A stretch of 64,000 bases of DNA from Candidatus Latescibacterota bacterium (GCA_965248435.1 OZ252100.1:4032001-4096000); one strand, 5' to 3'. Positions 1-64,000 are shown, numbered from the stretch's first letter. The notes: a model not told the origin generated them from the letters alone. Made by a program: numbers and translations.

Positions 1-337
1 AGAGCGCCCCGTCTGCCTGATTGGAGATCGGGCACGATTTGAGATAATCCACGTGTCGGGAGGTCAGCTGAGAACCGGTCCACTGGATGGCCTCAAGGGC
101 CACCTGATTGAAAAAACTGGAGTCTTCAAGGCCGACTGCGGCCCAATCGTGATTTCCCGCGATGACGATGTCTGAGAATTGTCGGACCTTCTTGATACAC
201 GCATTGGGATCCGCACCATATCCGACGACGTCACCGAGACAAATCACCCGGTCGATATTTTCACTCTCACACCGTTGGAGGACGGCCTCGAGCGCCTCCA
301 GGTTCCCGTGGACGTCCGAGAAGATGACCAGCCGCAC
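1..337 (-). CDS. Calcineurin-like metallophosphoesterase (YfcE/PPP-like), 3' end cut off by the window edge
   Basis: Manual translation from GTG at 337: MRLVIFSDVHGNLEALEAV...ICLGDVVGYG...IAGNHD, giving the DxH, GDxxG and GNHD motifs. Not in the ORF track because it is open-ended. Confidence 0.85.
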   Translation of the reverse strand, partial: MRLVIFSDVHGNLEALEAVLQRCESENIDRVICLGDVVGYGADPNACIKKVRQFSDIVIAGNHDWAAVGLEDSSFFNQVALEAIQWTGSQLTSRHVDYLKSCPISNQADGAL

Positions 338-338
338 G

Positions 339-776
339 TCAAGGCTCCGCGTGCCCGACGTTGTCAAGCTTCTCTTCCCGCTTCACGAGGGCATCCAGGA
401 TACCGTTGATGAAGCCGGGCGCCTTTTCGACGCTATAGCGCTTTGCCAGCTCTATGGCTTCGTCGATCGAGACCTTTGTGGGGATATCTTCAAACGCCGC
501 GATCTCGGTGAGCGCCATCCAAAGAAGAATTCTGTCTATACGAGAGATGCGCTCGAGAGACCAGTTCTGGGAGACGCTTTCGATCTGCGGGTCCAGTTCG
601 GCCCTACGAGCCCAGGTCTCCAGGCCCAGGTCCGTCGCGAACTTCGAGACCTCGGACGAAAGGTCGAGGCGCAGGGACATCGTGTGGAGTGTCTGTTTCA
701 CCGGGTCGCCTGAACTCTGCGACCAGTAGAGAGCCTGCAGCACCGCCTCTCGGGCTTTTCGGCGAGATCGTGTCAT
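339..776 (-). CDS. nusB: Transcription antitermination factor NusB
   Basis: N-terminal RRKARE-x2-LQALY, then W-x2-ER-x3-ID, IDEAIELAK and FINGILD motifs; downstream of rib genes. Confidence 0.95.
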   Translation of the reverse strand: MTRSRRKAREAVLQALYWSQSSGDPVKQTLHTMSLRLDLSSEVSKFATDLGLETWARRAELDPQIESVSQNWSLERISRIDRILLWMALTEIAAFEDIPTKVSIDEAIELAKRYSVEKAPGFINGILDALVKREEKLDNVGHAEP

Positions 777-805
777 GTTTGTCTTCGTCGCTTCCGAAGG
801 TGGCT

Positions 806-2077
806 TTATGTTCCGGTTTCTTCAGACTCGGAGTCCGAGGAAAGCTTCAGGTCTGCATCCGAGAAGATGTGACCCATCTTCTCCTGCTTGGTACGGAGGT
901 ACTTGATGTTCCAGGGGGTGGGCTTGATTCTCACGGGGATCCGCTCCACGATCTCTATTCCGTAGGCCTCGAGTCCAACCCGCTTGGCGGGGTTGTTGGT
1001 GATCAATCGGGCTTTTCGAATTCCCAGATCGAGGAGGATCTGCGCCCCGATCCCGAAGTCCCGTTCGTCCATCTTAAACCCGAGCTTGAGATTCGCCTCT
1101 ACGGTATCGTAGCCCTCTTCCTGAAGTTTATAGGCCCTGATCTTCTGCTGGAGACCGATACCCCTGCCTTCCTGTCGCATGTAGACAATGGCTCCGCAAC
1201 CCTCGCGCTCGATCATCTCGACCGCGGCGTGGAGGTTCGTGTCACAATCACATCGCAGCGATCCGAAGACGTCGCCAGTGAGGCATTCTGAATGCATCCG
1301 AACAAGGATGGGTTCGTCTGAGTCGAGGTCCCCTTTGACGAGCGCGATGTGAGGACGTTTGTCCACTTCACTCTCGTAGAGCTTTAGTTGGAACTCTCCG
1401 AATCGCGTGGGCAGATGGATGGATTCTACACAGCGAACCAGTTTTTCAGAACGGTGGCGGTATGCGATCAGGTCTCGGATTGTGATGATTTTCAAGCCGT
1501 ACTTCTTGGCGAGCTGCACCAGTTCAGGCAGCCTCGCCATGGTGCCGTCCTCATTCAAGATTTCGCAGAGCACACCTGCGGGAAAGAGTCCGGCGAGGCG
1601 TGCAAGGTCGACGGTTGCCTCGGTGTGGCCGGCGCGGCGCAGCACGCCGCCCGGCATGGCCTTGAGTGGAAAGATGTGGCCGGGTCGGGCGAAATCGAGT
1701 GGCCGGGAATCCGGGTCGACGAAGCGCTGGATGGTCACCGCGCGATCGCTCGCAGAGATGCCGGTCGTGGTCCCCTCCACGGCGTCGATGCACACGGTAA
1801 AGGGTGTGCCGTGGAGCGCCGTGTTGTGGTCTACCATCAAGTCCAGGTCGAGCTCCTTTAGGCGCTCCTGCGTTGCCGGTAGACAGACCAGCCCGCGGGC
1901 GTGGGTGATCATGAAGTTGATGGCCTCGGGGGTGACCTTTTCGGCCGCCATCACGAAGTCGCCTTCGTTTTCACGGTCCTCATCGTCGATCACGATCACC
2001 ATGTTGCCCGCCCGGATCTCGTCCAGGGCCTCTTCGGCGGTCACGATCTCAACGGGCTTTTTCGTTTCGGATATCAC
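806..2077 (-). CDS. ribBA: Bifunctional DHBP synthase / GTP cyclohydrolase II
   Basis: [24 protein letters not shown] (RibB); [31 protein letters not shown] (RibA). Confidence 0.97.
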
Positions 2078-2098
2078 GCTAATCCTCGATTCGGATGG

Positions 2099-2728
2099 TC
2101 ACCCGGACGACTGGGTCGAGTTATCCCCTTCTGGCACGCGACCTGTGTTCAAAAGGCGCTCGACGTATCGCGCCAGCATGTCGACCTCTAGGTTGACGGG
2201 GTCTCCGGGTTTACGCTCAGATAGGGTTGTGACGCTCAAGGTGTGCGGGATCACTGTGACCGTGAAGTCGCTGTCTGACACCGAGACGACGGTGAGACTG
2301 ATCCCATCCACGGCGACTGAACCCTTCTTCGCAAGATAGGGCGCGAGTTCGGCCGGCATTTCGATTCTGAGGAGCACGTTGTCGGGAGATTCCACTCGGT
2401 CCAGCACGCGGCCGATGCCGTCAACGTGACCCGCAACCATGTGTCCACTTATTCGCTGACCGACCTGAAACGATCGCTCGAGGTTGACGCGATGGTCGGG
2501 TTGGAGTCTACCGAGCGTGGTCAGCTGGAGGGTCTCTTCGACCGATTCGACGACGAAGCCGATCTCATCGTGTTCTACCACGGTGTGGCAGGTCCCGTCG
2601 ATGCTGATGCTGTCTCCGGTCTGGATGTCATGCAGGACGCGAACGGCGTCAATGGTCGTACGTTGATACCCCTTCCGCTTCTGGATCGATCTAACGCTGC
2701 CTGTCTCTTCGATGATGCCCGTGAACAT
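2099..2728 (-). CDS. ribE: Riboflavin synthase (alpha chain)
   Basis: Canonical MFTGIIEE N-terminus at ATG 2728, GHVDG, KGSVAVDGISLTV, VNLEVD. Confidence 0.95.
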   Translation of the reverse strand: MFTGIIEETGSVRSIQKRKGYQRTTIDAVRVLHDIQTGDSISIDGTCHTVVEHDEIGFVVESVEETLQLTTLGRLQPDHRVNLERSFQVGQRISGHMVAGHVDGIGRVLDRVESPDNVLLRIEMPAELAPYLAKKGSVAVDGISLTVVSVSDSDFTVTVIPHTLSVTTLSERKPGDPVNLEVDMLARYVERLLNTGRVPEGDNSTQSSG

Positions 2729-2772
2729 ATGATGGATTGACGTTTCTGTGTTAAATTTGATCGCCCGGGAAC

Positions 2773-3852
2773 TTAAGTCTTTTTCACTCTGGCCGTGTAG
2801 AGCAAATCGTCTCCGATTCGTTCGACGGCGGTATCTTCGAGACAAACGGCATCAGAGAGCCTATCGATTCCGAGATCGGCTACCGAGTGCACACCTGAAC
2901 CGAGGAGTTTGGGCGCAATAAAGATGGCCAGGCGATCTACGAGTCCCTCGCGAAGGGCAGAGGCTGCGACTTCGCCCCCGCCTTCGATCAGAACGTGAGT
3001 CAGATCTTCTGACCCGGCGCGTTTGAGGACCCCGGCGAGCAACGGCCGACCTGCGTCCAGGGGTGTCTCCCATACGTGAGCGCCCGCGTCTTCCACGGCC
3101 TGTTTCCTCTCGCGGGACACGCCTTCAGCCGCCGCCAGGACGAGGCGCGCTCCCCGGAAGATCTGCGCGTCCTCGGAGACCTCCAGTCTGCTATCGAGCA
3201 CGATCTTTACAGGATCATCTCCGGGAACGTGTCTGACAGACAAACGAGGATCGTCCGCTTTTACCGTACGGCCTCCGACGATCACTGCGTCGACATCGGC
3301 TCGCATCCGATGAGCCGCCTTCCTTGATTCCTCGGATGTGATCCACCTGGAATCCCCTGCGACGGTTGCGATCCGGCCATCCAGGGTCTGGGCAAGCTTG
3401 AGTGTGACGAAGGGCAAACCGGTGGTCCGGTGCTTGACGTAGACCTCGTTGAGACGCCTCGCTTCCTCTTCCATGAGTCCGACTTCGACCTGGATGTTTT
3501 CCTCGCGAAGCCTGTCGATGCCCCGGCCGGAAACCCTTTGGTCCGGGTCGACCATCGCGCAGACCGCGCGCGAGACCCGCTTTTTGATCAGAAGGTCGAC
3601 GCACGGGGGGGTGCGGCCGGTGTGAACGCAGGGCTCGAGCGTGACGTAAAGTGTGACATCGCGGTCGCCGTCGGATACCGGATCGAGGGCGACGACCTCC
3701 GCGTGCGGTCTCCCCGGACCTGCGTGATACCCTTCGCCCAGGATTTGTTCTCCCCGGACGGCGACGGCCCCCACCATCGGGTTTGGCCTCGCGGTGGACC
3801 GGCCCCGCTCGGCCAGACCGAGTGCGATCTTCATGTAGTCGACATCAGTCAT
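2773..3852 (-). CDS. ribD: Diaminohydroxyphosphoribosylaminopyrimidine deaminase / reductase
   Basis: PNPMVGAV, HAE, TLEPC-x8-PC zinc motif, TLDGRIA, WIT, IEGG. Confidence 0.96.
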   Translation of the reverse strand: MTDVDYMKIALGLAERGRSTARPNPMVGAVAVRGEQILGEGYHAGPGRPHAEVVALDPVSDGDRDVTLYVTLEPCVHTGRTPPCVDLLIKKRVSRAVCAMVDPDQRVSGRGIDRLREENIQVEVGLMEEEARRLNEVYVKHRTTGLPFVTLKLAQTLDGRIATVAGDSRWITSEESRKAAHRMRADVDAVIVGGRTVKADDPRLSVRHVPGDDPVKIVLDSRLEVSEDAQIFRGARLVLAAAEGVSRERKQAVEDAGAHVWETPLDAGRPLLAGVLKRAGSEDLTHVLIEGGGEVAASALREGLVDRLAIFIAPKLLGSGVHSVADLGIDRLSDAVCLEDTAVERIGDDLLYTARVKKT

Positions 3853-3857
3853 CTGTC

Positions 3858-5999
3858 TTACTTGACCTCGAATACTGCCTTGCCGACCCCAACATTGCCG
3901 AGCGCGTCTGCGCCACGAACCACCAGGGTATATTCACCCGGATCGAGGTGATCGAGCGTAAACTGAAGCATCTCGCTTCGCGAATCGAATATCTGGTCCG
4001 CCGGGAAGACCACCTTCCAGGTTCCGGAATTGAGAGAATAGCTGGCCTCCCGGATCGGGCTGATTGCGTCTTCAACCGCCGTCTCCACGGAGACGAGGCC
4101 TGGACCGGCCTGTCGGACCGATGATAGACGCACATGAGGAGGCGTATGGTCGATGTCGAACGGCTCACTCACCTTTTCAGAGGAGAGGGCCTGGGTTTCC
4201 GGATTGCTCAATCGATCGGAGGCGACCACTCTTAGCTGCATTGTGCCTTCGGGAGCGGATTCGACCTTCCAGAGATAGTTGGGCGAGGTGAGGTCTTTCT
4301 CCAGCAGCTTCCAATCTTTTTCCTCACGACCCCGGAAGTAGAGGTCGTAAATCAACTGGTCGCTGTTCACGTCGGCGGCAGACCAGGAGATCTTCCATAC
4401 GCCTTTCTCCTGGTCCTGGGGCTGGGGGCGGGCCTGGCGTTTTTCACCGTCCGACCCTGCGTTCCCGGAGGGACTGTTTCGACGTGCGGGGGATGTGATC
4501 TGAAGATCCAGGATCTGAGGCTCAAGGTTTTCCTGGAGGCCGGCCATCGTGACTTCCCGCAGTTTGGGCGTAGCACTTCCTGTCTTTGAGGTCATCACCG
4601 CTCGATACTGCAGGAATCTGGCCGGAGGGCTCAGGATCTGGCCGCCCTTCGAGGGTTCAGACCAGGGACTCCACGTATCGTCTGGGACCTCGCCGTTGCC
4701 CGACCGGGTCTGGAACGAGATGGAAGTGCCCTCCGTCTCCTCGGCTTTCCAGGCCAACTTCCCCCACTTGGACACGATTGTGAAATCTCTGGGTTCGGAG
4801 GTCAGCGTGCCCTTTTTCGAGTAGGATCGCTCCAACCGATGGACCGTCCCGGCCCCTGCGGCCCCGATCCAAAACCGGGCGTCTCGGGAAGGGCAAATTG
4901 CCCACGGTTGGAGATCCTCCATTCGAAGGATCAGGGTAGAGGTGCCATCATTTTTCACACGGTAGACAGATCCAGGGTCTCCGGTGAGGGCGGTAAGCTC
5001 ACCGCCTGCGTCAACGTGCAGCGACAGGAGGATCGGCTCTGGGGTCTGCCACAGTTTGATTGCTGCGCCAGATGGACGTATGGCATAAATCACAGAGGCT
5101 TCGCTGGCCGCCTCCTTCCCAGGTTGGGGAGGGGTCTTAGGCGGGGCCGCGTTTCCTCCGCTGAGCCTCGAACTTCCCGTCATCGCTCCGGCATAGAGCA
5201 TCCCGTCGGGTCCGAATGCCAGGGCGTGGACTTCCTTTTGAGATGCGTCGAAGAGGACTTGCACTTTACCGCTCTGGTCGACCTTGTAAACGAGCCCATT
5301 CTGATCAGTACCGGCGTAAAGGTTTCCATTCGGCGCCTGAATCAGCGAAACGATGTTGGGATCCGGGCTCTTGTAAATCTCTTTCGGTTTACCCTTCGAA
5401 GAGATCCGAAGGATGCGCCCGTTACTGCCGCCCGTGGCGGCGTAGAGATCGCCTCCGGGCTGCGGGACGAGCGCCCAGACGTGACTGTCGCCGGTCCGAC
5501 AAAAGGTGATCGGGTTCTTGCCGGGATCGATCCGATAGATGTTTCCGTCGGGTGAAGAGCCCGCGTAGAGGGTCCCATTCGGTCCGACCGCGAGGCTAAA
5601 GATTGCCACTTCAGGGGAATCAAACAGGAGTTCAGATACTCCCTTTCCTTCATCGTAGGCAAAGATCTTACCGCTGTTCCCCGTAGCGATGTAGAGCCGC
5701 CCCTTCTTACCCTCTGCCAGTGCCCATACGAATTCCTCGTCCGTATCCACAACCTGTTTGAGGCTGGGGCCGAGGGTTACGACCCCATCGCGGGTGATGG
5801 AGACATCCTCGGCCTCGCCCTTGATAAAGGACGCGCGGCTGTCCTCGCGCCAGATCGTCGGCACGACGGCATCTGCCGGTAGCTGAAGAAGACCCAGCAG
5901 ACATACGAACAGGGGCCAGGCCTGGCGAGCTTTAGTTCTTGTCTCGACTGGGCCCGGCCTTCTCATCAAATACGACACCATCTTTCTCCCTATCGACAT
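3858..5999 (-). CDS. Secreted beta-propeller (WD40-like) protein with C-terminal Ig/fibronectin-like region
   Basis: Signal-like FVCLLGLLQLPADA; repeated G-x-LY-A-[GA]-T blades; beta-rich C-terminus. True start is probably slightly downstream of 5999. Confidence 0.75.
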   Translation of the reverse strand: MSIGRKMVSYLMRRPGPVETRTKARQAWPLFVCLLGLLQLPADAVVPTIWREDSRASFIKGEAEDVSITRDGVVTLGPSLKQVVDTDEEFVWALAEGKKGRLYIATGNSGKIFAYDEGKGVSELLFDSPEVAIFSLAVGPNGTLYAGSSPDGNIYRIDPGKNPITFCRTGDSHVWALVPQPGGDLYAATGGSNGRILRISSKGKPKEIYKSPDPNIVSLIQAPNGNLYAGTDQNGLVYKVDQSGKVQVLFDASQKEVHALAFGPDGMLYAGAMTGSSRLSGGNAAPPKTPPQPGKEAASEASVIYAIRPSGAAIKLWQTPEPILLSLHVDAGGELTALTGDPGSVYRVKNDGTSTLILRMEDLQPWAICPSRDARFWIGAAGAGTVHRLERSYSKKGTLTSEPRDFTIVSKWGKLAWKAEETEGTSISFQTRSGNGEVPDDTWSPWSEPSKGGQILSPPARFLQYRAVMTSKTGSATPKLREVTMAGLQENLEPQILDLQITSPARRNSPSGNAGSDGEKRQARPQPQDQEKGVWKISWSAADVNSDQLIYDLYFRGREEKDWKLLEKDLTSPNYLWKVESAPEGTMQLRVVASDRLSNPETQALSSEKVSEPFDIDHTPPHVRLSSVRQAGPGLVSVETAVEDAISPIREASYSLNSGTWKVVFPADQIFDSRSEMLQFTLDHLDPGEYTLVVRGADALGNVGVGKAVFEVK

Positions 6000-7896
6000 A
6001 GATCAGTGCGGTCTGACTGCCAGAGAGTACATACTCTGTGTTTACGTGTTTTCGATACAGCACGGTTTGCCTGACGCGTTTGACATCTCCGGAATGCCCG
6101 GAGAAACGAAGTGCAGACAGGACCGAGGGCGGAAGGGAGGCAACTTCTCTCCCTTCGACTGTGACCCCCCGTTTGGAGGACAGGAGATCGATGATCAGTT
6201 CATCGTTCTTGTCCTCCTCGCCGATGAGGCGGATGAGGTGTTCGAAGTCCCGCGGCGCGTGTTCTCCCGGGGCACGTTTGGTCTCCAAAATGCGATGCGT
6301 TCGCGCGCTCGCGGCCCTCAGGGTCAATCTTCCACCCCGCGCTTCCGCAGGGATCGTCAGCTCGGTTTCGATGGTTTCGGGTGTGCCGAGGTAAGGATGG
6401 AGCACAACCGTAAGATGCACCTTGTCCCCCGGCTGGAAGCGGGCCTTCCTGAGGCGAATGGACTCGACGTGAGCGGCACGGATCGTTTCTTCGACTTCGA
6501 GATCGAAAACCACTTCCTCCAGGCGTACGGGTTCGAAGGGGTTTCGGATCAGGCGGCCCAGTTGAGAGGTCACACCCAGGACAGCCTCACCCAGGGCTCT
6601 TGGACCTGAAAAGATGTTGCTGAGTTCCAGGGGAGGATGTTCCGCCAGATGAATGCGCGATGTCGCTCGTATGGTGGCCTGCCCGAGGAGTTTTTCGGAT
6701 GAGATCAGGGCGTTTGTGACTGCCGCCCGCATCAGGAGGGGTGTGAAGTCTCGGTTTCGCAGAATCTCCATCTGAAAAGACTTGGTGCCCGCCGGAGAAC
6801 GAACCTCCACGCGCGTTGGAATCATTTCCGCCTCTTGGCCGACGATTCCAGCTATCCCTGGCGCCCTGTCCTGGAGGATGACGCCCATCGGCTTGGCGGC
6901 TGCTCCCAGTTTGAACGACAGCATCTGACTGGGAAGCACCTCGTGGATGAAGGCCGACGTCATCGGCATGGAGGTATTGCCCCCGAACAGCATCGGGTGC
7001 CCGAACCCGATAACACGGTCGCCCTCCCGGTAGGTCAGCGTACCGATGCCGGTGACACTCCAGTCGCCACGGACCAACTGGACGCCGAGCGCGGCCCCAG
7101 GCTCGAAGGGACCCGAGGCCAGTGTGGAGTCGGCTGTTCCGCCGCCCTGGACAGGAAGCAGTCCCATTCGGAGGAATTCCTGGCGCAGGTCAGAGACGAC
7201 CCGGGGCGAAAATCCGGACATGGCCAGCGGGGTGGCAACAGGTTTAAGACCGCCCGGTTCAGGCAGCGATAGATCCGTCAGATCTGGATTCGAATCCTCT
7301 TCCGAAATCATCCATGTATCCGGGCCTCCCACGGCGCTTGTCGCATCCGATGGGCGTTCGAGCACCGCTTTCATTTCAGCAATCGGCGTGATGCCGGCGA
7401 TCGGCTCCTTCGAAAAGGCGCCGAAGCTGTAGGCGACGGCCCCGATCAACTTGCCGTCGATGTAGACCGGACTGCCACTCATTCCGGCGATGACGCCTGT
7501 GTGTTCCAGGGGACCCCCGGAGAGTCGGGCCAGGATAATGTCCCTGCCTGGGCCGAAGACATTGTGCAGGACGCCGAGGACCTCCGCTCCGAAAGTGTCG
7601 ATTCGGGAACCCTGGAAGACGGTTCGCCCCACGCCGACCAATCCACGCCGAAGCTGGTCGACCGGCATGTGTGCATCCGGTTCCAGATCGGATGCCTGAG
7701 CAGGGGACACGAGGAGCCCCAGGCAAAGGAGGATCACTGAGATTCTGTGGATCGTGGATCGTGGATCGTGGATCGTCGTTCGATTTCGGATTGCGGATTG
7801 CGGATTGCGGATTGAAAGGCATTGCTCGCAGCAGAGCCGTTTGGAAAACCCGTGAATCGTCATATTCATCCCGGAGACCGGATTCGTTGCTGGCAT
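5932..7896 (-). CDS. SpoIVB-like peptidase (S55 domain) secreted protein
   Basis: GVIAGMSGSPVYIDGKLIGAV catalytic-serine motif and FGHP motif, in circularly permuted order; signal peptide ILLCLGLLVSPAQA. Start uncertain (7896, 7869, 7863 or 7737). Confidence 0.85.
   Translation of the reverse strand: MPATNPVSGMNMTIHGFSKRLCCEQCLSIRNPQSAIRNRTTIHDPRSTIHRISVILLCLGLLVSPAQASDLEPDAHMPVDQLRRGLVGVGRTVFQGSRIDTFGAEVLGVLHNVFGPGRDIILARLSGGPLEHTGVIAGMSGSPVYIDGKLIGAVAYSFGAFSKEPIAGITPIAEMKAVLERPSDATSAVGGPDTWMISEEDSNPDLTDLSLPEPGGLKPVATPLAMSGFSPRVVSDLRQEFLRMGLLPVQGGGTADSTLASGPFEPGAALGVQLVRGDWSVTGIGTLTYREGDRVIGFGHPMLFGGNTSMPMTSAFIHEVLPSQMLSFKLGAAAKPMGVILQDRAPGIAGIVGQEAEMIPTRVEVRSPAGTKSFQMEILRNRDFTPLLMRAAVTNALISSEKLLGQATIRATSRIHLAEHPPLELSNIFSGPRALGEAVLGVTSQLGRLIRNPFEPVRLEEVVFDLEVEETIRAAHVESIRLRKARFQPGDKVHLTVVLHPYLGTPETIETELTIPAEARGGRLTLRAASARTHRILETKRAPGEHAPRDFEHLIRLIGEEDKNDELIIDLLSSKRGVTVEGREVASLPPSVLSALRFSGHSGDVKRVRQTVLYRKHVNTEYVLSGSQTALIYVDREKDGVVFDEKAGPSRDKN
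7747..7814. repeat. Two adjacent heptamer tandem arrays: (GTGGATC)x4 and (CGGATTG)x4
   Basis: Read directly: 7747-7774 and 7787-7814. Confidence 0.95.
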
Positions 7897-7964
7897 CTCT
7901 TGATCTTCTATTCGGAGGTGAGTCCCAGCCTTATTTTTGAGGTATCTCCCTTTAAGTACACCTT

Positions 7965-7993
7965 ATTATACCGGTTTTTATAATCCCGAACAA
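7965..7993 (-). promoter_or_regulatory. Sigma70-type promoter for the S55-rib-nusB operon
   Basis: Minus strand TTGTTC-17 nt-TATAAT. Confidence 0.6.
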
Positions 7994-7998
7994 GACCC

Positions 7999-8027
7999 TT
8001 GTATACGGCATCTTTACTCATTATACT
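7999..8027 (+). promoter_or_regulatory. Sigma70-type promoter for rlmH (probably leaderless)
   Basis: TTGTAT-17 nt-TATACT, with the ATG 7 nt after the -10 box. Confidence 0.65.
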
Positions 8028-8033
8028 GCACAG

Positions 8034-8504
8034 ATGCGGATCACCCTGCTCACTGTCGGCCGGTGCCGGACCGCCTACCTGGAAGAGGGTGCTGCCGACT
8101 ATGCGAGGCGAATCGGGAGATATGCCACACTGGAGCAGGTGGTCGTGAAGGAGGAACGTGGGCAGAAGGGCAGGCTGAGCGAGGATATCACTCGGAAGGA
8201 GGGAACGCGTCTGCTGGATGCCGTTCATGGAAACGCGTTCCTTGTCGCGCTGGATCGCTCGGGCCAGGCATGCACCTCGGATGATCTGGCGGCGCGGATC
8301 TCTGAGCTGGGTTTAGCCGGACGGAGTCGGATGGCGTTTGTGATCGGAGGCGCGTTCGGCCTTGCCCAGGAGGTCTTGAAGCGCGCGGATTGGCGTCTCT
8401 CAATTTCATCCATGACGTATACGCACGAGATGACCCGATTGGTGATCCTCGAACAAATCTACCGGGCATTCACTATTCTGAGGGGGGAGCCTTACCACAA
8501 ATAG
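8034..8504 (+). CDS. rlmH: 23S rRNA (pseudouridine1915-N3)-methyltransferase
   Basis: FVIGGAFGL, SSMTYTHEMTRLVILEQIYRA and terminal GEPYHK. Confidence 0.96.
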   Translation: MRITLLTVGRCRTAYLEEGAADYARRIGRYATLEQVVVKEERGQKGRLSEDITRKEGTRLLDAVHGNAFLVALDRSGQACTSDDLAARISELGLAGRSRMAFVIGGAFGLAQEVLKRADWRLSISSMTYTHEMTRLVILEQIYRAFTILRGEPYHK

Positions 8505-8558
8505 GTTTTCTACGCCGGAGGCGAAACTTCCTGCCCGGTACTGAGTTCAATCCGAAGC

Positions 8559-8901
8559 AAAAATAGCCCGGGGGAGAGGACGTCGAACAGCCGGGGAGAG
8601 ATGATTCCTTAGCCAGGAATCCGGCTGCTCGGGCCTGTCAGCCCCCGGGCTTTGCCACGGGCGGAATCAAACAGAGGAAACCACGACCTGAAGACTCTGG
8701 TGGGAAAGAAGATTTATGAAACCGGCACTTCTGTCGATTTGGCCTCCAAAAGGGCCAGACCAACGATCCAGCGGGGAAGAGAAACGGAGCAACTGAGGGA
8801 AGGGAGATTCCAGGCGCCACGGTCGATCGCCTGACTCATCCCAGGGGTCGGGATGATTGTCAGAGATACTGACACGGCGCAACGAGGGGATCCTCGCAAG
8901 C
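8559..8901 (-). ncRNA. Candidate structured non-coding RNA (~340 nt), family not recognised
   Basis: Upstream promoter, at least five helices with G-U pairs that form only on the minus strand, 3' hairpin plus U-tract, and no credible ORF. Confidence 0.55.
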
Positions 8902-8907
8902 AGGATT

Positions 8908-8936
8908 AAGATAAGCCACTGTTTTTGTTGAGTCAA
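8908..8936 (-). promoter_or_regulatory. Sigma70-type promoter driving the candidate ncRNA
   Basis: Minus strand TTGACT-17 nt-TATCTT. Confidence 0.65.
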
Positions 8937-9021
8937 GAGGAAAACCCGTGGATCGTCTCAGTTTTAGCCGGAGCCCGGATTCAGGTTTATATTATCTTCG
9001 GATATCTATCATATAAAGGAG

Positions 9022-10110
9022 TTGGCCCCACAAACTCTGCAACACGAGGCTGAATTGGTGGACCACAAGCTGAGAGTCGGGATTGTTGGCGTCGGCGGCA
9101 TCGCCCGCACACATCTCCCCGGATGGGAAGCTTCAGAGCACGCTGAAGTGGTGTCGGGGTGCGATATCGACGTGTCTGTGATCAACGCGTGGGGAAAACG
9201 GCACGAGATCGCAAAGGTGACGACCGACCCGGACGCCCTTTTCAGCGACTCGAAGGTCGATCTGATCGATATCTGCACGCCGAACGTATCCCACGCCGAT
9301 CTCGTGATCGCAGCGCTGGAAGCTGGAAAACACGTGCTTTGCGAGAAGCCTCTGGCACCGACGCCGGAGGCCATCCGGAGGATCATGGATGCAGAGGAGA
9401 GATCCGCGGGGAAGCTGATGACGGCTCAGCATTATCGATTCGAGGGGACGTCGAAGGCCCTGAAAACGGAGATCGAAACGGGTGTCCTGGGTGACATCTA
9501 CCACGCAAGGAGCTGGCTGCTGCGTCGCGCGTCCATGATCACGAGGCCTGGTTTCACGCAGAAGGAACTGAGCGGCGGGGGCGCCTGCATCGACATCGGG
9601 GTGCACGTGCTGGACCTTACGCTCTGGTTTATGGGCTTTCCGAAGGCGACCTGCGTGACCGGTGTCGCACGGTCCGAACTTTCCAAGCAGGAGGGTGCTT
9701 TCCTCAACAATAAGGTTGTGATCCCTCCGGGAATGGACGTGGAAGAGTTCGCGGCCGCCTTCGTCCGGTTCGAGAACGGCGCCACCCTGATCCTGGAGGT
9801 CAGCTGGCTGCTCCACCACGACGTGCCAGGCGAAGACCCTCAGATCTGGCTCTACGGGAGCCGGGGGGGATGCCACTGGCCGCGATGCGAGATGTATGAA
9901 TCCAACACCGCTGCCCGGCAACATTACAACCGTAGCCTCAAATTGACGAATGAGAAGCTGGAGGCGCACGCCCTGGAGTGCGTTGAATTCGCGCAGGCCA
10001 TCGTGGACGGCGCGCCGTCTCCTGTTCCTGCATCGCAGTCGCTTCAGGTTTTGAAGATCCTCGACGGGGTCTACCGAAGCCAGGAGAGTGGCCATGAGGT
10101 GAAGATCTAA
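9022..10110 (+). CDS. Gfo/Idh/MocA family oxidoreductase
   Basis: VGIVGVGGIA Rossmann motif, HVLCEKP, GGGACIDIGVH. Start may be GTG 9058. Confidence 0.92.
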   Translation: MAPQTLQHEAELVDHKLRVGIVGVGGIARTHLPGWEASEHAEVVSGCDIDVSVINAWGKRHEIAKVTTDPDALFSDSKVDLIDICTPNVSHADLVIAALEAGKHVLCEKPLAPTPEAIRRIMDAEERSAGKLMTAQHYRFEGTSKALKTEIETGVLGDIYHARSWLLRRASMITRPGFTQKELSGGGACIDIGVHVLDLTLWFMGFPKATCVTGVARSELSKQEGAFLNNKVVIPPGMDVEEFAAAFVRFENGATLILEVSWLLHHDVPGEDPQIWLYGSRGGCHWPRCEMYESNTAARQHYNRSLKLTNEKLEAHALECVEFAQAIVDGAPSPVPASQSLQVLKILDGVYRSQESGHEVKI

Positions 10111-10124
10111 GAATCAGTAAGAGC

Positions 10125-10190
10125 TGGAGTAATGGAGTAATGGAGCAATGGACCCCAATACTCCAACACTCCAGTACCGCAATACTCCAG
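10125..10190. repeat. Octamer (TGGAGTAA)n array followed by inverted degenerate copies
   Basis: TGGAGTAATGGAGTAATGGAGCAATGGA ... CAATACTCCAACACTCCAG...CAATACTCCAG. Confidence 0.85.
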
Positions 10191-10223
10191 GATCGCTGAA
10201 AAGTTCGAGTAACGGAGAAGTGA

Positions 10224-11576
10224 TTGCCTAATACTCTGAACATCACCGAAGCAACAAAAGAGATCCGTGAGGGTCGCCTGTCTCCGGTCGACCTCGTTCA
10301 GGCCTGTCTGCGCAGGATCGATGCCCTGGAGGAACGGGTGCGTGCCTGGGTGACCGTCGACCGGGAGGGGGCGGAAGCACAGGCCCGCCACCTGGAGGAG
10401 GAGCTGGCACACGGGCGCTGGTACGGTCCCCTGCACGGGATTCCTGTCGGGATCAAAGATATTATGTATACAAAGGGGCTCCGAACCAGCGCCGGCTCGA
10501 AGTTCCTTGCGGATTTCGTACCTGACTACGACGCGACGGTGGTCGCAAGGCTGCGCAGCGCCGGGGCGATCATCCTCGGAAAGACCGTGACGACAGAGTT
10601 CGCCTGCTTCGATCCGGCGGAAACGCGAAACCCCTGGAACCTGGCGCATACGCCGGGGGGCTCAAGCAGCGGATCGGCAGCGGCCGTCGCCAGCCGGATG
10701 TGCCCCGCGGCGCTTGGATCACAAACGGGCGGATCGATCAGTCGACCCGCAGCCTACTGCGGGATCACCGGGATCAAGCCCACGCACGGACGAGTGAGCG
10801 TCTACGGCGTTCTTCCCGTGAGCTTTCATCTCGACCACGTGGGGCCGCTTTGTCGATCGGTGGCGGACGGCGCCATCCTGCTCGAGGCGATCGCGGGCGC
10901 GGATTCGAAAGATCCATTCTGCTCGGACGCTCCCGAAACCTATTTCGGTGCTTCCCTCGAAAAGGGCGCGGAACATCCTCCTCGGATCGGGCTGGTCCGT
11001 CCCTACTTCGGACAGAAGGCCGATGCTGTGATCCGTGAGGCCATCAACAAGGCCGTCTCGCTTTTTGGCGAGGGAGGGGCGAAGGTGAGTGAGGTCGGTC
11101 TGCCGGACTCCTTTGGCGAGGTTCATCGAATGCATAAGGTCATCATGTCTACAGATGCCGCCGACGTCCACGCCAAGCGGTTCCATCAGGCGGCGGACGG
11201 GTTCGGTCCTTCGATCCGAGCCATGATTCAGGAGGGGCTTCAAATCTCCGGCGTGGCTTATGCGGAAGCCCTGAGACATCAGCTGAAGTTCCGAAGGGAG
11301 ATTCGGTCGGTGTTCTCGGACGTGGACTGCCTGCTCACGCCTGCCACGCCTGCTCCAGCTCCCGAGGGGCTCGAGTCTACGGGTGATCCCTCGTTCAATT
11401 CTCCCTGGAGCTACTGTGGTCACCCTACGGTGGTCCTTCCCGTCTCTGAATCCGATCAGGGTTTACCTGCAGCCGTTCAACTGACCGGTCGGCCTTATGA
11501 CGAGGCCGGCCTGCTGGCCGCTTCGCGCTGGTGTGAGCAGCTCCTCGGATGGCAGTCCTCTCCTGAACTTTTTTAG
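10224..11576 (+). CDS. Amidase-signature family enzyme (GatA-like)
   Basis: GPLHGIPVGIKD, TPGGSSSGS, GSQTGGSISRPA (Lys-Ser-Ser triad). Confidence 0.93.
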   Translation: MPNTLNITEATKEIREGRLSPVDLVQACLRRIDALEERVRAWVTVDREGAEAQARHLEEELAHGRWYGPLHGIPVGIKDIMYTKGLRTSAGSKFLADFVPDYDATVVARLRSAGAIILGKTVTTEFACFDPAETRNPWNLAHTPGGSSSGSAAAVASRMCPAALGSQTGGSISRPAAYCGITGIKPTHGRVSVYGVLPVSFHLDHVGPLCRSVADGAILLEAIAGADSKDPFCSDAPETYFGASLEKGAEHPPRIGLVRPYFGQKADAVIREAINKAVSLFGEGGAKVSEVGLPDSFGEVHRMHKVIMSTDAADVHAKRFHQAADGFGPSIRAMIQEGLQISGVAYAEALRHQLKFRREIRSVFSDVDCLLTPATPAPAPEGLESTGDPSFNSPWSYCGHPTVVLPVSESDQGLPAAVQLTGRPYDEAGLLAASRWCEQLLGWQSSPELF

Positions 11577-11591
11577 GAATTCCCATTCGGT

Positions 11592-12788
11592 ATGACCGTG
11601 CGTGTCGTCGTTTCGTGCGTCTTCCTTCTCGTTCACGCCTCCAGGACAGAAGGAAACCCGGGCAGAAGGCTGGCCTCACTCGACGGCCTAGAGCGTATCC
11701 ATAACGAGGAATTCTCTCGAGCCCACGCGATCTACGATTCTCTGATCGCGGCCGATCCTGATCGTCCAGAGGGATACCTCGGGAAGGCCCTCGCGTACTG
11801 GGACGAAGGCCTGATCCTTGAGGATGGCGAGCGGTTCGACCGGGAGACCCACCGCTTCCTCGAAGAGATGATCCGGGTTTCGGAGAAAGATGTGGAGAGG
11901 CGGGGCGAGAGTGCCGAGATGATGTTCTGGCTGGGGAGTGCCTACGGCCTTCGCTCTACCCTGGCGATGGTTCGGGGTCGGGTGCTGGAAGGGGTCACGG
12001 ACGGCCTGAAGAGTCGAGCATTCCTCCGGAGGTCCGTTGAGCTCGATCCTGACCTGGTTGACGCCCATTTCGGGCTGGGCCTGATGGACTACGTGGTATC
12101 CAGGAAGCCGAGGATTCTGAGGTTTGTTTCACGGCTCCTTTCTTTGCCCGAGGGGGACCGGGAGGCGGGCCTCGCAGCGATTGGAAGGGCGGCGAAGGAG
12201 GGAACGTATTGCAGGAGCCACGCGATTTCCAGCCGGGCGTTCATCGAGCTTTATTATGAGAAGGATCCCGCGGAGGCGCTGCTCCGATTCGCCCAGCTTC
12301 TTGAGCGATATCCGAACAGCCTGGACTTTCGAATTCGTTACCTGGACGCGGCATTCTCGCTCGCACAGAGAGGTCGGACGAGAACCCGGCACGGCCTGAT
12401 CGACTCGGCGCGATCGGTGAGGAAGATTGCGAACGAACGTGGATGGACACTGGAACGATGGACCCGGACCAAGCTGATTTTCATCGAAGGGTTCGGGCAC
12501 TACTCAAACGCGGCGTTCGAACCGGCGAAGGAATTCATGAAGCGCTATGTACAGGAAGCGGATGACAAGAGCTGGCTGTTGGGCCCGGCCCAGCTGATTC
12601 TGGGCAAGCTGTCGGACATTGAGGGTGACCGACCGGCTGCAATCGAGCGATATCAACGCGCCCTGAAGCGAGAAAACGTGTGGGGAACCCACGCGGAGGC
12701 CAGGATCTACATGAAGCGGCCGTATACCGGAAGAGAGACGTTCTCGAGACCGCACGACCTTGTCCGGCGGTATCCTGAACGGCCGTGA
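11592..12788 (+). CDS. Secreted tetratricopeptide-repeat protein
   Basis: N-terminal hydrophobic segment; TPR-like helices (DPDRPEGYLG, LDPDLVDAHFGLG, RYPNS). Confidence 0.7.
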   Translation: MTVRVVVSCVFLLVHASRTEGNPGRRLASLDGLERIHNEEFSRAHAIYDSLIAADPDRPEGYLGKALAYWDEGLILEDGERFDRETHRFLEEMIRVSEKDVERRGESAEMMFWLGSAYGLRSTLAMVRGRVLEGVTDGLKSRAFLRRSVELDPDLVDAHFGLGLMDYVVSRKPRILRFVSRLLSLPEGDREAGLAAIGRAAKEGTYCRSHAISSRAFIELYYEKDPAEALLRFAQLLERYPNSLDFRIRYLDAAFSLAQRGRTRTRHGLIDSARSVRKIANERGWTLERWTRTKLIFIEGFGHYSNAAFEPAKEFMKRYVQEADDKSWLLGPAQLILGKLSDIEGDRPAAIERYQRALKRENVWGTHAEARIYMKRPYTGRETFSRPHDLVRRYPERP

Positions 12789-12806
12789 GACTCTGCAACA
12801 AGACCA

Positions 12807-13832
12807 CTAGTCTTCAGGTGCCCGGTCCAGACTCCCACCCCTGTAGATGATATCTTTGAGGTCGTCCTCTTCATCGAGCACGACCGTGAGCGCGAAGGGC
12901 GTTCGGTCGAAGAATTCCGGATTGTGGTCGAGTGCGAGCCTGGCTGCCCAGTTGCCGAGCCAGCCGAGTCCTACGGGCTGAACGACGAACTGAAGGTCTT
13001 GAATCACCAGCGTCGTCAGGCCATCGACCGCGGATGCCTCGAAGACCGGGAACCGCGCGAACCACCGGTAGATCCTGCCCGCTTTTGTCTTCCAAAGGGC
13101 GTCCAGGCGGGCATCTGACAGGGCGGAGGTGTAGACGAGCTCGTCATCCTGCACGTAACCCGAGGCAGAGAGCGGCAAATACCAGACGCGATCGCCGCTC
13201 GTGACGAGGGCGCGCCGATGAAGGGGCGAGAAGGGCGTCGGCATGATTGCGACCCTGTCGGGCAGGATGCTGTGGTTCTCGAACCAGCGGTGGATGTGAT
13301 GATAGCTCAGGAGGCTGACAGCGACGTTAAGAAACAGATAACAGCCGAAGACGGCCGCACCCAGACGATAACCGAAGCCGAGCTTCCGCCAGTTCACCCA
13401 TCCGAGGAGGAGTCCGCCGATCACGATGATGTCCAGGTAGGGATCGATGATGAAGAGGATGTCGAAAGAGACACGGAGGTTCGAGAAGGGATGGAAGATC
13501 ATCGTGCCGTAGGACGTGGCGAGGTCGAAGAGGATGTGGATCAAAAGGCCGAAGAGTCCCACCGCGTAGACCTTTGGGAATGAGAATTTTCGAAGTCCCG
13601 CGCGTCGCGCGACCCAGGCCAGCGCAAGCGCCCCGATCGCCACACCGAAGAACGAGTGTGTGATCCCCCGATGGGTCTCCAGCCGATCCAGCGCGTCTCC
13701 GGGGAAAAAGACGTCCAGATCGGGCAGGACGCTGGCGATGGTCACGAGGTTGACGAGGGCGCGGCTCTGCTGTTCGGGCCAGACGGCGCGCGCGATCAAT
13801 CTGCCGATGAGTGCGTGAGTCGGTGTATCCAT
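12807..13832 (-). CDS. YdjM-like membrane-bound metal-dependent hydrolase
   Basis: MD-x2-TH, LPDLD, HRGITHS, H-x3-D, FIIDP motifs. Confidence 0.88.
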   Translation of the reverse strand: MDTPTHALIGRLIARAVWPEQQSRALVNLVTIASVLPDLDVFFPGDALDRLETHRGITHSFFGVAIGALALAWVARRAGLRKFSFPKVYAVGLFGLLIHILFDLATSYGTMIFHPFSNLRVSFDILFIIDPYLDIIVIGGLLLGWVNWRKLGFGYRLGAAVFGCYLFLNVAVSLLSYHHIHRWFENHSILPDRVAIMPTPFSPLHRRALVTSGDRVWYLPLSASGYVQDDELVYTSALSDARLDALWKTKAGRIYRWFARFPVFEASAVDGLTTLVIQDLQFVVQPVGLGWLGNWAARLALDHNPEFFDRTPFALTVVLDEEDDLKDIIYRGGSLDRAPED

Positions 13833-13899
13833 TTTCGTCGTTCGTTGATCGTCGCTCGAAAAAGCAAACCCTCAGCGCAGAGGCGCTGAGGTCGCAGAG

Positions 13900-13987
13900 A
13901 AAAACCGGGTACCGGGGAATCAAAACACGGGTACCGGGAAATCAAAACACGGGTACCGGGGAACCGAAACACGGGTACCGGGTACCG
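13900..13987 (+). repeat. 22-bp tandem array with GGTACC core (array A)
   Basis: GGTACC at 13908, 13930, 13952, 13974, plus one at 13981. Confidence 0.95.
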
Positions 13988-14169
13988 TAAACCGTTGTTC
14001 GTTGATCGTCGTTCGAAAGCACGATCTGTGATTCGTGAATCGTGGATCGTGCGATTGAAAGGAGGTCAAAATATATCCAAAGGTGAGCAGGACGCAAGGC
14101 TCCTGAAGCCTAATGTCCATCTTCAATGCCGAAGGGCACGGAATCGGGAAACTTTAGAAGGGGAAGGCT

Positions 14170-15669
14170 ATGCCGAACGCGATTGAGATGCGCCGGATTA
14201 CCAAGCGCTACGGCGCGCTCGTGGCGAACGATGAGATCGATCTCACTATTACCAGGGGAGAGATCCACGCGATCGTTGGCGAGAACGGGGCAGGAAAGAC
14301 TACGCTGATGCACGTGCTTTCAGGCCTGGTGCGCCCCGAAGAAGGGGAAGTGCGGGTGAACGGAGCCCCCATGCGTCTCGGGAATCCAGGCGCGTCCTCG
14401 GCGGCGGGCGTGGGGCTGGTCGCTCAGCATTTCTCGCTGGTCGCACCTTTCACGGCCTGGGAAAACGTGGTGTTGGGCGCAGAACCGGGTGGATGGGTCG
14501 GGCTGGACCGGGCTCGCGCGGTCGCGGAAACGGAGGCCCTGGCAGAGGAACTCGGGGTCGCTTTTCCGGTGGATCAGGCGGTGGAGGACCTTCCTGTCGG
14601 CGTGCGTCAGACGATCGAAATCATGAAGGCCCTTTACCGAGGGGCGAAGATCCTTGTTCTGGATGAGCCAACCTCCACACTCTCGCCCCCCGAGGCGGAA
14701 CGGCTTTTTGCCCTTATTCACAAACTGCGGGAGAGGGGGACTACGATCCTTCTGGTTACGCATCGGATCCAGGAAGTCCTGGATCATGCGATGAAGGCCA
14801 CAGTCCTGCGCGACGGCCGCGTCGCCCAGTGCTTCGACGGAGAAGAGATCGACTCAGAGATGCTGGTCGAGGCGATTCTGGGCGGGAGAGGAGTCCCGTT
14901 CGAGCAGGGTCGAGATCCCGTTAGATCGGACGAAACGCTCCTCGAAGTGGAGGGACTCACAACATCGTCGTCGGGACAGGTCAGACTGGAGGAACTCGAG
15001 CTCACCGTCAGACGCGGTGAGATTCTGGGGATCGCCGGGGTCGCGGGAAACGGCCAGCGCGCCCTCGCTGGCGCGATTGCCGGGACGCTACCGATCGAGT
15101 CGGGACAGATCAGGTTGGCCGGAAAAGAGATCACGCGAGCCTCGGTGGGTTCTCGCAGGATGGCCGGCCTGGCCTACATCCCGGAAGACAGACACACCGA
15201 CGGCATTATCGCAGATTTCACGGTCGCGGACAATCTGGTTCTCGGGCGCCAGAGGCAGTTTTTGCAAGTCTGGGGTCTGGACCGGGTCTCGATGGAGACC
15301 TACGCCCGCTCGCTGGTGGAGCGGTTCGATATTCGGTCGCAGGGCCTGCAGCAGCAGGCTCGGGATCTTTCGGGGGGAAACCAGCAGAAACTGGTCGTGG
15401 CCAGGGAGCTGGGGAGTGATCCTCTGTTTGTCGTGGCGGCCGACCCGACTCGAGGTTTGGACTTTGAATCTACGGCGTTTGTTCATCGAGCGTTGAAGTC
15501 GGTTCGGGATCAGGGGAGCAGTGCGCTCGTTTTTTCTTCCGATCTGGAAGAGCTGCTTTCTCTCTCGGACCGGGTCGCTGTGATCTATCGCGGACGGATC
15601 GTCGGCGTTCAGTCTCGGGAGGCCTTCGATGCCCCGGCGCTGGGGAGGCTCATGACGGGTGCGACATAA
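14170..15669 (+). CDS. ABC transporter ATP-binding protein, two-domain (nucleoside/sugar CUT2 type)
   Basis: GENGAGKT, LDEPT, GVAGNGQ, IPEDR, LSGGNQQK, PTRGLD. Confidence 0.93.
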   Translation: MPNAIEMRRITKRYGALVANDEIDLTITRGEIHAIVGENGAGKTTLMHVLSGLVRPEEGEVRVNGAPMRLGNPGASSAAGVGLVAQHFSLVAPFTAWENVVLGAEPGGWVGLDRARAVAETEALAEELGVAFPVDQAVEDLPVGVRQTIEIMKALYRGAKILVLDEPTSTLSPPEAERLFALIHKLRERGTTILLVTHRIQEVLDHAMKATVLRDGRVAQCFDGEEIDSEMLVEAILGGRGVPFEQGRDPVRSDETLLEVEGLTTSSSGQVRLEELELTVRRGEILGIAGVAGNGQRALAGAIAGTLPIESGQIRLAGKEITRASVGSRRMAGLAYIPEDRHTDGIIADFTVADNLVLGRQRQFLQVWGLDRVSMETYARSLVERFDIRSQGLQQQARDLSGGNQQKLVVARELGSDPLFVVAADPTRGLDFESTAFVHRALKSVRDQGSSALVFSSDLEELLSLSDRVAVIYRGRIVGVQSREAFDAPALGRLMTGAT

Positions 15670-16707
15670 ATGACAGCGGCTCTGAACTTGCGAGGGGTTC
15701 TGCATTCGGTCCAGGCGATTGCGATCGCCGTTGGCCTGGGGCTGGGTATCGTGCTCTTGTCGGGCGGAGATCCGCTTGCGGTTCTGAGCGCCCTGTTTTA
15801 TGGCGCCGTTGGGACGCGGTCGAACCTCGCCAGCACGCTGGTGAAGAGCGTGCCGCTTCTGCTCACAGGGCTGTCCGTTGCCCTTGCGTTCAGGGCCGGA
15901 CTTTTTAACATTGGGGGTGAAGGACAGCTGTATGCCGGTGGCCTGGCGGCTGCGTGGTTAGGCGGTCTGCAGCTGGGGATCCCGGCTCCTTTGTATGTCC
16001 CACTCGCGTTGCTGGGTGCGGTCGTGGCCGGCGGAATCTGGGGGGCCATCCCGGGTTGGCTGAAGGCGAGACGGGGTGTACACGAAGTGATCAACACGAT
16101 TATGATGAACCATATCGCCATCCAGGCATCGAGCTATCTGGTTGGCGGACCCCTCAGAGACGGAGAGTACGCCATACGAACGAAGGAAATCGCATCGGAG
16201 GCGGCGCTGCCGCTGTTGTGGAGCGTACCGCCTATCGAGGTCAGCTGGGGCATCGTTCTGGCCCTCCTGCTCTGCGTCCTGACCACACAGATCCTCTTCA
16301 GGACTGCGACCGGATATGAAATTCGGGCCGTTGGAAAGGGGGCCGCGGCCGCGACAGCCTCCGGGATCGCCACGGGGAGGACGCTCGTGATGAGCATGGG
16401 GCTGGCCGGCGGTCTGGCGGGCCTTGCGGGGGGTCTGGAGATCTGCGGTCTACACCACACCTTCTATGCTCAGTTCTCTCCCGGATACGGATTTGACGGC
16501 ATCGCCGTGGCACTTCTCGCCCGGAACCACCCGCTGGGCGTGATTCCGGCGGCGCTGCTGTTCGGCGCCCTGCGCACGGCGGACCGCTGGCTTCAACTTT
16601 CGGCAGGCGTCGCGCGCGATCTCGTGATTATCATACAGGCGCTGGCCATCCTCGCCGTGGGCACACGGGGAATCCGTGGTTCGTGGTTCGTGGATCGTCG
16701 TTCGTAA
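15670..16707 (+). CDS. ABC transporter permease (nucleoside/sugar type)
   Basis: AFRAGLFNIGGEGQ, HEVINTIMMN, GYGFDGIAVALL; many transmembrane helices. Confidence 0.92.
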   Translation: MTAALNLRGVLHSVQAIAIAVGLGLGIVLLSGGDPLAVLSALFYGAVGTRSNLASTLVKSVPLLLTGLSVALAFRAGLFNIGGEGQLYAGGLAAAWLGGLQLGIPAPLYVPLALLGAVVAGGIWGAIPGWLKARRGVHEVINTIMMNHIAIQASSYLVGGPLRDGEYAIRTKEIASEAALPLLWSVPPIEVSWGIVLALLLCVLTTQILFRTATGYEIRAVGKGAAAATASGIATGRTLVMSMGLAGGLAGLAGGLEICGLHHTFYAQFSPGYGFDGIAVALLARNHPLGVIPAALLFGALRTADRWLQLSAGVARDLVIIIQALAILAVGTRGIRGSWFVDRRS

Positions 16708-16837
16708 AAACCGGGTACCGGGATAGGTAGATAGGTTACAGAGACCTGACGGTTTGGGGGCGACGCCTGCGTCGCCCCGAGAAATCAAAACACGGGTACC
16801 GCGACCATTTTGGATTGCGGATTTGGGATTGCGGATT
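16706..16837 (+). repeat. Composite repeat: GGTACC units, REP-like hairpin and heptamer array (array B)
   Basis: GGTACC at 16714 and 16795; hairpin GGGGCGACGC-CT-GCGTCGCCCC at 16757-16778; GGATTGC-type heptamers at 16812-16837. Confidence 0.85.
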
Positions 16838-16868
16838 AAAAGGCGGCGTTCGCAAAGGCTACCTAAGG

Positions 16869-17489
16869 ATGATATTCAAATCGCTCGTGGTGGGGCCGCT
16901 TCAAGTCAACTGCTTCGTCCTGGGGTGTGACAAGAGTCGCGAGGGGATCGTCGTGGACCCCGGGGAGGACGCTCACGCGATCATGGAGGTGATTCGTGAA
17001 GCGGAGATAGAGGTCGTGGAGGTCGTGGCGACGCACGGACACTTCGATCATATCGGCCGGGCCGGGTCGATCGTCTCAGAGACGCGGGCACCCTTTACGA
17101 TCCATCGCGCGGACCTTCCGATGGTGGAGGGGCTGATGGAAATCGCCCGGGCTTTCGGGCTGGGAGCCGACCCTCCGCCTCAGGTCGACCGATTCCTGGA
17201 GGAGGGTGACACTGTAACGTTCGGAGAGGAGTCACTTCGGGTGCTGCATACGCCAGGCCACGCTCCGGGGAATGTCTCCCTGATCTGGCCGGGACGCGCG
17301 ATTGTGGGGGACACGCTCTTTGCCGGGTCGATTGGAAGGACAGACCTGGAGGGCGGCGATGTTGAGGTCTTACTGGCCTCGATTCGTGAGAAGCTGCTGC
17401 CGCTCGGAGATGAGACCCACGTATACGCCGGACACGGGCCGTTCACGACGATTGGGGAAGAGCGAAGACATAACCCGTTCTTACAATAA
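16869..17489 (+). CDS. MBL-fold metallo-hydrolase (glyoxalase II / YcbL-like)
   Basis: THGHFDH, HTPGH, GDTLF-x-GSIGRTD, GHG, terminal NPFL. Confidence 0.92.
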   Translation: MIFKSLVVGPLQVNCFVLGCDKSREGIVVDPGEDAHAIMEVIREAEIEVVEVVATHGHFDHIGRAGSIVSETRAPFTIHRADLPMVEGLMEIARAFGLGADPPPQVDRFLEEGDTVTFGEESLRVLHTPGHAPGNVSLIWPGRAIVGDTLFAGSIGRTDLEGGDVEVLLASIREKLLPLGDETHVYAGHGPFTTIGEERRHNPFLQ

Positions 17490-17511
17490 AATCCAAATAT
17501 CCGATTATCTA

Positions 17512-17624
17512 ATTGCGGATTGCGGATTGGGGATTGCGGAATAAGAAGCAGAATGCGCTGATTAGCCGTGGTATGGAGCTGGGTGAATTTTCAATCCGCA
17601 TTCCGAAATCTGAAATCCGCAATT
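17512..17624. repeat. ATTGCGG-type heptamer arrays in inverted orientation
   Basis: 17512-17541 direct copies; 17592-17624 reverse-complement (ATCCGCA/ATCCGAA) copies. Confidence 0.8.
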
Positions 17625-17637
17625 GAAGGAGCGTTTG

Positions 17638-19143
17638 ATGGACATATCTGTTACGATCGGTAATATCCTGGAAACGGAAGCGGACGGGATCGTTCTGAAC
17701 CTGTTTGATGGCGTAGAGGAACCGGACGGTGCGACAGGGGCTGCGGACACGGCACTCAACGGCGCGATTCGGGAACTGATCTCGGGCGGGGATTTCAGGG
17801 GAAAGTTCAAGACGACGTCTGTGCTCTACCCGCAATCCGGCGTGACGGCCAAGCGCGTGATCCTGGTCGGCCTCGGAAAGGAGGCGGATTTCACGCTGGA
17901 CCGGGCGAGGCAGACGGCGGCCGTTGCCGCCAAGACCGCGAAGGGGCTGGGGGTGAGACATCTGGCCACGATCGTTCACGGCGGAGGAGTAGGGGGGTTG
18001 GACCCGGGGGACGCGGCACAGGCCGTTGTGGAAGGGAGCGTCCTGGGGACCTATAAGTTCTCTGTCTACAAGACGGGCGGTGAGGACGAAGACAAGAAGG
18101 AACTGGAGCGCCTGACTGTCGTGGAGTTCGACGCCGCAAAGCAGAGCGACGTGGAGGAAGGGACGCGTGTCGGAGAGATCGTTTCAGAGGGCGTCACCCT
18201 GGCCCGGGACCTGGCCAACCATCCCGGGAACGAGATGACGCCCTCCGTCCTGGCGGAGCGGTCGAGAGAGATGGCGGAGGCCGTCGGGCTTCGGTGCGAG
18301 GTACTGGACGAGGAGGCGATGGAGAAAGAAGGGATGGGCGCACTCCTCGCCGTGGCCCGCGGGAGTGATCAGCCTCCAAGATTTATCGTGATGGAGCACG
18401 AGGGGAATCGATCGAAGGACCAACCCATCGTCCTGGTCGGAAAGGGGATCACGTTCGACACGGGAGGAATCTCCATCAAGCGGTCCAGCGGGATGTGGGA
18501 CATGAAGTTCGACATGTGCGGTGCGGCCGCGGTGATCGGGGCGATGCAGGCGATCGCGCGGCTGGATCTCCCGGTGCGGACGATCGGCATCGTGGCCGCA
18601 TCCGAAAACATGCCGAGCAGCCAGGCGCTTAAACCGGGGGACATCATCCGCTCTATGCTCGGAAAGACGATCGAGATCAGAAGTACGGACGCCGAGGGGC
18701 GGCTTGTCCTCGCGGACGCGGTCGCGTACGCTGCACGCTACAAACCGGCCGCACTGGTGGATCTGGCGACGCTGACCGGGGCGTGCGTAACTGCGCTGGG
18801 TCACGAGGCATCCGGAATGATGGCCAACGACGACGCACTCGCGGAAAGGGTCAGCCGATCCGGGGAGCGTACGGGTGAGATCGCCTGGCGTCTGCCCATC
18901 TTCGAGGAACATCGCGAGCAGATCAAGGGCGACACTGCAGACCTCAAGAACAGCGGCGGACCTGCCGGCGCGATTGCGGGCGGGGCGTTCATCGAGGCCT
19001 TCGTTCAGGACTTCCCCTGGGCCCACCTCGACATCGCTGGAACGGCGTGGTCGGATGGTAAGAAGCCTTATATCTCTAAAGGGGGAACGGGATTCGGGGT
19101 GCGGCTGCTGGTGGATATGATAAGGCGGACCGCAGACGACTGA
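17638..19143 (+). CDS. pepA: Leucyl aminopeptidase (M17)
   Basis: VGKGITFDTGG, MKFDMCG, TDAEGRL, ATLTGA, WAHLDIAGT. Confidence 0.95.
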   Translation: MDISVTIGNILETEADGIVLNLFDGVEEPDGATGAADTALNGAIRELISGGDFRGKFKTTSVLYPQSGVTAKRVILVGLGKEADFTLDRARQTAAVAAKTAKGLGVRHLATIVHGGGVGGLDPGDAAQAVVEGSVLGTYKFSVYKTGGEDEDKKELERLTVVEFDAAKQSDVEEGTRVGEIVSEGVTLARDLANHPGNEMTPSVLAERSREMAEAVGLRCEVLDEEAMEKEGMGALLAVARGSDQPPRFIVMEHEGNRSKDQPIVLVGKGITFDTGGISIKRSSGMWDMKFDMCGAAAVIGAMQAIARLDLPVRTIGIVAASENMPSSQALKPGDIIRSMLGKTIEIRSTDAEGRLVLADAVAYAARYKPAALVDLATLTGACVTALGHEASGMMANDDALAERVSRSGERTGEIAWRLPIFEEHREQIKGDTADLKNSGGPAGAIAGGAFIEAFVQDFPWAHLDIAGTAWSDGKKPYISKGGTGFGVRLLVDMIRRTADD

Positions 19144-19303
19144 CCGCAGACCGCGGAATAGAACCTCTTGCTGCCTCGCCGGCGCTCGGCATCCCGGCGG
19201 CGAAATGGTCGAACTGCAGCCGTCACACTTGGATATCGGTTATTGGATGTTAGACACTGGGTACTGAAAAAGCTTCTGGCGCGGGAAAGCCAGCTTTCAA
19301 CAG

Positions 19304-19385
19304 AAAACCACCGACTGGTCGAAGCCGGTGGTTTCCCAATTCATTCCCTTTACCCAATTGTGGGAGAGGGTCAGGGGTGAGGGCC
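19304..19385. repeat. Intergenic hairpin plus CCCTCACCC/GGGAGAGGG-type palindromic repeat
   Basis: AAACCACCG...CGGTGGTTT hairpin, then TGGGAGAGGGTCAGGGGTGAGGGCC, between convergent genes. Confidence 0.6.
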
Positions 19386-19387
19386 GT

Positions 19388-19912
19388 TCACTCCACTTCG
19401 TCTCCCAGGATGCCGAACTGAATGCCGACGTGAACGCCCCAGACGTCCTCCTCGTTCTCTCCACTTCCGCTAACCGCACGCGAGTAGCGGGACTGGACGA
19501 AGAAGCCAGCCTTATCGCTCAGAGCGAAGGAGATCCCTCCCCCGGCCGCGCCCATCGCCTTCGTTCCTGAACCGTCGAAGCCTGTTATCGGATCTTCCGG
19601 CAGGCCATCGACGATCATGACGCCAAGGCCGACGCCAAAATAGATCGTCCCACCGAACTCACCGAAGGGGGCCTTGTAAAGCAGCGATGCCCCTATGGGC
19701 ATGCGAGTTCCGTCTTTGCTGTAATACTCGACAAAGGGCGCGGCGTAGGTCGAGTACTCTTCACTCAGCGGAATCTCGATCGAAGCGTGTCCGCCTCCTC
19801 CGGTCGGGTTGATCATGACCCCGCCGCCGAATTTGAAGGTTACACCTTCCGAATCGGCCGCCGTCGACACCAGGAGAGCTGCCACCCAACCGGCCAGGAT
19901 CTTCTTCCTCAT
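19388..19912 (-). CDS. Small outer-membrane beta-barrel protein
   Basis: Signal peptide, glycine-rich alternating beta-strands (IYFGVGLG, GVHVGIQF). Confidence 0.7.
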   Translation of the reverse strand: MRKKILAGWVAALLVSTAADSEGVTFKFGGGVMINPTGGGGHASIEIPLSEEYSTYAAPFVEYYSKDGTRMPIGASLLYKAPFGEFGGTIYFGVGLGVMIVDGLPEDPITGFDGSGTKAMGAAGGGISFALSDKAGFFVQSRYSRAVSGSGENEEDVWGVHVGIQFGILGDEVE

Positions 19913-20026
19913 CGCGTCCTCTACTTTCTGAGGGGCATGCTTGATATGGACAAAGACTTAGTGCACGGTAATGAATATTCAAGAAAAGGACAATAAAAAG
20001 CAAACGGAAAAGGTCCGAAGTCGCGG

Positions 20027-20055
20027 TTGATGAAGTGGGAACCAGGGGCTATATT
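20027..20055 (+). promoter_or_regulatory. Sigma70-type promoter for the phosphatase-epmA pair
   Basis: TTGATG-17 nt-TATATT, followed by AAGGAG Shine-Dalgarno and TTG start at 20078. Confidence 0.55.
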
Positions 20056-20077
20056 ACCGCGCACAAGGAGATTCAAA

Positions 20078-20719
20078 TTGGCAACCGATCTACTTATGAC
20101 CTGTCACGGGCGATCGGCACGGGACCAGGGTGGACATGTCCTCGGCTGGTGGGCCGATGTATCGCTGTCTCGCGAGGGCTGCCGACAGGCGATCAGGCTG
20201 GGAGGGCGGCTTCTGGAAACGTATGATGTCGAGGCCATCTATGCGAGTCCCATGCGTCGCGCGCGCGAGACCGCCGAAATCTTATCCCAGATGGTGAAGG
20301 TGGTCCCTACCGAGGAGGGCGACCTCAGAGAGCTCGACAGTGGTGTTCTGTCGTCCCTCACTTTCGATGAGGCCAAAAGCCGATATCCTGACCTGATGCG
20401 ACACGATGGGCTGCCCGGAGACTGCCCAATCCCGCGAGGGGAGTCCTACGCCGAGCTTCACGGGCGCGTGGAGCAGGTCGTCAATCGGATCGTCGGGAGA
20501 CATCCTGAGGAGCAAGTGGTGGTCATCACACACGGCGGTCCGATTGGGGCTTACCTGAATGCTTTCCTGGGGTATACTGGAGCGACGCACGGGTCGCCCC
20601 GCTTTTCCTGCGATGCCGCCTCGCTGCATCATTTGCGATTCAGCGAACGAGAGAGGACAGTGGTGAGATTGAACGATACGGCGCATCTGATGGACTTGCC
20701 CGTCGAGTCGGCGGCGTGA
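20078..20719 (+). CDS. Histidine phosphatase (phosphoglycerate mutase) family protein
   Basis: CHG (RHG-like), SPMRRARETA, LRELDSG, GES, THGG, LNDTAHL. Confidence 0.85.
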   Translation: MATDLLMTCHGRSARDQGGHVLGWWADVSLSREGCRQAIRLGGRLLETYDVEAIYASPMRRARETAEILSQMVKVVPTEEGDLRELDSGVLSSLTFDEAKSRYPDLMRHDGLPGDCPIPRGESYAELHGRVEQVVNRIVGRHPEEQVVVITHGGPIGAYLNAFLGYTGATHGSPRFSCDAASLHHLRFSERERTVVRLNDTAHLMDLPVESAA

Positions 20720-22002
20720 AGGTCCAGAATCCCAATCCCTATCCTTCACGGTGCCGTCGAACCCGGTGCATCTCCGATCTCAGCGAAGGGGAACGGGCGA
20801 CACTGGCGGGTCGGATTGTCGGGTTCAGATCTGGATGGCTCCTGTCCGATGAAACGGGGGAGGCCCAAGTCACCCTGGTCGATGGCTCGGACTCGCTTCA
20901 CGTCGGGGATATCGTCGAGATGGACGGGGTCTGGCGTGCCGCACGATTCGAGGCATCAGAGGTTCGGATGCTTGCTCGCGCACTGCGGGCGCCGAAATCA
21001 CTTTCCCCTAACGTGGGCGAAAATCTGAAGGTCCGGGCACGGGCCCTTTCTCGGATCCGCAGCTTTTTCGAAACGGGGGGATTCGTGGAGGTGGAGACTC
21101 CGACGCTGGTCCCCTGTCCGGGCATGGAGCCGCATCTGACGGCCTTCGAGACGGCCTACGGAGATCGAGGTCAGGAGCGGCGCCTCTTTCTGCATACCTC
21201 TCCCGAATATGGAATGAAACGGTTACTGGGCGCGGGGTTCGAACGGATATTTCAGATTTGCAAAGCCTTTCGCCACGAGGCAGCGGGCGCGATGCACAAT
21301 CCCGAGTTCACGATCCTGGAATGGTACCGCGCCTATGCTGACTATGAGGCGATCATGGCCGATTCGGAGGCCCTCGTCTACGAGCTGGCGATGGAAATCA
21401 ACGAGACTCCGCACGTTCGCTACAAGGGTCGGACGGTGGACGTGACGCCCCCTTGGGAGCGGCTCAGCCTGGGTGAGGCCTTCGCTCGCTATGCGGGCAT
21501 TGAGATCGATCCGGGCGGAGATCCGGAGCGGTTCGTGGGCTCAGCGCGCGAGAACGGTCACGTCTCGGTCACCTGCGATGACGGATACGAGTCGGCTTTT
21601 TTCAAGGTTTTCCTGGATCGTGTGGAAGGTCAACTGGGCCGGGAAAAACCGACGATTCTTACCGATTATCCTGCTGATATGGCCGCGCTTGCGAAGCTGA
21701 AGCCAGGGCGGCCCGATCTGGCGGAGCGGTTCGAGATCTACATCGCGGGTGTCGAGCTGGCAAACGGGTTCACGGAGCTGAACGATCCTGCCGAACAACG
21801 GGTTCGATTCGAGACGGAGGCGCTCGAGCGTCGGTCCAACGGGTCTTCCGTGTATCCGGTGGATGAAGCGTTCCTCGAGGCGATGGAGGCGGGGATCCCC
21901 CCAGCGGGTGGGATCGCCATGGGCGTAGACCGGCTCGTTATGCTTCTTACGGGGGCGAAGACGATCGGTGAGGTTATTGCTTTTCCATTCTGTGAACAAT
22001 AG
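20716..22002 (+). CDS. epmA: EF-P lysine aminoacylase EpmA/GenX with N-terminal OB-fold extension
   Basis: EVETP, PGMEPHL, LHTSPEYGMKRLL, HNPEFTILEWYR, ERFE, GVELANGFTELND, GIAMGVDRL. Confidence 0.88.
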   Translation: MKVQNPNPYPSRCRRTRCISDLSEGERATLAGRIVGFRSGWLLSDETGEAQVTLVDGSDSLHVGDIVEMDGVWRAARFEASEVRMLARALRAPKSLSPNVGENLKVRARALSRIRSFFETGGFVEVETPTLVPCPGMEPHLTAFETAYGDRGQERRLFLHTSPEYGMKRLLGAGFERIFQICKAFRHEAAGAMHNPEFTILEWYRAYADYEAIMADSEALVYELAMEINETPHVRYKGRTVDVTPPWERLSLGEAFARYAGIEIDPGGDPERFVGSARENGHVSVTCDDGYESAFFKVFLDRVEGQLGREKPTILTDYPADMAALAKLKPGRPDLAERFEIYIAGVELANGFTELNDPAEQRVRFETEALERRSNGSSVYPVDEAFLEAMEAGIPPAGGIAMGVDRLVMLLTGAKTIGEVIAFPFCEQ

Positions 22003-22034
22003 CGTAGAAGCGTATCTCGTATTTCGTATCTCGT

Positions 22035-22124
22035 GGCCCTCACCCACAACCCCGCTCCCTCGTTTCAGTGCTCGCATAACTGTTTCATCAGTATGTACTC
22101 TCACCCACACGTGGGAGAGGGGAG
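22035..22124 (-). repeat. CCCTCACCC/CCCCTCTCCC-family palindromic repeat with CTGATGA-N18-GAAAC insert
   Basis: Reverse complement closely matches 36009-36098. Confidence 0.8.
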
Positions 22125-22168
22125 AAAACCTCTAACGCACTAGAAGTAAATAAACTGAGGAGAATTCT

Positions 22169-22912
22169 ATGGGTAAACTAGAAGGTAAGGTCGCGCTCGT
22201 TACGGGCGGCGGGACAGGGATCGGGCGGGCCACTGCGCTGGCCTTTGCCAGGGAAGGGATCGATGTCGCGGTCAACTACTCTCGATCGAAGGCGGAGGCG
22301 GAGGCGACCGCGGCAGAGATCGAAGGGCTTGATCGGAAAGCCCTGGCGGTGTGCGCGGACGTATCGGACGACGCAGCCGTGAGGCAGATGGTGGACGGGG
22401 TGGCCTCCGAGCTGGGTCGGCTGGACATCCTGTTCAACAACGCGGGATGGACCAAATTCGTACCGCTCGAGGATCTCGAAGGCCTGAACGACGATGCCTG
22501 GGATCGATGCTTCGACGTGAATGCGAAAGGGACCTTCTACTGTTCTCGGGCCGCAGTGCCGAAAATGAAGGCGAACGGGGCGGGACAGATTGTGAATACC
22601 GCCTCGATCGCCGGGCTGATCGGGCGTGGGAGTTCGATGGCGTATGCCGCCTCCAAGGCGGCCGTGATTTCCCTGACGAAGTCGCTCGCAATCGTGCTGG
22701 CCCCGGAGATCCGCGTGAACGCCATCTTGCCCGGCGTCGTAGACACGCGGTGGATGGTCGGTATGGAGTCGTTCATGGAGGCCAATGTGCAGGCGACACC
22801 GTTGAAGAAAGGGGCTCAACCGGAGGATGTCGCGGAGGTGGTGATGGCGGTGGTCCGCAGCGACATGATGACCGGGCAGAATCTGGTTGTGGATGGTGGG
22901 CGGACACTTTGA
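22169..22912 (+). CDS. Short-chain dehydrogenase/reductase
   Basis: [28 protein letters not shown]. Confidence 0.95.
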
Positions 22913-22956
22913 GGGGAAGATTTTTCCATAATGGGAAATTCTGTCCCAAATCGGGC

Positions 22957-22985
22957 TTGATTTCATCTTCCGCCCGACCTATATT
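22957..22985 (+). promoter_or_regulatory. Sigma70-type promoter for the two-component operon
   Basis: TTGATT-17 nt-TATATT. Confidence 0.55.
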
Positions 22986-23088
22986 AAGTTGTGAATGGAC
23001 AGTAAGTTAGTTAATCCCCCGACAGCATGGTTTCTCGTTTGCTCAACTGCTAAGCGTCTCCATCCTCCCGCCTCACTACAGGACTCCC

Positions 23089-23637
23089 TTGGCCGGCGAA
23101 TCCCTCCTTATTGTTGAGGACGACCCCTTTATGCGGGAACTCCTATCTGAGTCTTTGAGTGAGGCGGGTTATCAAACCAAGACGGCCGAGAATGGGGCGG
23201 AGACCCGATCTCTTCTTCCCCGAAATGAGTTTGACGTTGCCCTGATCGATCTGAGTCTCCCCGACGCGGACGGTATGCAACTTGTCGATGATATCTCCGA
23301 GGCCTCCTCTGAAGTCCAGATCATTATTCTCACCGGATACCCCAGCATTGAATCCGCGATCGAAGCCCTCCGCAGAGGTGCACAGGATTACCTTGTCAAG
23401 CCTTTCAAGATCCCCGAAGTCCAGGCCGCCATCGCGCGCGCCCTCAAGAATCAAAAACTGCAAACCGAAGTTCGGGGTCTCCGACGACAGGTCCGCGACC
23501 TGGAGCAAGAGGTGAGCAGGCTTACGGCAGGTGGGGCGCAACCTACGAACCCACGCCCAGTTCAGCTGCCCGGGGCCTACGGCGGTGCGACCCCTCCGCG
23601 CGTTCCAGGCACACAACCGGGAGGGACCCCAGAGTGA
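23089..23637 (+). CDS. Response regulator receiver domain with coiled coil and Pro-rich tail (no DNA-binding domain)
   Basis: LIVEDD, DLSLPDADG, LTG, YLVKP. Confidence 0.85.
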   Translation: MAGESLLIVEDDPFMRELLSESLSEAGYQTKTAENGAETRSLLPRNEFDVALIDLSLPDADGMQLVDDISEASSEVQIIILTGYPSIESAIEALRRGAQDYLVKPFKIPEVQAAIARALKNQKLQTEVRGLRRQVRDLEQEVSRLTAGGAQPTNPRPVQLPGAYGGATPPRVPGTQPGGTPE

Positions 23638-24014
23638 ACCCGGCTGAGACCCTTAAAGAGCTTCGTTTGATGATCCATCAGGCCTCCGGGCTCGGAGAAG
23701 AGGTTTGCGCGATGCTCCAGGCAGGGGCCTCGCCCTCACGTTTCGTCCCCCTTCTGAAACAACAGATGCAGTATATCGATCGACTGCGCGGCAGGCTTCA
23801 CGAGTTCTCTTCGGAGGGATCGTCTGAGTTTCCAGACAGATTCCGCGGAGAGGTTGCAGGCCTAAGGGAGGGCATCGAGGGCCTCCTCGAGACGACCGAC
23901 GAGAATTACCAAGTCGCATCCCGGAAAGGGGTGCGACTGCAGGCATTCGGCGGGGGTCATTCCGCGCCGGACTACAGTGCCCGGACTACGGAGGGAAAAC
24001 GGGCCGATGTCTAA
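23634..24014 (+). CDS. Hypothetical helical protein
   Basis: GTGA overlap with the upstream stop and overlap with the downstream start; all-alpha composition. Confidence 0.6.
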   Translation: MNPAETLKELRLMIHQASGLGEEVCAMLQAGASPSRFVPLLKQQMQYIDRLRGRLHEFSSEGSSEFPDRFRGEVAGLREGIEGLLETTDENYQVASRKGVRLQAFGGGHSAPDYSARTTEGKRADV

Positions 24015-25278
24015 TCTCCAGGGAAGAGAACAGAAAGCGCTTACGGAGGCAGAAGTCGAGGCCTTTCTGGAGTCTTATTCCCTGTTTAACGACACCCTTT
24101 GCAGGTTGGAGCATTCCTACCGCGTCCTGGAAGGGCGGTTCGACTCGCTGAACCAGGAGCTGGAGGAGACCAATCGCCGACTTCAGGAAAGCCTGTCGGA
24201 GAAGGGGCGCATCAATCGTTATCTCACGGACATTCTGGAGAGCCTGGGTGGCGGTGTGGTGGCAGTGGATTCGGAGGGATTCATCACGCTTTTCAGTCGA
24301 GCAGCGTCCGAAATCCTTGGATTGAATGCCTCAGACGTTGTCGGACACCCATATAGCGAGGTTGTCGGTGACTGCGCTTCAGATATTCTGCATACCCTGG
24401 CCACTGGAGAATCGGCGCGGAGTGAGGAGAAGGTCCTCACCCGGTCGGACGGGCGACAGGTTCCGGTTCGATTCAATACCGCTCGCGTTCAGGGCGACGA
24501 TGGGGAAGTGGAAGGGGCGGTGGAAACCTTCGAGGATATTTCCAAGCTCAAAGAGCTTACCCGGCAGGTCAGCCGTGTAAGTACGCTTACCGCACTGGGG
24601 GAGATGGCCGCGACGGTCGCTCACGAAATTCGGAATCCGCTGGGCGGCATCGGAGGCTTTGCCGGGCTGCTCGAGCGCGACCTGTCGTTCGACGACCCGC
24701 GTCGTCGGCTGGTGAAAAAGGTGATCGAGGGCGTAGAGAGTTTGAACCGGATGGTGACCAATCTTCTGAACTATACTCGGCCGCTGCAGCTGAACAAGCG
24801 GCCGGTGGATCTCGTGCAGGTGGTTGAGGATTCGATCGGATTTTTCGAAATCGATGCCGGAAATCGACTGGAAAACGTTGAACTCGTGCGCAAGTATTCA
24901 GACTCAGAGGTTTCGTGCAACGTCGACCCGGAGCAGATCCAGCAAATCATGCTCAACCTGCTTCATAACGCCGTTCAAGTCATGCCGAGTGGGGGGTGTG
25001 TGAAAATCGGGCTTTCGGAGGTCGAAGGATCGATCGATTCCCGGACGTCACTCGACACGCAGTGCGTTTCGTTGAGCGTTTCTGACTCAGGTATCGGAAT
25101 GACAGAAGAGGTCAAAACCAAACTTTTCATGCCATTCTTCACGACGAAGGAGGACGGCAACGGACTTGGACTTGCAACAGCGAAGAAGGTTATCGAAGCC
25201 CACGGAGGCGAAATTCAGGTGGAAAGCGAACTCGATCGAGCGTCGGTCTTTACCATCTTTATCCCGAAGTCTCACTAA
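24007..25278 (+). CDS. PAS-domain histidine kinase (FleS/FlrB-like)
   Basis: Coiled-coil N-terminus, PAS, AHEIRNPL H-box, NLLHNA, DSGIG, FFTTK, GLGL. Confidence 0.92.
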   Translation: MSNLQGREQKALTEAEVEAFLESYSLFNDTLCRLEHSYRVLEGRFDSLNQELEETNRRLQESLSEKGRINRYLTDILESLGGGVVAVDSEGFITLFSRAASEILGLNASDVVGHPYSEVVGDCASDILHTLATGESARSEEKVLTRSDGRQVPVRFNTARVQGDDGEVEGAVETFEDISKLKELTRQVSRVSTLTALGEMAATVAHEIRNPLGGIGGFAGLLERDLSFDDPRRRLVKKVIEGVESLNRMVTNLLNYTRPLQLNKRPVDLVQVVEDSIGFFEIDAGNRLENVELVRKYSDSEVSCNVDPEQIQQIMLNLLHNAVQVMPSGGCVKIGLSEVEGSIDSRTSLDTQCVSLSVSDSGIGMTEEVKTKLFMPFFTTKEDGNGLGLATAKKVIEAHGGEIQVESELDRASVFTIFIPKSH

Positions 25279-25281
25279 AAG

Positions 25282-26691
25282 GTGAGGAATATGTCAGCGA
25301 AACAGATCCTGGTTGTGGATGATGATCCCCTGTTCCGTGATTTTCTGAGAGAGGCCCTCGCTTGGAGATCACATACGGTGGATGTGGTTGAAAGCGGTGA
25401 GGAAGCCCTTCGCCAGATGAAGGAAGTGGACTACGATCTCGTGCTTACGGACATCCGTATGCCGGGCATGAATGGGATCCAGGTGCTCGAAAAGGCCGGG
25501 AACCTGCAGCCTGATGCGAAGGTCGTTATGGTCACGGCCCACGCGACGGTGGCGAATGCCGTAGAGGCCATGCACAAGGGGGCGTTCGACTACATCGAGA
25601 AGGGGTGCTCGCTGGAGGAGATCGAGATCCGCGTGGACCGGGCGCTCGAAAACCAGCAGCTCAAGCAGGAGAACGTGCGACTTCGATCCGAGCTTCAAGA
25701 ACGCTACAGCTTCGGGAACATGGTGGGTAAGAGCCAGAAGATGGAGGATGTGTTCGAGCTGATCCAGATCGTATCCAAGAGCCGCTCGACCGTTCTGATC
25801 ACGGGCGAGAGTGGGACGGGAAAAGAACTCGTCGCGCGCGCGATCCATTACAGCAGCCCTCGACGGAACGGACCCTTCATCAAGCTCAACTGCGCCGCGC
25901 TGCCTCAGGACTTGATCGAGAGCGAACTGTTCGGTCACGAGAAGGGCGCATTTACGGGCGCTGTGAAACAGACGAAGGGACGGTTCGAGCTGGCGGACGG
26001 CGGCACGCTCCTGCTGGATGAAGTGAGCGAGATCAAGCCGCCGCTGCAGGCCAAGTTGCTCAGAGTGCTACAGGAAAGGGAATTCGAACGCGTAGGGAGC
26101 GGGACGCCGATGCAGGTCGACGTTCGAATCGTCGCCACGACGAACCGAAATCTCCGTGAGTGGATCGACCAGGGGGCATTCCGGGAGGACCTTTACTATC
26201 GTCTGAACGTCATCCCCCTCGGTCTGGCTTCGCTGCGCGAACGGAAAGACGACATTCCCCACCTCGTCAACCACTTCCTGGATAAATACAACAAAGAAAA
26301 CGAAAAGAACATTCTGGGTGTCACCGACGGGGGTATGGAGCGTCTAATGGCCTACGACTGGCCGGGAAACATCCGAGAATTGGAGAACTATATCGAGCGG
26401 GCCGTCGTGATCTGTCAGCAAGACCAGATCGGAGACGAACAGCTGCCGCTGGACGAACTGAACGGCAGATCGCAGGCGAAGCGAATCGAGGAAGGCCTGC
26501 AGGTGGGCTGGAGCGTTCGGGATATGGAGAAAAAATTGATTCTTAAGACGCTGGAGGCGTGCACGGGGAACCGGACTACCGCGGCGGACATGCTGGGGAT
26601 CAGTTCCAGGACCCTGCGAAACAAGCTTCACGAATACGGAATGGCCGGCGTCTTCCGGGGGGGCATCAGCCTGGAAGATGTAGCTCAATAG
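25282..26691 (+). CDS. Sigma54-dependent response regulator (NtrC family, FleR/FlrC-like)
   Basis: Receiver domain, GESGTGKE, GAFTGA, FREDLYYRL, WPGNIREL, Fis-type HTH RTLRNKL. Confidence 0.94.
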   Translation: MRNMSAKQILVVDDDPLFRDFLREALAWRSHTVDVVESGEEALRQMKEVDYDLVLTDIRMPGMNGIQVLEKAGNLQPDAKVVMVTAHATVANAVEAMHKGAFDYIEKGCSLEEIEIRVDRALENQQLKQENVRLRSELQERYSFGNMVGKSQKMEDVFELIQIVSKSRSTVLITGESGTGKELVARAIHYSSPRRNGPFIKLNCAALPQDLIESELFGHEKGAFTGAVKQTKGRFELADGGTLLLDEVSEIKPPLQAKLLRVLQEREFERVGSGTPMQVDVRIVATTNRNLREWIDQGAFREDLYYRLNVIPLGLASLRERKDDIPHLVNHFLDKYNKENEKNILGVTDGGMERLMAYDWPGNIRELENYIERAVVICQQDQIGDEQLPLDELNGRSQAKRIEEGLQVGWSVRDMEKKLILKTLEACTGNRTTAADMLGISSRTLRNKLHEYGMAGVFRGGISLEDVAQ

Positions 26692-26710
26692 AAGGCGAAA
26701 TGTTTTGCGA

Positions 26711-26744
26711 AAAGGGGGACACCAGAAGGTGTCCCCCTTTTTTT
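26711..26744 (+). terminator. Rho-independent terminator (likely bidirectional)
   Basis: AAA-GGGGGACACC-AGAA-GGTGTCCCCC-TTTTTTT. Confidence 0.9.
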
Positions 26745-26899
26745 ATATCACGGAAACTATGGGAGAATCGGCGAAGACACGGAAAGATTCGAGCGAGGTG
26801 CAAAGACTGTGAGATAGCGCTGGATCAGAAAGAGACCTTAAGCCGCGCGGAGGGCCACGGCACGGAGAAAAACAAAATGGATCGGGTACATGGAAACGT

Positions 26900-26921
26900 G
26901 TAGGGGCATGCCGTGCCCTAC
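26900..26921. repeat. GTAG-type REP palindrome
   Basis: GTAGGGGCATGCCGTGCCCTAC. Confidence 0.6.
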
Positions 26922-26943
26922 GGCTATCTTTCGTTGCGAATTC

Positions 26944-29900
26944 TTAAGCCATGGATCGCGAAAAGGCAGCGGAGGTGATGCGGCGAAGGGCGATCCGGAG
27001 ATCATCGACGTAGGTGTAGAACAGGGGTACGACGAACAGGGTGAAGCAGGCCGAGGTGAAGAGCCCGCCTATCATGGCCCTTCCCATGGGTGAATATGGG
27101 ATTCCGATCATCGTGCTCGCGCCGATGGCCATGGGCATCAGCCCGAAGATGGTCGTGAAGGTGGTCATGAGGATGGGGCGGAATCGGTTCGCGGCCGCTT
27201 CCATGAGCGCTTCGTCCCGGCCCAACCCGTCGGCACGGAGGCGATTGACCCTGTCCACGAGCACGATGGCGTTGTTGACGACGACCCCGATGAGCATGAT
27301 CAGACCGATCTGAGCCATGATGTCCATCGCGGTGTTGGTGAGGTAGAGGGTCCAGTAGACACCCAGGAAGGCGAAGGGGATGGAGAAGATGACGACGAAG
27401 GGCAGGAGAAGGGATTCGAACAACACGCCCATCAGGAGGAAGACACAGGTGATGGCCATGAACGATGCAAAGCTCATGGTGTTCTGAGATTCGATGAACT
27501 TCGAGTAGCGCTCTCCCTTGTCCCATTGGTAGCCGCGCTGCATCTTGAACCCTTCCATCGCCTGGTCTATTTCTTCGTAGAGTCCTTCCAGGTCTTCCTT
27601 TGTCGTAAAGACCCTCAGACGGTAACGCATCTTTCCGTTATCCCGGAAAATGCCTCCGGTTCCCTTGGCTACGTTGAACGAGGCGAAGGCCGACAAGGGC
27701 ACCGCTTCGCCCGTTCTAGATGGAAAGGTAAAGTTCCTGAGCTGCTTGAGCGTCTGCCTGTCCGCACTGTTCAAGTAGAGTCGGACTTCGAGCTCCCGTT
27801 CTCCGGATTGGAAGCGCGGGAGGCTGATTCCTCCGAGTTGGTAGAAGAGGCTGCGCCCGACCAGGCGTGATGAGATTCCATATTTTTCGATTCGTTCTCG
27901 GTCGATCCGAACCTGAATCTCACGATCAGCGCGCTCCTTGTCGTCATCGACGTTGATGACAGACGGGATTTCTCGCAGGCGCCGGAGCGCATCGTCTGCA
28001 TACTTGCGGAGCACCTCGAGATCCTCCCCGTACAGGAAGACTGATGTCTGGGGCGCCTTGGAACTCTCCCTGGATTTGATCGCCACATCGAACCCCACGA
28101 GGCGGGGGATGTTTTTCTCCAGATCTTCCATCACGGCATCGCGATCCATTCCTTTGTCCACCGGGGAGCCCACGGCATTTCGAATCCCCCGGTAGACCTG
28201 ATACCACCACTGCGTATTCGGATTCTCCTTAAGAAAGATCTGAAAGTCGATGTTTCCGGGCCTCGAATAGGTGTTCCGGATCGTCCGAATATTGTAGATC
28301 TCGCGGTGCGATTCGAGGAAGTCCTCTATCTTGACCGCCAGATCCCCCAACTCTCTCAACGAGAAGAAGGGTGGCCCGTTGTAAGCGATCCTCACATCGT
28401 TCAGGTTTCCGCGCCTGTCGTCCGTTTTCTTCATGTTTTCGAACGGGTAGAGGGTTGTTGCAAAAATCGCGAGCGCGATGAGGAGGGTATCCCTCTTGTG
28501 ATGAAGGGTCCAGCTCAGGGTCTGAGCGTATCGCTTCCGGATCCAGCCGATGGCTTTGGGCTCGGCTTTGACCCCGCTGTCTCCGAACCGCTCTGCGGCC
28601 AGAGGAATGAAGATCAAGGCAACGAACAGCGAGCCGAGCAGGGCGATCACAACCGGGATTCCGATTCTGGCGAGGTAGAACGAGAGGTCCACGTCGCCGC
28701 TCATCACGATGAGGGGCAGGAAGACGACGATGGTTGTCAGAGTGGCCATGGTGATGGCCAGACCGACTTCGCTCGCCCCGTAGATCGAGGCGCGCCGTGG
28801 CGATTCCCCATTCGCGCGCAGCCGATAGATGTTCTCGACGATCACGATAGCGTTGTCCACGACCATCCCTATGGCCACCATCAATCCCATCATGGTCATC
28901 AGGTTCAGGGTCCATCCGATGAAGTAGAGCACCGTGATCGAAATCATGATACAGAGCGGGATGGCGAGCGTGATGAGCGCGGTCATCCGAACGGCCCGAA
29001 GAAAAAAGAACAGGACCAGCGCAGCAAAAAGGCCACCCCAGAGCCCTGTTTCCTGAAGGCTCTCCATAGATTCGCGAATGAGCTTGCCTTGATCGAAAAA
29101 GGCGTCGAAACGGAAACCGGTGTCGCCCTCGATCCGCTGAAGCTCGGCGTGGATGCGGTTACGAATCTCCACGATGTTGGCGTCGGACTCCCGGAGGATG
29201 CCGAGCGAAACTGCCCGGCGGCCGTCTATGCGCTGGCGCCAGGCCCGTGCCGGGAAACCGAGTTCTATATCGGCGACGTCCTTGAGCCTTACGTCTCCGT
29301 TTTGCGTAGAGACCGGGACCTTTTCCACCTCCCGGAGGCTTCGATAGCGCGCCACAGATCTGACGTAAAACCGTTTTTGCCCCTCTTCCAGGAATCCTCC
29401 GCCCAGAGAGAAGTTGTCCCCCTCGAGCCCCTGGACCAACTCGTAGGCGCTGACCCCGAGCGACTGAAGCCGCTCCTGGTCGATGACGATGAAGACTTCC
29501 TTTGGCTCGGAGCCCCATATCCTGACCCTGGCGACACCCTCGATCCGCTCGAGCGGTCGCATCACGTGCGTTTCCAACGTGTAATGCGGGTCTTCCAGGT
29601 CGGACGGTACGGAGACGCCGACCCAGAGGATTTCGTCGTCTAACTCCGGGTTGTATTTCCAGATTCGGACGTTGTCTCTGACCTCTTCAGGAAGCTCCAG
29701 CTTGGCGCGTTCCACCCTGTCGGCGACCTGGTTGTAGGCGAGTGAAAGGTCGGCATCCCGGCGGAAGTCCAGACGGATCCAGGACCCCCACCGGACGTTG
29801 TTGTGGGTCCGGATCCTCTTCAGGCCCTTAACGGTCCGAAGGCGCGCCTCCAGGGGCCGGCAGATCTGCTGATCCCGCTCCCGCGGAGAGGAATTAGGTT

Positions 29901-30069
29901 CTTGCACGCCAACCCAAAAGGACCTGAACTCTCTGCCTGAAGGGAGGGCCTGTACGCCAAGACGTGTGTAGGCGATCGTTCCGACCGCGAGCAGGGCCAC
30001 CAGGCACATGGTGACGGTGACCGGGCGGTTCACGGAGATACGGGCCAGAAGGTTAGTTTTATCGCTCAT
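26944..30069 (-). CDS. RND efflux transporter permease (AcrB/MdtC-like)
   Basis: 1041 aa; RPV N-terminus, GMVVDNAIV, GVVVNNAIV, RFRPILMTT. Confidence 0.95.
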   Translation of the reverse strand: MSDKTNLLARISVNRPVTVTMCLVALLAVGTIAYTRLGVQALPSGREFRSFWVGVQEPNSSPRERDQQICRPLEARLRTVKGLKRIRTHNNVRWGSWIRLDFRRDADLSLAYNQVADRVERAKLELPEEVRDNVRIWKYNPELDDEILWVGVSVPSDLEDPHYTLETHVMRPLERIEGVARVRIWGSEPKEVFIVIDQERLQSLGVSAYELVQGLEGDNFSLGGGFLEEGQKRFYVRSVARYRSLREVEKVPVSTQNGDVRLKDVADIELGFPARAWRQRIDGRRAVSLGILRESDANIVEIRNRIHAELQRIEGDTGFRFDAFFDQGKLIRESMESLQETGLWGGLFAALVLFFFLRAVRMTALITLAIPLCIMISITVLYFIGWTLNLMTMMGLMVAIGMVVDNAIVIVENIYRLRANGESPRRASIYGASEVGLAITMATLTTIVVFLPLIVMSGDVDLSFYLARIGIPVVIALLGSLFVALIFIPLAAERFGDSGVKAEPKAIGWIRKRYAQTLSWTLHHKRDTLLIALAIFATTLYPFENMKKTDDRRGNLNDVRIAYNGPPFFSLRELGDLAVKIEDFLESHREIYNIRTIRNTYSRPGNIDFQIFLKENPNTQWWYQVYRGIRNAVGSPVDKGMDRDAVMEDLEKNIPRLVGFDVAIKSRESSKAPQTSVFLYGEDLEVLRKYADDALRRLREIPSVINVDDDKERADREIQVRIDRERIEKYGISSRLVGRSLFYQLGGISLPRFQSGERELEVRLYLNSADRQTLKQLRNFTFPSRTGEAVPLSAFASFNVAKGTGGIFRDNGKMRYRLRVFTTKEDLEGLYEEIDQAMEGFKMQRGYQWDKGERYSKFIESQNTMSFASFMAITCVFLLMGVLFESLLLPFVVIFSIPFAFLGVYWTLYLTNTAMDIMAQIGLIMLIGVVVNNAIVLVDRVNRLRADGLGRDEALMEAAANRFRPILMTTFTTIFGLMPMAIGASTMIGIPYSPMGRAMIGGLFTSACFTLFVVPLFYTYVDDLRIALRRITSAAFSRSMA

Positions 30070-30154
30070 TCAGTCTTTACGTTCTTGATGTGGGGCTGCG
30101 CTCGTTGTCGACCCATCACCTTTCTGAAAATCATTGCTAAAAGATACTCAAAAT

Positions 30155-30720
30155 ATTGCGGATTGGGGATTGCGGAATGAAAGGCGGGACCGGTAGATCA
30201 CGAAAGGTACTAAGGTGCACGAAAAGGAACGGAGGCTGGATCACGGAGGCCAGGCGGAGAATCGGCAAATCCACGGAGAAAGTCGAGCGAGGTGGTGAAG
30301 ACGAGATACGGCGCTGGACGGGGAAGGAGGTTGCGGGGCGCGGAGGGCACGGAATGTATAAACAAAGCGAGAGGTTCCCCCTTTGAAAAAGGGGGGTAGG
30401 GGGGATTTGAATTTCGCGAAGAGCACGTGGCCAGCGAATCAGGTTTGCTGGATCGAGGATCTAAAAACGCGTAGGGGCACGGGCTGTCCCCTGCGGAAAC
30501 GCATCCCGCAACAAGATTGCAGTAGGCCTGCCCCGGGCTTGACCCGGGGGGCAACCCTCCGTGGTTGCCCGTCTCACGCGCGGGAATGAATTCCCGCGCT
30601 GGGAACAAAAAAAAGTCCGCCTGCGGCGGACTCGGGAGATGTCAGCGCTTGTGTGGGGTGGACATTCCCACAGGGCCTTCGTGTTTTCTATGCGGGCAGG
30701 CACGGGGGCCTGCCCCTACG
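30155..30720. repeat. Intergenic mosaic of heptamers and REP-like palindromes
   Basis: ATTGCGG heptamers, CCCCCTTT/AAAGGGGG hairpin, GTAGGGGC...GCCCCTAC, GCGCGGGAAT/ATTCCCGCGC, AGTCCGCC/GGCGGACT. Confidence 0.7.
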
Positions 30721-30741
30721 GTTAGGGATAGGGCGACAGAT

Positions 30742-31638
30742 TTACTTCGCGACGGTTACACGCTCAAGACCCAGTGCCGCGAGGCGCTCAGCCAGCTCGC
30801 GTTTCCTTTCGGGCGGCAGCGCGTAGATCGGGGGACGCGGGTCGCCGCAGTCGATGCCGAGACGTTCGCTGAGGACGGCCTTGGTCCCGGCCTGGGTTTC
30901 GTATTCGCGGACGAGGAGGGCGAATTCGATGGCCCTGTCCTGGGCCGCTTCGGCGCGCGCCAGGTCTCCTTCATTGTAGGCGTTCAGGATCTCGATCCAG
31001 AGTTCAGGGGCGGCATTGGGCGGTCCGTCCACGCAGCCTGTGGCCCCGAGCGTGAGGGCGGGGAGCAGGAGAGAACTGTTCCCGATCAGACAGGAGAGGC
31101 CCATCTTGGTGTAGTCCCGCACGTAGGACATCAACGGCGCCGAGTGCTTCAGGCCGACGAGCTGAGGGACGCGGTCCTGGATCTTCTTCATCAAGTCGGG
31201 GACGATCTCGATCTGGGTGAACTGCGGCAGGTTGTAGACGAGGAAGGGCAGGTCGGCCGCAGCCGCGACCGCGCGATAGTGCTCCACGACCGCATCATCG
31301 CCGTGTCGGTAGAGGAAGGGGGGAAGGCAGCAGATGGCCTCCACGCCGGCCCTCGCGGCGTTTTCGGCCATAGCGGCCGCGCCGGGCGTGGACGCCGCGC
31401 CGACGTGCATGATGTTCGTGACCCTTCCTTTGGACTGATCGGCGGCGATCTCCGCGATTCTCCCGTTCTCTTCGTCTGTCAGAAGGATGCTCTCTCCGGT
31501 ACCGCCGGCGATCCAGAAGCCGTGCACCCCGGCCTGGATGTTGAACTCCATCACTTCCCGGAACGCGGATTCATTCAGGCTCCCGTCTGCCGTCATCGGG
31601 GTGACGATTGCCGGAAACAGGCCTCGGAACTCTGCCAT
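30742..31638 (-). CDS. Dihydrodipicolinate synthase / N-acetylneuraminate lyase family protein (copy 2)
   Basis: GGTGE, YNLP, Schiff-base Lys in GLKHS. Confidence 0.9.
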   Translation of the reverse strand: MAEFRGLFPAIVTPMTADGSLNESAFREVMEFNIQAGVHGFWIAGGTGESILLTDEENGRIAEIAADQSKGRVTNIMHVGAASTPGAAAMAENAARAGVEAICCLPPFLYRHGDDAVVEHYRAVAAAADLPFLVYNLPQFTQIEIVPDLMKKIQDRVPQLVGLKHSAPLMSYVRDYTKMGLSCLIGNSSLLLPALTLGATGCVDGPPNAAPELWIEILNAYNEGDLARAEAAQDRAIEFALLVREYETQAGTKAVLSERLGIDCGDPRPPIYALPPERKRELAERLAALGLERVTVAK

Positions 31639-31676
31639 GCATTGCCTCGCTTTCTCGTGGTAAGAAAGTCGTCAGA

Positions 31677-32516
31677 TTATTCTTCTTCGAGCAGCCTTTG
31701 GAGCGTTCCACCAAAGATGTTGTTCAGGTCTGACTGCGATAGGTTGAGCTCTTTCGAGAGGCAGAGTTCGCGCTCGAACATTTCCTCGGTCTGAGGCTCG
31801 CGGTTGGGAAAGTCGGTCCCGAAGATGAGCTTGTCCTTCAAGAGGGGGCGAGATCCGTTCAGGAAGGTCCCCGCGCATTTCGTGGTGAGCGCGTGGTTGA
31901 GCATACCCGCGGGATGGCTGGAGAAAGAGGTAAGTCCGGCAAAGACCTTCGGGTTGTTTTTCACGACGGCCACCGCTTCGTGTACGAAGTCGAATCCCCC
32001 GAGGTGTTCGACGATGATCTTCAGTCCGGGGTGATTCATGGCGACTTCGTCGATGAGCAGCGGATTGTAGAATCGCAGGGGCCACGGCGTGGATACGTGG
32101 GCCCCGGTGTGAATGAGGATCGTGAGGCCCAGGTCTTCACAAGTCGAGTAGAATGGCTCGTTCTTCGGATCGTTGATGGGGGTCTCGAAGACAGGGGGAT
32201 GATACTTCACGCCCACGAACCCCTTTGCAGCGAATTCCTTCGCAAGGGAGGCCGCGTCGGGATGTTTGGGATCCGCGGTGATGAACGGGACCAACTGATC
32301 GTAGTCTTTCAGTTTGTCGCTAAGCCAGTCGTTCAACGCCCAGCAGTCCGATGCTGACATGGCGTGGTAATCGTAGAGGGGAAACACGACGGCGCGTTCC
32401 ACACCGATCCGGTCCAGGACCTCCACGAACCTTTCGACGGTGGAGAACATGGGTTCGCCGCGTCGGATGCCCCAGGCACTGTCTACCGGCGCGACGTGGT
32501 TATGATTGATGAACAT
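31677..32516 (-). CDS. Amidohydrolase_2 family metal-dependent hydrolase
   Basis: NHNH, GVKYHP, IHTG, EHLG, FGTDFP. Confidence 0.85.
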   Translation of the reverse strand: MFINHNHVAPVDSAWGIRRGEPMFSTVERFVEVLDRIGVERAVVFPLYDYHAMSASDCWALNDWLSDKLKDYDQLVPFITADPKHPDAASLAKEFAAKGFVGVKYHPPVFETPINDPKNEPFYSTCEDLGLTILIHTGAHVSTPWPLRFYNPLLIDEVAMNHPGLKIIVEHLGGFDFVHEAVAVVKNNPKVFAGLTSFSSHPAGMLNHALTTKCAGTFLNGSRPLLKDKLIFGTDFPNREPQTEEMFERELCLSKELNLSQSDLNNIFGGTLQRLLEEE

Positions 32517-32557
32517 CCCACTTTCCTTCCTCGCGGCGTTACGGGAATCCTGGGGCG

Positions 32558-33460
32558 CTACTTTTGACCGCCCGAAACAGGCGGAAGACCGAAAGCCTCG
32601 AGACGTTCGGAGAGCTCGCGTTTCCGGTCCGGTGAAAACGCGTAGAGGGGAGGTCGAGGGTCGCCGCAGTCGATACCGAGCCTTTCGCTGAGGAAATGCT
32701 TGGTTCCGGCGAAGGTTTCGTAATCGTGGATGAGGCCGACGAATTGCGACGCCCTGTCCTGAGCGGCCTCAGCCCCTTTCAGGTCTCCTTCGTTGTAGGC
32801 GTTCCAGATTTCGATCCAGAGCTCGGGTGCGGCAGCCGGCAGGCCGTCCACGCAGCCCGTCGCCCCGATCGTGAGGGCGGGGAGCATCATGAAGCAGTTT
32901 CCGATCAGACATGAGAGCCCCATCTTCGTGAAGTCTCGCACGTAATGGACCACCGGGGCGGAATGCTTCAGGCCGACGAGCTGTGGGACGCGATCCTGAA
33001 TCACCTTCATGAAATCGGGGGTGATCTCCACCTGGGTGAATTGCGGTAGGTTGTAGACGAGAAAGGGCAAGTCGGCCGCTGCGGCGACGGCACGGTAGTG
33101 CTCCACGACGGCCTTGTCGCGGTGCAGGTAGAGAAACGGCGGCATACAGCAGATGGCGTCCACTCCGGCCTTCGCGGCGTTTTCGGCCAGCGCGGCGGCA
33201 CGGGGCGTGGAGGCGGCGCCGACGTGCATGATGTTCGTGATCCTTCCCGCGGCCTGATCGGCGGCGATCTCGGCGAGCCTGGTGTTCTCCTCGTCGGTGA
33301 GGAGGATGCTCTCGCCGGTGCCGCCGGCGATCCAGAAGCCGTGCACACCGGCCTGGATGTTGAACTCCATCACTTCCCGAAATGCGGTTTCATTCAGACT
33401 GCCGTCCCCGCGGGCCATGGGTGTGGGGATCGCGGGAAACAGGCCTCGAAACTCTGTCAT
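32558..33460 (-). CDS. Dihydrodipicolinate synthase / N-acetylneuraminate lyase family protein (copy 1)
   Basis: Same motifs; close paralogue of 30742-31638. Confidence 0.9.
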   Translation of the reverse strand: MTEFRGLFPAIPTPMARGDGSLNETAFREVMEFNIQAGVHGFWIAGGTGESILLTDEENTRLAEIAADQAAGRITNIMHVGAASTPRAAALAENAAKAGVDAICCMPPFLYLHRDKAVVEHYRAVAAAADLPFLVYNLPQFTQVEITPDFMKVIQDRVPQLVGLKHSAPVVHYVRDFTKMGLSCLIGNCFMMLPALTIGATGCVDGLPAAAPELWIEIWNAYNEGDLKGAEAAQDRASQFVGLIHDYETFAGTKHFLSERLGIDCGDPRPPLYAFSPDRKRELSERLEAFGLPPVSGGQK

Positions 33461-33525
33461 GTGCCTCCCTTTCCGTTCTGGAAATGTTGCTGTGTCTAGT
33501 TCACATCACCGAACCGATAACCCGT

Positions 33526-33690
33526 TTTGTCATCCCGAGTGCAAGCGAGGGATCTCAACAGGAGACATATTACCCCTACGTCATGGAAAGATTCAGCAAA
33601 TTGCGCACTGTTGAGATTCCTCGTCGCCGTGGTCGTTGCCGTTCACCTGGATGCGAGACCAATTGCTTGTTGGCTCCTCGGAATGACAAA
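33526..33690. repeat. ~166-bp palindromic element (MITE/REP-like), copy 1
   Basis: TTTGTCATCCCGAG...GCGAGGGATCTCAACAGG...TGAGATTCCTCGTCGC...GCTCCTCGGAATGACAAA. Confidence 0.85.
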
Positions 33691-33719
33691 TCTCGCCTTT
33701 ACGATACTGATACAAGAGC

Positions 33720-34601
33720 TTATCGGTCAAGTCGTTCCAGGAACTCGTCCAGCCAGTCTTCCTCCCCGAGGTGACGGGCGAAGTCGTTCTGCAAGTCGCG
33801 CTCGTCGTGGGCGTCCGATCCGCCCGTGGAAAAGAGGCCGTGTTTGACGCAGTACTTCCGGTAGCGCCGGGTAAACTCGGGCGGCACTGAACCGTGGGCA
33901 CATTCCAGGCCGTCGGCCTGACAGGTATCGAGATAGGCCTCGATCATCGATTCGTCATCGCCGACGTATCGGTAGGGATGTGCCAGGGCGACCAAAGCCC
34001 CGGACTGTTTCACGGCAGGGATGACGCTGTCAACGGCGGGAAAAGGAGGTGTGCTCACTTTTTCGCCCAGTCTTTCCATCAGAGGAGACAGCTCGTTCGG
34101 ATCGGAAATGAAGCCGCGGTCCGCGAGGAATCGCAGCCAGGCGTCGATCTGGCAGTCGGTGACGCCTTGAATATCGACGACGTTCGCGGGACGGTAGGAA
34201 CGGAGGAGCTCCAGGTAGTCCGCCTCGGTGACATCGAAGCCCAGCGCTTCGAGGCCCTTCCATCTCGCCTCGCCCGTTGCCCGCTGAAATTCCTGGTAGA
34301 TGTCGAGGACGTTTGAAAGAGGCCCTGAATCGTCTTGCTGAAGGCCGAAGCAGAGGAGATCGACGTGCCTCCGGTGGGGTGTGGATACGGTGAACTCTGC
34401 AGCCGGGATCGCTCTCACATCCGGATAGTCGCGACCCGCTTCGTCGATCCGGTCTGCGCCGTCCATGACCATGTGGTCGGTGACGGCGATACACCGCACG
34501 CCCTGTGTCTGGGCGTGCTGAAAGTAGCCCTCGAGGGTGTTGAACGCGTCGTAGCTCCAGCAGGTGTGAAGGTGGAGGTCATACGAGAGGCGCTGGAGCA
34601 T
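33720..34601 (-). CDS. PHP-domain phosphoesterase (YciV/TrpH-like)
   Basis: DLHLHT, TDH, LAHP, GGSDAH. Confidence 0.9.
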   Translation of the reverse strand: MLQRLSYDLHLHTCWSYDAFNTLEGYFQHAQTQGVRCIAVTDHMVMDGADRIDEAGRDYPDVRAIPAAEFTVSTPHRRHVDLLCFGLQQDDSGPLSNVLDIYQEFQRATGEARWKGLEALGFDVTEADYLELLRSYRPANVVDIQGVTDCQIDAWLRFLADRGFISDPNELSPLMERLGEKVSTPPFPAVDSVIPAVKQSGALVALAHPYRYVGDDESMIEAYLDTCQADGLECAHGSVPPEFTRRYRKYCVKHGLFSTGGSDAHDERDLQNDFARHLGEEDWLDEFLERLDR

Positions 34602-34610
34602 CCGACCCGC

Positions 34611-35831
34611 TCATTGCCCGGCGACGAAGGGCGTTCGCTGAAACTTCATCAGGAACTCGACGCCGTCTGAAGTCACGTGGCAGAGGTCGCCCAGGGGGAC
34701 GAACATCGCCCCAGATCCGGGCAGCTCGAAGGTGGCGTGGACCACGAAAGTCATCCCGGCCTCGAGCGGCTGATCGTTGTCCGGGCTTAACCTGGGAACC
34801 TCGGCGTAGTCCATCCCCATGCCGTGACCGACACGGCCACCCTGTATCGGGAGCCCGCGTTTGTCCCCGGCCTGGCTGATGGCCTGTCCGATCTTGCCGA
34901 CCGGGACGCCCGGCTTGATGGCCGCGAGGCCCTCGTCCTGGGCTTCTCTCGCTATCGTGCAGAGTTTCTCGAGCTCAGGCACCTCTTTCTTCATGTATCC
35001 GGTGCGCTGTCCGTGACACCAGTAGCCCTTGTAGAGGACGTAGGAACAGGAGGCCATCAGGTCGCCCTCTTCCAGCACACGAAGGTGAGGCTTCATGTCC
35101 AGATGGGCATTGGCCCAATCGGGTGGGGGGCCGGAGGCCATCCAGTACATGGCGTGGTCCGCGCCCTCTCTGCGCACCGCGCGCTCCATCTCGGCGAGGA
35201 TCTCGATTCCGGACATTCCGGGCTTCGCGACTTCGAGCATGGTGTTGAATCCGAGGTCGCTCAATTCAGCGGCGCGGCGCATGAGCTGGAGTTCGTTTTC
35301 GCTTTTTACCGAACGGTGTTCGGCGATGATGTCGGGGATCCGTATGAGTCGATCTCCAAGTTCCTGTTGGAGTGCCTCGAAGAGTGGAACGGGCATGTTG
35401 TTCACGCCGACGATGCCGATCCCTCCGGAGTCGATCCCGTTCTCCTCGAGGACGGCGAGGGTCCCCGCCGCGAAGCTGGGAGGGCCACTGTCCTTACCGC
35501 CAGTGGGGGCCACTGCGTTTGGATCGACGGCCTTGGCGAGTCTGATGTCATCGATCCTGTTCGGGCCGAGCATCTGTTCGAGCATGAACGGCATTCCGGC
35601 GAGCAGGACGACGGGGTGGCCGGTTGCGGGGACGACGACGGCGGTTTCTACGAGGCGGTCGTAGTTGTCGAAACCGGACAGGTAGCCGACGTGCCCGATC
35701 TGGCTCCATTTGTGCTCGGGGGGCTGGGAATAGGCGAAGAGTGCTGCGAGGCCCTCATCCTTCAGGTAGGCCTGGACCCGGGCCCAGCGGCCCTGGAACT
35801 CCTCTAAGGAACAGCGTTCGTGGTCTTGCAT
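34611..35831 (-). CDS. M24 (Xaa-Pro peptidase / creatinase) family protein
   Basis: R-x-VKSENE, PGMS-x2-E, GY-x5-RT, GHGMG, LEAGMTF. Confidence 0.85.
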   Translation of the reverse strand: MQDHERCSLEEFQGRWARVQAYLKDEGLAALFAYSQPPEHKWSQIGHVGYLSGFDNYDRLVETAVVVPATGHPVVLLAGMPFMLEQMLGPNRIDDIRLAKAVDPNAVAPTGGKDSGPPSFAAGTLAVLEENGIDSGGIGIVGVNNMPVPLFEALQQELGDRLIRIPDIIAEHRSVKSENELQLMRRAAELSDLGFNTMLEVAKPGMSGIEILAEMERAVRREGADHAMYWMASGPPPDWANAHLDMKPHLRVLEEGDLMASCSYVLYKGYWCHGQRTGYMKKEVPELEKLCTIAREAQDEGLAAIKPGVPVGKIGQAISQAGDKRGLPIQGGRVGHGMGMDYAEVPRLSPDNDQPLEAGMTFVVHATFELPGSGAMFVPLGDLCHVTSDGVEFLMKFQRTPFVAGQ

Positions 35832-35934
35832 GTGTCACCTCGTCTTCTAGAGTTTGGCTTGCATTTGAAAGGTCAAATTTTCAGTCGCAAAATAGTGAAA
35901 CGGTGGGGATGGGACAAACGGAAATCAGTGGATC

Positions 35935-36098
35935 GGCCCTCACCCTGCCTCGCTTCGCTCGGCATCCCTCTCCCATAAATGGGAGAGGGAAAGCATCGTG
36001 CATATCTACTCCCCTCTCCCACGTGTGGGTGAGAGTAGATGCTGATGACATCGTCACCCAAATCGTGAAACGGGGGAGCGGGGCTGGGGGTGAGGGCC
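35935..36098. repeat. Doublet of CCCTCACCC/CCCTCTCCC palindromic repeats
   Basis: GGCCCTCACCC...CCCTCTCCCAT-AA-ATGGGAGAGGG ... CCCCTCTCCCAC...GGGTGAGGGCC. Confidence 0.85.
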
Positions 36099-36114
36099 TT
36101 AAATCAGACTAGAC

Positions 36115-37086
36115 CTACTGGCCATCTTCTACTTCACTGATGACGGTGAAGCGATCGACGACCTTGCCGGAGATGTCTTTGAACATAAAGTCGGCGCGGT
36201 TTTTCTGGCCGTCGACGTTGAAGACACCGAAGAGGGCGCCGTGGGTACCGCCGCGGTCGGCGGTGTGGACGCTCGCCCACCACTTGCCGAGGGGGTACTG
36301 CTTGCGCTTGCGGACGCTCTTCCCGCCCAGACCGGAGACGATGACGAAGGTCCGGCCCTCGGCGAGGCGGAGCGTGTCGGATTTGCTGGCGATTTTCCGG
36401 CGCTTGATGTCCTCGAGGAGATAGGTTCTGCCGTAGGTATGGTCGTGGCCCGTGGTGATGATCGCGCCGCCCAGCCTGGCCTCGCGGTAGACGTCCCAGC
36501 CGGTCGCGTTGGCGTTTCCGCCTATCTGCATGGGCCTCATGTTTTTGTGCCACGAGCAGATGCTCCATATGGAGCGATCGATCGCGAGGCTTTCCCGGAT
36601 GTAGACGTCGTGGTCGAAGCCGATCTCCCCGGGCGCGACGAAGACGAAATAGATGCCTTTGTAGTGGAAGCGGGACTGGACGCCGAGGTCGCCCTCCCAC
36701 TCGATGCCGAGCCGGTTGAAGCGACTCTCGATCAGCTGCTGATATCCCTTCGGGATCCTCCACCTTGACCGGTCGTGGTTCCCGATCACGGAGAAGTATG
36801 GAAAATCAGGGCCCAGGATCCCGTTGATCTGCTTCTCCCATTCAAGGGGTTTGTTCTTGTAGTCTAAGTCACCGGCATGCACCACAGCGTGGGCGCCTTC
36901 GGTTTTGATCATCCAGAGCACCGCCTTCGAGCTGGCGTAAAGTCCCTGGTCCCCGATGAAGGCGATCTTGAAATTCTCGGGCGTTTCGTCGGAGGTCTCT
37001 TCTGCGTGGGTCGGAAGCGGGGCGATCAGCAGCAGCAATAGAGCTGAAGCGACCCTCAGTATTCTTCTTGATGAATTGCAGCTCAT
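36115..37086 (-). CDS. Secreted calcineurin-like metallophosphoesterase
   Basis: Signal peptide, IGDQG, HAGDLDY, GNHD, GHDHTY. Confidence 0.85.
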   Translation of the reverse strand: MSCNSSRRILRVASALLLLLIAPLPTHAEETSDETPENFKIAFIGDQGLYASSKAVLWMIKTEGAHAVVHAGDLDYKNKPLEWEKQINGILGPDFPYFSVIGNHDRSRWRIPKGYQQLIESRFNRLGIEWEGDLGVQSRFHYKGIYFVFVAPGEIGFDHDVYIRESLAIDRSIWSICSWHKNMRPMQIGGNANATGWDVYREARLGGAIITTGHDHTYGRTYLLEDIKRRKIASKSDTLRLAEGRTFVIVSGLGGKSVRKRKQYPLGKWWASVHTADRGGTHGALFGVFNVDGQKNRADFMFKDISGKVVDRFTVISEVEDGQ

Positions 37087-37184
37087 TAGACCTAACCCCC
37101 CGGCCAGCGGCTCTCTAATTGCGGATTGCGGATTTGGGATTGCGGATTCAAAAGGCAGACCACGAAACGTGCTTGTGACTCCCC

Positions 37185-37350
37185 TTTGTCATTCCGAGCG
37201 TCAGCGAGGAATCTCAACAGGTAATGTGGCAGTCGTTACCTTAGGGAATGACTCAGTGAGGAGCTCTCTCTTGAGATCCCTCGTCGCATGGTCACTCTGA
37301 GTCTTACCGAAACTATGTTTATGTCCCGAAGGGCTCCTCGGGATGACAAA
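37185..37350. repeat. ~166-bp palindromic element, copy 2
   Basis: Same conserved blocks as 33526-33690. Confidence 0.85.
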
Positions 37351-37378
37351 TTTTGCAGTTGGGATGGGCGACGCATCG

Positions 37379-38143
37379 CTAAGAGATCAATCCATGTGTC
37401 CGCAGATAGGTGAGCGATTTTTCGATTCGCTGTTCCACGCCTTCGCGAGTGATTTCCTCTCCGCGGATGCCTTCGAGCTCCAGGGTATACGGGCCGTCGA
37501 AGCCCCGGGCACCCAGCATCTGAAATATCGAGGGGAAATCGACGATGCCCTCGCCGAGGGCGGGGAAGTGCCAGGACTGGTAGCCGCCGTCGGTATCTTT
37601 GAGGTGGACTGTGGCTACATATTCTATAATCTTATCCAGTTCTTGAACCGCGTCAACATCCCGGTTGTAGTAGTAGAGGTTCGCGGTGTCGAAGTTGATC
37701 GAGATGTTGGGATGGTTGACACCTCGCATGGTATGAAGCGCGACGTTCGCATTGGTCGCCAGATCGGGATGGGTCTCCATGACCACGACGATGTTTCGTT
37801 CGGCGGCCGCGTCACCGATGTCCTGAAGGCGGCCGTAGACGAAGTCGCGGCCGATCTCGCTGGAGTGCACGCTGGTGAATACAAGCGGTACGTCCATTTC
37901 GGCGACGATGTCGAGTGCCCTGGTGAATCGGAAGACGACGTCGTCGGCACCCATCTCGCACTGAACCATGAGGATGGTTGGCCTGAGTCCGTGGCGTTCA
38001 AGCTCCGCTCGCGTCGCGTCGACGTCCCGAGGCTCGGGGCAGGGGATCTCGACGTTCGTAAGCCCGATTCGAGCCAGGTGTGCGTAGGCCGTCTCTCTGA
38101 ATTCCCGGTAGCTGTTGAGGTTGCAGGCGATGATGTTGGACAT
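37379..38143 (-). CDS. Sugar phosphate isomerase/epimerase (xylose isomerase-like TIM barrel)
   Basis: METH, FDTAN, VHLKD, LGEG-x-VDF, TLELE. Confidence 0.9.
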   Translation of the reverse strand: MSNIIACNLNSYREFRETAYAHLARIGLTNVEIPCPEPRDVDATRAELERHGLRPTILMVQCEMGADDVVFRFTRALDIVAEMDVPLVFTSVHSSEIGRDFVYGRLQDIGDAAAERNIVVVMETHPDLATNANVALHTMRGVNHPNISINFDTANLYYYNRDVDAVQELDKIIEYVATVHLKDTDGGYQSWHFPALGEGIVDFPSIFQMLGARGFDGPYTLELEGIRGEEITREGVEQRIEKSLTYLRTHGLIS

Positions 38144-38147
38144 ACCG

Positions 38148-38615
38148 TTATTTCACGACGCGCACGATCCGGTCTCCTCGCGGGGGATCGAATCCGAGAA
38201 GGGCTTTTACGTTCGGAAGGAGAACCCCCTCGTTCAGGTTCGCGTCGACGATCAGAACGGCGGAGATTCGTTTGATTCGCGGGGAGGTGCGGAGGGTGTG
38301 CCGGACGGTTCTGGAGATCGCGTGGACGGTCTGCCGCGTCTGGCGGGTTCTGTCAGGGCGCTTCTCCAGAGCCAGTCGAGATGAGATGAAGGGTCCTTGC
38401 CGCGCTTCGAGTCGGGTCTCTTCAACTCGGTCGGCGTCCAACTCAACGGTGACCTGGATTCTGGCTCGCCCTGGACCGAGTAGACGGTCGAGAAGGGACT
38501 GGGTCTTCACTTCGAGACGCGAGGACGTTCTACGGGCAAGGAAGCTGTTTTCCGAACCGGCCCAGCTGGAGGAGGAGAACAAAAAGAAGAGGGTAAGAGA
38601 AAGGATCGCGCGCAT
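38148..38615 (-). CDS. Small secreted protein resembling the FliF C-terminal ring-building domain
   Basis: LLDRLLGPGRARIQVTVELD, IKRISAVLIVD, LGFD-x2-RGD-x-I resemble the YscJ_FliF_C pattern. Confidence 0.65.
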   Translation of the reverse strand: MRAILSLTLFFLFSSSSWAGSENSFLARRTSSRLEVKTQSLLDRLLGPGRARIQVTVELDADRVEETRLEARQGPFISSRLALEKRPDRTRQTRQTVHAISRTVRHTLRTSPRIKRISAVLIVDANLNEGVLLPNVKALLGFDPPRGDRIVRVVK

Positions 38616-38620
38616 CGGCG

Positions 38621-38848
38621 TCAGAAAAGCATTCGAATGAGCAGCGAGATCGCGATGAAGACGACAATGGGCGAAAGGTCGAGTCCGCCCATCGAGGGGA
38701 GGACGCGACGGATGGGGGCGAGCACCGGCTCCGTGAGGACGTAGAAGATCCTGACGAGCGGGTTGAAGGGGTTCGGATTCACCCAGGAGAGGATGACGCG
38801 GATGATCAGGACGTAGGAGTAGAGTTTCAGGATGGTGACGAGGAGCAT
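38621..38848 (-). CDS. yggT: YggT family membrane protein
   Basis: IRVILSW, LTEPVLAPIRR, GGLDLSP. Confidence 0.92.
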   Translation of the reverse strand: MLLVTILKLYSYVLIIRVILSWVNPNPFNPLVRIFYVLTEPVLAPIRRVLPSMGGLDLSPIVVFIAISLLIRMLF

Positions 38849-38859
38849 GCCTTCTCCTT

Positions 38860-39660
38860 CTATTGCTTGTCCTTCTTCAGGTTCTCTTCCAGAAACTTCT
38901 CGGTTCGGGACCAGGCCTTTTTGGCCGCCGCCGCGTTGTAGCGCGTTCCGGTGGGGTTGGCGAAGGCGTGATCTGCCTTGCCGTAGACGTGGATCTCGTG
39001 TGAGACGTCAGCTTTCTTCAGGCCTTTTTCGAACTCCCGGACGCGCGCGACCGGGATGCCCCGATCCAGCTCGCCGAACTGTCCGAGGACCGGACAGGCG
39101 ATCGTTTTGAGGATCTCCGGATCGGTCTTGAGACGGCCGTAGTAGATGACCGCGGCGGCGAGGTTCGGGTTGTGAATGGCCAGATTCAGCGACTGGGCGC
39201 CCCCGAAACACCAGCCGATGCTTCCGACTCGATCCCTGCTGACGAACGGGTGCGACTGGAGATACGTGACGGCGGCGTCGAGGTTCGCGAGCGCCGATTC
39301 GGGTTCCACCTTACGCATGGCCGCTCGGGCCGCGTCGGGTGAATCTGCGACCGTGCCTTCATAAAGGTCCACGGCCAGGGCCGCGTAGCCGTTCTCCGCA
39401 AACCCATCCGCCTCCTCTCTTATGTTGTCGTTCAACCCCCACCATTCGTGGATGACGACGAGGGCCGGGAAGGGGCCTTCGCCCGGGGGGAGCGCCATGT
39501 AGCCCTTGACTGCAGGTTTGGCGTCAAAATAAGAGACCTTCCCGGCAGAACCTTCTGCCGGGTCGTCTTCCGCGTGACCAGAGACAGGCCAGACGAGGAG
39601 CAGGAGAGCACCAGCGAGAAGGATGGGCGGTGTCTTGGGCCTCAAAAGAATGTCCTCCAA
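38860..39660 (-). CDS. Dienelactone hydrolase family protein
   Basis: IHEWWGLN, GWCFGG, HAFAN. Confidence 0.92.
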   Translation of the reverse strand: MEDILLRPKTPPILLAGALLLLVWPVSGHAEDDPAEGSAGKVSYFDAKPAVKGYMALPPGEGPFPALVVIHEWWGLNDNIREEADGFAENGYAALAVDLYEGTVADSPDAARAAMRKVEPESALANLDAAVTYLQSHPFVSRDRVGSIGWCFGGAQSLNLAIHNPNLAAAVIYYGRLKTDPEILKTIACPVLGQFGELDRGIPVARVREFEKGLKKADVSHEIHVYGKADHAFANPTGTRYNAAAAKKAWSRTEKFLEENLKKDKQ

Positions 39661-39854
39661 ATGTATATTTCGGACCCGAAATGCTGGAACGCAATAAAGT
39701 TACGTCATCGAAAGGAAAATGCAACTTGTTTGAGGATTTTCGCGAACAGTGCGGACTGTTCGGGCCTCCGGTGATAGATAGACAAAGATGGCGAGGACAT
39801 TTATATTGGTAAACAGCCTGGATTTGATCCTGAAGCTTTCAGACCGGACGGGAC

Positions 39855-40325
39855 ATGGAGACACAAACCATTTTTCTTGATGAACAGGACGCGCAGAAGG
39901 GTAAGCGGCAAGATGGGAAGCTGTTCTGGGTAGTTCAGTTCGCTCTCTGTATATGGATCGCTGCTCTGGCCGTCACTGTTCACTCCGATCCACATAGAAA
40001 CGTGCTCCGCGTGATTGCGCTGGTCTGTGTATGCCTAATGGTTGCAATCCTGGTCTTTCTGAGATTCTTCGTGTCTCCAACACGAAGACCGTTTATCACC
40101 TTTCAGGACGATCGTTTAGTAGTGAAACAGAGCCTCTTCAGGAAGGCACAACAAATAGCCAGGGATGAAATTTCCTCAGTGGATCTCCAACCCAGCGCTA
40201 TCGAAATCATTCCGAAAGATGCGGAGAGGGGCAAGATCAGACTCGAGATGATGTCATATGCAGTAAATCAAAAAGTGAAGGCGTGTTTTCACACCTATAT
40301 GGAAGATGGGGAGAATCGTGGGTGA
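39855..40325 (+). CDS. Hypothetical two-TM membrane protein
   Basis: Two hydrophobic segments followed by a beta-rich soluble tail. Confidence 0.6.
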   Translation: METQTIFLDEQDAQKGKRQDGKLFWVVQFALCIWIAALAVTVHSDPHRNVLRVIALVCVCLMVAILVFLRFFVSPTRRPFITFQDDRLVVKQSLFRKAQQIARDEISSVDLQPSAIEIIPKDAERGKIRLEMMSYAVNQKVKACFHTYMEDGENRG

Positions 40326-41742
40326 CGAATCGTTGGCGTTGGCTTCAGCGACCGATCTCCTGAAGCTGATCGCGACGAAACAGGTTTCACCAGTTGAGCT
40401 GACAGAGCTTTTCTTCAGCCGCATCGATCGACTGGACTCACAGCTGAACGCCTTCCTCGAGTTGGCCCGCGACGAGGCGATGGAGACAGCGAAGGCCGCC
40501 GAGGAGGCCGTGGTCCGAGGTGAACCGCTGGGACCGCTTCACGGACTGCCGATCCCGATCAAGGACAACCAGATGACACGCGGCATCCGGACGACTTCGG
40601 GATCGCTGGTGTTTAAAGACCGAGTGCCAGAGCGCGACTGCGCCGTGGTAGAGCACGTACGGAATGCCGGGGCTATCATCCTGGGCAAGACCAACGTTCC
40701 GGAGTTCGCCATGGTCGGCACGTGTGAGAACAGACTCGGCGACCCGGGAGGCAACCCCTGGAATCTCGAGTACACACCGGGGGGATCGAGCGGGGGCGCT
40801 GCCGCCGCGGTGGCCGCATATCTGTGTCCCCTGGCGACGGGCAGTGACGGCGGCGGGTCGATACGGATCCCGGCGCACTTCTGCGGTGTGTATGGCATCA
40901 AGCCGACGCAGGGCAGGGTGTCGGGCTTCACCGGTCTTAAGGGACCGCCCAAGCCTTACATGCTCTCGCAGAACGGGCCCCTCAGCCGCGCGGTGAGGGA
41001 TTCGGCGTTGCTCCTGCAGGTCCTGGCCGGTCACGATTCCAGGGACCCGACCTCGCTGCGGGAGGCACCCGGCGATTACGTCGCAGCACTCGACCAGGAG
41101 GTCTCGGGTCTTCGCGTTGCGTGGAGCCCGGACTTCGGGTTTGCGGACGTGGACCCTGAAGTCTTGGACGTCACTTCCGCTGCTGCTCGCGTGTTCGAAG
41201 AATTGGGCTGTCACGTGGAGGAATCCGACTTTGCGATGGATCCCCCCTACGACACGTTCGGGCCGATGATCGATGCGGACTGCTACGCCTCACTCGGTCA
41301 ATATCTGGAGCGTCACGGCGATCAAATGACCGAATTCGTCCGGTTCTCACTCGAACGTGGCGCCAGGGTCACCGGTGCTGATTATTCGAGGGTCCTGGGT
41401 CAAATCAACGTATTGCGGGCCCGTATGACGGATCTGTTCGAGGAGTTCGACCTCCTGCTTTCGCCGACGGCCTGTTTTCCCGCATTTCCCAACGGAGCGT
41501 TTCCCGGTGAAGTCTCCGGCAGATCGGCCTACCCCGAACAGTACTGGAACGGCGCGTTCACGCTGCCGATCAACGTGATCGGTCATACCGCGGCCAACGT
41601 CCCTGCAGGCTTCTCGAGCAGCGGTCTGCCGATCGGTCTTCACATCGTGGGCAGAAAGGGAGCGGAAGAGACGGTCCTGGCCGCATCGGCTGCATTCGAG
41701 CGTGCGAGGCCGTGGATCGGACGCAGACCCCAAGTGTCATGA
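40306..41742 (+). CDS. Amidase-signature family enzyme
   Basis: GPLHGLPIPIKD, GGSSGG, GSDGGGSIRIPA. Confidence 0.93.
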   Translation: MGRIVGDESLALASATDLLKLIATKQVSPVELTELFFSRIDRLDSQLNAFLELARDEAMETAKAAEEAVVRGEPLGPLHGLPIPIKDNQMTRGIRTTSGSLVFKDRVPERDCAVVEHVRNAGAIILGKTNVPEFAMVGTCENRLGDPGGNPWNLEYTPGGSSGGAAAAVAAYLCPLATGSDGGGSIRIPAHFCGVYGIKPTQGRVSGFTGLKGPPKPYMLSQNGPLSRAVRDSALLLQVLAGHDSRDPTSLREAPGDYVAALDQEVSGLRVAWSPDFGFADVDPEVLDVTSAAARVFEELGCHVEESDFAMDPPYDTFGPMIDADCYASLGQYLERHGDQMTEFVRFSLERGARVTGADYSRVLGQINVLRARMTDLFEEFDLLLSPTACFPAFPNGAFPGEVSGRSAYPEQYWNGAFTLPINVIGHTAANVPAGFSSSGLPIGLHIVGRKGAEETVLAASAAFERARPWIGRRPQVS

Positions 41743-41803
41743 AACCCGTATCTCGTATTTCGTATCTCGTGGGCCATACACGTTGGACGAGAGGAGCAAA
41801 GAC

Positions 41804-42541
41804 ATGAAATTGACGCAAGAGCAGATATGGTTTTTCGAACACAACGGATTTGTCGTGCTGCCTTACCGGCTGCCCGAATCGACCGTCGAAAAGATCAGGC
41901 AGGTTGTCCTCCGGGATATCGAAGCCGCGAAGGAGCCGATCGGGCACGATGAAGATGGCAATGTCCACCGGCTGAGCAACATCCTGGAACGGGATCCAAT
42001 CTTCTGGGAAACGGCGACGGACCCGGGGCTGCTGGACGGGTTGGAGTCTCTGATCGGGCCGAATATCGAAGTTATCCGAAATCGGCACAACCACGTGATG
42101 CTACGGACAGCCAGGGGCGGGCACGTCTACATGCACCGGGACGCGTTCAACTGGACGGCTTCGAGCGTGTCGGTGATCATCTACCTCGAGGAGACCAACA
42201 TGGACAACGGCTGCACCGAGGTCGTTCCCGGCACGAACCATTTGCCCTATGCGGAGCTTCCACTCGAGGAAAATGAAAAGATTCTGCGATCGGGTCTCCT
42301 GGACCAGCACGTGCGGGTGCCCATGAAGGTGGGAGGGATCCTGGCCTTGAACAGCATGACCTTTCACAGTCAGGGGCCGAACTTCACGGAGCGATCCCGG
42401 ATGAGCATCACGATTGGCTATCAGGGGGCCAACGAACTTTGCGGCGTGGAGGATCCGAAATCGACTGTGGTTCGCGGAGAGAACAGGTATCGAGGGAACG
42501 ACAGGGGGAGGACGGGCGGGCGAATTTCAGCAAAGGCGTGA
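41804..42541 (+). CDS. Phytanoyl-CoA dioxygenase (PhyH) family Fe/2OG enzyme
   Basis: LT-x-EQ-x3-F-x2-NGF, HRD, NGCTEVVPG, distal His, N-x4-R. Confidence 0.88.
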   Translation: MKLTQEQIWFFEHNGFVVLPYRLPESTVEKIRQVVLRDIEAAKEPIGHDEDGNVHRLSNILERDPIFWETATDPGLLDGLESLIGPNIEVIRNRHNHVMLRTARGGHVYMHRDAFNWTASSVSVIIYLEETNMDNGCTEVVPGTNHLPYAELPLEENEKILRSGLLDQHVRVPMKVGGILALNSMTFHSQGPNFTERSRMSITIGYQGANELCGVEDPKSTVVRGENRYRGNDRGRTGGRISAKA

Positions 42542-42557
42542 GGGGAAGGATCACTCT

Positions 42558-43619
42558 GTGGATTCATCGCGTTCTGTCGAGCACAGGAAGACGGCTCGCA
42601 GCGTCGGGCTCAACTATGTGACGGACGGCCTTCCCGGCATTACCCGACGACGAGCGGGAAAGGGTTGGACGTTCTTCAGGCCCAGCGGCGCGCGGGTCAC
42701 GAACCCCAAAGAGCGAGAACGCATCAAATCGCTCGTGATTCCACCGGCGTGGACCGATGTGTGGATCTGCCCGGATCCGAAGGGCCATATCCAGGTCACG
42801 GCACGCGATGCCAGAGGCCGAAAGCAGTATCGCTACCATCCGACGTATCGCGAGGCGCGTGACAAATCGAAGTTCCGTCATCTGTTCGAGATGAGCGAGG
42901 TCCTCCCTGCCATCCGGGAGCGGGCGGAGCGCGACCTTCGGGCACCGGCGCTGAGTCGGCGCCAGATTCTCGCCACTGCTGTTCAGCTGCTGGATATGAC
43001 GCTCATCCGCGTTGGCAGCGACGAGTACGCGAAAGAGAATCGATCCTTCGGGCTGACGACGCTACGTGACCGGCACGTGCAGGTGGACGGGGCCAACCTG
43101 CAGTTCAGCTTCCGAGGAAAGAGCGGCGTTCAGCGCGCGCTGTCGATTACGGATCGCCGGATCGCCCGCATCGTTCAGCGGTGCCGGGACCTCCCGGGAC
43201 AGGAGCTGTTCCAGTACGTGGATGGATCGGGGCTTCAGGAAACAATTACGTCAGACGACGTGAACGACTACCTCAGGAAGACCTCGGGACTTCATATCAC
43301 GGCAAAGGACTTCCGGACCTGGGGCGGTACGATACTGGCGGGTACCGAGTTGCGCGAGATGGGCCCCGCGCCGAACGAGCGCAAGGCGACGCACAACATC
43401 AACCGCGCGATCGATGTGGTGGCCGAACGGCTGGGGAATACGCGCACGGTCTGCAATAAGTACTATGTTCACCCGGCGCTGCTCGAGGCGTATCTCCAGG
43501 GCTTGACTGCCGGACCCTCCGTGAGTGCTCCGCCTCGAAAGACCCGACGCAAGCGGCGTGTCGCTGCGCTGCGGCGGGACGAGGTGGCGATTCTGCAGTT
43601 TCTCCACGACTTGGAGTAA
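42558..43619 (+). CDS. DNA topoisomerase IB (bacterial/poxvirus type)
   Basis: IPPAWTDVWIC, GRKQYRYH, IRVG, FRGKSG, KDFRTW, LGNT-x2-VC-x2-YY. Confidence 0.95.
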   Translation: MDSSRSVEHRKTARSVGLNYVTDGLPGITRRRAGKGWTFFRPSGARVTNPKERERIKSLVIPPAWTDVWICPDPKGHIQVTARDARGRKQYRYHPTYREARDKSKFRHLFEMSEVLPAIRERAERDLRAPALSRRQILATAVQLLDMTLIRVGSDEYAKENRSFGLTTLRDRHVQVDGANLQFSFRGKSGVQRALSITDRRIARIVQRCRDLPGQELFQYVDGSGLQETITSDDVNDYLRKTSGLHITAKDFRTWGGTILAGTELREMGPAPNERKATHNINRAIDVVAERLGNTRTVCNKYYVHPALLEAYLQGLTAGPSVSAPPRKTRRKRRVAALRRDEVAILQFLHDLE

Positions 43620-43627
43620 GAGACCTG

Positions 43628-43794
43628 TTTGTCATTCCGAGCGTATGCGAGGAATCTCAACAGGCAGCGCATCAGCCAATACATCTAGATAAGGGATCAC
43701 GAGGTACCATAGTGCTGAGATTCCTCGTCGCTGCGTCTATCTGCATTCGCTATGAAATCGAGCTCCGACTCTGGAGCGCTCCTCGGAATGACAA
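43628..43794. repeat. ~166-bp palindromic element, copy 3
   Basis: Same conserved blocks as 33526-33690. Confidence 0.85.
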
Positions 43795-43800
43795 GCTCGC

Positions 43801-45180
43801 TTGGAAGGGGAAATATTGAGACCACTGGACGTTCAAAAGCGATGTGAGCTTCACGTCCATCCCGGCGGTTGTTTTACCGCAGAAGACGTGGCGATGCTGG
43901 GAAGAGATGTCTATCGGGAGGTGGACTGGACACTCTACTGCGATTCTTACGAAGAGGCGTTCGGCACGCGTCCGGATCCGCACGCGATGTTCGAGGCTGT
44001 GGCGGCAGATGAATCTGGGAGTCTGGATCGCTTTCGAGAGCAGTTTGTGGTTGGCGAGCGAGACGGGGGGGACTTCGCACGGTTCCAGGCCAAGTTCAGG
44101 TTTGTGATCTGTCTCTACCGATACTACCTGGAGTTGCCCTCAGGATGCGAGCAGATGATGGAATGTGTGATCGACCGACATCGTAGCGAGGGCTTGAACT
44201 ATGTAGAGTATCGCGGTAGTCGTGACAGTCGGGATGACGAAGAATTCCTTTCGTTTCATGGCGTGAACGCGATGACGCTCCAGGACGCCTCACGAGATAA
44301 TTTTACGCTCCGCTATATCGTTTCCCTGCGACGATGGGCTGCACTCGAAGACTACGCGCTTGTGCAACGCCTGATGGATGAATGGCCGGAGCTGATCCCG
44401 ACGATCGTGGGTGTGGATTTCTGCTTCATTGAAGAAGGATACCCGCCGAAAAATCTACGCCCGTTGTTCGAACGGGTGTTTGAAGACAATAGAAATCGCC
44501 CGGAGCGCGCGTTAGGCATCGTCTACCACGTCGGCGAGTCCTACTTCGACAAGTCGCTCGAGAGTTCGATCCGATGGTGTCACGAGGCGGCTGAGATGGG
44601 GGCAGATAGGTTGGGGCACGCGACTGCCCTGGGTCTCGACCCCGCGGCAGCGATTGCGAGGCGCCCTAAAGCGCACGAGGTCGAACTGGTGAGCGAGCGT
44701 ATCGATCAGATCGATTATGACCTGAAGCACTGCAGAGCGCTCGAGGCTTGTGGGATCGTCGTCGACCCCGTTACGCTGCAGAAGGAACGGGTTAGATTGC
44801 GGAGTATGAACCTGGAGGAAAGCGTCGGACGACGGTATGACGATGCTCGAATCGAGGAGAACCGAAAGCGACAGCGTTTCGTGCTGGAACATCTTGCCGA
44901 TCTTGGGACCGTGGTCGAGAGCTGTCCGACGTCCAATCTCACGATCGGCGCCGTTCCGGACGCGGCCCATCACCCCGTTCATCGCTTCCTGAGCTCTGAC
45001 GTGAACCTCGCGATCTGCTCGGATGACCCCGGAATCTTCGACGCTCCGCTCGAGAGTGAATTGGACTGGGTGCTGGACCATTCGGAGATGAATGCCGGCG
45101 CGCTGGAGAAACGTCTCGGGGATCCGCTCCGGTTCAGGCTGGATAGAAACAGAAGCGCAAGTGCTGGAGTAATGGAGTAA
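43801..45180 (+). CDS. Adenosine/AMP deaminase-like protein
   Basis: ELHVH, YVEYR, HVGES, RLGHA, ESCPTSN, SDDPG. Confidence 0.82.
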   Translation: MEGEILRPLDVQKRCELHVHPGGCFTAEDVAMLGRDVYREVDWTLYCDSYEEAFGTRPDPHAMFEAVAADESGSLDRFREQFVVGERDGGDFARFQAKFRFVICLYRYYLELPSGCEQMMECVIDRHRSEGLNYVEYRGSRDSRDDEEFLSFHGVNAMTLQDASRDNFTLRYIVSLRRWAALEDYALVQRLMDEWPELIPTIVGVDFCFIEEGYPPKNLRPLFERVFEDNRNRPERALGIVYHVGESYFDKSLESSIRWCHEAAEMGADRLGHATALGLDPAAAIARRPKAHEVELVSERIDQIDYDLKHCRALEACGIVVDPVTLQKERVRLRSMNLEESVGRRYDDARIEENRKRQRFVLEHLADLGTVVESCPTSNLTIGAVPDAAHHPVHRFLSSDVNLAICSDDPGIFDAPLESELDWVLDHSEMNAGALEKRLGDPLRFRLDRNRSASAGVME

Positions 45181-45274
45181 TGGAGTAATGGAGTAATGGA
45201 GTATTGGAAATCTTAGGCTAAGGTAGTGCTGGGGTTTACTGCAATACTCCAGCACTCCACTACTGCAATACTCC
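45165..45274. repeat. Octamer (TGGAGTAA)n array with inverted partner
   Basis: About five direct units at 45165-45208; inverted units at 45242-45274. Confidence 0.85.
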
Positions 45275-45344
45275 GGAATCGGGTAACCGGTAACGTTGCA
45301 AGTAGCAATTCTATTACGCAGTGCTGGAGTTCAGAGGAGACAAC

Positions 45345-45896
45345 ATGCCGATTCTCACATCGTGTATCGCGGTGATGGACGCGGGTCGAATCCTGCTCGC
45401 TCAACGGGAAGACTTCGAAATCTGGAGCCTTCCGGGCGGCCACGTCGAAGACGGCGAGTCGGTTGCGGAGGCTGCGATCCGAGAGGTGAAAGAAGAGACG
45501 GGCGTGGATGTGGTGCTGACAGGACTCGTGGGCATCTACTATCGCCCACAGGGGTGGAGTCCCGGTGGAAGCCACAATGTCGTTTTTGCGGGGAAACCAA
45601 CAGGTGGGACGCTGACCCCCCAGAGCGATGAGGTCCTCGACGTTGGGTATTTTGCGCAGGATGATCTCCCCGACCCGCTCTTCTGGGGTCACCGGCAGCG
45701 AATCCTGGATGCAATGAACGGCGTCGGCGGAAGCGTCGCATGGACCCAGAATACAGAATGGCCTTTTGACCAGAACCTGGACCGCCAGGGGATATACGAT
45801 GCACGCGACCGGTCAGGACTCACGAGGTTGGAGTTTTATCAGAAGCATTTCGATCGACCAGGACCCGGAGGAGACGTTCTGGAAGTGGGTAGATGA
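45345..45896 (+). CDS. NUDIX hydrolase
   Basis: PGGHVEDGESVAEAAIREVKEETG Nudix box; AGGAG Shine-Dalgarno. Confidence 0.93.
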   Translation: MPILTSCIAVMDAGRILLAQREDFEIWSLPGGHVEDGESVAEAAIREVKEETGVDVVLTGLVGIYYRPQGWSPGGSHNVVFAGKPTGGTLTPQSDEVLDVGYFAQDDLPDPLFWGHRQRILDAMNGVGGSVAWTQNTEWPFDQNLDRQGIYDARDRSGLTRLEFYQKHFDRPGPGGDVLEVGR

Positions 45897-45908
45897 ATGT
45901 TGGGGGAA

Positions 45909-45943
45909 TGGAGTAATGGAGTATTGGAGTATTGGAGTAATGG
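45909..45943 (+). repeat. Octamer (TGGAGTAW)n array
   Basis: Four units read directly. Confidence 0.85.
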
Positions 45944-46020
45944 AAACCCAAGGCCAGGCTACTGGTTCTTCCAAGATTTGGAGCAGAGGCCGTCACACCG
46001 AAACGCCAAGGAGTTCTGAT

Positions 46021-46839
46021 ATGTCCGCACGAGACGAATACCGCTATAACCGTCTGAACTGGGAAGAGATGAACGATGCGATCACTGCGCAGAAACTGGT
46101 GATCCTGCCGACGGCATCCACCGAGCAGCACGGCAAGCATTTGCCGCTGGACACCGACCTCTTCCTGACCGAGTCGATCTGCCTGGAGGTTGGACGCCGC
46201 GCCGCCGACAAGGTCCTGGTGCTGCCACCGATTGCTTACGGCCTGAATCTTCACCACATCGACTTTCCCGGCACGGTGCACATCGAACCGGAGGTCTTTA
46301 TCGCCTTCTGCCTGAACATCGCCAAGAGCGTCGCCTACCACGGCTTCGAGAAGATACTGCTCGTGAACGGCCACGGCTCCAATTCACCGCTGGCCAACCT
46401 CGTGGCCCGAAAGGTCACTCTGCAGACGCGCTCCCTCGGCTTCGCCTGCGACTTTCTGAGCTTCCTGACAGAGAAGTTCCAGGAGGTGCGTGAGTCGGAC
46501 GTGATGTCCCACGCGGACGAGTTCGAGACCTCGCTCTACCTTCATCTGGCCGCAGACCGGGTCAAGATGGACAAGGCTGAAGCGGGCGACGATCGGATGG
46601 GCAAATACGTTTCTTCCGACAGCTTCTCGCCTTATGTTCGGTTCAACGACTACTGGAGCCGCTGGACCCAGCTGGGGGTGCACGGCGACCCGACGGTGGC
46701 CACGGCCGAAAAGGGAGAGATTATCTTCGAGGCTGCCGTGGAGGGCCTGGTCGACCTGGTCGACGAGCTGCGCGACTGGCCCGTAGAGACGCGCGCCGAC
46801 ATGCACGCCAACCCGGTCCAGGCGGACATTCGCTGGTAG
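46021..46839 (+). CDS. Creatininase family amidohydrolase
   Basis: EQHG-x-HLPLDTD, NGHGSN, HADEFETS, GVHGDP. Confidence 0.92.
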   Translation: MSARDEYRYNRLNWEEMNDAITAQKLVILPTASTEQHGKHLPLDTDLFLTESICLEVGRRAADKVLVLPPIAYGLNLHHIDFPGTVHIEPEVFIAFCLNIAKSVAYHGFEKILLVNGHGSNSPLANLVARKVTLQTRSLGFACDFLSFLTEKFQEVRESDVMSHADEFETSLYLHLAADRVKMDKAEAGDDRMGKYVSSDSFSPYVRFNDYWSRWTQLGVHGDPTVATAEKGEIIFEAAVEGLVDLVDELRDWPVETRADMHANPVQADIRW

Positions 46840-46925
46840 GCCATCGTCTAATCGGGACGGGCTGTGGCGTTCTACGAGTAGAAGCACGAACACGATCGTG
46901 AAATTGAAGATGAAAGGGGTCGGCT

Positions 46926-48119
46926 ATGAGCGAGGTCAGAATCGGGGTCATCGGCGCAACAGGGCGAGGCACGATGGCCAGACACTGGCACGACCCGGGG
47001 GGTCGCTCCGTTCTGGTCGGGGCCGCGGATCCCTCCGAGGAGGCATTGGATTGGTTCAGGGGGAACGTGAACGAGAAGGCATTCACGACTCGGGACCACC
47101 GGGCGCTGCTGGATCGGAAGGACGTGGACGCGATCGCCGTGATGAGCCCCGACGACACGCACGAGCAGTTCGTCTGCGACGCGTTCGAAGCGGGAAAGCA
47201 CGTCTTCTCGGAGAAGCCGATGGCCATTACGACGGAGGGCTGCGACCGGATGCTGCGCGCGTGGGTGGATTCGGGGAAGCGGTTCATGATCGGGTTCAAC
47301 ATGCGATACTCGAATCTCTTCCGCGTGATGAAGGAGGCGATCGACTCGGGCGCGATCGGCGAGGTCAAGGCTGTGTGGGTGAGACATTTCGTCGGGCATG
47401 GGGGGGACTGGTACTACCACGACTGGCACGCGGAGTCGCGGCGCTCGACCGGGCTGCTCCTGCAGAAGGCGTCGCACGACATCGACATGATCCACTGGCT
47501 GACCGGGCGATACACCGAGCGGGTCGCGGCGTGCGGTGGACTGGACTATTACGGGGGCGACAAGCCGAACGATCTGCGCTGTCCAGACTGCGATGAACAG
47601 GAGTCGTGCGTGGAGTACCAGGATTTGAGTGAATCGCCGTCGGCGATCAAGGTGAACAAGATGAACCAGTGTGTGTTCCGTGAGGAGGTGGACGTGGAGG
47701 ACAACAGCATCGTGATGATGGAGCTGGCGGGCGGGATCAAGGCCTCCTACATGCAGTGCCACTTCGCCCCGGACTACTGGCGAAACTACACGTTCATCGG
47801 GACCGAGGGTCGAATCGAGAACCTGGACGACAGCACAAAAGTGATCGTGCGCACGCGCGACAAGTCGAACCGCTGGAAGAATTTCGGGGACCAGGACATC
47901 GATATAAAGCAGGTATCGGGCGGTCATTTCGGCGCGGATCCGAGAGTCTGCAAGGAGTTCGTTGACGTGCTGTTGGACGGAAAGAAGCCACTGAGCACAC
48001 CCCTCGCCGGGCGGATGAGTGTAGCGGTCGGCTGCGCGGCGACCGAGTCTCTCCGAAACGGCTGGCAGCGGAGGGAGGTGCCGCCGGTGCCTGAGGACAT
48101 TCGCGACAAAGTCTACTAG
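46926..48119 (+). CDS. Gfo/Idh/MocA family oxidoreductase
   Basis: IGVIG, SEKP, GFNMRY, LLQKASHDID, GGH-x-G-x-D. Confidence 0.92.
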   Translation: MSEVRIGVIGATGRGTMARHWHDPGGRSVLVGAADPSEEALDWFRGNVNEKAFTTRDHRALLDRKDVDAIAVMSPDDTHEQFVCDAFEAGKHVFSEKPMAITTEGCDRMLRAWVDSGKRFMIGFNMRYSNLFRVMKEAIDSGAIGEVKAVWVRHFVGHGGDWYYHDWHAESRRSTGLLLQKASHDIDMIHWLTGRYTERVAACGGLDYYGGDKPNDLRCPDCDEQESCVEYQDLSESPSAIKVNKMNQCVFREEVDVEDNSIVMMELAGGIKASYMQCHFAPDYWRNYTFIGTEGRIENLDDSTKVIVRTRDKSNRWKNFGDQDIDIKQVSGGHFGADPRVCKEFVDVLLDGKKPLSTPLAGRMSVAVGCAATESLRNGWQRREVPPVPEDIRDKVY

Positions 48120-48304
48120 CAGGCATTTGCCAAGCTGATCTTTAAGGGGGGTGAGCAAGAGATTAAGGCGGCTGGCAGGGAGGTGCCTGCCTGTTTCTGG
48201 CGATATTCGCGACAAGTTGCTCTAGGTCGTCCATATATAGAAGTAGAAAGCGCGTAGACCCCGTCCCGCCTCTTGCGATTTGAGACGGGTTTTTGTTTGC
48301 GGAT

Positions 48305-48344
48305 TTGACAAAACCTGACTGTTTGTATATATTGATTATATACA
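48305..48344 (+). promoter_or_regulatory. Sigma70 promoter overlapped by a palindromic YtrA-type operator
   Basis: TTGACA-17 nt-TATATT; perfect inverted repeat TGTATATA-TTGAT-TATATACA at 48324-48344. Confidence 0.8.
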
Positions 48345-48396
48345 GAATGATCAGTTGTGGGAATCGATATAATCCTGTTTACTGGGGTGGCTTGAC

Positions 48397-48792
48397 GTGC
48401 TCTTAAGCCTTACCGATCTCTCGGACGAACCTCTGCAGCACCAGATAACACGGCAGATTCGAGCCAAAATTCTGTCCGGGGATCTCCAAGCGGGCGTCGA
48501 TCTGCATTCCATCAGGTCCCTTGCGAGGGAGCAGCGCGTGAGTGTGATCACGGTTCAGCGCGCTTACGAGGGCCTGGAGCGGGAGGGGCTGATTCACGCC
48601 AGGAGGAGAAGGGGGTTTTTCGTCTCAGCGCTGTCGGAAAGAGAGAAGAGGCGAATGGCCAAGCAGAGACTGCTCGAAAGACTGAGACCACAGATCGCGG
48701 CAGCTCGCGCGGAGGGGCTCTCGGAGAGCGAGATCAGGAAGACCCTTGCCCGGCTGCTGAGGCGGCCCAGGCGAGCGGTTTCGGTGACATAG
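48397..48792 (+). CDS. GntR family regulator, YtrA subfamily
   Basis: Short GntR wHTH (SIRSLA, SVITVQRAY) with a short helical C-terminus, upstream of an ABC ATPase. Confidence 0.9.
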   Translation: MLLSLTDLSDEPLQHQITRQIRAKILSGDLQAGVDLHSIRSLAREQRVSVITVQRAYEGLEREGLIHARRRRGFFVSALSEREKRRMAKQRLLERLRPQIAAARAEGLSESEIRKTLARLLRRPRRAVSVT

Positions 48793-48802
48793 GAGGAGGG
48801 CT

Positions 48803-49687
48803 ATGTGCAAAGCGCTTGAAATGTGCGATGTCGTCAGAACGTTTCCCGAGTTTCAGCGCGGGCCCCTGAATCTCGAATTGGATCCTGGTACCGTGCTTGG
48901 CTACGTCGGTCCGAACGGATCGGGAAAATCCACGACGTTCCACTGCCTGATGGGCCTGCTCAGGGCTGACAGCGGGGAAATGAGGATCTTCGGGCGACCG
49001 AACGATCTCAACAAGCCTGAATGGAAGTTCGACATCGGGTATGTGGGGGATGAGCACGTCTTCTATGAGAACTGGTCGGGTGAGCGGAACCTGAAGTTTC
49101 TTTCACAGTTCTACCCGAACTGGTCAGACTCGCTGGCGGAAGGCCTCGCAAAGCGCCTCGAGCTTCCGTTAAAAAAGAAAGCCAGGGAGCTCTCGACGGG
49201 CAACCGCGTGAAACTCGCGCTGGTCGCCGCGATGGCCCATTCCCCGAGGCTTCTGGTTCTGGATGAGCCGACATCCGGGCTGGATCCGGTCGTTCGAAAC
49301 GAAGCGCTGGACGTGCTGTTCGAAGTGATGGAGACAGGGGAGCGGGCGATCTTCTATGCGACGCATATCCTTCAGGATATCAGCCGGCTGGCGGACGAGC
49401 TTGTCTTTCTGAACGACGGGCAGATCTATCTGAGGACGCCGAAGGACGACCTGACGGATCACTGGCGAAAGCTCTCGTTCCGGCATTCTGGAATCGTTGC
49501 CTCGATGGAGGGTGTGGTCAGTCACAGACAGGAAGGCGAGGATCATGAGGTGATCAGTGCAAACGGCGGTGCCACGCTTCAGCAGCTCGGTGAGCTGGGG
49601 GCGGAGAACGTGCAGGAGAATCGGATGAGCATCGATGAGATCGCGGTAGAGATCATCAGAGAGGGGAAGGATGTGGCGGCTTCTTAA
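48803..49687 (+). CDS. ABC transporter ATP-binding protein (YtrB-like)
   Basis: GPNGSGKST, LSTG, LDEPTSGLDP. Confidence 0.93.
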   Translation: MCKALEMCDVVRTFPEFQRGPLNLELDPGTVLGYVGPNGSGKSTTFHCLMGLLRADSGEMRIFGRPNDLNKPEWKFDIGYVGDEHVFYENWSGERNLKFLSQFYPNWSDSLAEGLAKRLELPLKKKARELSTGNRVKLALVAAMAHSPRLLVLDEPTSGLDPVVRNEALDVLFEVMETGERAIFYATHILQDISRLADELVFLNDGQIYLRTPKDDLTDHWRKLSFRHSGIVASMEGVVSHRQEGEDHEVISANGGATLQQLGELGAENVQENRMSIDEIAVEIIREGKDVAAS

Positions 49688-50276
49688 GGGGGAGTTAAGC
49701 TATCAAAGAGGTTTGTTTCTGTTCGCGCTTGTCGTTACCGGATTTCTGTTCGGATTCGTGCTTAGCAGATTCCCGTTCAGCTATCCGCTTGTGAAGGCAA
49801 GAAACCCTGTGGGCATGGTATTCTTCCTCTTGATTGTAGGTAGAGGTGCGAATATAATGCCGAAGAGAGCCCGTGCTCACATACTGCTCCCAGTTTCGGT
49901 GCGCAAGCTGGCTTCTGGCCGCCTTCTTACAGGATTGACCTTCTGGATCTTCGTGGTCGTCGTGGTCGCTTTCTGTATCATGTTTGACGACAAAATGATG
50001 GATCATGTCTCCCTTTGGACAATGGTTTGTTTAGCGGGGGTTTTGCTGACCCTTAACGCAGCAGTTCTAATCGTTCTTGACAGAGTATCGAACGAATTGA
50101 TTCAATCAGGTTTATTACTCTCGGTGTTGATTGTTTGTGCCTTTTCTGGATTTTGGTTCATCACAGGCCGTCTTCCCTCTACTCCGGAATGGGCGCTTCT
50201 GCTCAATCTCCTGGCTCTTGGACTTTCGTGTCTGAGTATCTTTGTGTTTTCAGACCGCAGATCGTATCTGCGCTGA
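49671..50276 (+). CDS. Putative ABC permease-like membrane protein
   Basis: About six TM segments; overlaps the ATPase stop; LLPVS motif. Confidence 0.7.
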   Translation: MWRLLKGELSYQRGLFLFALVVTGFLFGFVLSRFPFSYPLVKARNPVGMVFFLLIVGRGANIMPKRARAHILLPVSVRKLASGRLLTGLTFWIFVVVVVAFCIMFDDKMMDHVSLWTMVCLAGVLLTLNAAVLIVLDRVSNELIQSGLLLSVLIVCAFSGFWFITGRLPSTPEWALLLNLLALGLSCLSIFVFSDRRSYLR

Positions 50277-50326
50277 TGAAGGAAAGGCGATCACAGGACA
50301 AGCGGACAATCATCATGGAGTGAGAA

Positions 50327-50986
50327 ATGTGGCGCCTCATTAAAGGGCATTTCGACTATTACAAATATACCTATCTGGCGGCCTTCCTTTTTCACATCGC
50401 TATGGTCGCTTTTCTAATATACAGGAGAGAGTTAAGACTGGGAGACGAGCAACTCACCGGTATTGTTATCTACTCTGCGGTAACCGCCGCAATACTTTTG
50501 GGAGCCATGCATGGGGCATATACCGAAATCTGTAAGGACAAGCTCGATCGCTTTCATACTTTGTTGCCCTTACCTGTGTTTCAGCTCTCTCTTGTCGGGC
50601 TCGGAGTTGGTTTGCCAATCTTTTTAACGGGCGACACAATTCTTCTAACGATTCTATTCGTTCTCTTACAAGATTACATAACAAGTCACATGCTGTGGAA
50701 ACTGCTGGTGATTCACGGTATGATTATCTGCGTGTCTATGACGATTCACAGCATTCTAAACCTGTCGTTCGGATTCGAAATGAGATACGTGAAACGCGTG
50801 GACGCAAAGTCCTTCAGCCAGTGGATTATGCCCCTGCTTCTAGTTGCTTTGCTTCTCCCTGCTATGTTCTACTCCGCAATGAAAGAATTCTCTGGGCTCG
50901 ATGCGCTTGCATGGAACTTGCTTGGCTTGGCTCTTTACTGCGCCACCGCGGTCCTGTCCGCGCGCCGTCGATCCTATCTCTTGTAA
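50327..50986 (+). CDS. Putative ABC permease-like membrane protein (paralogue)
   Basis: Shares the MWRL-x-KG start, H-x-LLP and RRSYL end with the previous gene. Confidence 0.7.
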   Translation: MWRLIKGHFDYYKYTYLAAFLFHIAMVAFLIYRRELRLGDEQLTGIVIYSAVTAAILLGAMHGAYTEICKDKLDRFHTLLPLPVFQLSLVGLGVGLPIFLTGDTILLTILFVLLQDYITSHMLWKLLVIHGMIICVSMTIHSILNLSFGFEMRYVKRVDAKSFSQWIMPLLLVALLLPAMFYSAMKEFSGLDALAWNLLGLALYCATAVLSARRRSYLL

Positions 50987-51088
50987 CGAAAAAAACGAGG
51001 GGGTTTTACCTCTCCACAGACCTATCTTGATGTCCGCCGGCAGATCGGCGAACACGAGAGCCCTGTTCGAGATTTCTAGACCTGTCTT

Positions 51089-52573
51089 TTGACGGTGAAT
51101 GATATGGCTGGAGCCAATACTCTGAATCGTCTGCCCCTGACTGCGGTCCTTCTGCTCTGTGCAGTGCGGGTTTCGGCAGCTGATCCAACTGTGACCCTGG
51201 AGCCGTGCGCGGATGACGTGGGTGTAGATGGTGCCGAGTGCACCACACTCGAGGTGTTCGAAAATCGAGCCCTGGGTGAGGGGCGAAGCATTTCCCTGAA
51301 CATCGCTGTTCTGCCCGCCCTTGGCCTCAAGGTGCAGCCCGATCCGCTCTTCGTGCTCGCGGGCGGGCCGGGTCAGGCCGCTACCGATCTGGCCGAGTTG
51401 GTGGACGAATTCATGCGCCGCATCCGCCGGGAGCGGGATATCGTGCTCGTCGATCAGCGCGGAACCGGGGATTCGAACCCGCTTGACTGCGAGTTCGTAG
51501 ATTCAGACTCACTCCACTTCCTGCCGGAGGATCGGTTTCTTGATCCCCTTCGCGATTGTCTGGCGTCGTTCGATGCGGATACTCGCTTCTACACGACGCC
51601 CGTCGCTATGGACGACCTTGACGACGTGCGCGCCGCGCTGGGATACGATCGGATCAACCTCTGGGGCGGCTCCTACGGGACTCGAGCGGCACTCGTCTAC
51701 CTGCGTCGCCACGAGGAGCACGTGCGGTCGGTGATTCTGGATGGGCTCGCCCCGACTTCAATCAAGCTGCCGCTCTCGTTCGGCCAGGACGGCAATCGCG
51801 CCCTTGACATGATGCTGGACGACTGCGCGACCTCGCCGGACTGTGGCCCCGCCTTCGCCGGTGTCCGGGAAAAGCTGTACAGCCTGCTGGCGAGGCTGGA
51901 CCGTGAACCGGTTCGGACACGAATCCAGCATCCACGCACGGGCGAGTGGATAGAGGTGCCGGTCACACGGAATGCGGTTGCCCTCCTGGTTCGCGCTGCC
52001 CTCTATAGTGCGGAGCTCAGCGCACTCCTGCCATTGGTGATCGAACGCGCGCACGAGGGCGATTTTGGCCCGCTCGCCGCGATGAGTGATCCGTGGACGG
52101 ATCTCGACAAGGCGATGAGCGTCGGGATGCTTTTCTCGGTCATCTGCAGTGAGGACATCCCCGGTCTCAGCGACGCGGATCGACGCGAACTGTCGGGCGA
52201 GCCTTTCCTGGGCAGTGCCGTTGTCGACGTGTGGTCGAAGGTGTGCGGCTTCTGGCCGCGAGGTGAGGTGCCTGCGGGCTATTACGACCCGACCGTTTCT
52301 GACAAACCGGTGCTGGTCCTGTCGGGTGAGCTGGACCCGGTGACGCCGCCTCGATGGGGTGAGGAGGTGGTGCAACACCTCGAAAACGGACGACACGTCG
52401 TTGTGCCGGGTGTGGGCCACGGCACCCTGGTCGCCGGCTGTGTGCCCAAACTGATGGCCAAATTTATCGATCAGGGCAGTGCGAAGGACCTGGACGTGGA
52501 GTGCGTCAAGAAGCTGCGCCGTCCTCCGTTCTTCAGCTCGTTTACCGGCCCGGGGCCGAAGGGGGCGCCGTGA
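51089..52573 (+). CDS. Secreted alpha/beta hydrolase (TAP-like peptidase, S33)
   Basis: LAGGPG, DQRGTG, GGSYG, DPVTP, GHG. Confidence 0.9.
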   Translation: MTVNDMAGANTLNRLPLTAVLLLCAVRVSAADPTVTLEPCADDVGVDGAECTTLEVFENRALGEGRSISLNIAVLPALGLKVQPDPLFVLAGGPGQAATDLAELVDEFMRRIRRERDIVLVDQRGTGDSNPLDCEFVDSDSLHFLPEDRFLDPLRDCLASFDADTRFYTTPVAMDDLDDVRAALGYDRINLWGGSYGTRAALVYLRRHEEHVRSVILDGLAPTSIKLPLSFGQDGNRALDMMLDDCATSPDCGPAFAGVREKLYSLLARLDREPVRTRIQHPRTGEWIEVPVTRNAVALLVRAALYSAELSALLPLVIERAHEGDFGPLAAMSDPWTDLDKAMSVGMLFSVICSEDIPGLSDADRRELSGEPFLGSAVVDVWSKVCGFWPRGEVPAGYYDPTVSDKPVLVLSGELDPVTPPRWGEEVVQHLENGRHVVVPGVGHGTLVAGCVPKLMAKFIDQGSAKDLDVECVKKLRRPPFFSSFTGPGPKGAP

Positions 52574-53301
52574 TTCGAGTGGAGGGCCTCAGCAAACGGT
52601 TCGGCGAGGTCGTGGCCGTCGACGACCTCGATTTCGTTGCCCCGGACGGGGCCGTAACCGGGCTGCTGGGTCCCAACGGGGCCGGGAAGACGACGACGCT
52701 GCGGATGCTCTATGGCCTGATGCAGCCCGATGATGGCCAGATGTGGGTCGACGGCATCGAGGTGGGGAGCGATCCTTTGGGCGCTCAGGCGCACATGGGT
52801 GTGCTGCCGGATTCACAGGGGCTGTATCCCCGGCTGACGGCGCGTGAGCACCTTCGCTACTTCGGACGGTTGCAGGGGATGCGCGGCGACGCGCTTGAAT
52901 CGCGCATCGAGGAGCTGATCGCGCGGTTCGACATGGCGGGGATCGCCGACCGGCGCGCACAGGGATTTTCCCACGGCGAGCGCGTCAAGGTGGCGCTGGG
53001 TCGCGCCCTGGTGCACGACCCGGAGAGCGTGCTGCTGGACGAGCCGACGAACGGTCTGGATGTGCAGAGCACGCGCGCAGTGCGCACGCTCATCCGCGAG
53101 ATGCGACAGCAGGGCAAGTGCGTCCTGTTCTCCAGCCACATCATGCAGGAGGTCTCGGCGCTGTGCGACGCGATCGTCATCATCGCGGGCGGACGCGTCG
53201 TCGCCAGGGGCACGTCTGATGAACTGCTGGAGCAGACCGGCCACGACAGCCTGGAGGACGCCTTTGTCGCGCTGACGGGGCTCGACGAGGTGCCGTCGTG
53301 A
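52570..53301 (+). CDS. ABC transporter ATP-binding protein (NatA-like)
   Basis: GPNGAGKTT, FSHG, LDEPTNGLDV, SSHIMQEV. Confidence 0.92.
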   Translation: MIRVEGLSKRFGEVVAVDDLDFVAPDGAVTGLLGPNGAGKTTTLRMLYGLMQPDDGQMWVDGIEVGSDPLGAQAHMGVLPDSQGLYPRLTAREHLRYFGRLQGMRGDALESRIEELIARFDMAGIADRRAQGFSHGERVKVALGRALVHDPESVLLDEPTNGLDVQSTRAVRTLIREMRQQGKCVLFSSHIMQEVSALCDAIVIIAGGRVVARGTSDELLEQTGHDSLEDAFVALTGLDEVPS

Positions 53302-54476
53302 ATTCGCAGACCCAACAATCGGTCGTCGTCTTCCTGAAGGAGCTGAAGGATGGTCTGCGAGACCGCCGCTCGATCCTATCGGCACTGCTATTTCCGCTCC
53401 TGGGCCCGCTAATGATCACGTTCATGTTCAACACGATTATCGAGCGCCAACGAGAGGCTGAAGATATCGACATCCCGGTGGTGGGGGCAGAACGTGCGCC
53501 GGGGTTGATCGACTGGATCGAGCGACGCGGCTTCGATGTGGTGAAAGGTCCTGAAGATCCTGAGGCGGCCGTGCGCGATGGGGACTTCGACCTCGTGCTG
53601 GTGATTCCGGATGATTTCGCGGATGATTTCGCTCAGGCGCGCACCGCTACGGTCGAGCTCGTGCGTGACGGGTCACGCAAGGAGGCAGATCCTGCCGTGA
53701 GGCAGGTTCGAAGCCTGGTGCGCGGCTATGGCAGGATGATCGGCGCTCTTCGCCTGGTCGCGCGGGGCGTGAGCGCCCAGGTCTCCAGTCCGATTTCCGT
53801 CGAGTATGTCGATGTCGCGACGGCACGAAAACAGGCGGCGAACCTGTTTACTTTCGTTCCTATGTTCGTGATCCTTGCCGCCTTTATCACCGGGATGAAC
53901 GTGGCGATCGACACGACTGCCGGTGAAAGGGAGCGCTCATCACTGGAGCCCCTGCTCATCAACCCGGTGCCGAACACGGCGATTGTCACGGGCAAGTGGT
54001 TGGCCGCCGTGTTCTTTTCGGGCGCGGGCATTGCCCTGACCCTCAGCGCCGTGGCCTACGCACTCTCTCGCGTGCCCCTGAAGGAAGTGGGCATCGAACT
54101 TGAGCTGGGTACGCCTGAGATCGTCGGGGTCCTGGCCGCAACCCTGCCTCTCGCCCTCTTCGCCTCCGGTCTACAGCTCTTGGTGGCGACGTTCGCGCGG
54201 TCGTTCAAGGAGGCGCAGACTTACATCTCTCTGCTGATCTTCCTTCCAATGGTTCCGCACTTCATCACTTCGGTTTACTCGCTGGACACGGCGTTCTGGA
54301 TGCTGCTGGTCCCGGCCCTGGGTCAGCAGGTCCTGCTTACGGACGTGCTCGGCGGTGACCAGGTAGACTTTCTATCCTTCGTCGTAGTGGGACTATCTTC
54401 CCTGGTGCTCGGTCTCCTGTGCGTCTGGATTACATCGCGCCTCTTCCGGCGTGAGCGGATCATCTTCGGCGGGTGA
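53298..54476 (+). CDS. ABC transporter permease (NatB-like)
   Basis: KEL-x4-RDRR, AGERERSSLEPLL, ARSFKEAQ. Confidence 0.9.
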   Translation: MNSQTQQSVVVFLKELKDGLRDRRSILSALLFPLLGPLMITFMFNTIIERQREAEDIDIPVVGAERAPGLIDWIERRGFDVVKGPEDPEAAVRDGDFDLVLVIPDDFADDFAQARTATVELVRDGSRKEADPAVRQVRSLVRGYGRMIGALRLVARGVSAQVSSPISVEYVDVATARKQAANLFTFVPMFVILAAFITGMNVAIDTTAGERERSSLEPLLINPVPNTAIVTGKWLAAVFFSGAGIALTLSAVAYALSRVPLKEVGIELELGTPEIVGVLAATLPLALFASGLQLLVATFARSFKEAQTYISLLIFLPMVPHFITSVYSLDTAFWMLLVPALGQQVLLTDVLGGDQVDFLSFVVVGLSSLVLGLLCVWITSRLFRRERIIFGG

Positions 54477-54606
54477 ATGAGGCGGTGCGAGGCCGCTTCG
54501 GGTTCGCACCATAATCTCCTTGTCGGCACGGCCAGACAGCGCCATTTTGTAGCGATTCGTCCGACCCAATTCCGCGAGAAATCAACGATATATAAGGAGA
54601 GAAAGC

Positions 54607-55305
54607 GTGGGGCTTCTAGGCACAGCCGCGATGGTCTTCTGGTTTGAGGTCAATAAAGATCAAGCTGACCACGACGCGTGGCACTCGCACGAGCATCTGC
54701 AGGAGCGGCTCCGCGTTCCTGGGTTTCTGCGCGGCCGACGGGGCGCCGGGGTGTCGGGAGCGGCCGGGTATTTCGTGATGTATGAGGTCGAGGACCTCGC
54801 GATTCTCACCTCACAGCCTTACCTCGACCGCTTGAATAACCCGACTCCCTGGTCGCAGAGGACCATTTCAACGATGCGGAACATGAACCGCACGCTGTGC
54901 CGGGTCGTGGCGAGTTTCGGTGCGGGGATCGGTACAGAATTGCTCACGATACAACTTGCTCCAGCAGCCGACCAGGCCGAAACACTGCGGGACTGGCTGG
55001 TCGCCGACGCATTGCCCGGCTTGGCTCAACAGCCCGGTGTCGTTGGCGCGCATTTGCTCGAAGCGGATGAAGCCGCAAGTAAAACGGAGACGGAAGAGAA
55101 ACGGCTCCGCGAGTCCGAAGACGAGATCGCCGACTGGGTGGTCCTGCTGGAAGGGTATGATGCCGAGGGGATCCGTTCCGTTTCCGAGGGCCTGCTGTCG
55201 GAGGCGTCTCTGACCGAGCACGGCGCGTCCAGCGACCCCGTTTCGGCCAGGTATCGTCTCGTTCATACGATGAGTGACCGTGACGTGCTTACATCGAGCG
55301 AGTGA
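54607..55305 (+). CDS. Hypothetical protein, dimeric alpha-beta barrel-like (EthD/DUF4286-like)
   Basis: WH-x2-EH-x2-ER-x3-PGF, Y-x2-RLNNPTPW; AAGGAG Shine-Dalgarno. Confidence 0.7.
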   Translation: MGLLGTAAMVFWFEVNKDQADHDAWHSHEHLQERLRVPGFLRGRRGAGVSGAAGYFVMYEVEDLAILTSQPYLDRLNNPTPWSQRTISTMRNMNRTLCRVVASFGAGIGTELLTIQLAPAADQAETLRDWLVADALPGLAQQPGVVGAHLLEADEAASKTETEEKRLRESEDEIADWVVLLEGYDAEGIRSVSEGLLSEASLTEHGASSDPVSARYRLVHTMSDRDVLTSSE

Positions 55306-55313
55306 GGACGAAG

Positions 55314-55661
55314 ATGGACGGCCCGTTTCAACTTGCTGACAGCGTCATCGATGCCGTCATCCACGATCCCGGTCCCGCGGTTTTCCTGCTCCGGCGAATC
55401 GAAGAGACACCGGAACACGCTTACTACCGCCCGCTGGTGGGTCGCACCGAGGGAGACGACCTCGCGCAGACCCTCAAGCGATGGCTCGACTCCGACTATC
55501 GCGTCTTCTGGTTCGAGTATGCGGCGTCGGACGATGCGGCTTTTGAAGAGGAATGCAGGATGTGGCACGAGCTGGACGGTCCGGACGGGAAACTCGACAA
55601 CGAGGCGCATCCGAACGCGAGCGGGAGTTTGACCGCTCGGTGCCCGGTCTGTTCGACGTAA
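55314..55661 (+). CDS. Small GIY-YIG-like protein with C-terminal CxxC
   Basis: P-AVFLL...LVGR...DL...LK...EEEC-x2-WH...LDN-x2-HP...CPVC. Confidence 0.55.
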   Translation: MDGPFQLADSVIDAVIHDPGPAVFLLRRIEETPEHAYYRPLVGRTEGDDLAQTLKRWLDSDYRVFWFEYAASDDAAFEEECRMWHELDGPDGKLDNEAHPNASGSLTARCPVCST

Positions 55662-55680
55662 CGCTGACGGGAGGACAAAG

Positions 55681-57207
55681 ATGTCGATGTGGCTGAACGA
55701 GCAACAGCTTCAGGTGCTGGAGCGGGGATACGAGAGGCAGGTGGAATGCCCCGTGCCGACGCAGGTCGTGTCGAGCGGTGAGTGCATGCCGCCGAGACAG
55801 ACCCTGCAGCAGGCGCAGGTCGAATCTCTGGTTCTAAAAAAGGCTGAGTTTTACGCGGGGCGTCAAGGTATCGCTCAAAGCCCGTACCTGCGTTCACGCA
55901 GCGGCATGGCGGCCGCCTTTCTGGCCATGAACGAAGTGTTCGGGGACATTTACGACGTCGACGCGGCGGAGGTCGAAGATGAGGCGGCGGCCGAGGCGCG
56001 CCACGCGATCACGAAAGACCAGTTCATTTTCGACGTCCACACACACCACGTTCACGATGACTACCGCTGGGAAGGGCAGCTCTGGCTACGCAGCACCGCT
56101 GAGGAAATGTTCGGGGATCGTCCCTGGGACCCCGAGCTCGTCAAGCGTGAACTCGACCTGAAGTACTGGAAGTTCGACTATTACCTGAAGGACATGTTCT
56201 TCGACAGCGACACGACGATGGCGCTGCTCAGCACGTCGCCATCGGTGGATCCGTATAAAGAGCTGATCTCAGACGATCAGATGGTCGCCACGCGCAACCT
56301 GGTCAACCGGTTATCGGGCACGCGACGGATGCTGGCCCACGGGGTGATCTGGCCGAGCGTCCCGAAATACCTGGATGCGATGGACCGCGCGGCCACAGAG
56401 CTGAAGGTGGATTCGTGGAAGGGTTACACGATCGGCGACGTTTTGGGGCTCGAACCGACGTTCGACAGGCCGTGGCGCATGGATGACGAGGCGGTGACTT
56501 ATCCGTCCTATGAAAAGGCCCGTAAGTACGGCATCCGAAACATCTGCGTCCACAAGGGCGTGCTCCCTGTGGGCTACGAGGAGATCCCAAACTGGCAGTA
56601 CGCGACCGTCGAGGATGTCGGCAAGGCGGCCCAGGACTGGCCCGACCTGAACTTCCACCTTTATCACGGCGGTTTGAAGATGTGGCGGGACCCGAAACCG
56701 GTGAGCGACGAGTTCCAGCAGACGGGCCGGCTGCCGTGGATCGATGAGGTGGCGGCCATTCCGAACGAGTACGGCGTGTCGAACGTGTATGCCGACGTCG
56801 GCCTCTCATTCGGGGCCCTGGCGATCACGCATCCCAGGCTGGCCGCGGTGATGATCGCCAAACTCGTCAAGGGACTGGGTGCGGATCACGTGCTGTGGGG
56901 GACCGATTCGATCTGGTTCGGCTCGCCGCAGTGGCAGATCGAGGCGCTCCGCCGCATCGAGGTCCCTGCGGACATTCAGGACGAGCACGACCTCGAACCG
57001 CTCGGACCAGCGGACGGCCCGGTCAAACGCGCGATCTTCGGCATCAACGCGGCCGGGCAGTACGGCATCGAGCTGGACGCCGACGGTCGGCCGATCACAA
57101 ACTACGAGGATGACGAGCTGTCCCGCCTGAAGGCGGACTACCTGGCTGCAGGGCACCAGCGAGACAATCTGTTCTGGGGCTTTATCCGAAAGCAGAAGGA
57201 TGGGTGA
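55681..57207 (+). CDS. Amidohydrolase family protein
   Basis: DVHTH, CVHKG, YHGG, WGTDSIW. Confidence 0.85.
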   Translation: MSMWLNEQQLQVLERGYERQVECPVPTQVVSSGECMPPRQTLQQAQVESLVLKKAEFYAGRQGIAQSPYLRSRSGMAAAFLAMNEVFGDIYDVDAAEVEDEAAAEARHAITKDQFIFDVHTHHVHDDYRWEGQLWLRSTAEEMFGDRPWDPELVKRELDLKYWKFDYYLKDMFFDSDTTMALLSTSPSVDPYKELISDDQMVATRNLVNRLSGTRRMLAHGVIWPSVPKYLDAMDRAATELKVDSWKGYTIGDVLGLEPTFDRPWRMDDEAVTYPSYEKARKYGIRNICVHKGVLPVGYEEIPNWQYATVEDVGKAAQDWPDLNFHLYHGGLKMWRDPKPVSDEFQQTGRLPWIDEVAAIPNEYGVSNVYADVGLSFGALAITHPRLAAVMIAKLVKGLGADHVLWGTDSIWFGSPQWQIEALRRIEVPADIQDEHDLEPLGPADGPVKRAIFGINAAGQYGIELDADGRPITNYEDDELSRLKADYLAAGHQRDNLFWGFIRKQKDG

Positions 57208-58192
57208 TCCCGCACGAACTATGGAACAGGATCTCTTTCTGAAGAAGACAGCTGTTGTGGGCGCCGGTCTGATGGGCAGCCAGATCGGTCTGGTGCTGGC
57301 CCTGGGCAGTCGTGAAACGGTTCTGATGAGCCGCCGGCAGGAGAGCCTGGACCGCGCACTGGACGCGATTCGCCGCTACTCGGGTGATCTGGACCGACAC
57401 GGACTGCTTCGGGGCGAGACGCCGGAGACGGTGATCGGGCGCATCCGGACGGCGACGGAGGTGGGGGAGGCGGTGGATGATGCGGCATTCGTCGTGGAGT
57501 CTATCCCGGAGGAGCTGGAGGCCAAGCAGGCGCTCTTCGAACAGATGGATGCTACGGCGCCCCGAGAGGCGATTCTGGTGAGCAACACGTCGGGCCTGCC
57601 GATCACGGACTTGGGGGCCCGGATGGTCCATCAGGATCGGATCGCGGGTTCGCACTTCGTTCAACCTGGACATATCGTGCCCGTCGTGGAGGTGATTCGT
57701 GGGCGGGAGACGTCGGATGAGACTGTGGCCCGGACGTGTGAGATTTGGGAACGGCTGGGCAGGATCACGCTCCGTGTGAACCAGGACGTGCCTGGCTTCC
57801 TGGTGAACCGCCTGCAGCACGCCGTGATCCGGGAAGCGGTGCACCTGCTGGCGACGGGCGTGGCAGACGCCGAGACGATAGATCAGGCGGTGTCGCTGGG
57901 CCTGGCGCCAAGGTTTACGACGGCGGGTCCGCTCGAACAGCGCGACATCAACGGGTTGAAGACAAACGCGCTGGTCGCCGAGCACTTGTGGAAGAGGTTG
58001 GCGAGCTGGGAAGAACCCTTGGCCTATCTTCAGGCTATGGTCGCGCGAGGGGAGACCGGTCTGGAAGTGGGCAAAGGCTACTACGATTGGTCCGGGCAGG
58101 ATCCTGTCGCAGTGCGCAGCGAGAAGGACGAGCTGCTGCTCCGCCGGACCGAGCAGGTGATGGCCGACTGGCGGGCGAGGCAGGAAAGGTAG
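57200..58192 (+). CDS. 3-hydroxyacyl-CoA dehydrogenase family protein
   Basis: GAGLMG, ESIPE, SNTS, HF, GFLVNRLQ, GKGYYDW. Confidence 0.92.
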   Translation: MGDPARTMEQDLFLKKTAVVGAGLMGSQIGLVLALGSRETVLMSRRQESLDRALDAIRRYSGDLDRHGLLRGETPETVIGRIRTATEVGEAVDDAAFVVESIPEELEAKQALFEQMDATAPREAILVSNTSGLPITDLGARMVHQDRIAGSHFVQPGHIVPVVEVIRGRETSDETVARTCEIWERLGRITLRVNQDVPGFLVNRLQHAVIREAVHLLATGVADAETIDQAVSLGLAPRFTTAGPLEQRDINGLKTNALVAEHLWKRLASWEEPLAYLQAMVARGETGLEVGKGYYDWSGQDPVAVRSEKDELLLRRTEQVMADWRARQER

Positions 58193-58204
58193 ATCATCAG
58201 GTCA

Positions 58205-58768
58205 ATGGACGAAATCTACGTCAGTACAGACATCGAGACCGACGGGCCGAGCCCCGGACACTACTCGATGCTCAGCTTTGGTTCGGTTGCCTTCACGTTG
58301 GATCGGACGATCCATTCCAGCTTCGAGCGCAACCTGGACCTGCTGCCTGGAGCAAAGCAGCACGCGGATAATATGAAGTTCTGGGAGACGCAGCCTGAGG
58401 CCTGGGACGCCTGCAGAAGAAATCCTATTGCACCCGGGGAAGCGATGCAACACTATCTCGAATGGCTTAAGGGCTTGGCCGGAACTCCCATATTCGTGGC
58501 ACACCCAGTCTGTTTTGACTACACGTTTATCAGCTGGTACTTGCACGAGTTTGTCGGCGAGAATCCGTTTCGAGGTGCAGTGGATACCGTTACATACGCT
58601 ATGGCACTCCTGAAAAGGCCGTGGTCGGAGTCCACATCGCGATACATGCCGAAGGAGTGGTTCGATCCAGGCCACCCTCATACGCACCAGGCGCTCGATG
58701 ACGCCCTGGAGCGTGCATACCTGTTATGCAACATGGTCGAAGCCAACAGGCAAGGCCAGACAAGATGA
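58205..58768 (+). CDS. DEDDh 3'-5' exonuclease domain protein
   Basis: DIETDG (ExoI), FD (ExoII), HQALDDA (ExoIII). Confidence 0.85.
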   Translation: MDEIYVSTDIETDGPSPGHYSMLSFGSVAFTLDRTIHSSFERNLDLLPGAKQHADNMKFWETQPEAWDACRRNPIAPGEAMQHYLEWLKGLAGTPIFVAHPVCFDYTFISWYLHEFVGENPFRGAVDTVTYAMALLKRPWSESTSRYMPKEWFDPGHPHTHQALDDALERAYLLCNMVEANRQGQTR

Positions 58769-59226
58769 CTGAAGGCAAAATAATGGGCATCTATATCGCT
58801 GAAGCGGCCACGGCGCTTCCTGCTTCTGTCGACAAAGTTTGCGCTGTGGCCAATCGGGGACTCGAGGGCGACCGATATTACCAGAAGACAGGCACGTATT
58901 CTGACAGGGAAGGTCCCGGGCGAGAAGTCACGCTGATCGAACAGGAGGCTCTGGACTATGTTGAGGAGACCTACGGCATCACACTTTCCGGAGCGGAGTC
59001 GAGGCGAAACATCCTGACGAGCGGTGTCGATCTGAATGCCCTCGTGGGAAGCAAATTCCACATCGGAGAGGTTCTGGTCGAAGGCATGCGCCTCTGCCCT
59101 CCCTGTGGACATCTCGAAGAGCTGATAGACAAGAAGGTTCTGGGCGCACTCAAGGACCGCGGAGGATTGAGAGTGAATGTCCTGAGTGACGGAACGATCG
59201 CCATCGGGGATGAGATCAGTTTGTAG
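58765..59226 (+). CDS. MOSC domain protein
   Basis: GLEGDRY, RRNILT, CPPC, RGGLR. Confidence 0.9.
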   Translation: MTEGKIMGIYIAEAATALPASVDKVCAVANRGLEGDRYYQKTGTYSDREGPGREVTLIEQEALDYVEETYGITLSGAESRRNILTSGVDLNALVGSKFHIGEVLVEGMRLCPPCGHLEELIDKKVLGALKDRGGLRVNVLSDGTIAIGDEISL

Positions 59227-59249
59227 AAATATCGAGATTGGAGTCAGAT

Positions 59250-59537
59250 ATGTGCAGAAACATCAAGACGCTGTTCAACTTCGACCCTCCCGCGACGGAC
59301 GAGGAGGTCCAGGCCGCGTCCCTGCAGTTCGTGAGGAAGCTGAGCGGATTCACGAATCCGTCGAAGGCGAATGAGGATGCGTTCGCGCTGGCTGTCGACC
59401 AGGTCGCCGACGTCGCCCGCACACTGCTGGACTCGATGGTCACCCACGCGGAACCGCGCAATCGGGAAACAGAGGCCGCGAAGGCGCGCGTGCGAGCAGA
59501 GCGGCGGTCCGGTGCGCGGACGGCAATGAAGTTGTAG
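59250..59537 (+). CDS. DUF2277 family protein
   Basis: MCRNIKTLFNFDPPAT...QFVRKLSG. Confidence 0.88.
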   Translation: MCRNIKTLFNFDPPATDEEVQAASLQFVRKLSGFTNPSKANEDAFALAVDQVADVARTLLDSMVTHAEPRNRETEAAKARVRAERRSGARTAMKL

Positions 59538-59593
59538 ATGCGCACCGAAGGGGTTTCGCCTTCAGCCTCATCCATATCCACGGAGACTCTGTC

Positions 59594-60052
59594 ATGCCCT
59601 TGATGAAATCCAAACCGCTTCTCGTCGCAGCCACGGTTCTGGGATGCATTCTGGTCTCGACACTTGCAGGCGTCGTCTGGGGCCAGATGATCATTGCAAC
59701 GAACAGTGCACTGGGTTTCGTGGCCTGGGTCCTAGGGTTTCTGTGCGGGTACGCCGCTGTGATCCTGTCCCGGGGACACCGAGGGCCTGTCCTGCAGACC
59801 GCCGGCGTCGTCGCGACGGTATGGGGTGTTCTTGTCGCTAATTATATCCCGTTCTTCCATCATTACAAGATAGAGGTCGGAAAGAAATTCGGTGCGATGG
59901 CCGTGGGAGCGTTCTGGCTGCTTTCGAAACCTGTCTTAGACGTCTATGTCGAGAGTTTACGGGCCATTCTGTGGGACGGCGGGCTGTGGGTGATTCTGGC
60001 CGTCGTCACGGCGTGGTGGATCCCCAGGAGAACCGTGGATCGTGAATCGTAA
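59594..60052 (+). CDS. Hypothetical membrane protein
   Basis: Four hydrophobic segments; GGAG Shine-Dalgarno. Confidence 0.65.
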   Translation: MPLMKSKPLLVAATVLGCILVSTLAGVVWGQMIIATNSALGFVAWVLGFLCGYAAVILSRGHRGPVLQTAGVVATVWGVLVANYIPFFHHYKIEVGKKFGAMAVGAFWLLSKPVLDVYVESLRAILWDGGLWVILAVVTAWWIPRRTVDRES

Positions 60053-60180
60053 AAACCGGGTACCGGGAAGGCAAAACACGGGTACCGGGAAGGCAAAACA
60101 CGGGTACCGGGAAGGCAAAACACGGGTACCGGGGAAGCAGAACACGGGTACCGGGGAAGCAGAACACGGGTACCGGGGAA
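60051..60180 (+). repeat. 22-bp tandem array with GGTACC core (array C, six cores)
   Basis: GGTACC at 60059, 60081, 60103, 60125, 60147, 60169. Confidence 0.97.
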
Positions 60181-60247
60181 AATCAATAATTAAGGAAAAT
60201 TGCGATATCATTCGGCTGACGATTGAGAAGGGGGGGGGAGACATTTC

Positions 60248-61078
60248 ATGGGGAGACTGGATGGCAAAGTAGCAGTGGTCACGGGTGGAGCCAGGGGTCA
60301 CGCCGAGTCGATCGCCAGGCGATTCGCTGATGAGGGTGCAGCCGTTTCGCTGTGCGACATCGTTCCCGTGAAAGAGTTGGAAGACAGGGTAGGCTCGAAG
60401 ATCAGGGCTGAGGGCGGAAAGGTTCTCTGCCACCAGACGGACGTTTCACAAGAGGCTCAGGTGAACGAGATGGTTAAGGCAACCCTTCACGATTTCGGAA
60501 CCATCGACATCCTCGCCAACGTCGTCGGCATCGCTGGGCCCACCAAGGATATCTGGGACATGACCCTGGCAGAGTGGAAACGAACACTTGATGTGAATCT
60601 GGATTCGCTCTTTCTCTGCTGCAGGGCCGTGCTTCCCGAGATGATAGGGAAGAGATACGGGAAAATCATAAACTTCAGCTCCGGTTCGGGCAAACAGCCG
60701 CTTTCTCACCGGACGCCTTACACCACATCGAAGATGGGTGTGATCGGTTTCACGAGAACACTGGCTGCCGACGTCGGGCGCTACAACATCAATGTCAACG
60801 CCATCTGTCCGGGTGTGCACGAAGAGAGAAGCGTGGAACTGGCCAAGGGCAGGGCGGAATACATGAACAAACCCTTCGATGAGGCGGCGTTTCGCAGGGA
60901 GTTCAGCCAGCCGAACCCGAAGCGCGTTCTGGCGGGTCGATGGTGTGAAGATGAAGGCTATATCGAAAGAAAATCCAGGACGGAAGATGCTGCCTCCGTG
61001 GCGCTGTTTCTCGCCTCGGATGACTCGGCCAGCATGACGGGCCAGGACATCAACTGCAGTGGGGCGGTCATGTGGTAG
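60248..61078 (+). CDS. Short-chain dehydrogenase/reductase
   Basis: TGGARG, YTTSK, VNAICPG, MTGQ. Confidence 0.93.
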   Translation: MGRLDGKVAVVTGGARGHAESIARRFADEGAAVSLCDIVPVKELEDRVGSKIRAEGGKVLCHQTDVSQEAQVNEMVKATLHDFGTIDILANVVGIAGPTKDIWDMTLAEWKRTLDVNLDSLFLCCRAVLPEMIGKRYGKIINFSSGSGKQPLSHRTPYTTSKMGVIGFTRTLAADVGRYNINVNAICPGVHEERSVELAKGRAEYMNKPFDEAAFRREFSQPNPKRVLAGRWCEDEGYIERKSRTEDAASVALFLASDDSASMTGQDINCSGAVMW

Positions 61079-61085
61079 CGATCCT

Positions 61086-61378
61086 GGTACCGGGGAAGCA
61101 GAACACGGGTACCGGGGAAGCAGAACACGGGTACCGGGGAAGCAGAACACGGGTACCGGGGAAGCAGAACACGGGTACCGGGGAAGCAAAACACGGAGTA
61201 CCGGGGAAGCAGAATACGGGTACCGGGGAAGCAAAACACGGGTACCGGGGAAGCAGAACACGGGTACCGGGTATCATAAGAATCGGCGGTGTAGGGGCGA
61301 CGCACGCGTCGCCCGGGGGAAAGCAAAACACGGGGTACCGGGGAAGCGAAAACAATTTCGGATTTGGGATTGCGAATT
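61086..61378 (+). repeat. 22-bp tandem array (nine cores), GTAG REP hairpin, one further unit and heptamers (array D)
   Basis: Cores at 61086, 61108, 61130, 61152, 61174, 61197 (variant), 61219, 61241, 61263; hairpin at 61291-61314; core at 61334. Confidence 0.97.
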
Positions 61379-61412
61379 GTGGAAGAGGCTAACGCTGGTG
61401 AGAATGCTATAG

Positions 61413-62090
61413 ATGAATTTGATTCTAATAGGGTGTGAGTGGGCCGGCAAGCGGACGCTGGGGGTCGAGATCTCGAAATGGTGGTCGGAGCGGACGGGGG
61501 AACCGTTCAAGCCACCCCCTGACTCTCCATTCCACGACCATTTCACCGTACCGCACGTCGTGCACCTGAAGGGCCACGGGGACCATAGAGAACAGTCCGA
61601 AAAGGACATCCTCAAGCTGAACCCGGGGCTGCTGGAGCATTTTCAACGCTACCAGATCAACTATCATTTCGACCCGGCCTTCGTGACGAGCGGCAACTTC
61701 TGGCTGATCGACTGGTACTACGGGGATGCGGTCTACGCGCCGATCTACTGGGGTTACGGTGGGCCTGGAGAGTACGCCGATCGAAGGATCGCCAGGGTTC
61801 ACTTCGACGAACGGGTGATGGAGGTGATGCCGGACTTCATTCTGGTGCTCGTGAAGGCGTCGGCGGACGCGATCGGGGAGCGCATGCGGGCGGGGGAAAG
61901 TCCGTACCCGGAGCGACACGCTAACACCATGTTCCAGGAAAAGGATACGGAGACGATTCTCGCCCGGTTCGAGGAGGAGTTCGAGGGCTCGCTGATTCGG
62001 CAAAAGTTTTCGATCGATACGACAGAAGCCACACCGCAACAGAGTCTAGAGGAATTCGTTGCGAAGGTCGAGCCCTACCTGAGTAAGTGA
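61413..62090 (+). CDS. P-loop nucleotide kinase-like protein
   Basis: N-terminal LILIGCEWAGKRT; later hydrophobic strand followed by an I-x-ER lid motif as in NMP kinases. Confidence 0.65.
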   Translation: MNLILIGCEWAGKRTLGVEISKWWSERTGEPFKPPPDSPFHDHFTVPHVVHLKGHGDHREQSEKDILKLNPGLLEHFQRYQINYHFDPAFVTSGNFWLIDWYYGDAVYAPIYWGYGGPGEYADRRIARVHFDERVMEVMPDFILVLVKASADAIGERMRAGESPYPERHANTMFQEKDTETILARFEEEFEGSLIRQKFSIDTTEATPQQSLEEFVAKVEPYLSK

Positions 62091-62649
62091 AGGAATCTCG
62101 TCGCGCAAAAGCTGGATCACGAAAAGACACAAAGAAGCACGAAGGGCACGAAGCCTCATTATGCCTCTCGGAAGCTGGATCACGGAAGAACAGGGAAAGA
62201 GGCAGATGAACGGAGATTTCAGGAGAGAATATGAGCTCGTGAGGCTCAATGAGTTTCTGGATCGGCCGGCGGGTATCAGTGTGAGGCCAGTTTATCAAGG
62301 TATGTTCATGCGTATGTACCTTGGTGGATCGATTTCCGATGGAAACATGTTGGTGGCGGAATATCCCGAGGGATACTTTGAGTACGTGAAGTACGACTAC
62401 GAGGATGACCTGGTCGAAGTTGTGTATCAGTACTATTCGGACAAACCCATGCTGTCTTCTGAGCTTCGCGATAGGGATCTCAAGATAGACGTAGATTCAT
62501 ATAATAAGTGCGATGGTATCTTGAATCTCGTACACCTATCGGGGACAGATATGGTAGACAAGGCGGTAAAACTCTTTCAAAGCTATTTCGGACATCGTCC
62601 TCCGGAATTGACCAGATTCTTATGCCTGGACTGCCTGCCTCATCAGATT

Positions 62650-63703
62650 CCCGAGTTCAATAAGGAAGTGCAACACTTAGGGTAGCAACTGTCCTATCCT
62701 AAGTGTATGGGAAACAATTACAAGCATCTTACGATAGACGAACGCGAGCAGATTGCGCTTTGTCGAGCCACTGGTGCAAGCCTTAGAGATATTGCCAAGG
62801 CCCTTGACCGGAGCGCCAGCACGATTTCAAGAGAGTTGAAACGTAATCCGTCCCCGATAGCTGAGAGTTACTCGGGCCTCCAGGCTCACAGAAGGGCTGA
62901 GAAACGTAAGCGGGAGGCCGGCAAGCGGAAACGGCTGAAGAATCCGGTTATCCGGCGATATGTCGAGACCAAACTCAAGCAAGGATGGTCTCCCGAGTTG
63001 ATCGCTGGGAGGCTTCCCGAGGAGCGTCCGAGCGCGGGTATCAGCCACGAAGCCATCTACCAGTATATCTACGATCCAAAGGTGCACAAGCAGCGGGATC
63101 TGGTTGCTTGCTTATCCCGAGCTCACAAAAAACGAAAGCCGCGGTGGCATACCCGAAAACACCGGGAAAGCCACATTCCAGGCCGTATTTCGATCGATCG
63201 ACGTCCCCGTTACATCGAAAAACGGAAACAACCTGGCCACTGGGAATCCGACACCATCATCTCTCGTGAGAGCAAACAGGCCGTTGGCGCTTGTCTTGAG
63301 CGATCGTCGAGATACCTACACCTGGCTAAGCTGGCAAAGAACGGACCCTCGGAGGTCGCCGAAGCGATTAATCGACGCCTTGGGCGACATCCTCCCACAT
63401 GAGGAAGAGCATCACATATGACAACGGATCCGAAAACGGCCAACATCAACGGGTCAACGAGGTGCTTGGCACCAAATCCTATTTCTGCAAACCGTTCCAC
63501 AGCTGGGAGCGAGGCGCTGTGGAAAACGCTATCGGTCTGGTCCGCAGATACCTCCCCAAGAAGACAGACTTCTCAAAGGTCAGCAAACACGAGTTAAAGA
63601 AAATTCAGAACCGGATCAACAACCGACCAAGAAAATGTCTTAACTTCAAAACACCAGCTGAAGTCTTCAAGTCCAAGTGTTGCACTTAGTCATTGAATCC
63701 AGC
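62650..63703 (+). mobile_element. IS30-family insertion sequence, 1054 bp
   Basis: Imperfect terminal inverted repeats TTCAATnAnnAAGTGCAACACTT; ATT direct repeats at 62647-62649 and 63704-63706. Confidence 0.92.
62707..63689 (+). pseudogene. IS30-family transposase split by a 1-nt frameshift
   Basis: HTH (RSASTISRELKRN), WSPELIA, GHWESD, then TYDNGSE, WERGAVEN, NNRPRKCL in a second frame from 63399. Confidence 0.9.
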
Positions 63704-64000
63704 ATTTCTATTATTCAGTCTGGTCAATGTGTGCTCAAGGCACCGATGTTCAGTAATATTCCGCATAAGTTTGACGCCGAGCTAACGAGTTTCGAGCCCG
63801 ATTTTGAAGTGGAATTCAAGTCTCTCAACCAAAAGAAGACCTCGAAATTCCACACGAAACTGTCTGGACGCCCTCAGGCGAAGGTCGTGTTGCAAATAGA
63901 CGCCGCACATCGCAGAACTCTGGAAATCGTCCGGGATAGAGATGTATTGCTGCGCATGGACGTTTAGGATCTCATCCAATGAACCGAGGGTGGACAAGCA

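Follow-up and report, generated by a model that had tools for sequence, protein, structure and literature searches.

The spacer that follows rlmH in a Latescibacterota genome holds a new family of RNA, in the form of a promoter, a body and a putative terminator domain which are conserved as a unit across two families within one order of Latescibacterota. The unit, located on the minus strand, is non-coding and falls outside every catalogued RNA family, and we consider it very probable that it is a real, expressed non-coding RNA gene. We infer that the RNA acts in trans. As to how it might do so, we tentatively favour, by analogy, the view that its unpaired C/U-rich elements may pair with the G-rich ribosome-binding regions of mRNAs without Hfq. 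The RNA is of a familiar kind, a bacterial small RNA (sRNA) with C-rich motifs, so that the finding is a solid one which should not surprise a specialist.

Location and extent of the RNA

The window, by which is meant the whole 64-kb stretch of DNA that was analysed, comes from a genome (G000) of 5.67 Mb which has a G+C content of 56.6% and is 97.5% complete. An earlier reading of this DNA, made from the bare sequence (the sequence-only reading), had proposed an RNA gene of ~340 nt beside rlmH and had named a promoter and a series of helices for it, all of which are present on the minus strand where that reading had placed them, as judged from the sequence and from RNAfold. The gene lies in the spacer (8505-9021) which separates rlmH from an oxidoreductase gene, and the features of the locus, with the evidence used to place them, are as follows.

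8034-8504, plus strand: rlmH, encoding a SPOUT methyltransferase of the RlmH family (PF02590, E 6e-50), a neighbour of the RNA and not part of it.
From about 9022, plus strand: Gfo/Idh/MocA oxidoreductase gene, on the far flank of the spacer.
8905-8942, minus strand: promoter block, with -35 hexamer TTGACT (8936-8931), a 17-nt spacer with an A-tract and GGCT, and -10 hexamer TATCTT (8913-8908) (promoter scan, BLAST).
8559-8901, minus strand: the RNA, about 343 nt, both ends predicted (sequence, fold, homologues of 226-347 nt, contigs over 8559-8894).
8882-8897, minus strand: 5' hairpin P1, GCGAGG/CCUCGU with loop AUCC, including CGAGG/CCUCG at 8896-8883 (sequence and fold).
8814-8880, minus strand: domain P2, with closing stem GCGCC/GGCGC, inner stem UGUCAG/CUGACA and apical hairpin UCAUCCC-GACCCCU-GGGAUGA (sequence and fold).
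8766-8809, minus strand: C/U-rich, G-poor linker, CUCCCUUCCCUC ... UUUCUCUUCCCC (sequence).
8733-8764, minus strand: middle hairpin, GUUGGUcUGGCC/GGCCAaAUCGAC (sequence and centroid fold).
8565-8651, minus strand: 3' domain, with base stem AGCCCGGGGG/CCCCCGGGCU, an 8-bp stem GCAGCCGG/CCGGCUGU and an apical hairpin GGAUUCC-loop-GGAAUC (42-member alignment).
8602-8595, minus strand: invariant 8-nt internal loop AUCUCUCC on the 3' side of the 3' domain (42-member alignment).
8559-8564, minus strand: U tract AUUUUU after the base stem, read as an intrinsic terminator (sequence, by eye).

The promoter TTGACT-17-TATCTT is the sole promoter-like site that a scan of positions 8000-9500 detects, against 0.5 expected from shuffled sequence. 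Judging from the sequence, the RNA would begin about 7 nt past the -10 hexamer and end at the U tract. The terminator candidate consists of the 10-bp base stem followed by AUUUUU; a simple terminator scan, the criteria of which call for a short loop and a simple stem, gives no site because the hairpin is long and branched, and the terminator was hence read by eye. A T run lies 3' of the stem in most of the 42 aligned members, and a clean U run is missing in some. In many members runs of A precede the base stem, so that the opposite strand also reads as a stem followed by a U run.

Gene context

The proposed placement of the gene beside rlmH holds across the family, since rlmH converges on the 3' end of the RNA in 43 of the 47 distinct loci (one of these rlmH matches being partial and one split), with a gap of 0-141 nt between its stop codon and the RNA that narrows to 2-13 nt in the genera g8 and g9. 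On the promoter side the adjoining gene varies from genus to genus. The remaining four loci, one of which belongs to the closest relative in the same genus (G001), have no rlmH within ~1.5 kb downstream and still keep the promoter and the 3' domain; in the three of them that were inspected there is some distance to the next gene downstream, which in two cases has a promoter-like sequence of its own. A cis-regulatory leader or riboswitch would have a downstream gene on its own strand within one transcription unit, whereas in 43 of the 47 loci the gene that comes next is rlmH in the opposite orientation. With its terminal hairpin facing the 3' end of rlmH, the RNA is therefore not the leader of any gene. 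This 3' hairpin probably terminates both of the convergent units, the RNA and rlmH.

Such an arrangement lends itself to an explanation in which the whole unit serves rlmH, as a bidirectional terminator combined with convergent transcription from the strong promoter, which would tune rlmH by antisense read-through or transcriptional interference, and in which the body of the RNA has no function in trans. The frequency of convergence, the narrow gaps in g8 and g9, the changing identity of the other flank, and the A runs which give the opposite strand a stem and U run of its own are all in keeping with this explanation. We consider it improbable nonetheless, because the promoter and 3' domain persist in the loci without a nearby rlmH, including that of G001, because a terminator needs neither an invariant inner hairpin and loop nor C-run loops located 150-250 nt upstream, and because the G-U pairs described below favour the minus strand.

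Conservation and distribution

G000 contains a single copy of the element. When the spacer was compared by BLAST with 60 relatives, 47 of the 61 genomes (G000 counted) gave matches, always through the same two blocks, the promoter at 86-92% identity (query positions 80-117) and the 3' hairpin at 75-85%; in all 30 of the loci first fetched these blocks occur in constant order and orientation, 210-340 nt apart. The distribution of the RNA was mapped using R1, a covariance model which was built from the 3' domains of 42 distinct members. Within a sample of the phylum, R1 matches 18 of 18 genomes in family f1, 28 of 30 in family f2 (the two f2 genomes lacking a match are 88% and 91% complete), none of 64 in family f3 and none of 38 in eleven other families. 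A 26-nt promoter pattern, allowed at most one mismatch, gives nearly the same picture (f1 21/21, f2 30/31, f3 and f4 together 0/8), and its reversed control has one match in 61 genomes. The most divergent members, in genera g8 and g9, score 47-68 bits with R1 and share the promoter; their length is 226-266 nt, against a range of 226-347 nt over all 47 distinct sequences. A pattern representing the conserved 3' core was also run against 185,579 species, each represented by one genome, where it matched 40 stretches, all in metagenome-assembled genomes; 34 of these stretches bear the title Latescibacter*, 4 Gemmatimonad* and 2 simply 'bacterium'.

In the sister family f3 both the promoter pattern and the 3' domain are missing from the genomes scanned. 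In the 6 of 9 f3 loci that were inspected, the sequence right after rlmH looks like the end of a convergent ORF (a by-eye reading of the sequence and not an ORF call) and has no promoter pattern, and a homologue beside rlmH in f3 was rejected on this basis.

The same promoter occurs at a second locus in five genomes (G000, G004, G036, G048 and G050), where it is followed by a C/U-rich leader of ~200 nt and then by secreted-protein-like ORFs. The leader has a terminator-like hairpin, at which it may stop as a second sRNA, or it may continue into the ORF. The leaders and the RNA share runs of C in loops and no alignable sequence. Since only the promoter block can be aligned, the second locus was rejected as a paralogue of the RNA, and it has no Rfam match.

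Predicted structure

The helices listed above all form in either the minimum free energy (MFE) structure or the centroid structure computed by RNAfold, and the long 3' stem AGCCCGGGGG/CCCCCGGGCU contains both GAGCAGCCGG/CCGGCUGUUC and AUUCCU/AGGAAU. Compared with shuffled sequences the minus strand folds with z = -2.71 (1 of 100 shuffles is as good) and the plus strand with z = -1.86, and the claim that the structure is more than a product of chance rests on conservation, not on folding energy alone. Several of the C-rich stretches are predicted to be exposed: the apical loop CCCC of P2 (8847-8844) has an unpaired probability of 0.99, and the C-run of the linker at RNA position 130 has one of 0.84. 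The 5' hairpin differs in sequence among the relatives, often with a C-run in its loop, and the region of the middle hairpin is variable and cannot be aligned outside the genus.

Covariation and strand

The sequence-only reading had suggested that the loci of relatives be examined for covariation, and in the 3' domain the pairing is indeed maintained. RNAalifold gives 24 consensus pairs for this domain, in which 96.4% of cells hold standard pairs; sliding the 3' partners by 1-3 columns lowers this to 34-55%, and none of 500 shuffles reaches either the observed pairing or the observed covariation score. Changes on both sides are found in 7 of the 24 pairs. In the base stem, GGG/CCC is replaced by AAA/UUU over three consecutive pairs in 13 distinct rows belonging to genus g3; the pair at columns 34/78 appears as five standard pair types; and in the 8-bp stem, which is otherwise invariant, CCGG/CCGG becomes CCAG/CUGG in three genus g8 loci, with compensation. 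The independent covariation events are few and lie among kin, so that the support is real but moderate. Apart from the compensated change in g8, the 3' core (the 8-bp stem, the apical stem and the internal loop) is invariant in sequence, paired bases included, over 40 distinct rows from two families.

The assignment of the RNA to the minus strand is based on the promoter and on G-U pairs, which the sequence-only reading had already taken to agree with the promoter direction. Columns 35/77 hold a G-U pair in 39 of 40 rows, and further G-U pairs occur at 36/76, 22/88, 23/87 and 19/91; read on the plus strand, all of them would be mismatched. R1 scores 47-107 bits on the minus strand against 30-35 on the other, a difference that follows from the way the model was built and that adds no independent evidence about the strand.

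The 5' half of the RNA aligns poorly across clades, and a hairpin with a CCCC loop recurs near position 60 on stems of unlike sequence. A 6-bp hairpin drawn by hand in P2 is 75% paired, with a covariation score that 8 of 500 shuffles match, which is weak support, and RNAalifold keeps just 3 pairs in the P2 module because the clades are out of register; the P2 alignment omits 5 of the 47 sequences (L001, L002, L009, L111 and L112), in which the block is not alignable. Among the 82 pairs of a joint fold with the closest relative (70% identity), 61 show no change, 14 a change on one side and 7 changes on both.

Coding potential and expression

Across the 47 members there is no conserved ORF on the strand of the RNA: place, frame, start codon and length all vary, 7 of the members have no ORF of at least 20 amino acids, and the indels between members are not multiples of three. 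A small protein gene was accordingly rejected.

Contigs assembled from RNA libraries match 8559-8894 at 95-99% identity and come from four metatranscriptome runs in four studies (marine, seawater and hydrothermal vent). One contig of 259 nt lies entirely within 8635-8894 and another of 256 nt covers 8628-8881, and two others match only the conserved 3' domain and have unlike flanks, so that they come from relatives. The contigs stop at differing places and hence do not map the ends of the RNA. They do not extend past 8894 on the promoter side or cover the oxidoreductase gene, an absence which proves nothing, and the end of rlmH is covered by one contig, from a relative. This cover is a hint of transcription, one that does not show strand, ends or level and that DNA carry-over could also produce.

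These observations bear on the possibility that there is no RNA gene here at all, and that the conserved unit is instead an element acting at the level of DNA, such as a set of protein sites between genes, or a small protein gene. ORFs of 60-89 amino acids do overlap the region in the window, and the promoter block is conserved in its spacer and not just in its hexamers, as would be the case for a DNA-binding site. Against this, no ORF is conserved in place, frame or length, the indels do not respect codons, pairing is kept by compensatory changes and the RNA-library contigs cover the body, and we regard this explanation as highly unlikely.

Comparison with known RNA families

The claim that the RNA is unrecognised by Rfam was checked using cmscan, which gives no match to any family, 6S included. 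With the Rfam 15 models (4227) at their gathering thresholds the whole window has no match, and over 8400-9150, with E allowed to reach 10, there are just four chance matches to eukaryotic families, at 14-17 bits. The sequence-only reading had seen no hallmarks of tmRNA, RNase P RNA or SRP RNA, and these identities are rejected because the genome has its own copies elsewhere, all above the Rfam cut-offs, with scores of 303, 206 and 72 bits. Taken with the conservation of the unit, the strand-specific G-U pairs and the lack of a leader context, the missing Rfam match also supports the conclusion of that reading that this is a stand-alone regulatory or structural RNA.

A divergent housekeeping RNA which the Rfam models have missed is another conceivable identity, and the first candidate would be a 6S-like RNA that binds RNA polymerase. 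6S RNA is rod-like, with its 5' and 3' ends paired and a large central bubble. What commends the comparison is that the present RNA is conserved, is probably abundant and has a strong-looking, highly conserved promoter, in a genome where no 6S is recognised, so that the role appears unfilled: the 6S model RF00013 has no match in G000 and, among 151 genomes of the phylum, none above the cut-off and 2 weak matches. This model is of limited sensitivity, matching only 4-5 of 14 control genomes, and because it fails phylum-wide the absence of a 6S match in G000 says nothing specific; the present RNA, moreover, occurs in two families only. No 6S-type match to the RNA itself appears even at E up to 10. 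The rod fold is absent as well, in that the 3' end forms a self-contained hairpin, the predicted 5' parts form separate hairpins, and there is neither a central bubble nor a stem closing the 5' end to the 3' end, which makes the identity unlikely. The length, too, is variable over the range given above. Overall, a divergent housekeeping RNA is very improbable.

The titrating sRNAs of the CsrB/RsmZ type carry several similar short loop motifs per RNA, the motif being GGA, and have their own promoter and terminator. The present RNA resembles them in having repeated short motifs in hairpin loops, a length of a few hundred nucleotides and a promoter and putative terminator of its own, and it differs from them in that its loop motif is C-rich and not GGA and in that no CsrA was found in the genome; for these two reasons a decoy of the CsrB/RsmZ type was rejected.

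The closest functional likeness is to the Firmicutes sRNAs with UCCC or other C-rich motifs (RsaE/RoxS, other Rsa RNAs and RNAIII), in which unpaired C-rich motifs pair with Shine-Dalgarno (SD) regions independently of Hfq (PMC2790875). They share with the present RNA a stand-alone gene, a 5' hairpin and a terminator hairpin (a putative one here), and unpaired C-rich motifs in loops and linkers; they work without Hfq, none of which was found here, and the host of the present RNA has strong SD sites. The differences are that there is no sequence or Rfam relation (no Rfam match of any kind, and hence none that would indicate homology to RsaE/RoxS), the phylum is another one, the motif here is CCCC/CUCUCC, and the present RNA is 2-3 times the length of RsaE and possesses an invariant structured 3' core which the Firmicutes sRNAs lack.

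A further comparison is provided by Bacteroides, where RRM proteins are described as partners of sRNAs (PMC11697453; PMC13370968). The RbpB-associated sRNAs GibS and FopS are short RNAs with a single-stranded 5' seed which are included in Rfam (PMC11697453). The likeness consists in an end formed by a Rho-independent terminator, here a putative one, and in hosts that have small RRM proteins and lack Hfq and CsrA (PMC13370968), and the difference is that GibS and FopS are short and in Rfam, whereas the RNA here has no Rfam match and its RRM partner is only a candidate.

C-rich motifs and ribosome-binding sites

Runs of four or more C (C4+ runs) number 2-10 in each of the 41 members listed and recur near positions 30, 60 and 105; the recurrent runs mostly have a high predicted unpaired probability, and the one near position 105 is unpaired throughout the family. 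The RNA thereby has, like the UCCC class, conserved C-rich motifs in unpaired regions. Averaged over the 47 sequences there are 4.09 C4+ runs per RNA compared to 2.57 in dinucleotide shuffles, and 0.87 G4+ runs, and with many C runs and few G runs most of the C runs have no internal partner.

The genome in which the RNA resides uses canonical SD sites, and the 3' end of its 16S rRNA carries the usual anti-SD sequence. Of 4175 start-proximal windows 514 contain AGGAG, compared to 123 in controls, and the motif is most frequent 10-13 nt upstream of the start. The core of the invariant loop has the complement GGAGAG, which is present in 82 such windows and in 37 and 23 control windows, an enrichment which is weak evidence since any C/U-rich RNA looks complementary to SD sequences. 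GGGG is scarcely enriched at starts (423 of 4175 windows against 357 and 373), so that the CCCC loops do not match the main type of SD site.

Searches of G000 with complements of the RNA yielded no candidate target. The 10-mer complements of three exposed parts occur in numbers at the level of chance, with no start-site pattern among the matches listed. The 14-mer complement of the invariant core has one exact match, which is the RNA gene itself, together with 5 one-mismatch sites (1.8 expected) and 52 two-mismatch sites (34.5 expected), none of which is at an evident start site. The sequence-only reading had called the linkers anti-Shine-Dalgarno-like, and this description stands to the extent that the conserved unpaired elements are C/U-rich and that the complement of the loop is enriched at starts. 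It does not extend to a likeness to the 16S tail beyond composition: local alignment to the 16S 3' end gives 14.5 against a shuffled mean of 15.6, with 323 of 500 shuffles scoring as high, and a mimic of that end was rejected.

Proposed mechanism and protein-binding alternatives

With the Firmicutes precedent of C-rich sRNAs that operate free of Hfq in mind, we take pairing with SD regions as the most likely mode of action, and we hold this view tentatively. A sigma-70-type promoter at 8936-8908 would produce a minus-strand transcript of ~343 nt, which would fold into a 5' hairpin, a domain with a CCCC apical loop, a single-stranded C/U-rich linker and a long conserved 3' hairpin that serves as the terminator. 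The C-runs of the loops and linkers, and the invariant AUCUCUCC loop, could then pair with the G-rich ribosome-binding regions of mRNAs, and such pairing would block the initiation of translation or alter mRNA decay independently of Hfq.

A pairing seed has no need of invariant paired bases, and those of the 3' core are more typical of, and fit better, recognition by a protein. The corresponding explanation is that the RNA is protein-binding, either as a decoy that titrates an RNA-binding protein or as the RNA of a ribonucleoprotein (RNP), in which case the 3' core would be the site for the protein and the C-rich loops would provide further sites; the candidate partners include a single-RRM protein of this genome, Rho and ribosomal protein S1. 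The invariance of the stems and the loop of the 3' core, over the 40 distinct rows from two families, is a principal point in its favour, and the presence of several similar C-rich loop motifs in each molecule is another, since this is the layout of known titrating RNAs. No Pfam-model match to Hfq, CsrA or ProQ was found in the 97.5%-complete genome, and one ORF with a single RRM (RRM_1), at C1:1469592-1469801, was, which recalls the RRM proteins that are partners of sRNAs in Bacteroides. The explanation gains a little from the second locus, where the shared promoter and C/U-rich leader could mark mRNAs that share a factor. It loses a little from the finding that hairpins with CCCC loops are not enriched upstream of genes, where 187 are found in sense and 230 in antisense over 1788 regions, so that nothing points to a large set of mRNAs regulated through this motif. 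Furthermore, the proposed partners are candidates only, inspection of the neighbours revealed no RNA-binding-protein gene linked to the locus, and the core could also be invariant because its opposite strand has to terminate rlmH as well. On balance we regard a protein-binding RNA as a serious but rather unlikely alternative to pairing with ribosome-binding sites.

Elements of both explanations would be combined if the RNA were the scaffold of an order-specific RNP or a global sponge for ribosome-binding sites, with a dedicated protein that reads the 3' core and with C/U-rich loops that capture G-rich sites, or a C-binding factor, cell-wide. We think this quite improbable. If it were true, the RNA would be co-regulated through the conserved promoter with a secreted-protein gene which bears a similar C-rich leader, it would be kept beside rlmH because both act on the translating ribosome, and it would be a global translational regulator of a new type, in a phylum that has no cultured members and lacks Hfq, ProQ and CsrA.

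Significance

Latescibacterota, formerly WS3, have no cultured representative. Searches of the literature found no paper joining Latescibacteria with 'noncoding RNA' or Latescibacterota with sRNA, and the main text of a preprint on prokaryotic non-coding sequence space (10.64898/2026.10.21.760802) does not contain the terms Latescibacter, rlmH, C-rich or anti-Shine, though its supplements could hold a matching cluster. The RNA described here is the first well-delimited candidate for a regulatory RNA in the lineage: its promoter, body and putative terminator are delimited, its range over two families is known, and it apparently occurs in marine and vent metatranscriptomes. The highly conserved promoter, which is common to the second locus, offers a handle on the transcription signals of the phylum, and the RNA itself provides a test case for riboregulation in bacteria which have a small RRM protein and lack Hfq, ProQ and CsrA.

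Promoter-like sequences beyond the RNA locus

The conserved -35/-10 block of the small RNA gene (TTGACT-17-TATCTT) recurs, with 2 mismatches in 29, at a second locus of the window's own genome (G000), which lies outside the window:

G000 C1:543529-543799 (positions 930-1200 of extracted locus L116), minus strand: second locus with the promoter block

Here the block precedes a leader that is rich in C and U, is about 205 nt long and contains a terminator-like hairpin; 3' of the leader lies an ORF whose start resembles a signal peptide. This layout of promoter block, leader and ORF is also present in the related genomes G004, G036, G048 and G050, and the leaders of all these genomes have C-runs in loops in common but do not align; an Rfam search of the G000 locus returned no match.

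A further block that is conserved and promoter-like, with the sequence TTGACATTCCAAAAACACCGGGCTAT or one that differs from it by a single base, is present as one copy in each of 8 genus g3 genomes and is sited away from the RNA locus, as in the following example:

G013 C1:1551548-1551573: promoter-like block TTGACATTCCAAAAACACCGGGCTAT or its one-base variant

In the G000 regions at C1:1174392 and C1:5202877 the spacer motif of the promoter is matched in part. The matched sequences each form half of a terminator-like hairpin, the hairpin in one case lying immediately 3' of a tRNA-like sequence, and are not promoters; they call for caution in searches by motif alone.

The adjoining rlmH gene in G024

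One rlmH match that adjoins the RNA is in two pieces with a reported in-frame TGA, and may represent a frameshifted or broken gene, or else an assembly error:

G024 C1:488185-488651 (loci L008, L136 and L146): rlmH match adjoining the RNA

6S RNA and RNA-binding proteins

Across the phylum sample of 151 Latescibacterota genomes, the 6S RNA model (RF00013) gave no match above the cut-off, and 2 weak ones; if Latescibacterota have a 6S RNA at all, it is unrecognised. Hfq, CsrA and ProQ had no match in the G000 genome, which encodes a single small RRM_1-domain ORF:

G000 C1:1469592-1469801: RRM_1-domain ORF, open frame of 109 aa

Its product is a candidate general RNA-binding protein of the lineage.

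Follow-up and report, generated by a model that had tools for sequence, protein, structure and literature searches.

The ~166-bp element that is present in three copies in the stretch of DNA analysed here (64,000 nucleotides, G000:C1:4032001-4096000; hereafter the window) is, at a probability which we put at roughly 0.8, an inverted pair of Ssn-related hairpins (Ssn-related motifs, SRM, of the NTS/dRS3 type) with a likely GIY-YIG partner. To judge by its sequence, the element is an apparently new variant within a repeat system known since 2025, and is not guide-carrying. The genome which carries the window, denoted G000, has a size of 5.67 Mb and a G+C content of 56.6%.

The Ssn family was introduced in 2025 as the first group of site-specific nucleases with cleavage confined to single-stranded DNA (Chenal et al. 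2025, Nat Commun 16:2388; PMC11893778). According to that report, SsnA is a 94-aa single-domain GIY-YIG protein (CDD cd10448), which binds its motif as single-stranded DNA only and cuts a few nucleotides upstream, being inactive on duplex DNA, on RNA and on the reverse strand. The motif, NTS (CGTCATTCCCGCGMAVGCGGGAATCYRG), is a longer directional motif found in half of the Neisseria dRS3 repeats; NTS-like SRMs flank ssnA homologues in many phyla, with 71% of the homologues having at least one nearby SRM and 42% having an SRM on both sides. In N. meningitidis, the Ssn system lowers transformation by NTS-bearing DNA, and the authors remark on the IS-like NTS-ssnA-NTS layout and on an analogy with RAYT/REP/BIME (PMC11893778).

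Copies of the element and their conservation

The coordinates and block order of the three window copies, as proposed in the initial annotation, are borne out by a reading of the sequence (Table 1). The head motif, GTCATYCCGAG-N(3-9)-GCGAGGRATC, matches three times in the window, on the + strand each time, and has no match in any of 100 dinucleotide-preserving shuffles of the window; genome-wide, the strict head motif gives 14 matches, compared with none for a reversed-pattern control. Searches with nhmmer and with a covariance model of the element, built from 17 G000 copies, both find 19 family loci in G000. These comprise 15 full copies, two 124-bp copies in which insert 2 is absent, one copy split by an insertion sequence (IS) and one degenerate copy.

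Table 1. Parts of the three window copies, their neighbouring genes, and the window segments that have no counterpart in the same-genus genome G001 (positions counted from the first nucleotide of the window).
Feature	Position	Strand	Evidence or content
Copy 1, composite element (SRM, spacer, inverted SRM)	33526..33690	+	nhmmer E=2e-51; covariance model (CM) 145.9 bits
Copy 1 SRM-A, TTTGTCATCCCGAG-loop-GCGAGGGATCTCAAC	33526..33559	+	pattern match 33529-33554
Copy 1 insert 1, 50-nt spacer between SRMs	33560..33609	.	alignment A3
Copy 1 SRM-B	33610..33690	-	insert 2 within loop: 33629-33671, 43 nt
Copy 1 neighbours			minus-strand DHDPS gene and PHP-domain gene, one each side
Segment with copy 1	33477-34593		copy 1 and PHP-domain gene
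Copy 2, composite element	37185..37350	+	nhmmer E=1e-52; CM 176.7 bits
Copy 2 SRM-A	37185..37218	+	pattern match 37188-37213
Copy 2 insert 1, 51-nt spacer	37219..37269	.	alignment A3
Copy 2 SRM-B	37270..37350	-	insert 2 within loop: 37289-37331, 43 nt
Copy 2 neighbours			minus-strand metallophosphoesterase gene and AP_endonuc_2 gene
Segment with copy 2	37053-38633		copy 2, near left edge, AP_endonuc_2 gene and one further ORF
Copy 3, composite element	43628..43794	+	nhmmer E=5e-51; CM 142.1 bits
Copy 3 SRM-A	43628..43661	+	pattern match 43631-43656
Copy 3 insert 1, 52-nt spacer	43662..43713	.	alignment A3
Copy 3 SRM-B	43714..43794	-	insert 2 within loop: 43733-43776, 44 nt
Copy 3 neighbours			plus-strand topoisomerase IB gene and adenosine-deaminase-family gene
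Segment with copy 3	41730-43810		ORF, topoisomerase IB gene and copy 3 at right edge

Conservation along the element is uneven, as had been claimed for the three window copies. In the alignment of the 17 copies (A3), the arm segments have a mean pairwise identity of 88-92%, against 59.8% for insert 1, which has a clear consensus, and 28.8% for insert 2, in which subgroups are present. The initial annotation described the inserts as having no visible similarity. That description does not hold: the three window copies, which rank among the more diverged, share 44-55% identity in insert 1, whose consensus extends over all 17 copies. Insert length, which was said to be fixed for both inserts, is indeed nearly constant for insert 1 (50-52 nt in 16 of the 17 copies, 40 nt in the remaining one) but not for insert 2, which measures 38-46 nt in 14 copies, 32 nt in one and 4 nt in two. 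The inserts of the 166-bp element are diverged homologues. There are no dispersed near-identical copies in G000, the most similar pair being a local tandem duplicate with inserts that are 92-95% identical. Exact public contigs span copy 1, and copies 2 and 3, and among the joints listed none falls at an element end.

The relatedness of the inserts bears directly on the reading of the element as a structured or guide RNA, in which the scaffold would be an RNA fold and the inserts programmable segments. The conserved scaffold, the kept length of insert 1 and the ability of the long hairpin to fold are all in keeping with an RNA of this kind, and guide-like cargo was suggested in the initial annotation, which itself named alignment of the inserts as ordinary diverged homologues as evidence to the contrary; such alignment is what the copies show. 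The BLAST searches proposed there for the inserts gave no support to the idea either. With blastn-short, 42 of the 44 matches in G000 lie in known copies and the other two are chance-level 16-mers, and copy 2, searched whole, has no match in phage or plasmid records. The whole window has no Rfam match at the gathering score, and a relaxed threshold, applied to the related loci L012, L097 and L105, returned only spurious miRNA-hairpin matches far below the cut-off. Furthermore, copies 1 and 2 are antisense to both of their neighbouring genes and copy 3 is sense, the two hairpins of the element are best formed on opposite strands, and the characterised Ssn enzyme is reported not to bind RNA (PMC11893778). 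An RNA function of this type is thus highly improbable, and we reject the guide reading on the homology of the inserts across the 17 copies and on the lack of targets for them in G000.

Two hairpin motifs on opposite strands

Each conserved end of the element is a hairpin, GTCATYCCGAG..GCGAGGRATCTC. The left end, read on the + strand (SRM-A), and the right end, read on the - strand (SRM-B), have a common 5′ half, TTTGTCATYCCGAG, and a common 3′ half, CGAGGRATCTCAA. In copy 1, SRM-A carries a compensated C/G variant of the stem (alignment columns 15-34), and the reverse complement of SRM-B is TTTGTCATTCCGAGGAGCC...GGCGACGAGGAATCTCAAC. Read on the - strand, the right half of the element consists of TTTGTCATYCCGAGGAGCC, followed by insert 2 and then by GGCGACGAGGRATCTCAA; insert 1 is the spacer between the SRMs, and insert 2 enlarges the loop of SRM-B. 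All 17 aligned copies have GTCAT, the ATTCC..GGAAT palindrome and its adjacent C; GGRATC, whose C lies directly 3′ of the palindrome, is invariant in them. TGTCAT stands before ATYCC in 16 of the 17 and TGCCAT in one, which is true of SRM-A and SRM-B alike.

The initial annotation paired the blocks as an outer stem and an inner stem. Nested stems of this type can form, and are the structure chosen by RNAalifold, but the covariation sits in the local hairpins instead. The scaffold is polymorphic at one Y/R position per arm, and this variation is compensated inside each hairpin: the arm 1/arm 2 pair is UA in 16 copies and CG in one, and the arm 3/arm 4 pair (columns 104-171) is CG in 10, UA in seven and unpaired in none of the 17. 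Under the nested model, a position of the inner stem would place A opposite C, unpaired, in 10 of the 17 copies. The cells of helix 1 are paired in 100% of the aligned copies; where the nested stems lack covariation, this is because they are invariant. It follows from the Y/R pair counts on A3 that the selected pairing is that of arm 1 with arm 2 and of arm 3 with arm 4, although the covariation, which rests on two informative pairs within G000, could partly reflect subfamily structure. A reading of the blocks as a pair of neighbouring hairpin motifs, one per strand, is preferable to one as nested stems, and the nested palindrome is a by-product of the presence of two inverted copies of one hairpin.

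As read from the sequence, the proper strand of each hairpin carries purine-purine mismatches (G.A / A.G), and the opposite strand pyrimidine-pyrimidine ones. The energies predicted for DNA folding are ordinary (z -1.3 to -2.2), and the strand with the G.A mismatches is not favoured by the folding model. SRM-A of copy 2 gives the expected hairpin in the DNA fold, at -4.4 kcal/mol (z -1.3). For SRM-B with its 43-nt loop, the arm 3/arm 4 stem is not the minimum-energy structure, a local hairpin being in competition with it. No secondary structure is predicted by RNAalifold for insert 1.

Relation to the Ssn/SRM system

The likeness of the element to the Ssn/SRM system, as this is set out in PMC11893778, includes the GTCAT lead, the ATTCC..GGAAT palindrome and the C after it, the many intergenic copies which cluster around genes, the occurrence across phyla, and a ~100-aa single-domain GIY-YIG gene that is flanked by its own motif. 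For the published system, the cytosine after the palindrome is reported to matter for binding and the 3 nt before the palindrome for cleavage, whilst cleavage survives replacement, extension or splitting of the hairpin loop; in view of this tolerance, the location of insert 2 inside a loop fits (PMC11893778). The G000 variant differs in the tandem G.A / A.G mismatches of its stem (GAGCG..GCGA), and in that its motifs nearly always form inverted pairs with a 50-52-nt spacer and a ~43-nt loop in the second motif. The available text of PMC11893778 holds no description of this fixed composite (inverted pair, ~51-nt spacer, loop-loaded second motif).

The search string published for SRMs, HGTCWYN(0-2)YYVSBRHN(0-5)WNVSBRGN(0-2)RNCYNB, was derived from 29 genomes, none of them acidobacterial (PMC11893778). 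Neither strand of any of the three window copies matches it, nor does any of 150 units from 128 loci of other genomes; the variant is missed because the G.A mismatch bases fall on restricted S/B positions of the string. The motif catalogue in the same report is mostly derived from Proteobacteria, and Acidobacteria receive no mention in its main text. In its Supplementary Data 4, cd10448 homologues are recorded for genomes of Granulicella, Edaphobacter, Terriglobus and Acidobacterium, and among the entries listed the SRM enrichment of Terriglobia genomes is only ~0.9-1.7-fold (PMC11893778). Apart from this paper, nothing relevant was found among the matches listed in searches of the literature for the motif sequence, or for GIY-YIG proteins together with repeats.

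A constant scaffold with variable filling is also a property of the dRS3 repeats and NIMEs. In the Neisseria intergenic mosaic elements (NIMEs), variable units of tens of bases are bracketed by short conserved copies of a palindrome. The G000 element differs from these in genus and in filling, and in having one spacer between two inverted motifs, with no arrays.

A candidate GIY-YIG partner

The statement in the initial annotation that no partner enzyme lies beside the copies is true within the window, and the matches to PF01541 in G000 are all elsewhere: they occur at 344 kb, 351 kb and 3.44 Mb only, and correspond to two small genes and uvrC. The search proposed there, for a copy that flanks a GIY-YIG nuclease gene, succeeds outside the window, at G000:C1:344034-344333. 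This 100-aa ORF has GIY-YIG as its sole Pfam domain (E=1e-15), with a 124-bp copy of the element 113 nt upstream and a degenerate half-unit downstream. The nearest solved structure to the encoded protein is that of a UPF0213 protein, and the clade to which it belongs has the motifs Y.VYI, LYIGVT and REKQLKGW. Our own translation of the published E64A primer reads TRAKQLKKWNR (PMC11893778), which places the catalytic Glu of the N. meningitidis enzyme in the REKQLK.W motif of the clade. The 100-aa GIY-YIG protein is likely the cognate partner of the element, its size, domain make-up and motifs pointing to an Ssn homologue.

In a reverse test, the 100-aa protein was searched in 40 related genomes and 29 loci were fetched. 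At all 12 GIY-YIG loci with at least 49% identity to the protein, arm motifs occur within 700 bp, in most cases on both sides, as against none at the 17 more distant loci; four of the 12 clade loci lie within ~300 bp of covariance-model matches. Each of the 10 genomes with a clade gene has covariance-model matches, and elements are still present in 13 of the 31 related genomes that lack one. G001, with no clade gene (best match 36% identical), has two element copies, compared with the 19 loci of G000; G030 has 11 element matches and no GIY-YIG match at all. In genus g3, the nuclease gene directly follows a left half-element, and the 132-137-nt elements of this genus share that left part, as if they were internal-deletion derivatives. 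Homologues beside the same hairpin also occur in a Chloroflexota MAG, an alphaproteobacterial MAG and Pedobacter (three of the 128 loci listed from a wider scan, with a flank of only +-300 bp).

Flanking of a cognate nuclease gene by its own repeats is likewise known for REP/BIME/REPIN systems, which raises the alternative that the element is a REPIN, that is, a REP doublet mobilised by a RAYT (Y1 HUH) transposase. Inverted doublets of short imperfect palindromes which form a long hairpin are common to both, as would be, if the G000 enzyme resembles its characterised relatives, recognition of the hairpin in single-stranded DNA; G000 also contains five PF01797 (Y1_Tnp) matches. None of these five Y1 genes is near a unit of the element family, however, and the gene that is consistently flanked by units encodes a GIY-YIG nuclease instead of a Y1 HUH enzyme. 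We regard a REPIN as very improbable and prefer the assignment to an inverted SRM pair with a likely GIY-YIG partner.

The second small GIY-YIG gene of G000 (G000:C1:350819-351061; L191 1402-1722; minus strand) encodes 106 aa, 37% identical to the first. It is bracketed by an 11-bp inverted repeat, CCCCTCGATAC / GTATCGAGGGG, and the gene is followed by a long-looped hairpin, ATCCCGAG..GCGAGGGAT, that resembles a unit; relatives of this gene in other genomes have no arm motifs. At three loci of genus g6 (L195, L196 and L198), the nuclease gene is directly preceded by a tandem array in which a 56-nt unit, with AGATGCTTCGGCTACGCTCAGCATGACA at its end, is present two to four times.

Distribution in related genomes and in other phyla

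Among the 40 related genomes, elements with the same termini and hairpin but other interiors were found, with lengths of 52 to ~260 nt according to the model. A wider scan with a generalised form of the hairpin, using one genome per species, gave at least 128 stretches from Acidobacteriota, Chloroflexota, Nitrospirota, Omnitrophota, Bacteroidota, Bacillota, Planctomycetota, Verrucomicrobiota and Cyanobacteria, from several proteobacterial classes and candidate-phyla bacteria, and from one Nanoarchaeota bin. The plan common to the matches listed from these phyla is a hairpin, a variable spacer and an inverted hairpin. Of 150 units from 128 loci, 50 are accompanied by a simple inverted partner no more than 260 nt away, nine have a partner of the extended TCGTCG..CTCCTC type, as in G000, 13 have another partner, and 78 have none by the patterns used. 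Agreement between the two variable positions of the stem is seen in 146 of the 150 units, with four compensated stem types. A variant of the motif with tandem G.A mismatches escapes the published string and yet is present in at least 128 stretches from many phyla, and in the fixed inverted pair of the window one of the motifs accommodates a ~43-nt loop. If the cognate enzyme cuts both forms, this would widen the known range of sequence/enzyme pairs and would show how large a loop load is tolerated.

A near-identical motif across many phyla, and its tight link with one GIY-YIG clade, would be left unexplained if the hairpins were selected by the host independently of a nuclease, for example as terminators, mRNA stabilisers or nucleoid-protein sites. 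In addition, a T-run is lacking downstream of the hairpins in all three window copies. The copies are nonetheless intergenic, often between convergent or co-oriented genes (one lies inside the leuA-leuC spacer), and the two copies common to G000 and G001 are 94-96% identical in a region with an overall identity of 88.7%, both of which would suit a host function; on balance we consider such a function decidedly improbable as the explanation of the element.

Two side observations were made on the wider set of loci. In Terriglobia (L071, L075, L097, L105, L106, L128 and L139), an outer inverted repeat, AACAGGCTGCGGAAAAA .. TTTTTCCGCAGCCTGTT, is located ~12 nt beyond the hairpin pair, and what resembles a decayed form of it flanks the G000 copies (..ACAGC.. 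/ ..GGCTGTT..). In a Bacteroidales MAG (L091, ~301-400), an inverted hairpin pair is apparently in frame inside a regulator-like gene, as judged by eye, flanked by a stretch resembling 'RELQNCIEKA' and by a helix-turn-helix tail of the Fis type, an arrangement that recalls the intragenic palindromic elements of Rickettsia.

Genomic context and mobility

Comparison of the window with G001 shows three G000-specific segments, each of which has a copy of the element at or near one edge (Table 1). Gain or loss of whole segments, gene and repeat together, would account for this pattern no less well than transposition, and such element-edged segments recall the way in which NTS copies cluster near variable genes in Neisseria. 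Over the whole genome, 17 of the 19 G000 loci have no counterpart in G001. Homology between the two genomes stops 16-132 nt from the elements, or the spacer is diverged, and for this reason element ends and target duplications are not definable against G001.

The lack of counterparts in G001 at 17 of 19 loci, together with the terminal inverted repeats, the small size, the intergenic positions and the multiple copies, is what would be expected of a classical MITE, in this case a non-autonomous derivative of a DDE-transposase IS moved via the 14-bp terminal inverted repeats TTTGTCATYCCGAG / CTCGGRATGACAAA. Several observations make this origin improbable. No target-site duplication is visible in the flanks of any of 17 copies, and four queries for empty sites in G001 gave no clean pair of filled and empty sites. 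No G000 element with these ends carries a transposase, and the arms are kept as hairpins with covariation. The sole IS inside a copy belongs to the IS30 family: it measures 1,049 bp, encodes a 327-aa transposase, has ~26-bp inverted repeats that are unrelated to the element arms, and splits the copy at G000:C1:3322428-3323662 (L006 1490-2730) within insert 1.

Absence of target-site duplication is also a property of IS200/IS605 and palindrome-associated elements, in which, as would be the case here by analogy, subterminal hairpins are recognised in single-stranded DNA with strand-specific behaviour. The G000 element differs from IS200/IS605 in that its hairpins are on opposite strands, whereas both are on the same strand in IS200/IS605; it has no TnpA, and a conserved target tetranucleotide was not seen. 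With respect to replication, 14 of the 19 loci have the same orientation as the leading strand, judged by GC skew (binomial two-sided p ~0.06), and 11 of ~15 copies are co-oriented with their flanking genes. The leading-strand bias is confounded with gene orientation, and we therefore set it aside as evidence.

Proposed mechanism

The mechanism which we propose for the inverted SRM pair is modelled on the Neisseria and Wolbachia enzymes. The motif would fold where DNA becomes single-stranded, such as at replication forks or in incoming transforming or conjugating DNA, and the nuclease would bind the folded motif and nick a few nucleotides 5′ of GTCAT. As the motif is directional, we infer that an inverted pair serves either strand: whichever one is exposed would present one cuttable site, located at the 5′ element edge of that strand. 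Selection for nuclease recognition would keep the arms, with the spacer and the loop left to drift; the uneven decay of the element may be explained in this way, since nuclease recognition would constrain the arms only. The nuclease may contribute to the spreading of the repeat as well, or its role may lie solely in limiting recombination around the flanked genes.

The inverted pair may also serve as a strand-symmetric site of cutting at the borders of exchangeable gene cassettes, a reading that we consider unlikely. The location of copies near the edges of species-specific segments offers a testable link between these repeats and gene gain and loss in soil Acidobacteria. Equally tentatively, the inverted SRM pair could be the non-autonomous form of a selfish element that is mobilised by an Ssn GIY-YIG single-strand nuclease, which we likewise consider unlikely: were it true, IS200/IS605 and RAYT/REPIN would be joined by a third class of single-strand mobile DNA that depends on hairpins.

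Repeats that accompany the element

Further repeats are located beside several copies. Heptamer-like simple repeats, of the GCGGATT / GGGATTG type, are present at window positions 37117-37150, and public contigs break at 37145-37192, between this heptamer run and copy 2. GCGGATT / GGGATTG runs also flank the G000:C1 copies at 2249, 2429, 3900, 3902 and 5035 kb, and a second type of run, CGTGGATCG / CGTGAATCG, is found beside the copies at 4006, 4939 and 5084 kb. The copies at 687 kb (L002 1660-1730) and 5035 kb (3′ flank) have a common downstream repeat, CCTTCATCATTCGAYATTCTGC..TTCGACA, which indicates that the elements sit in mosaics of several repeat families.
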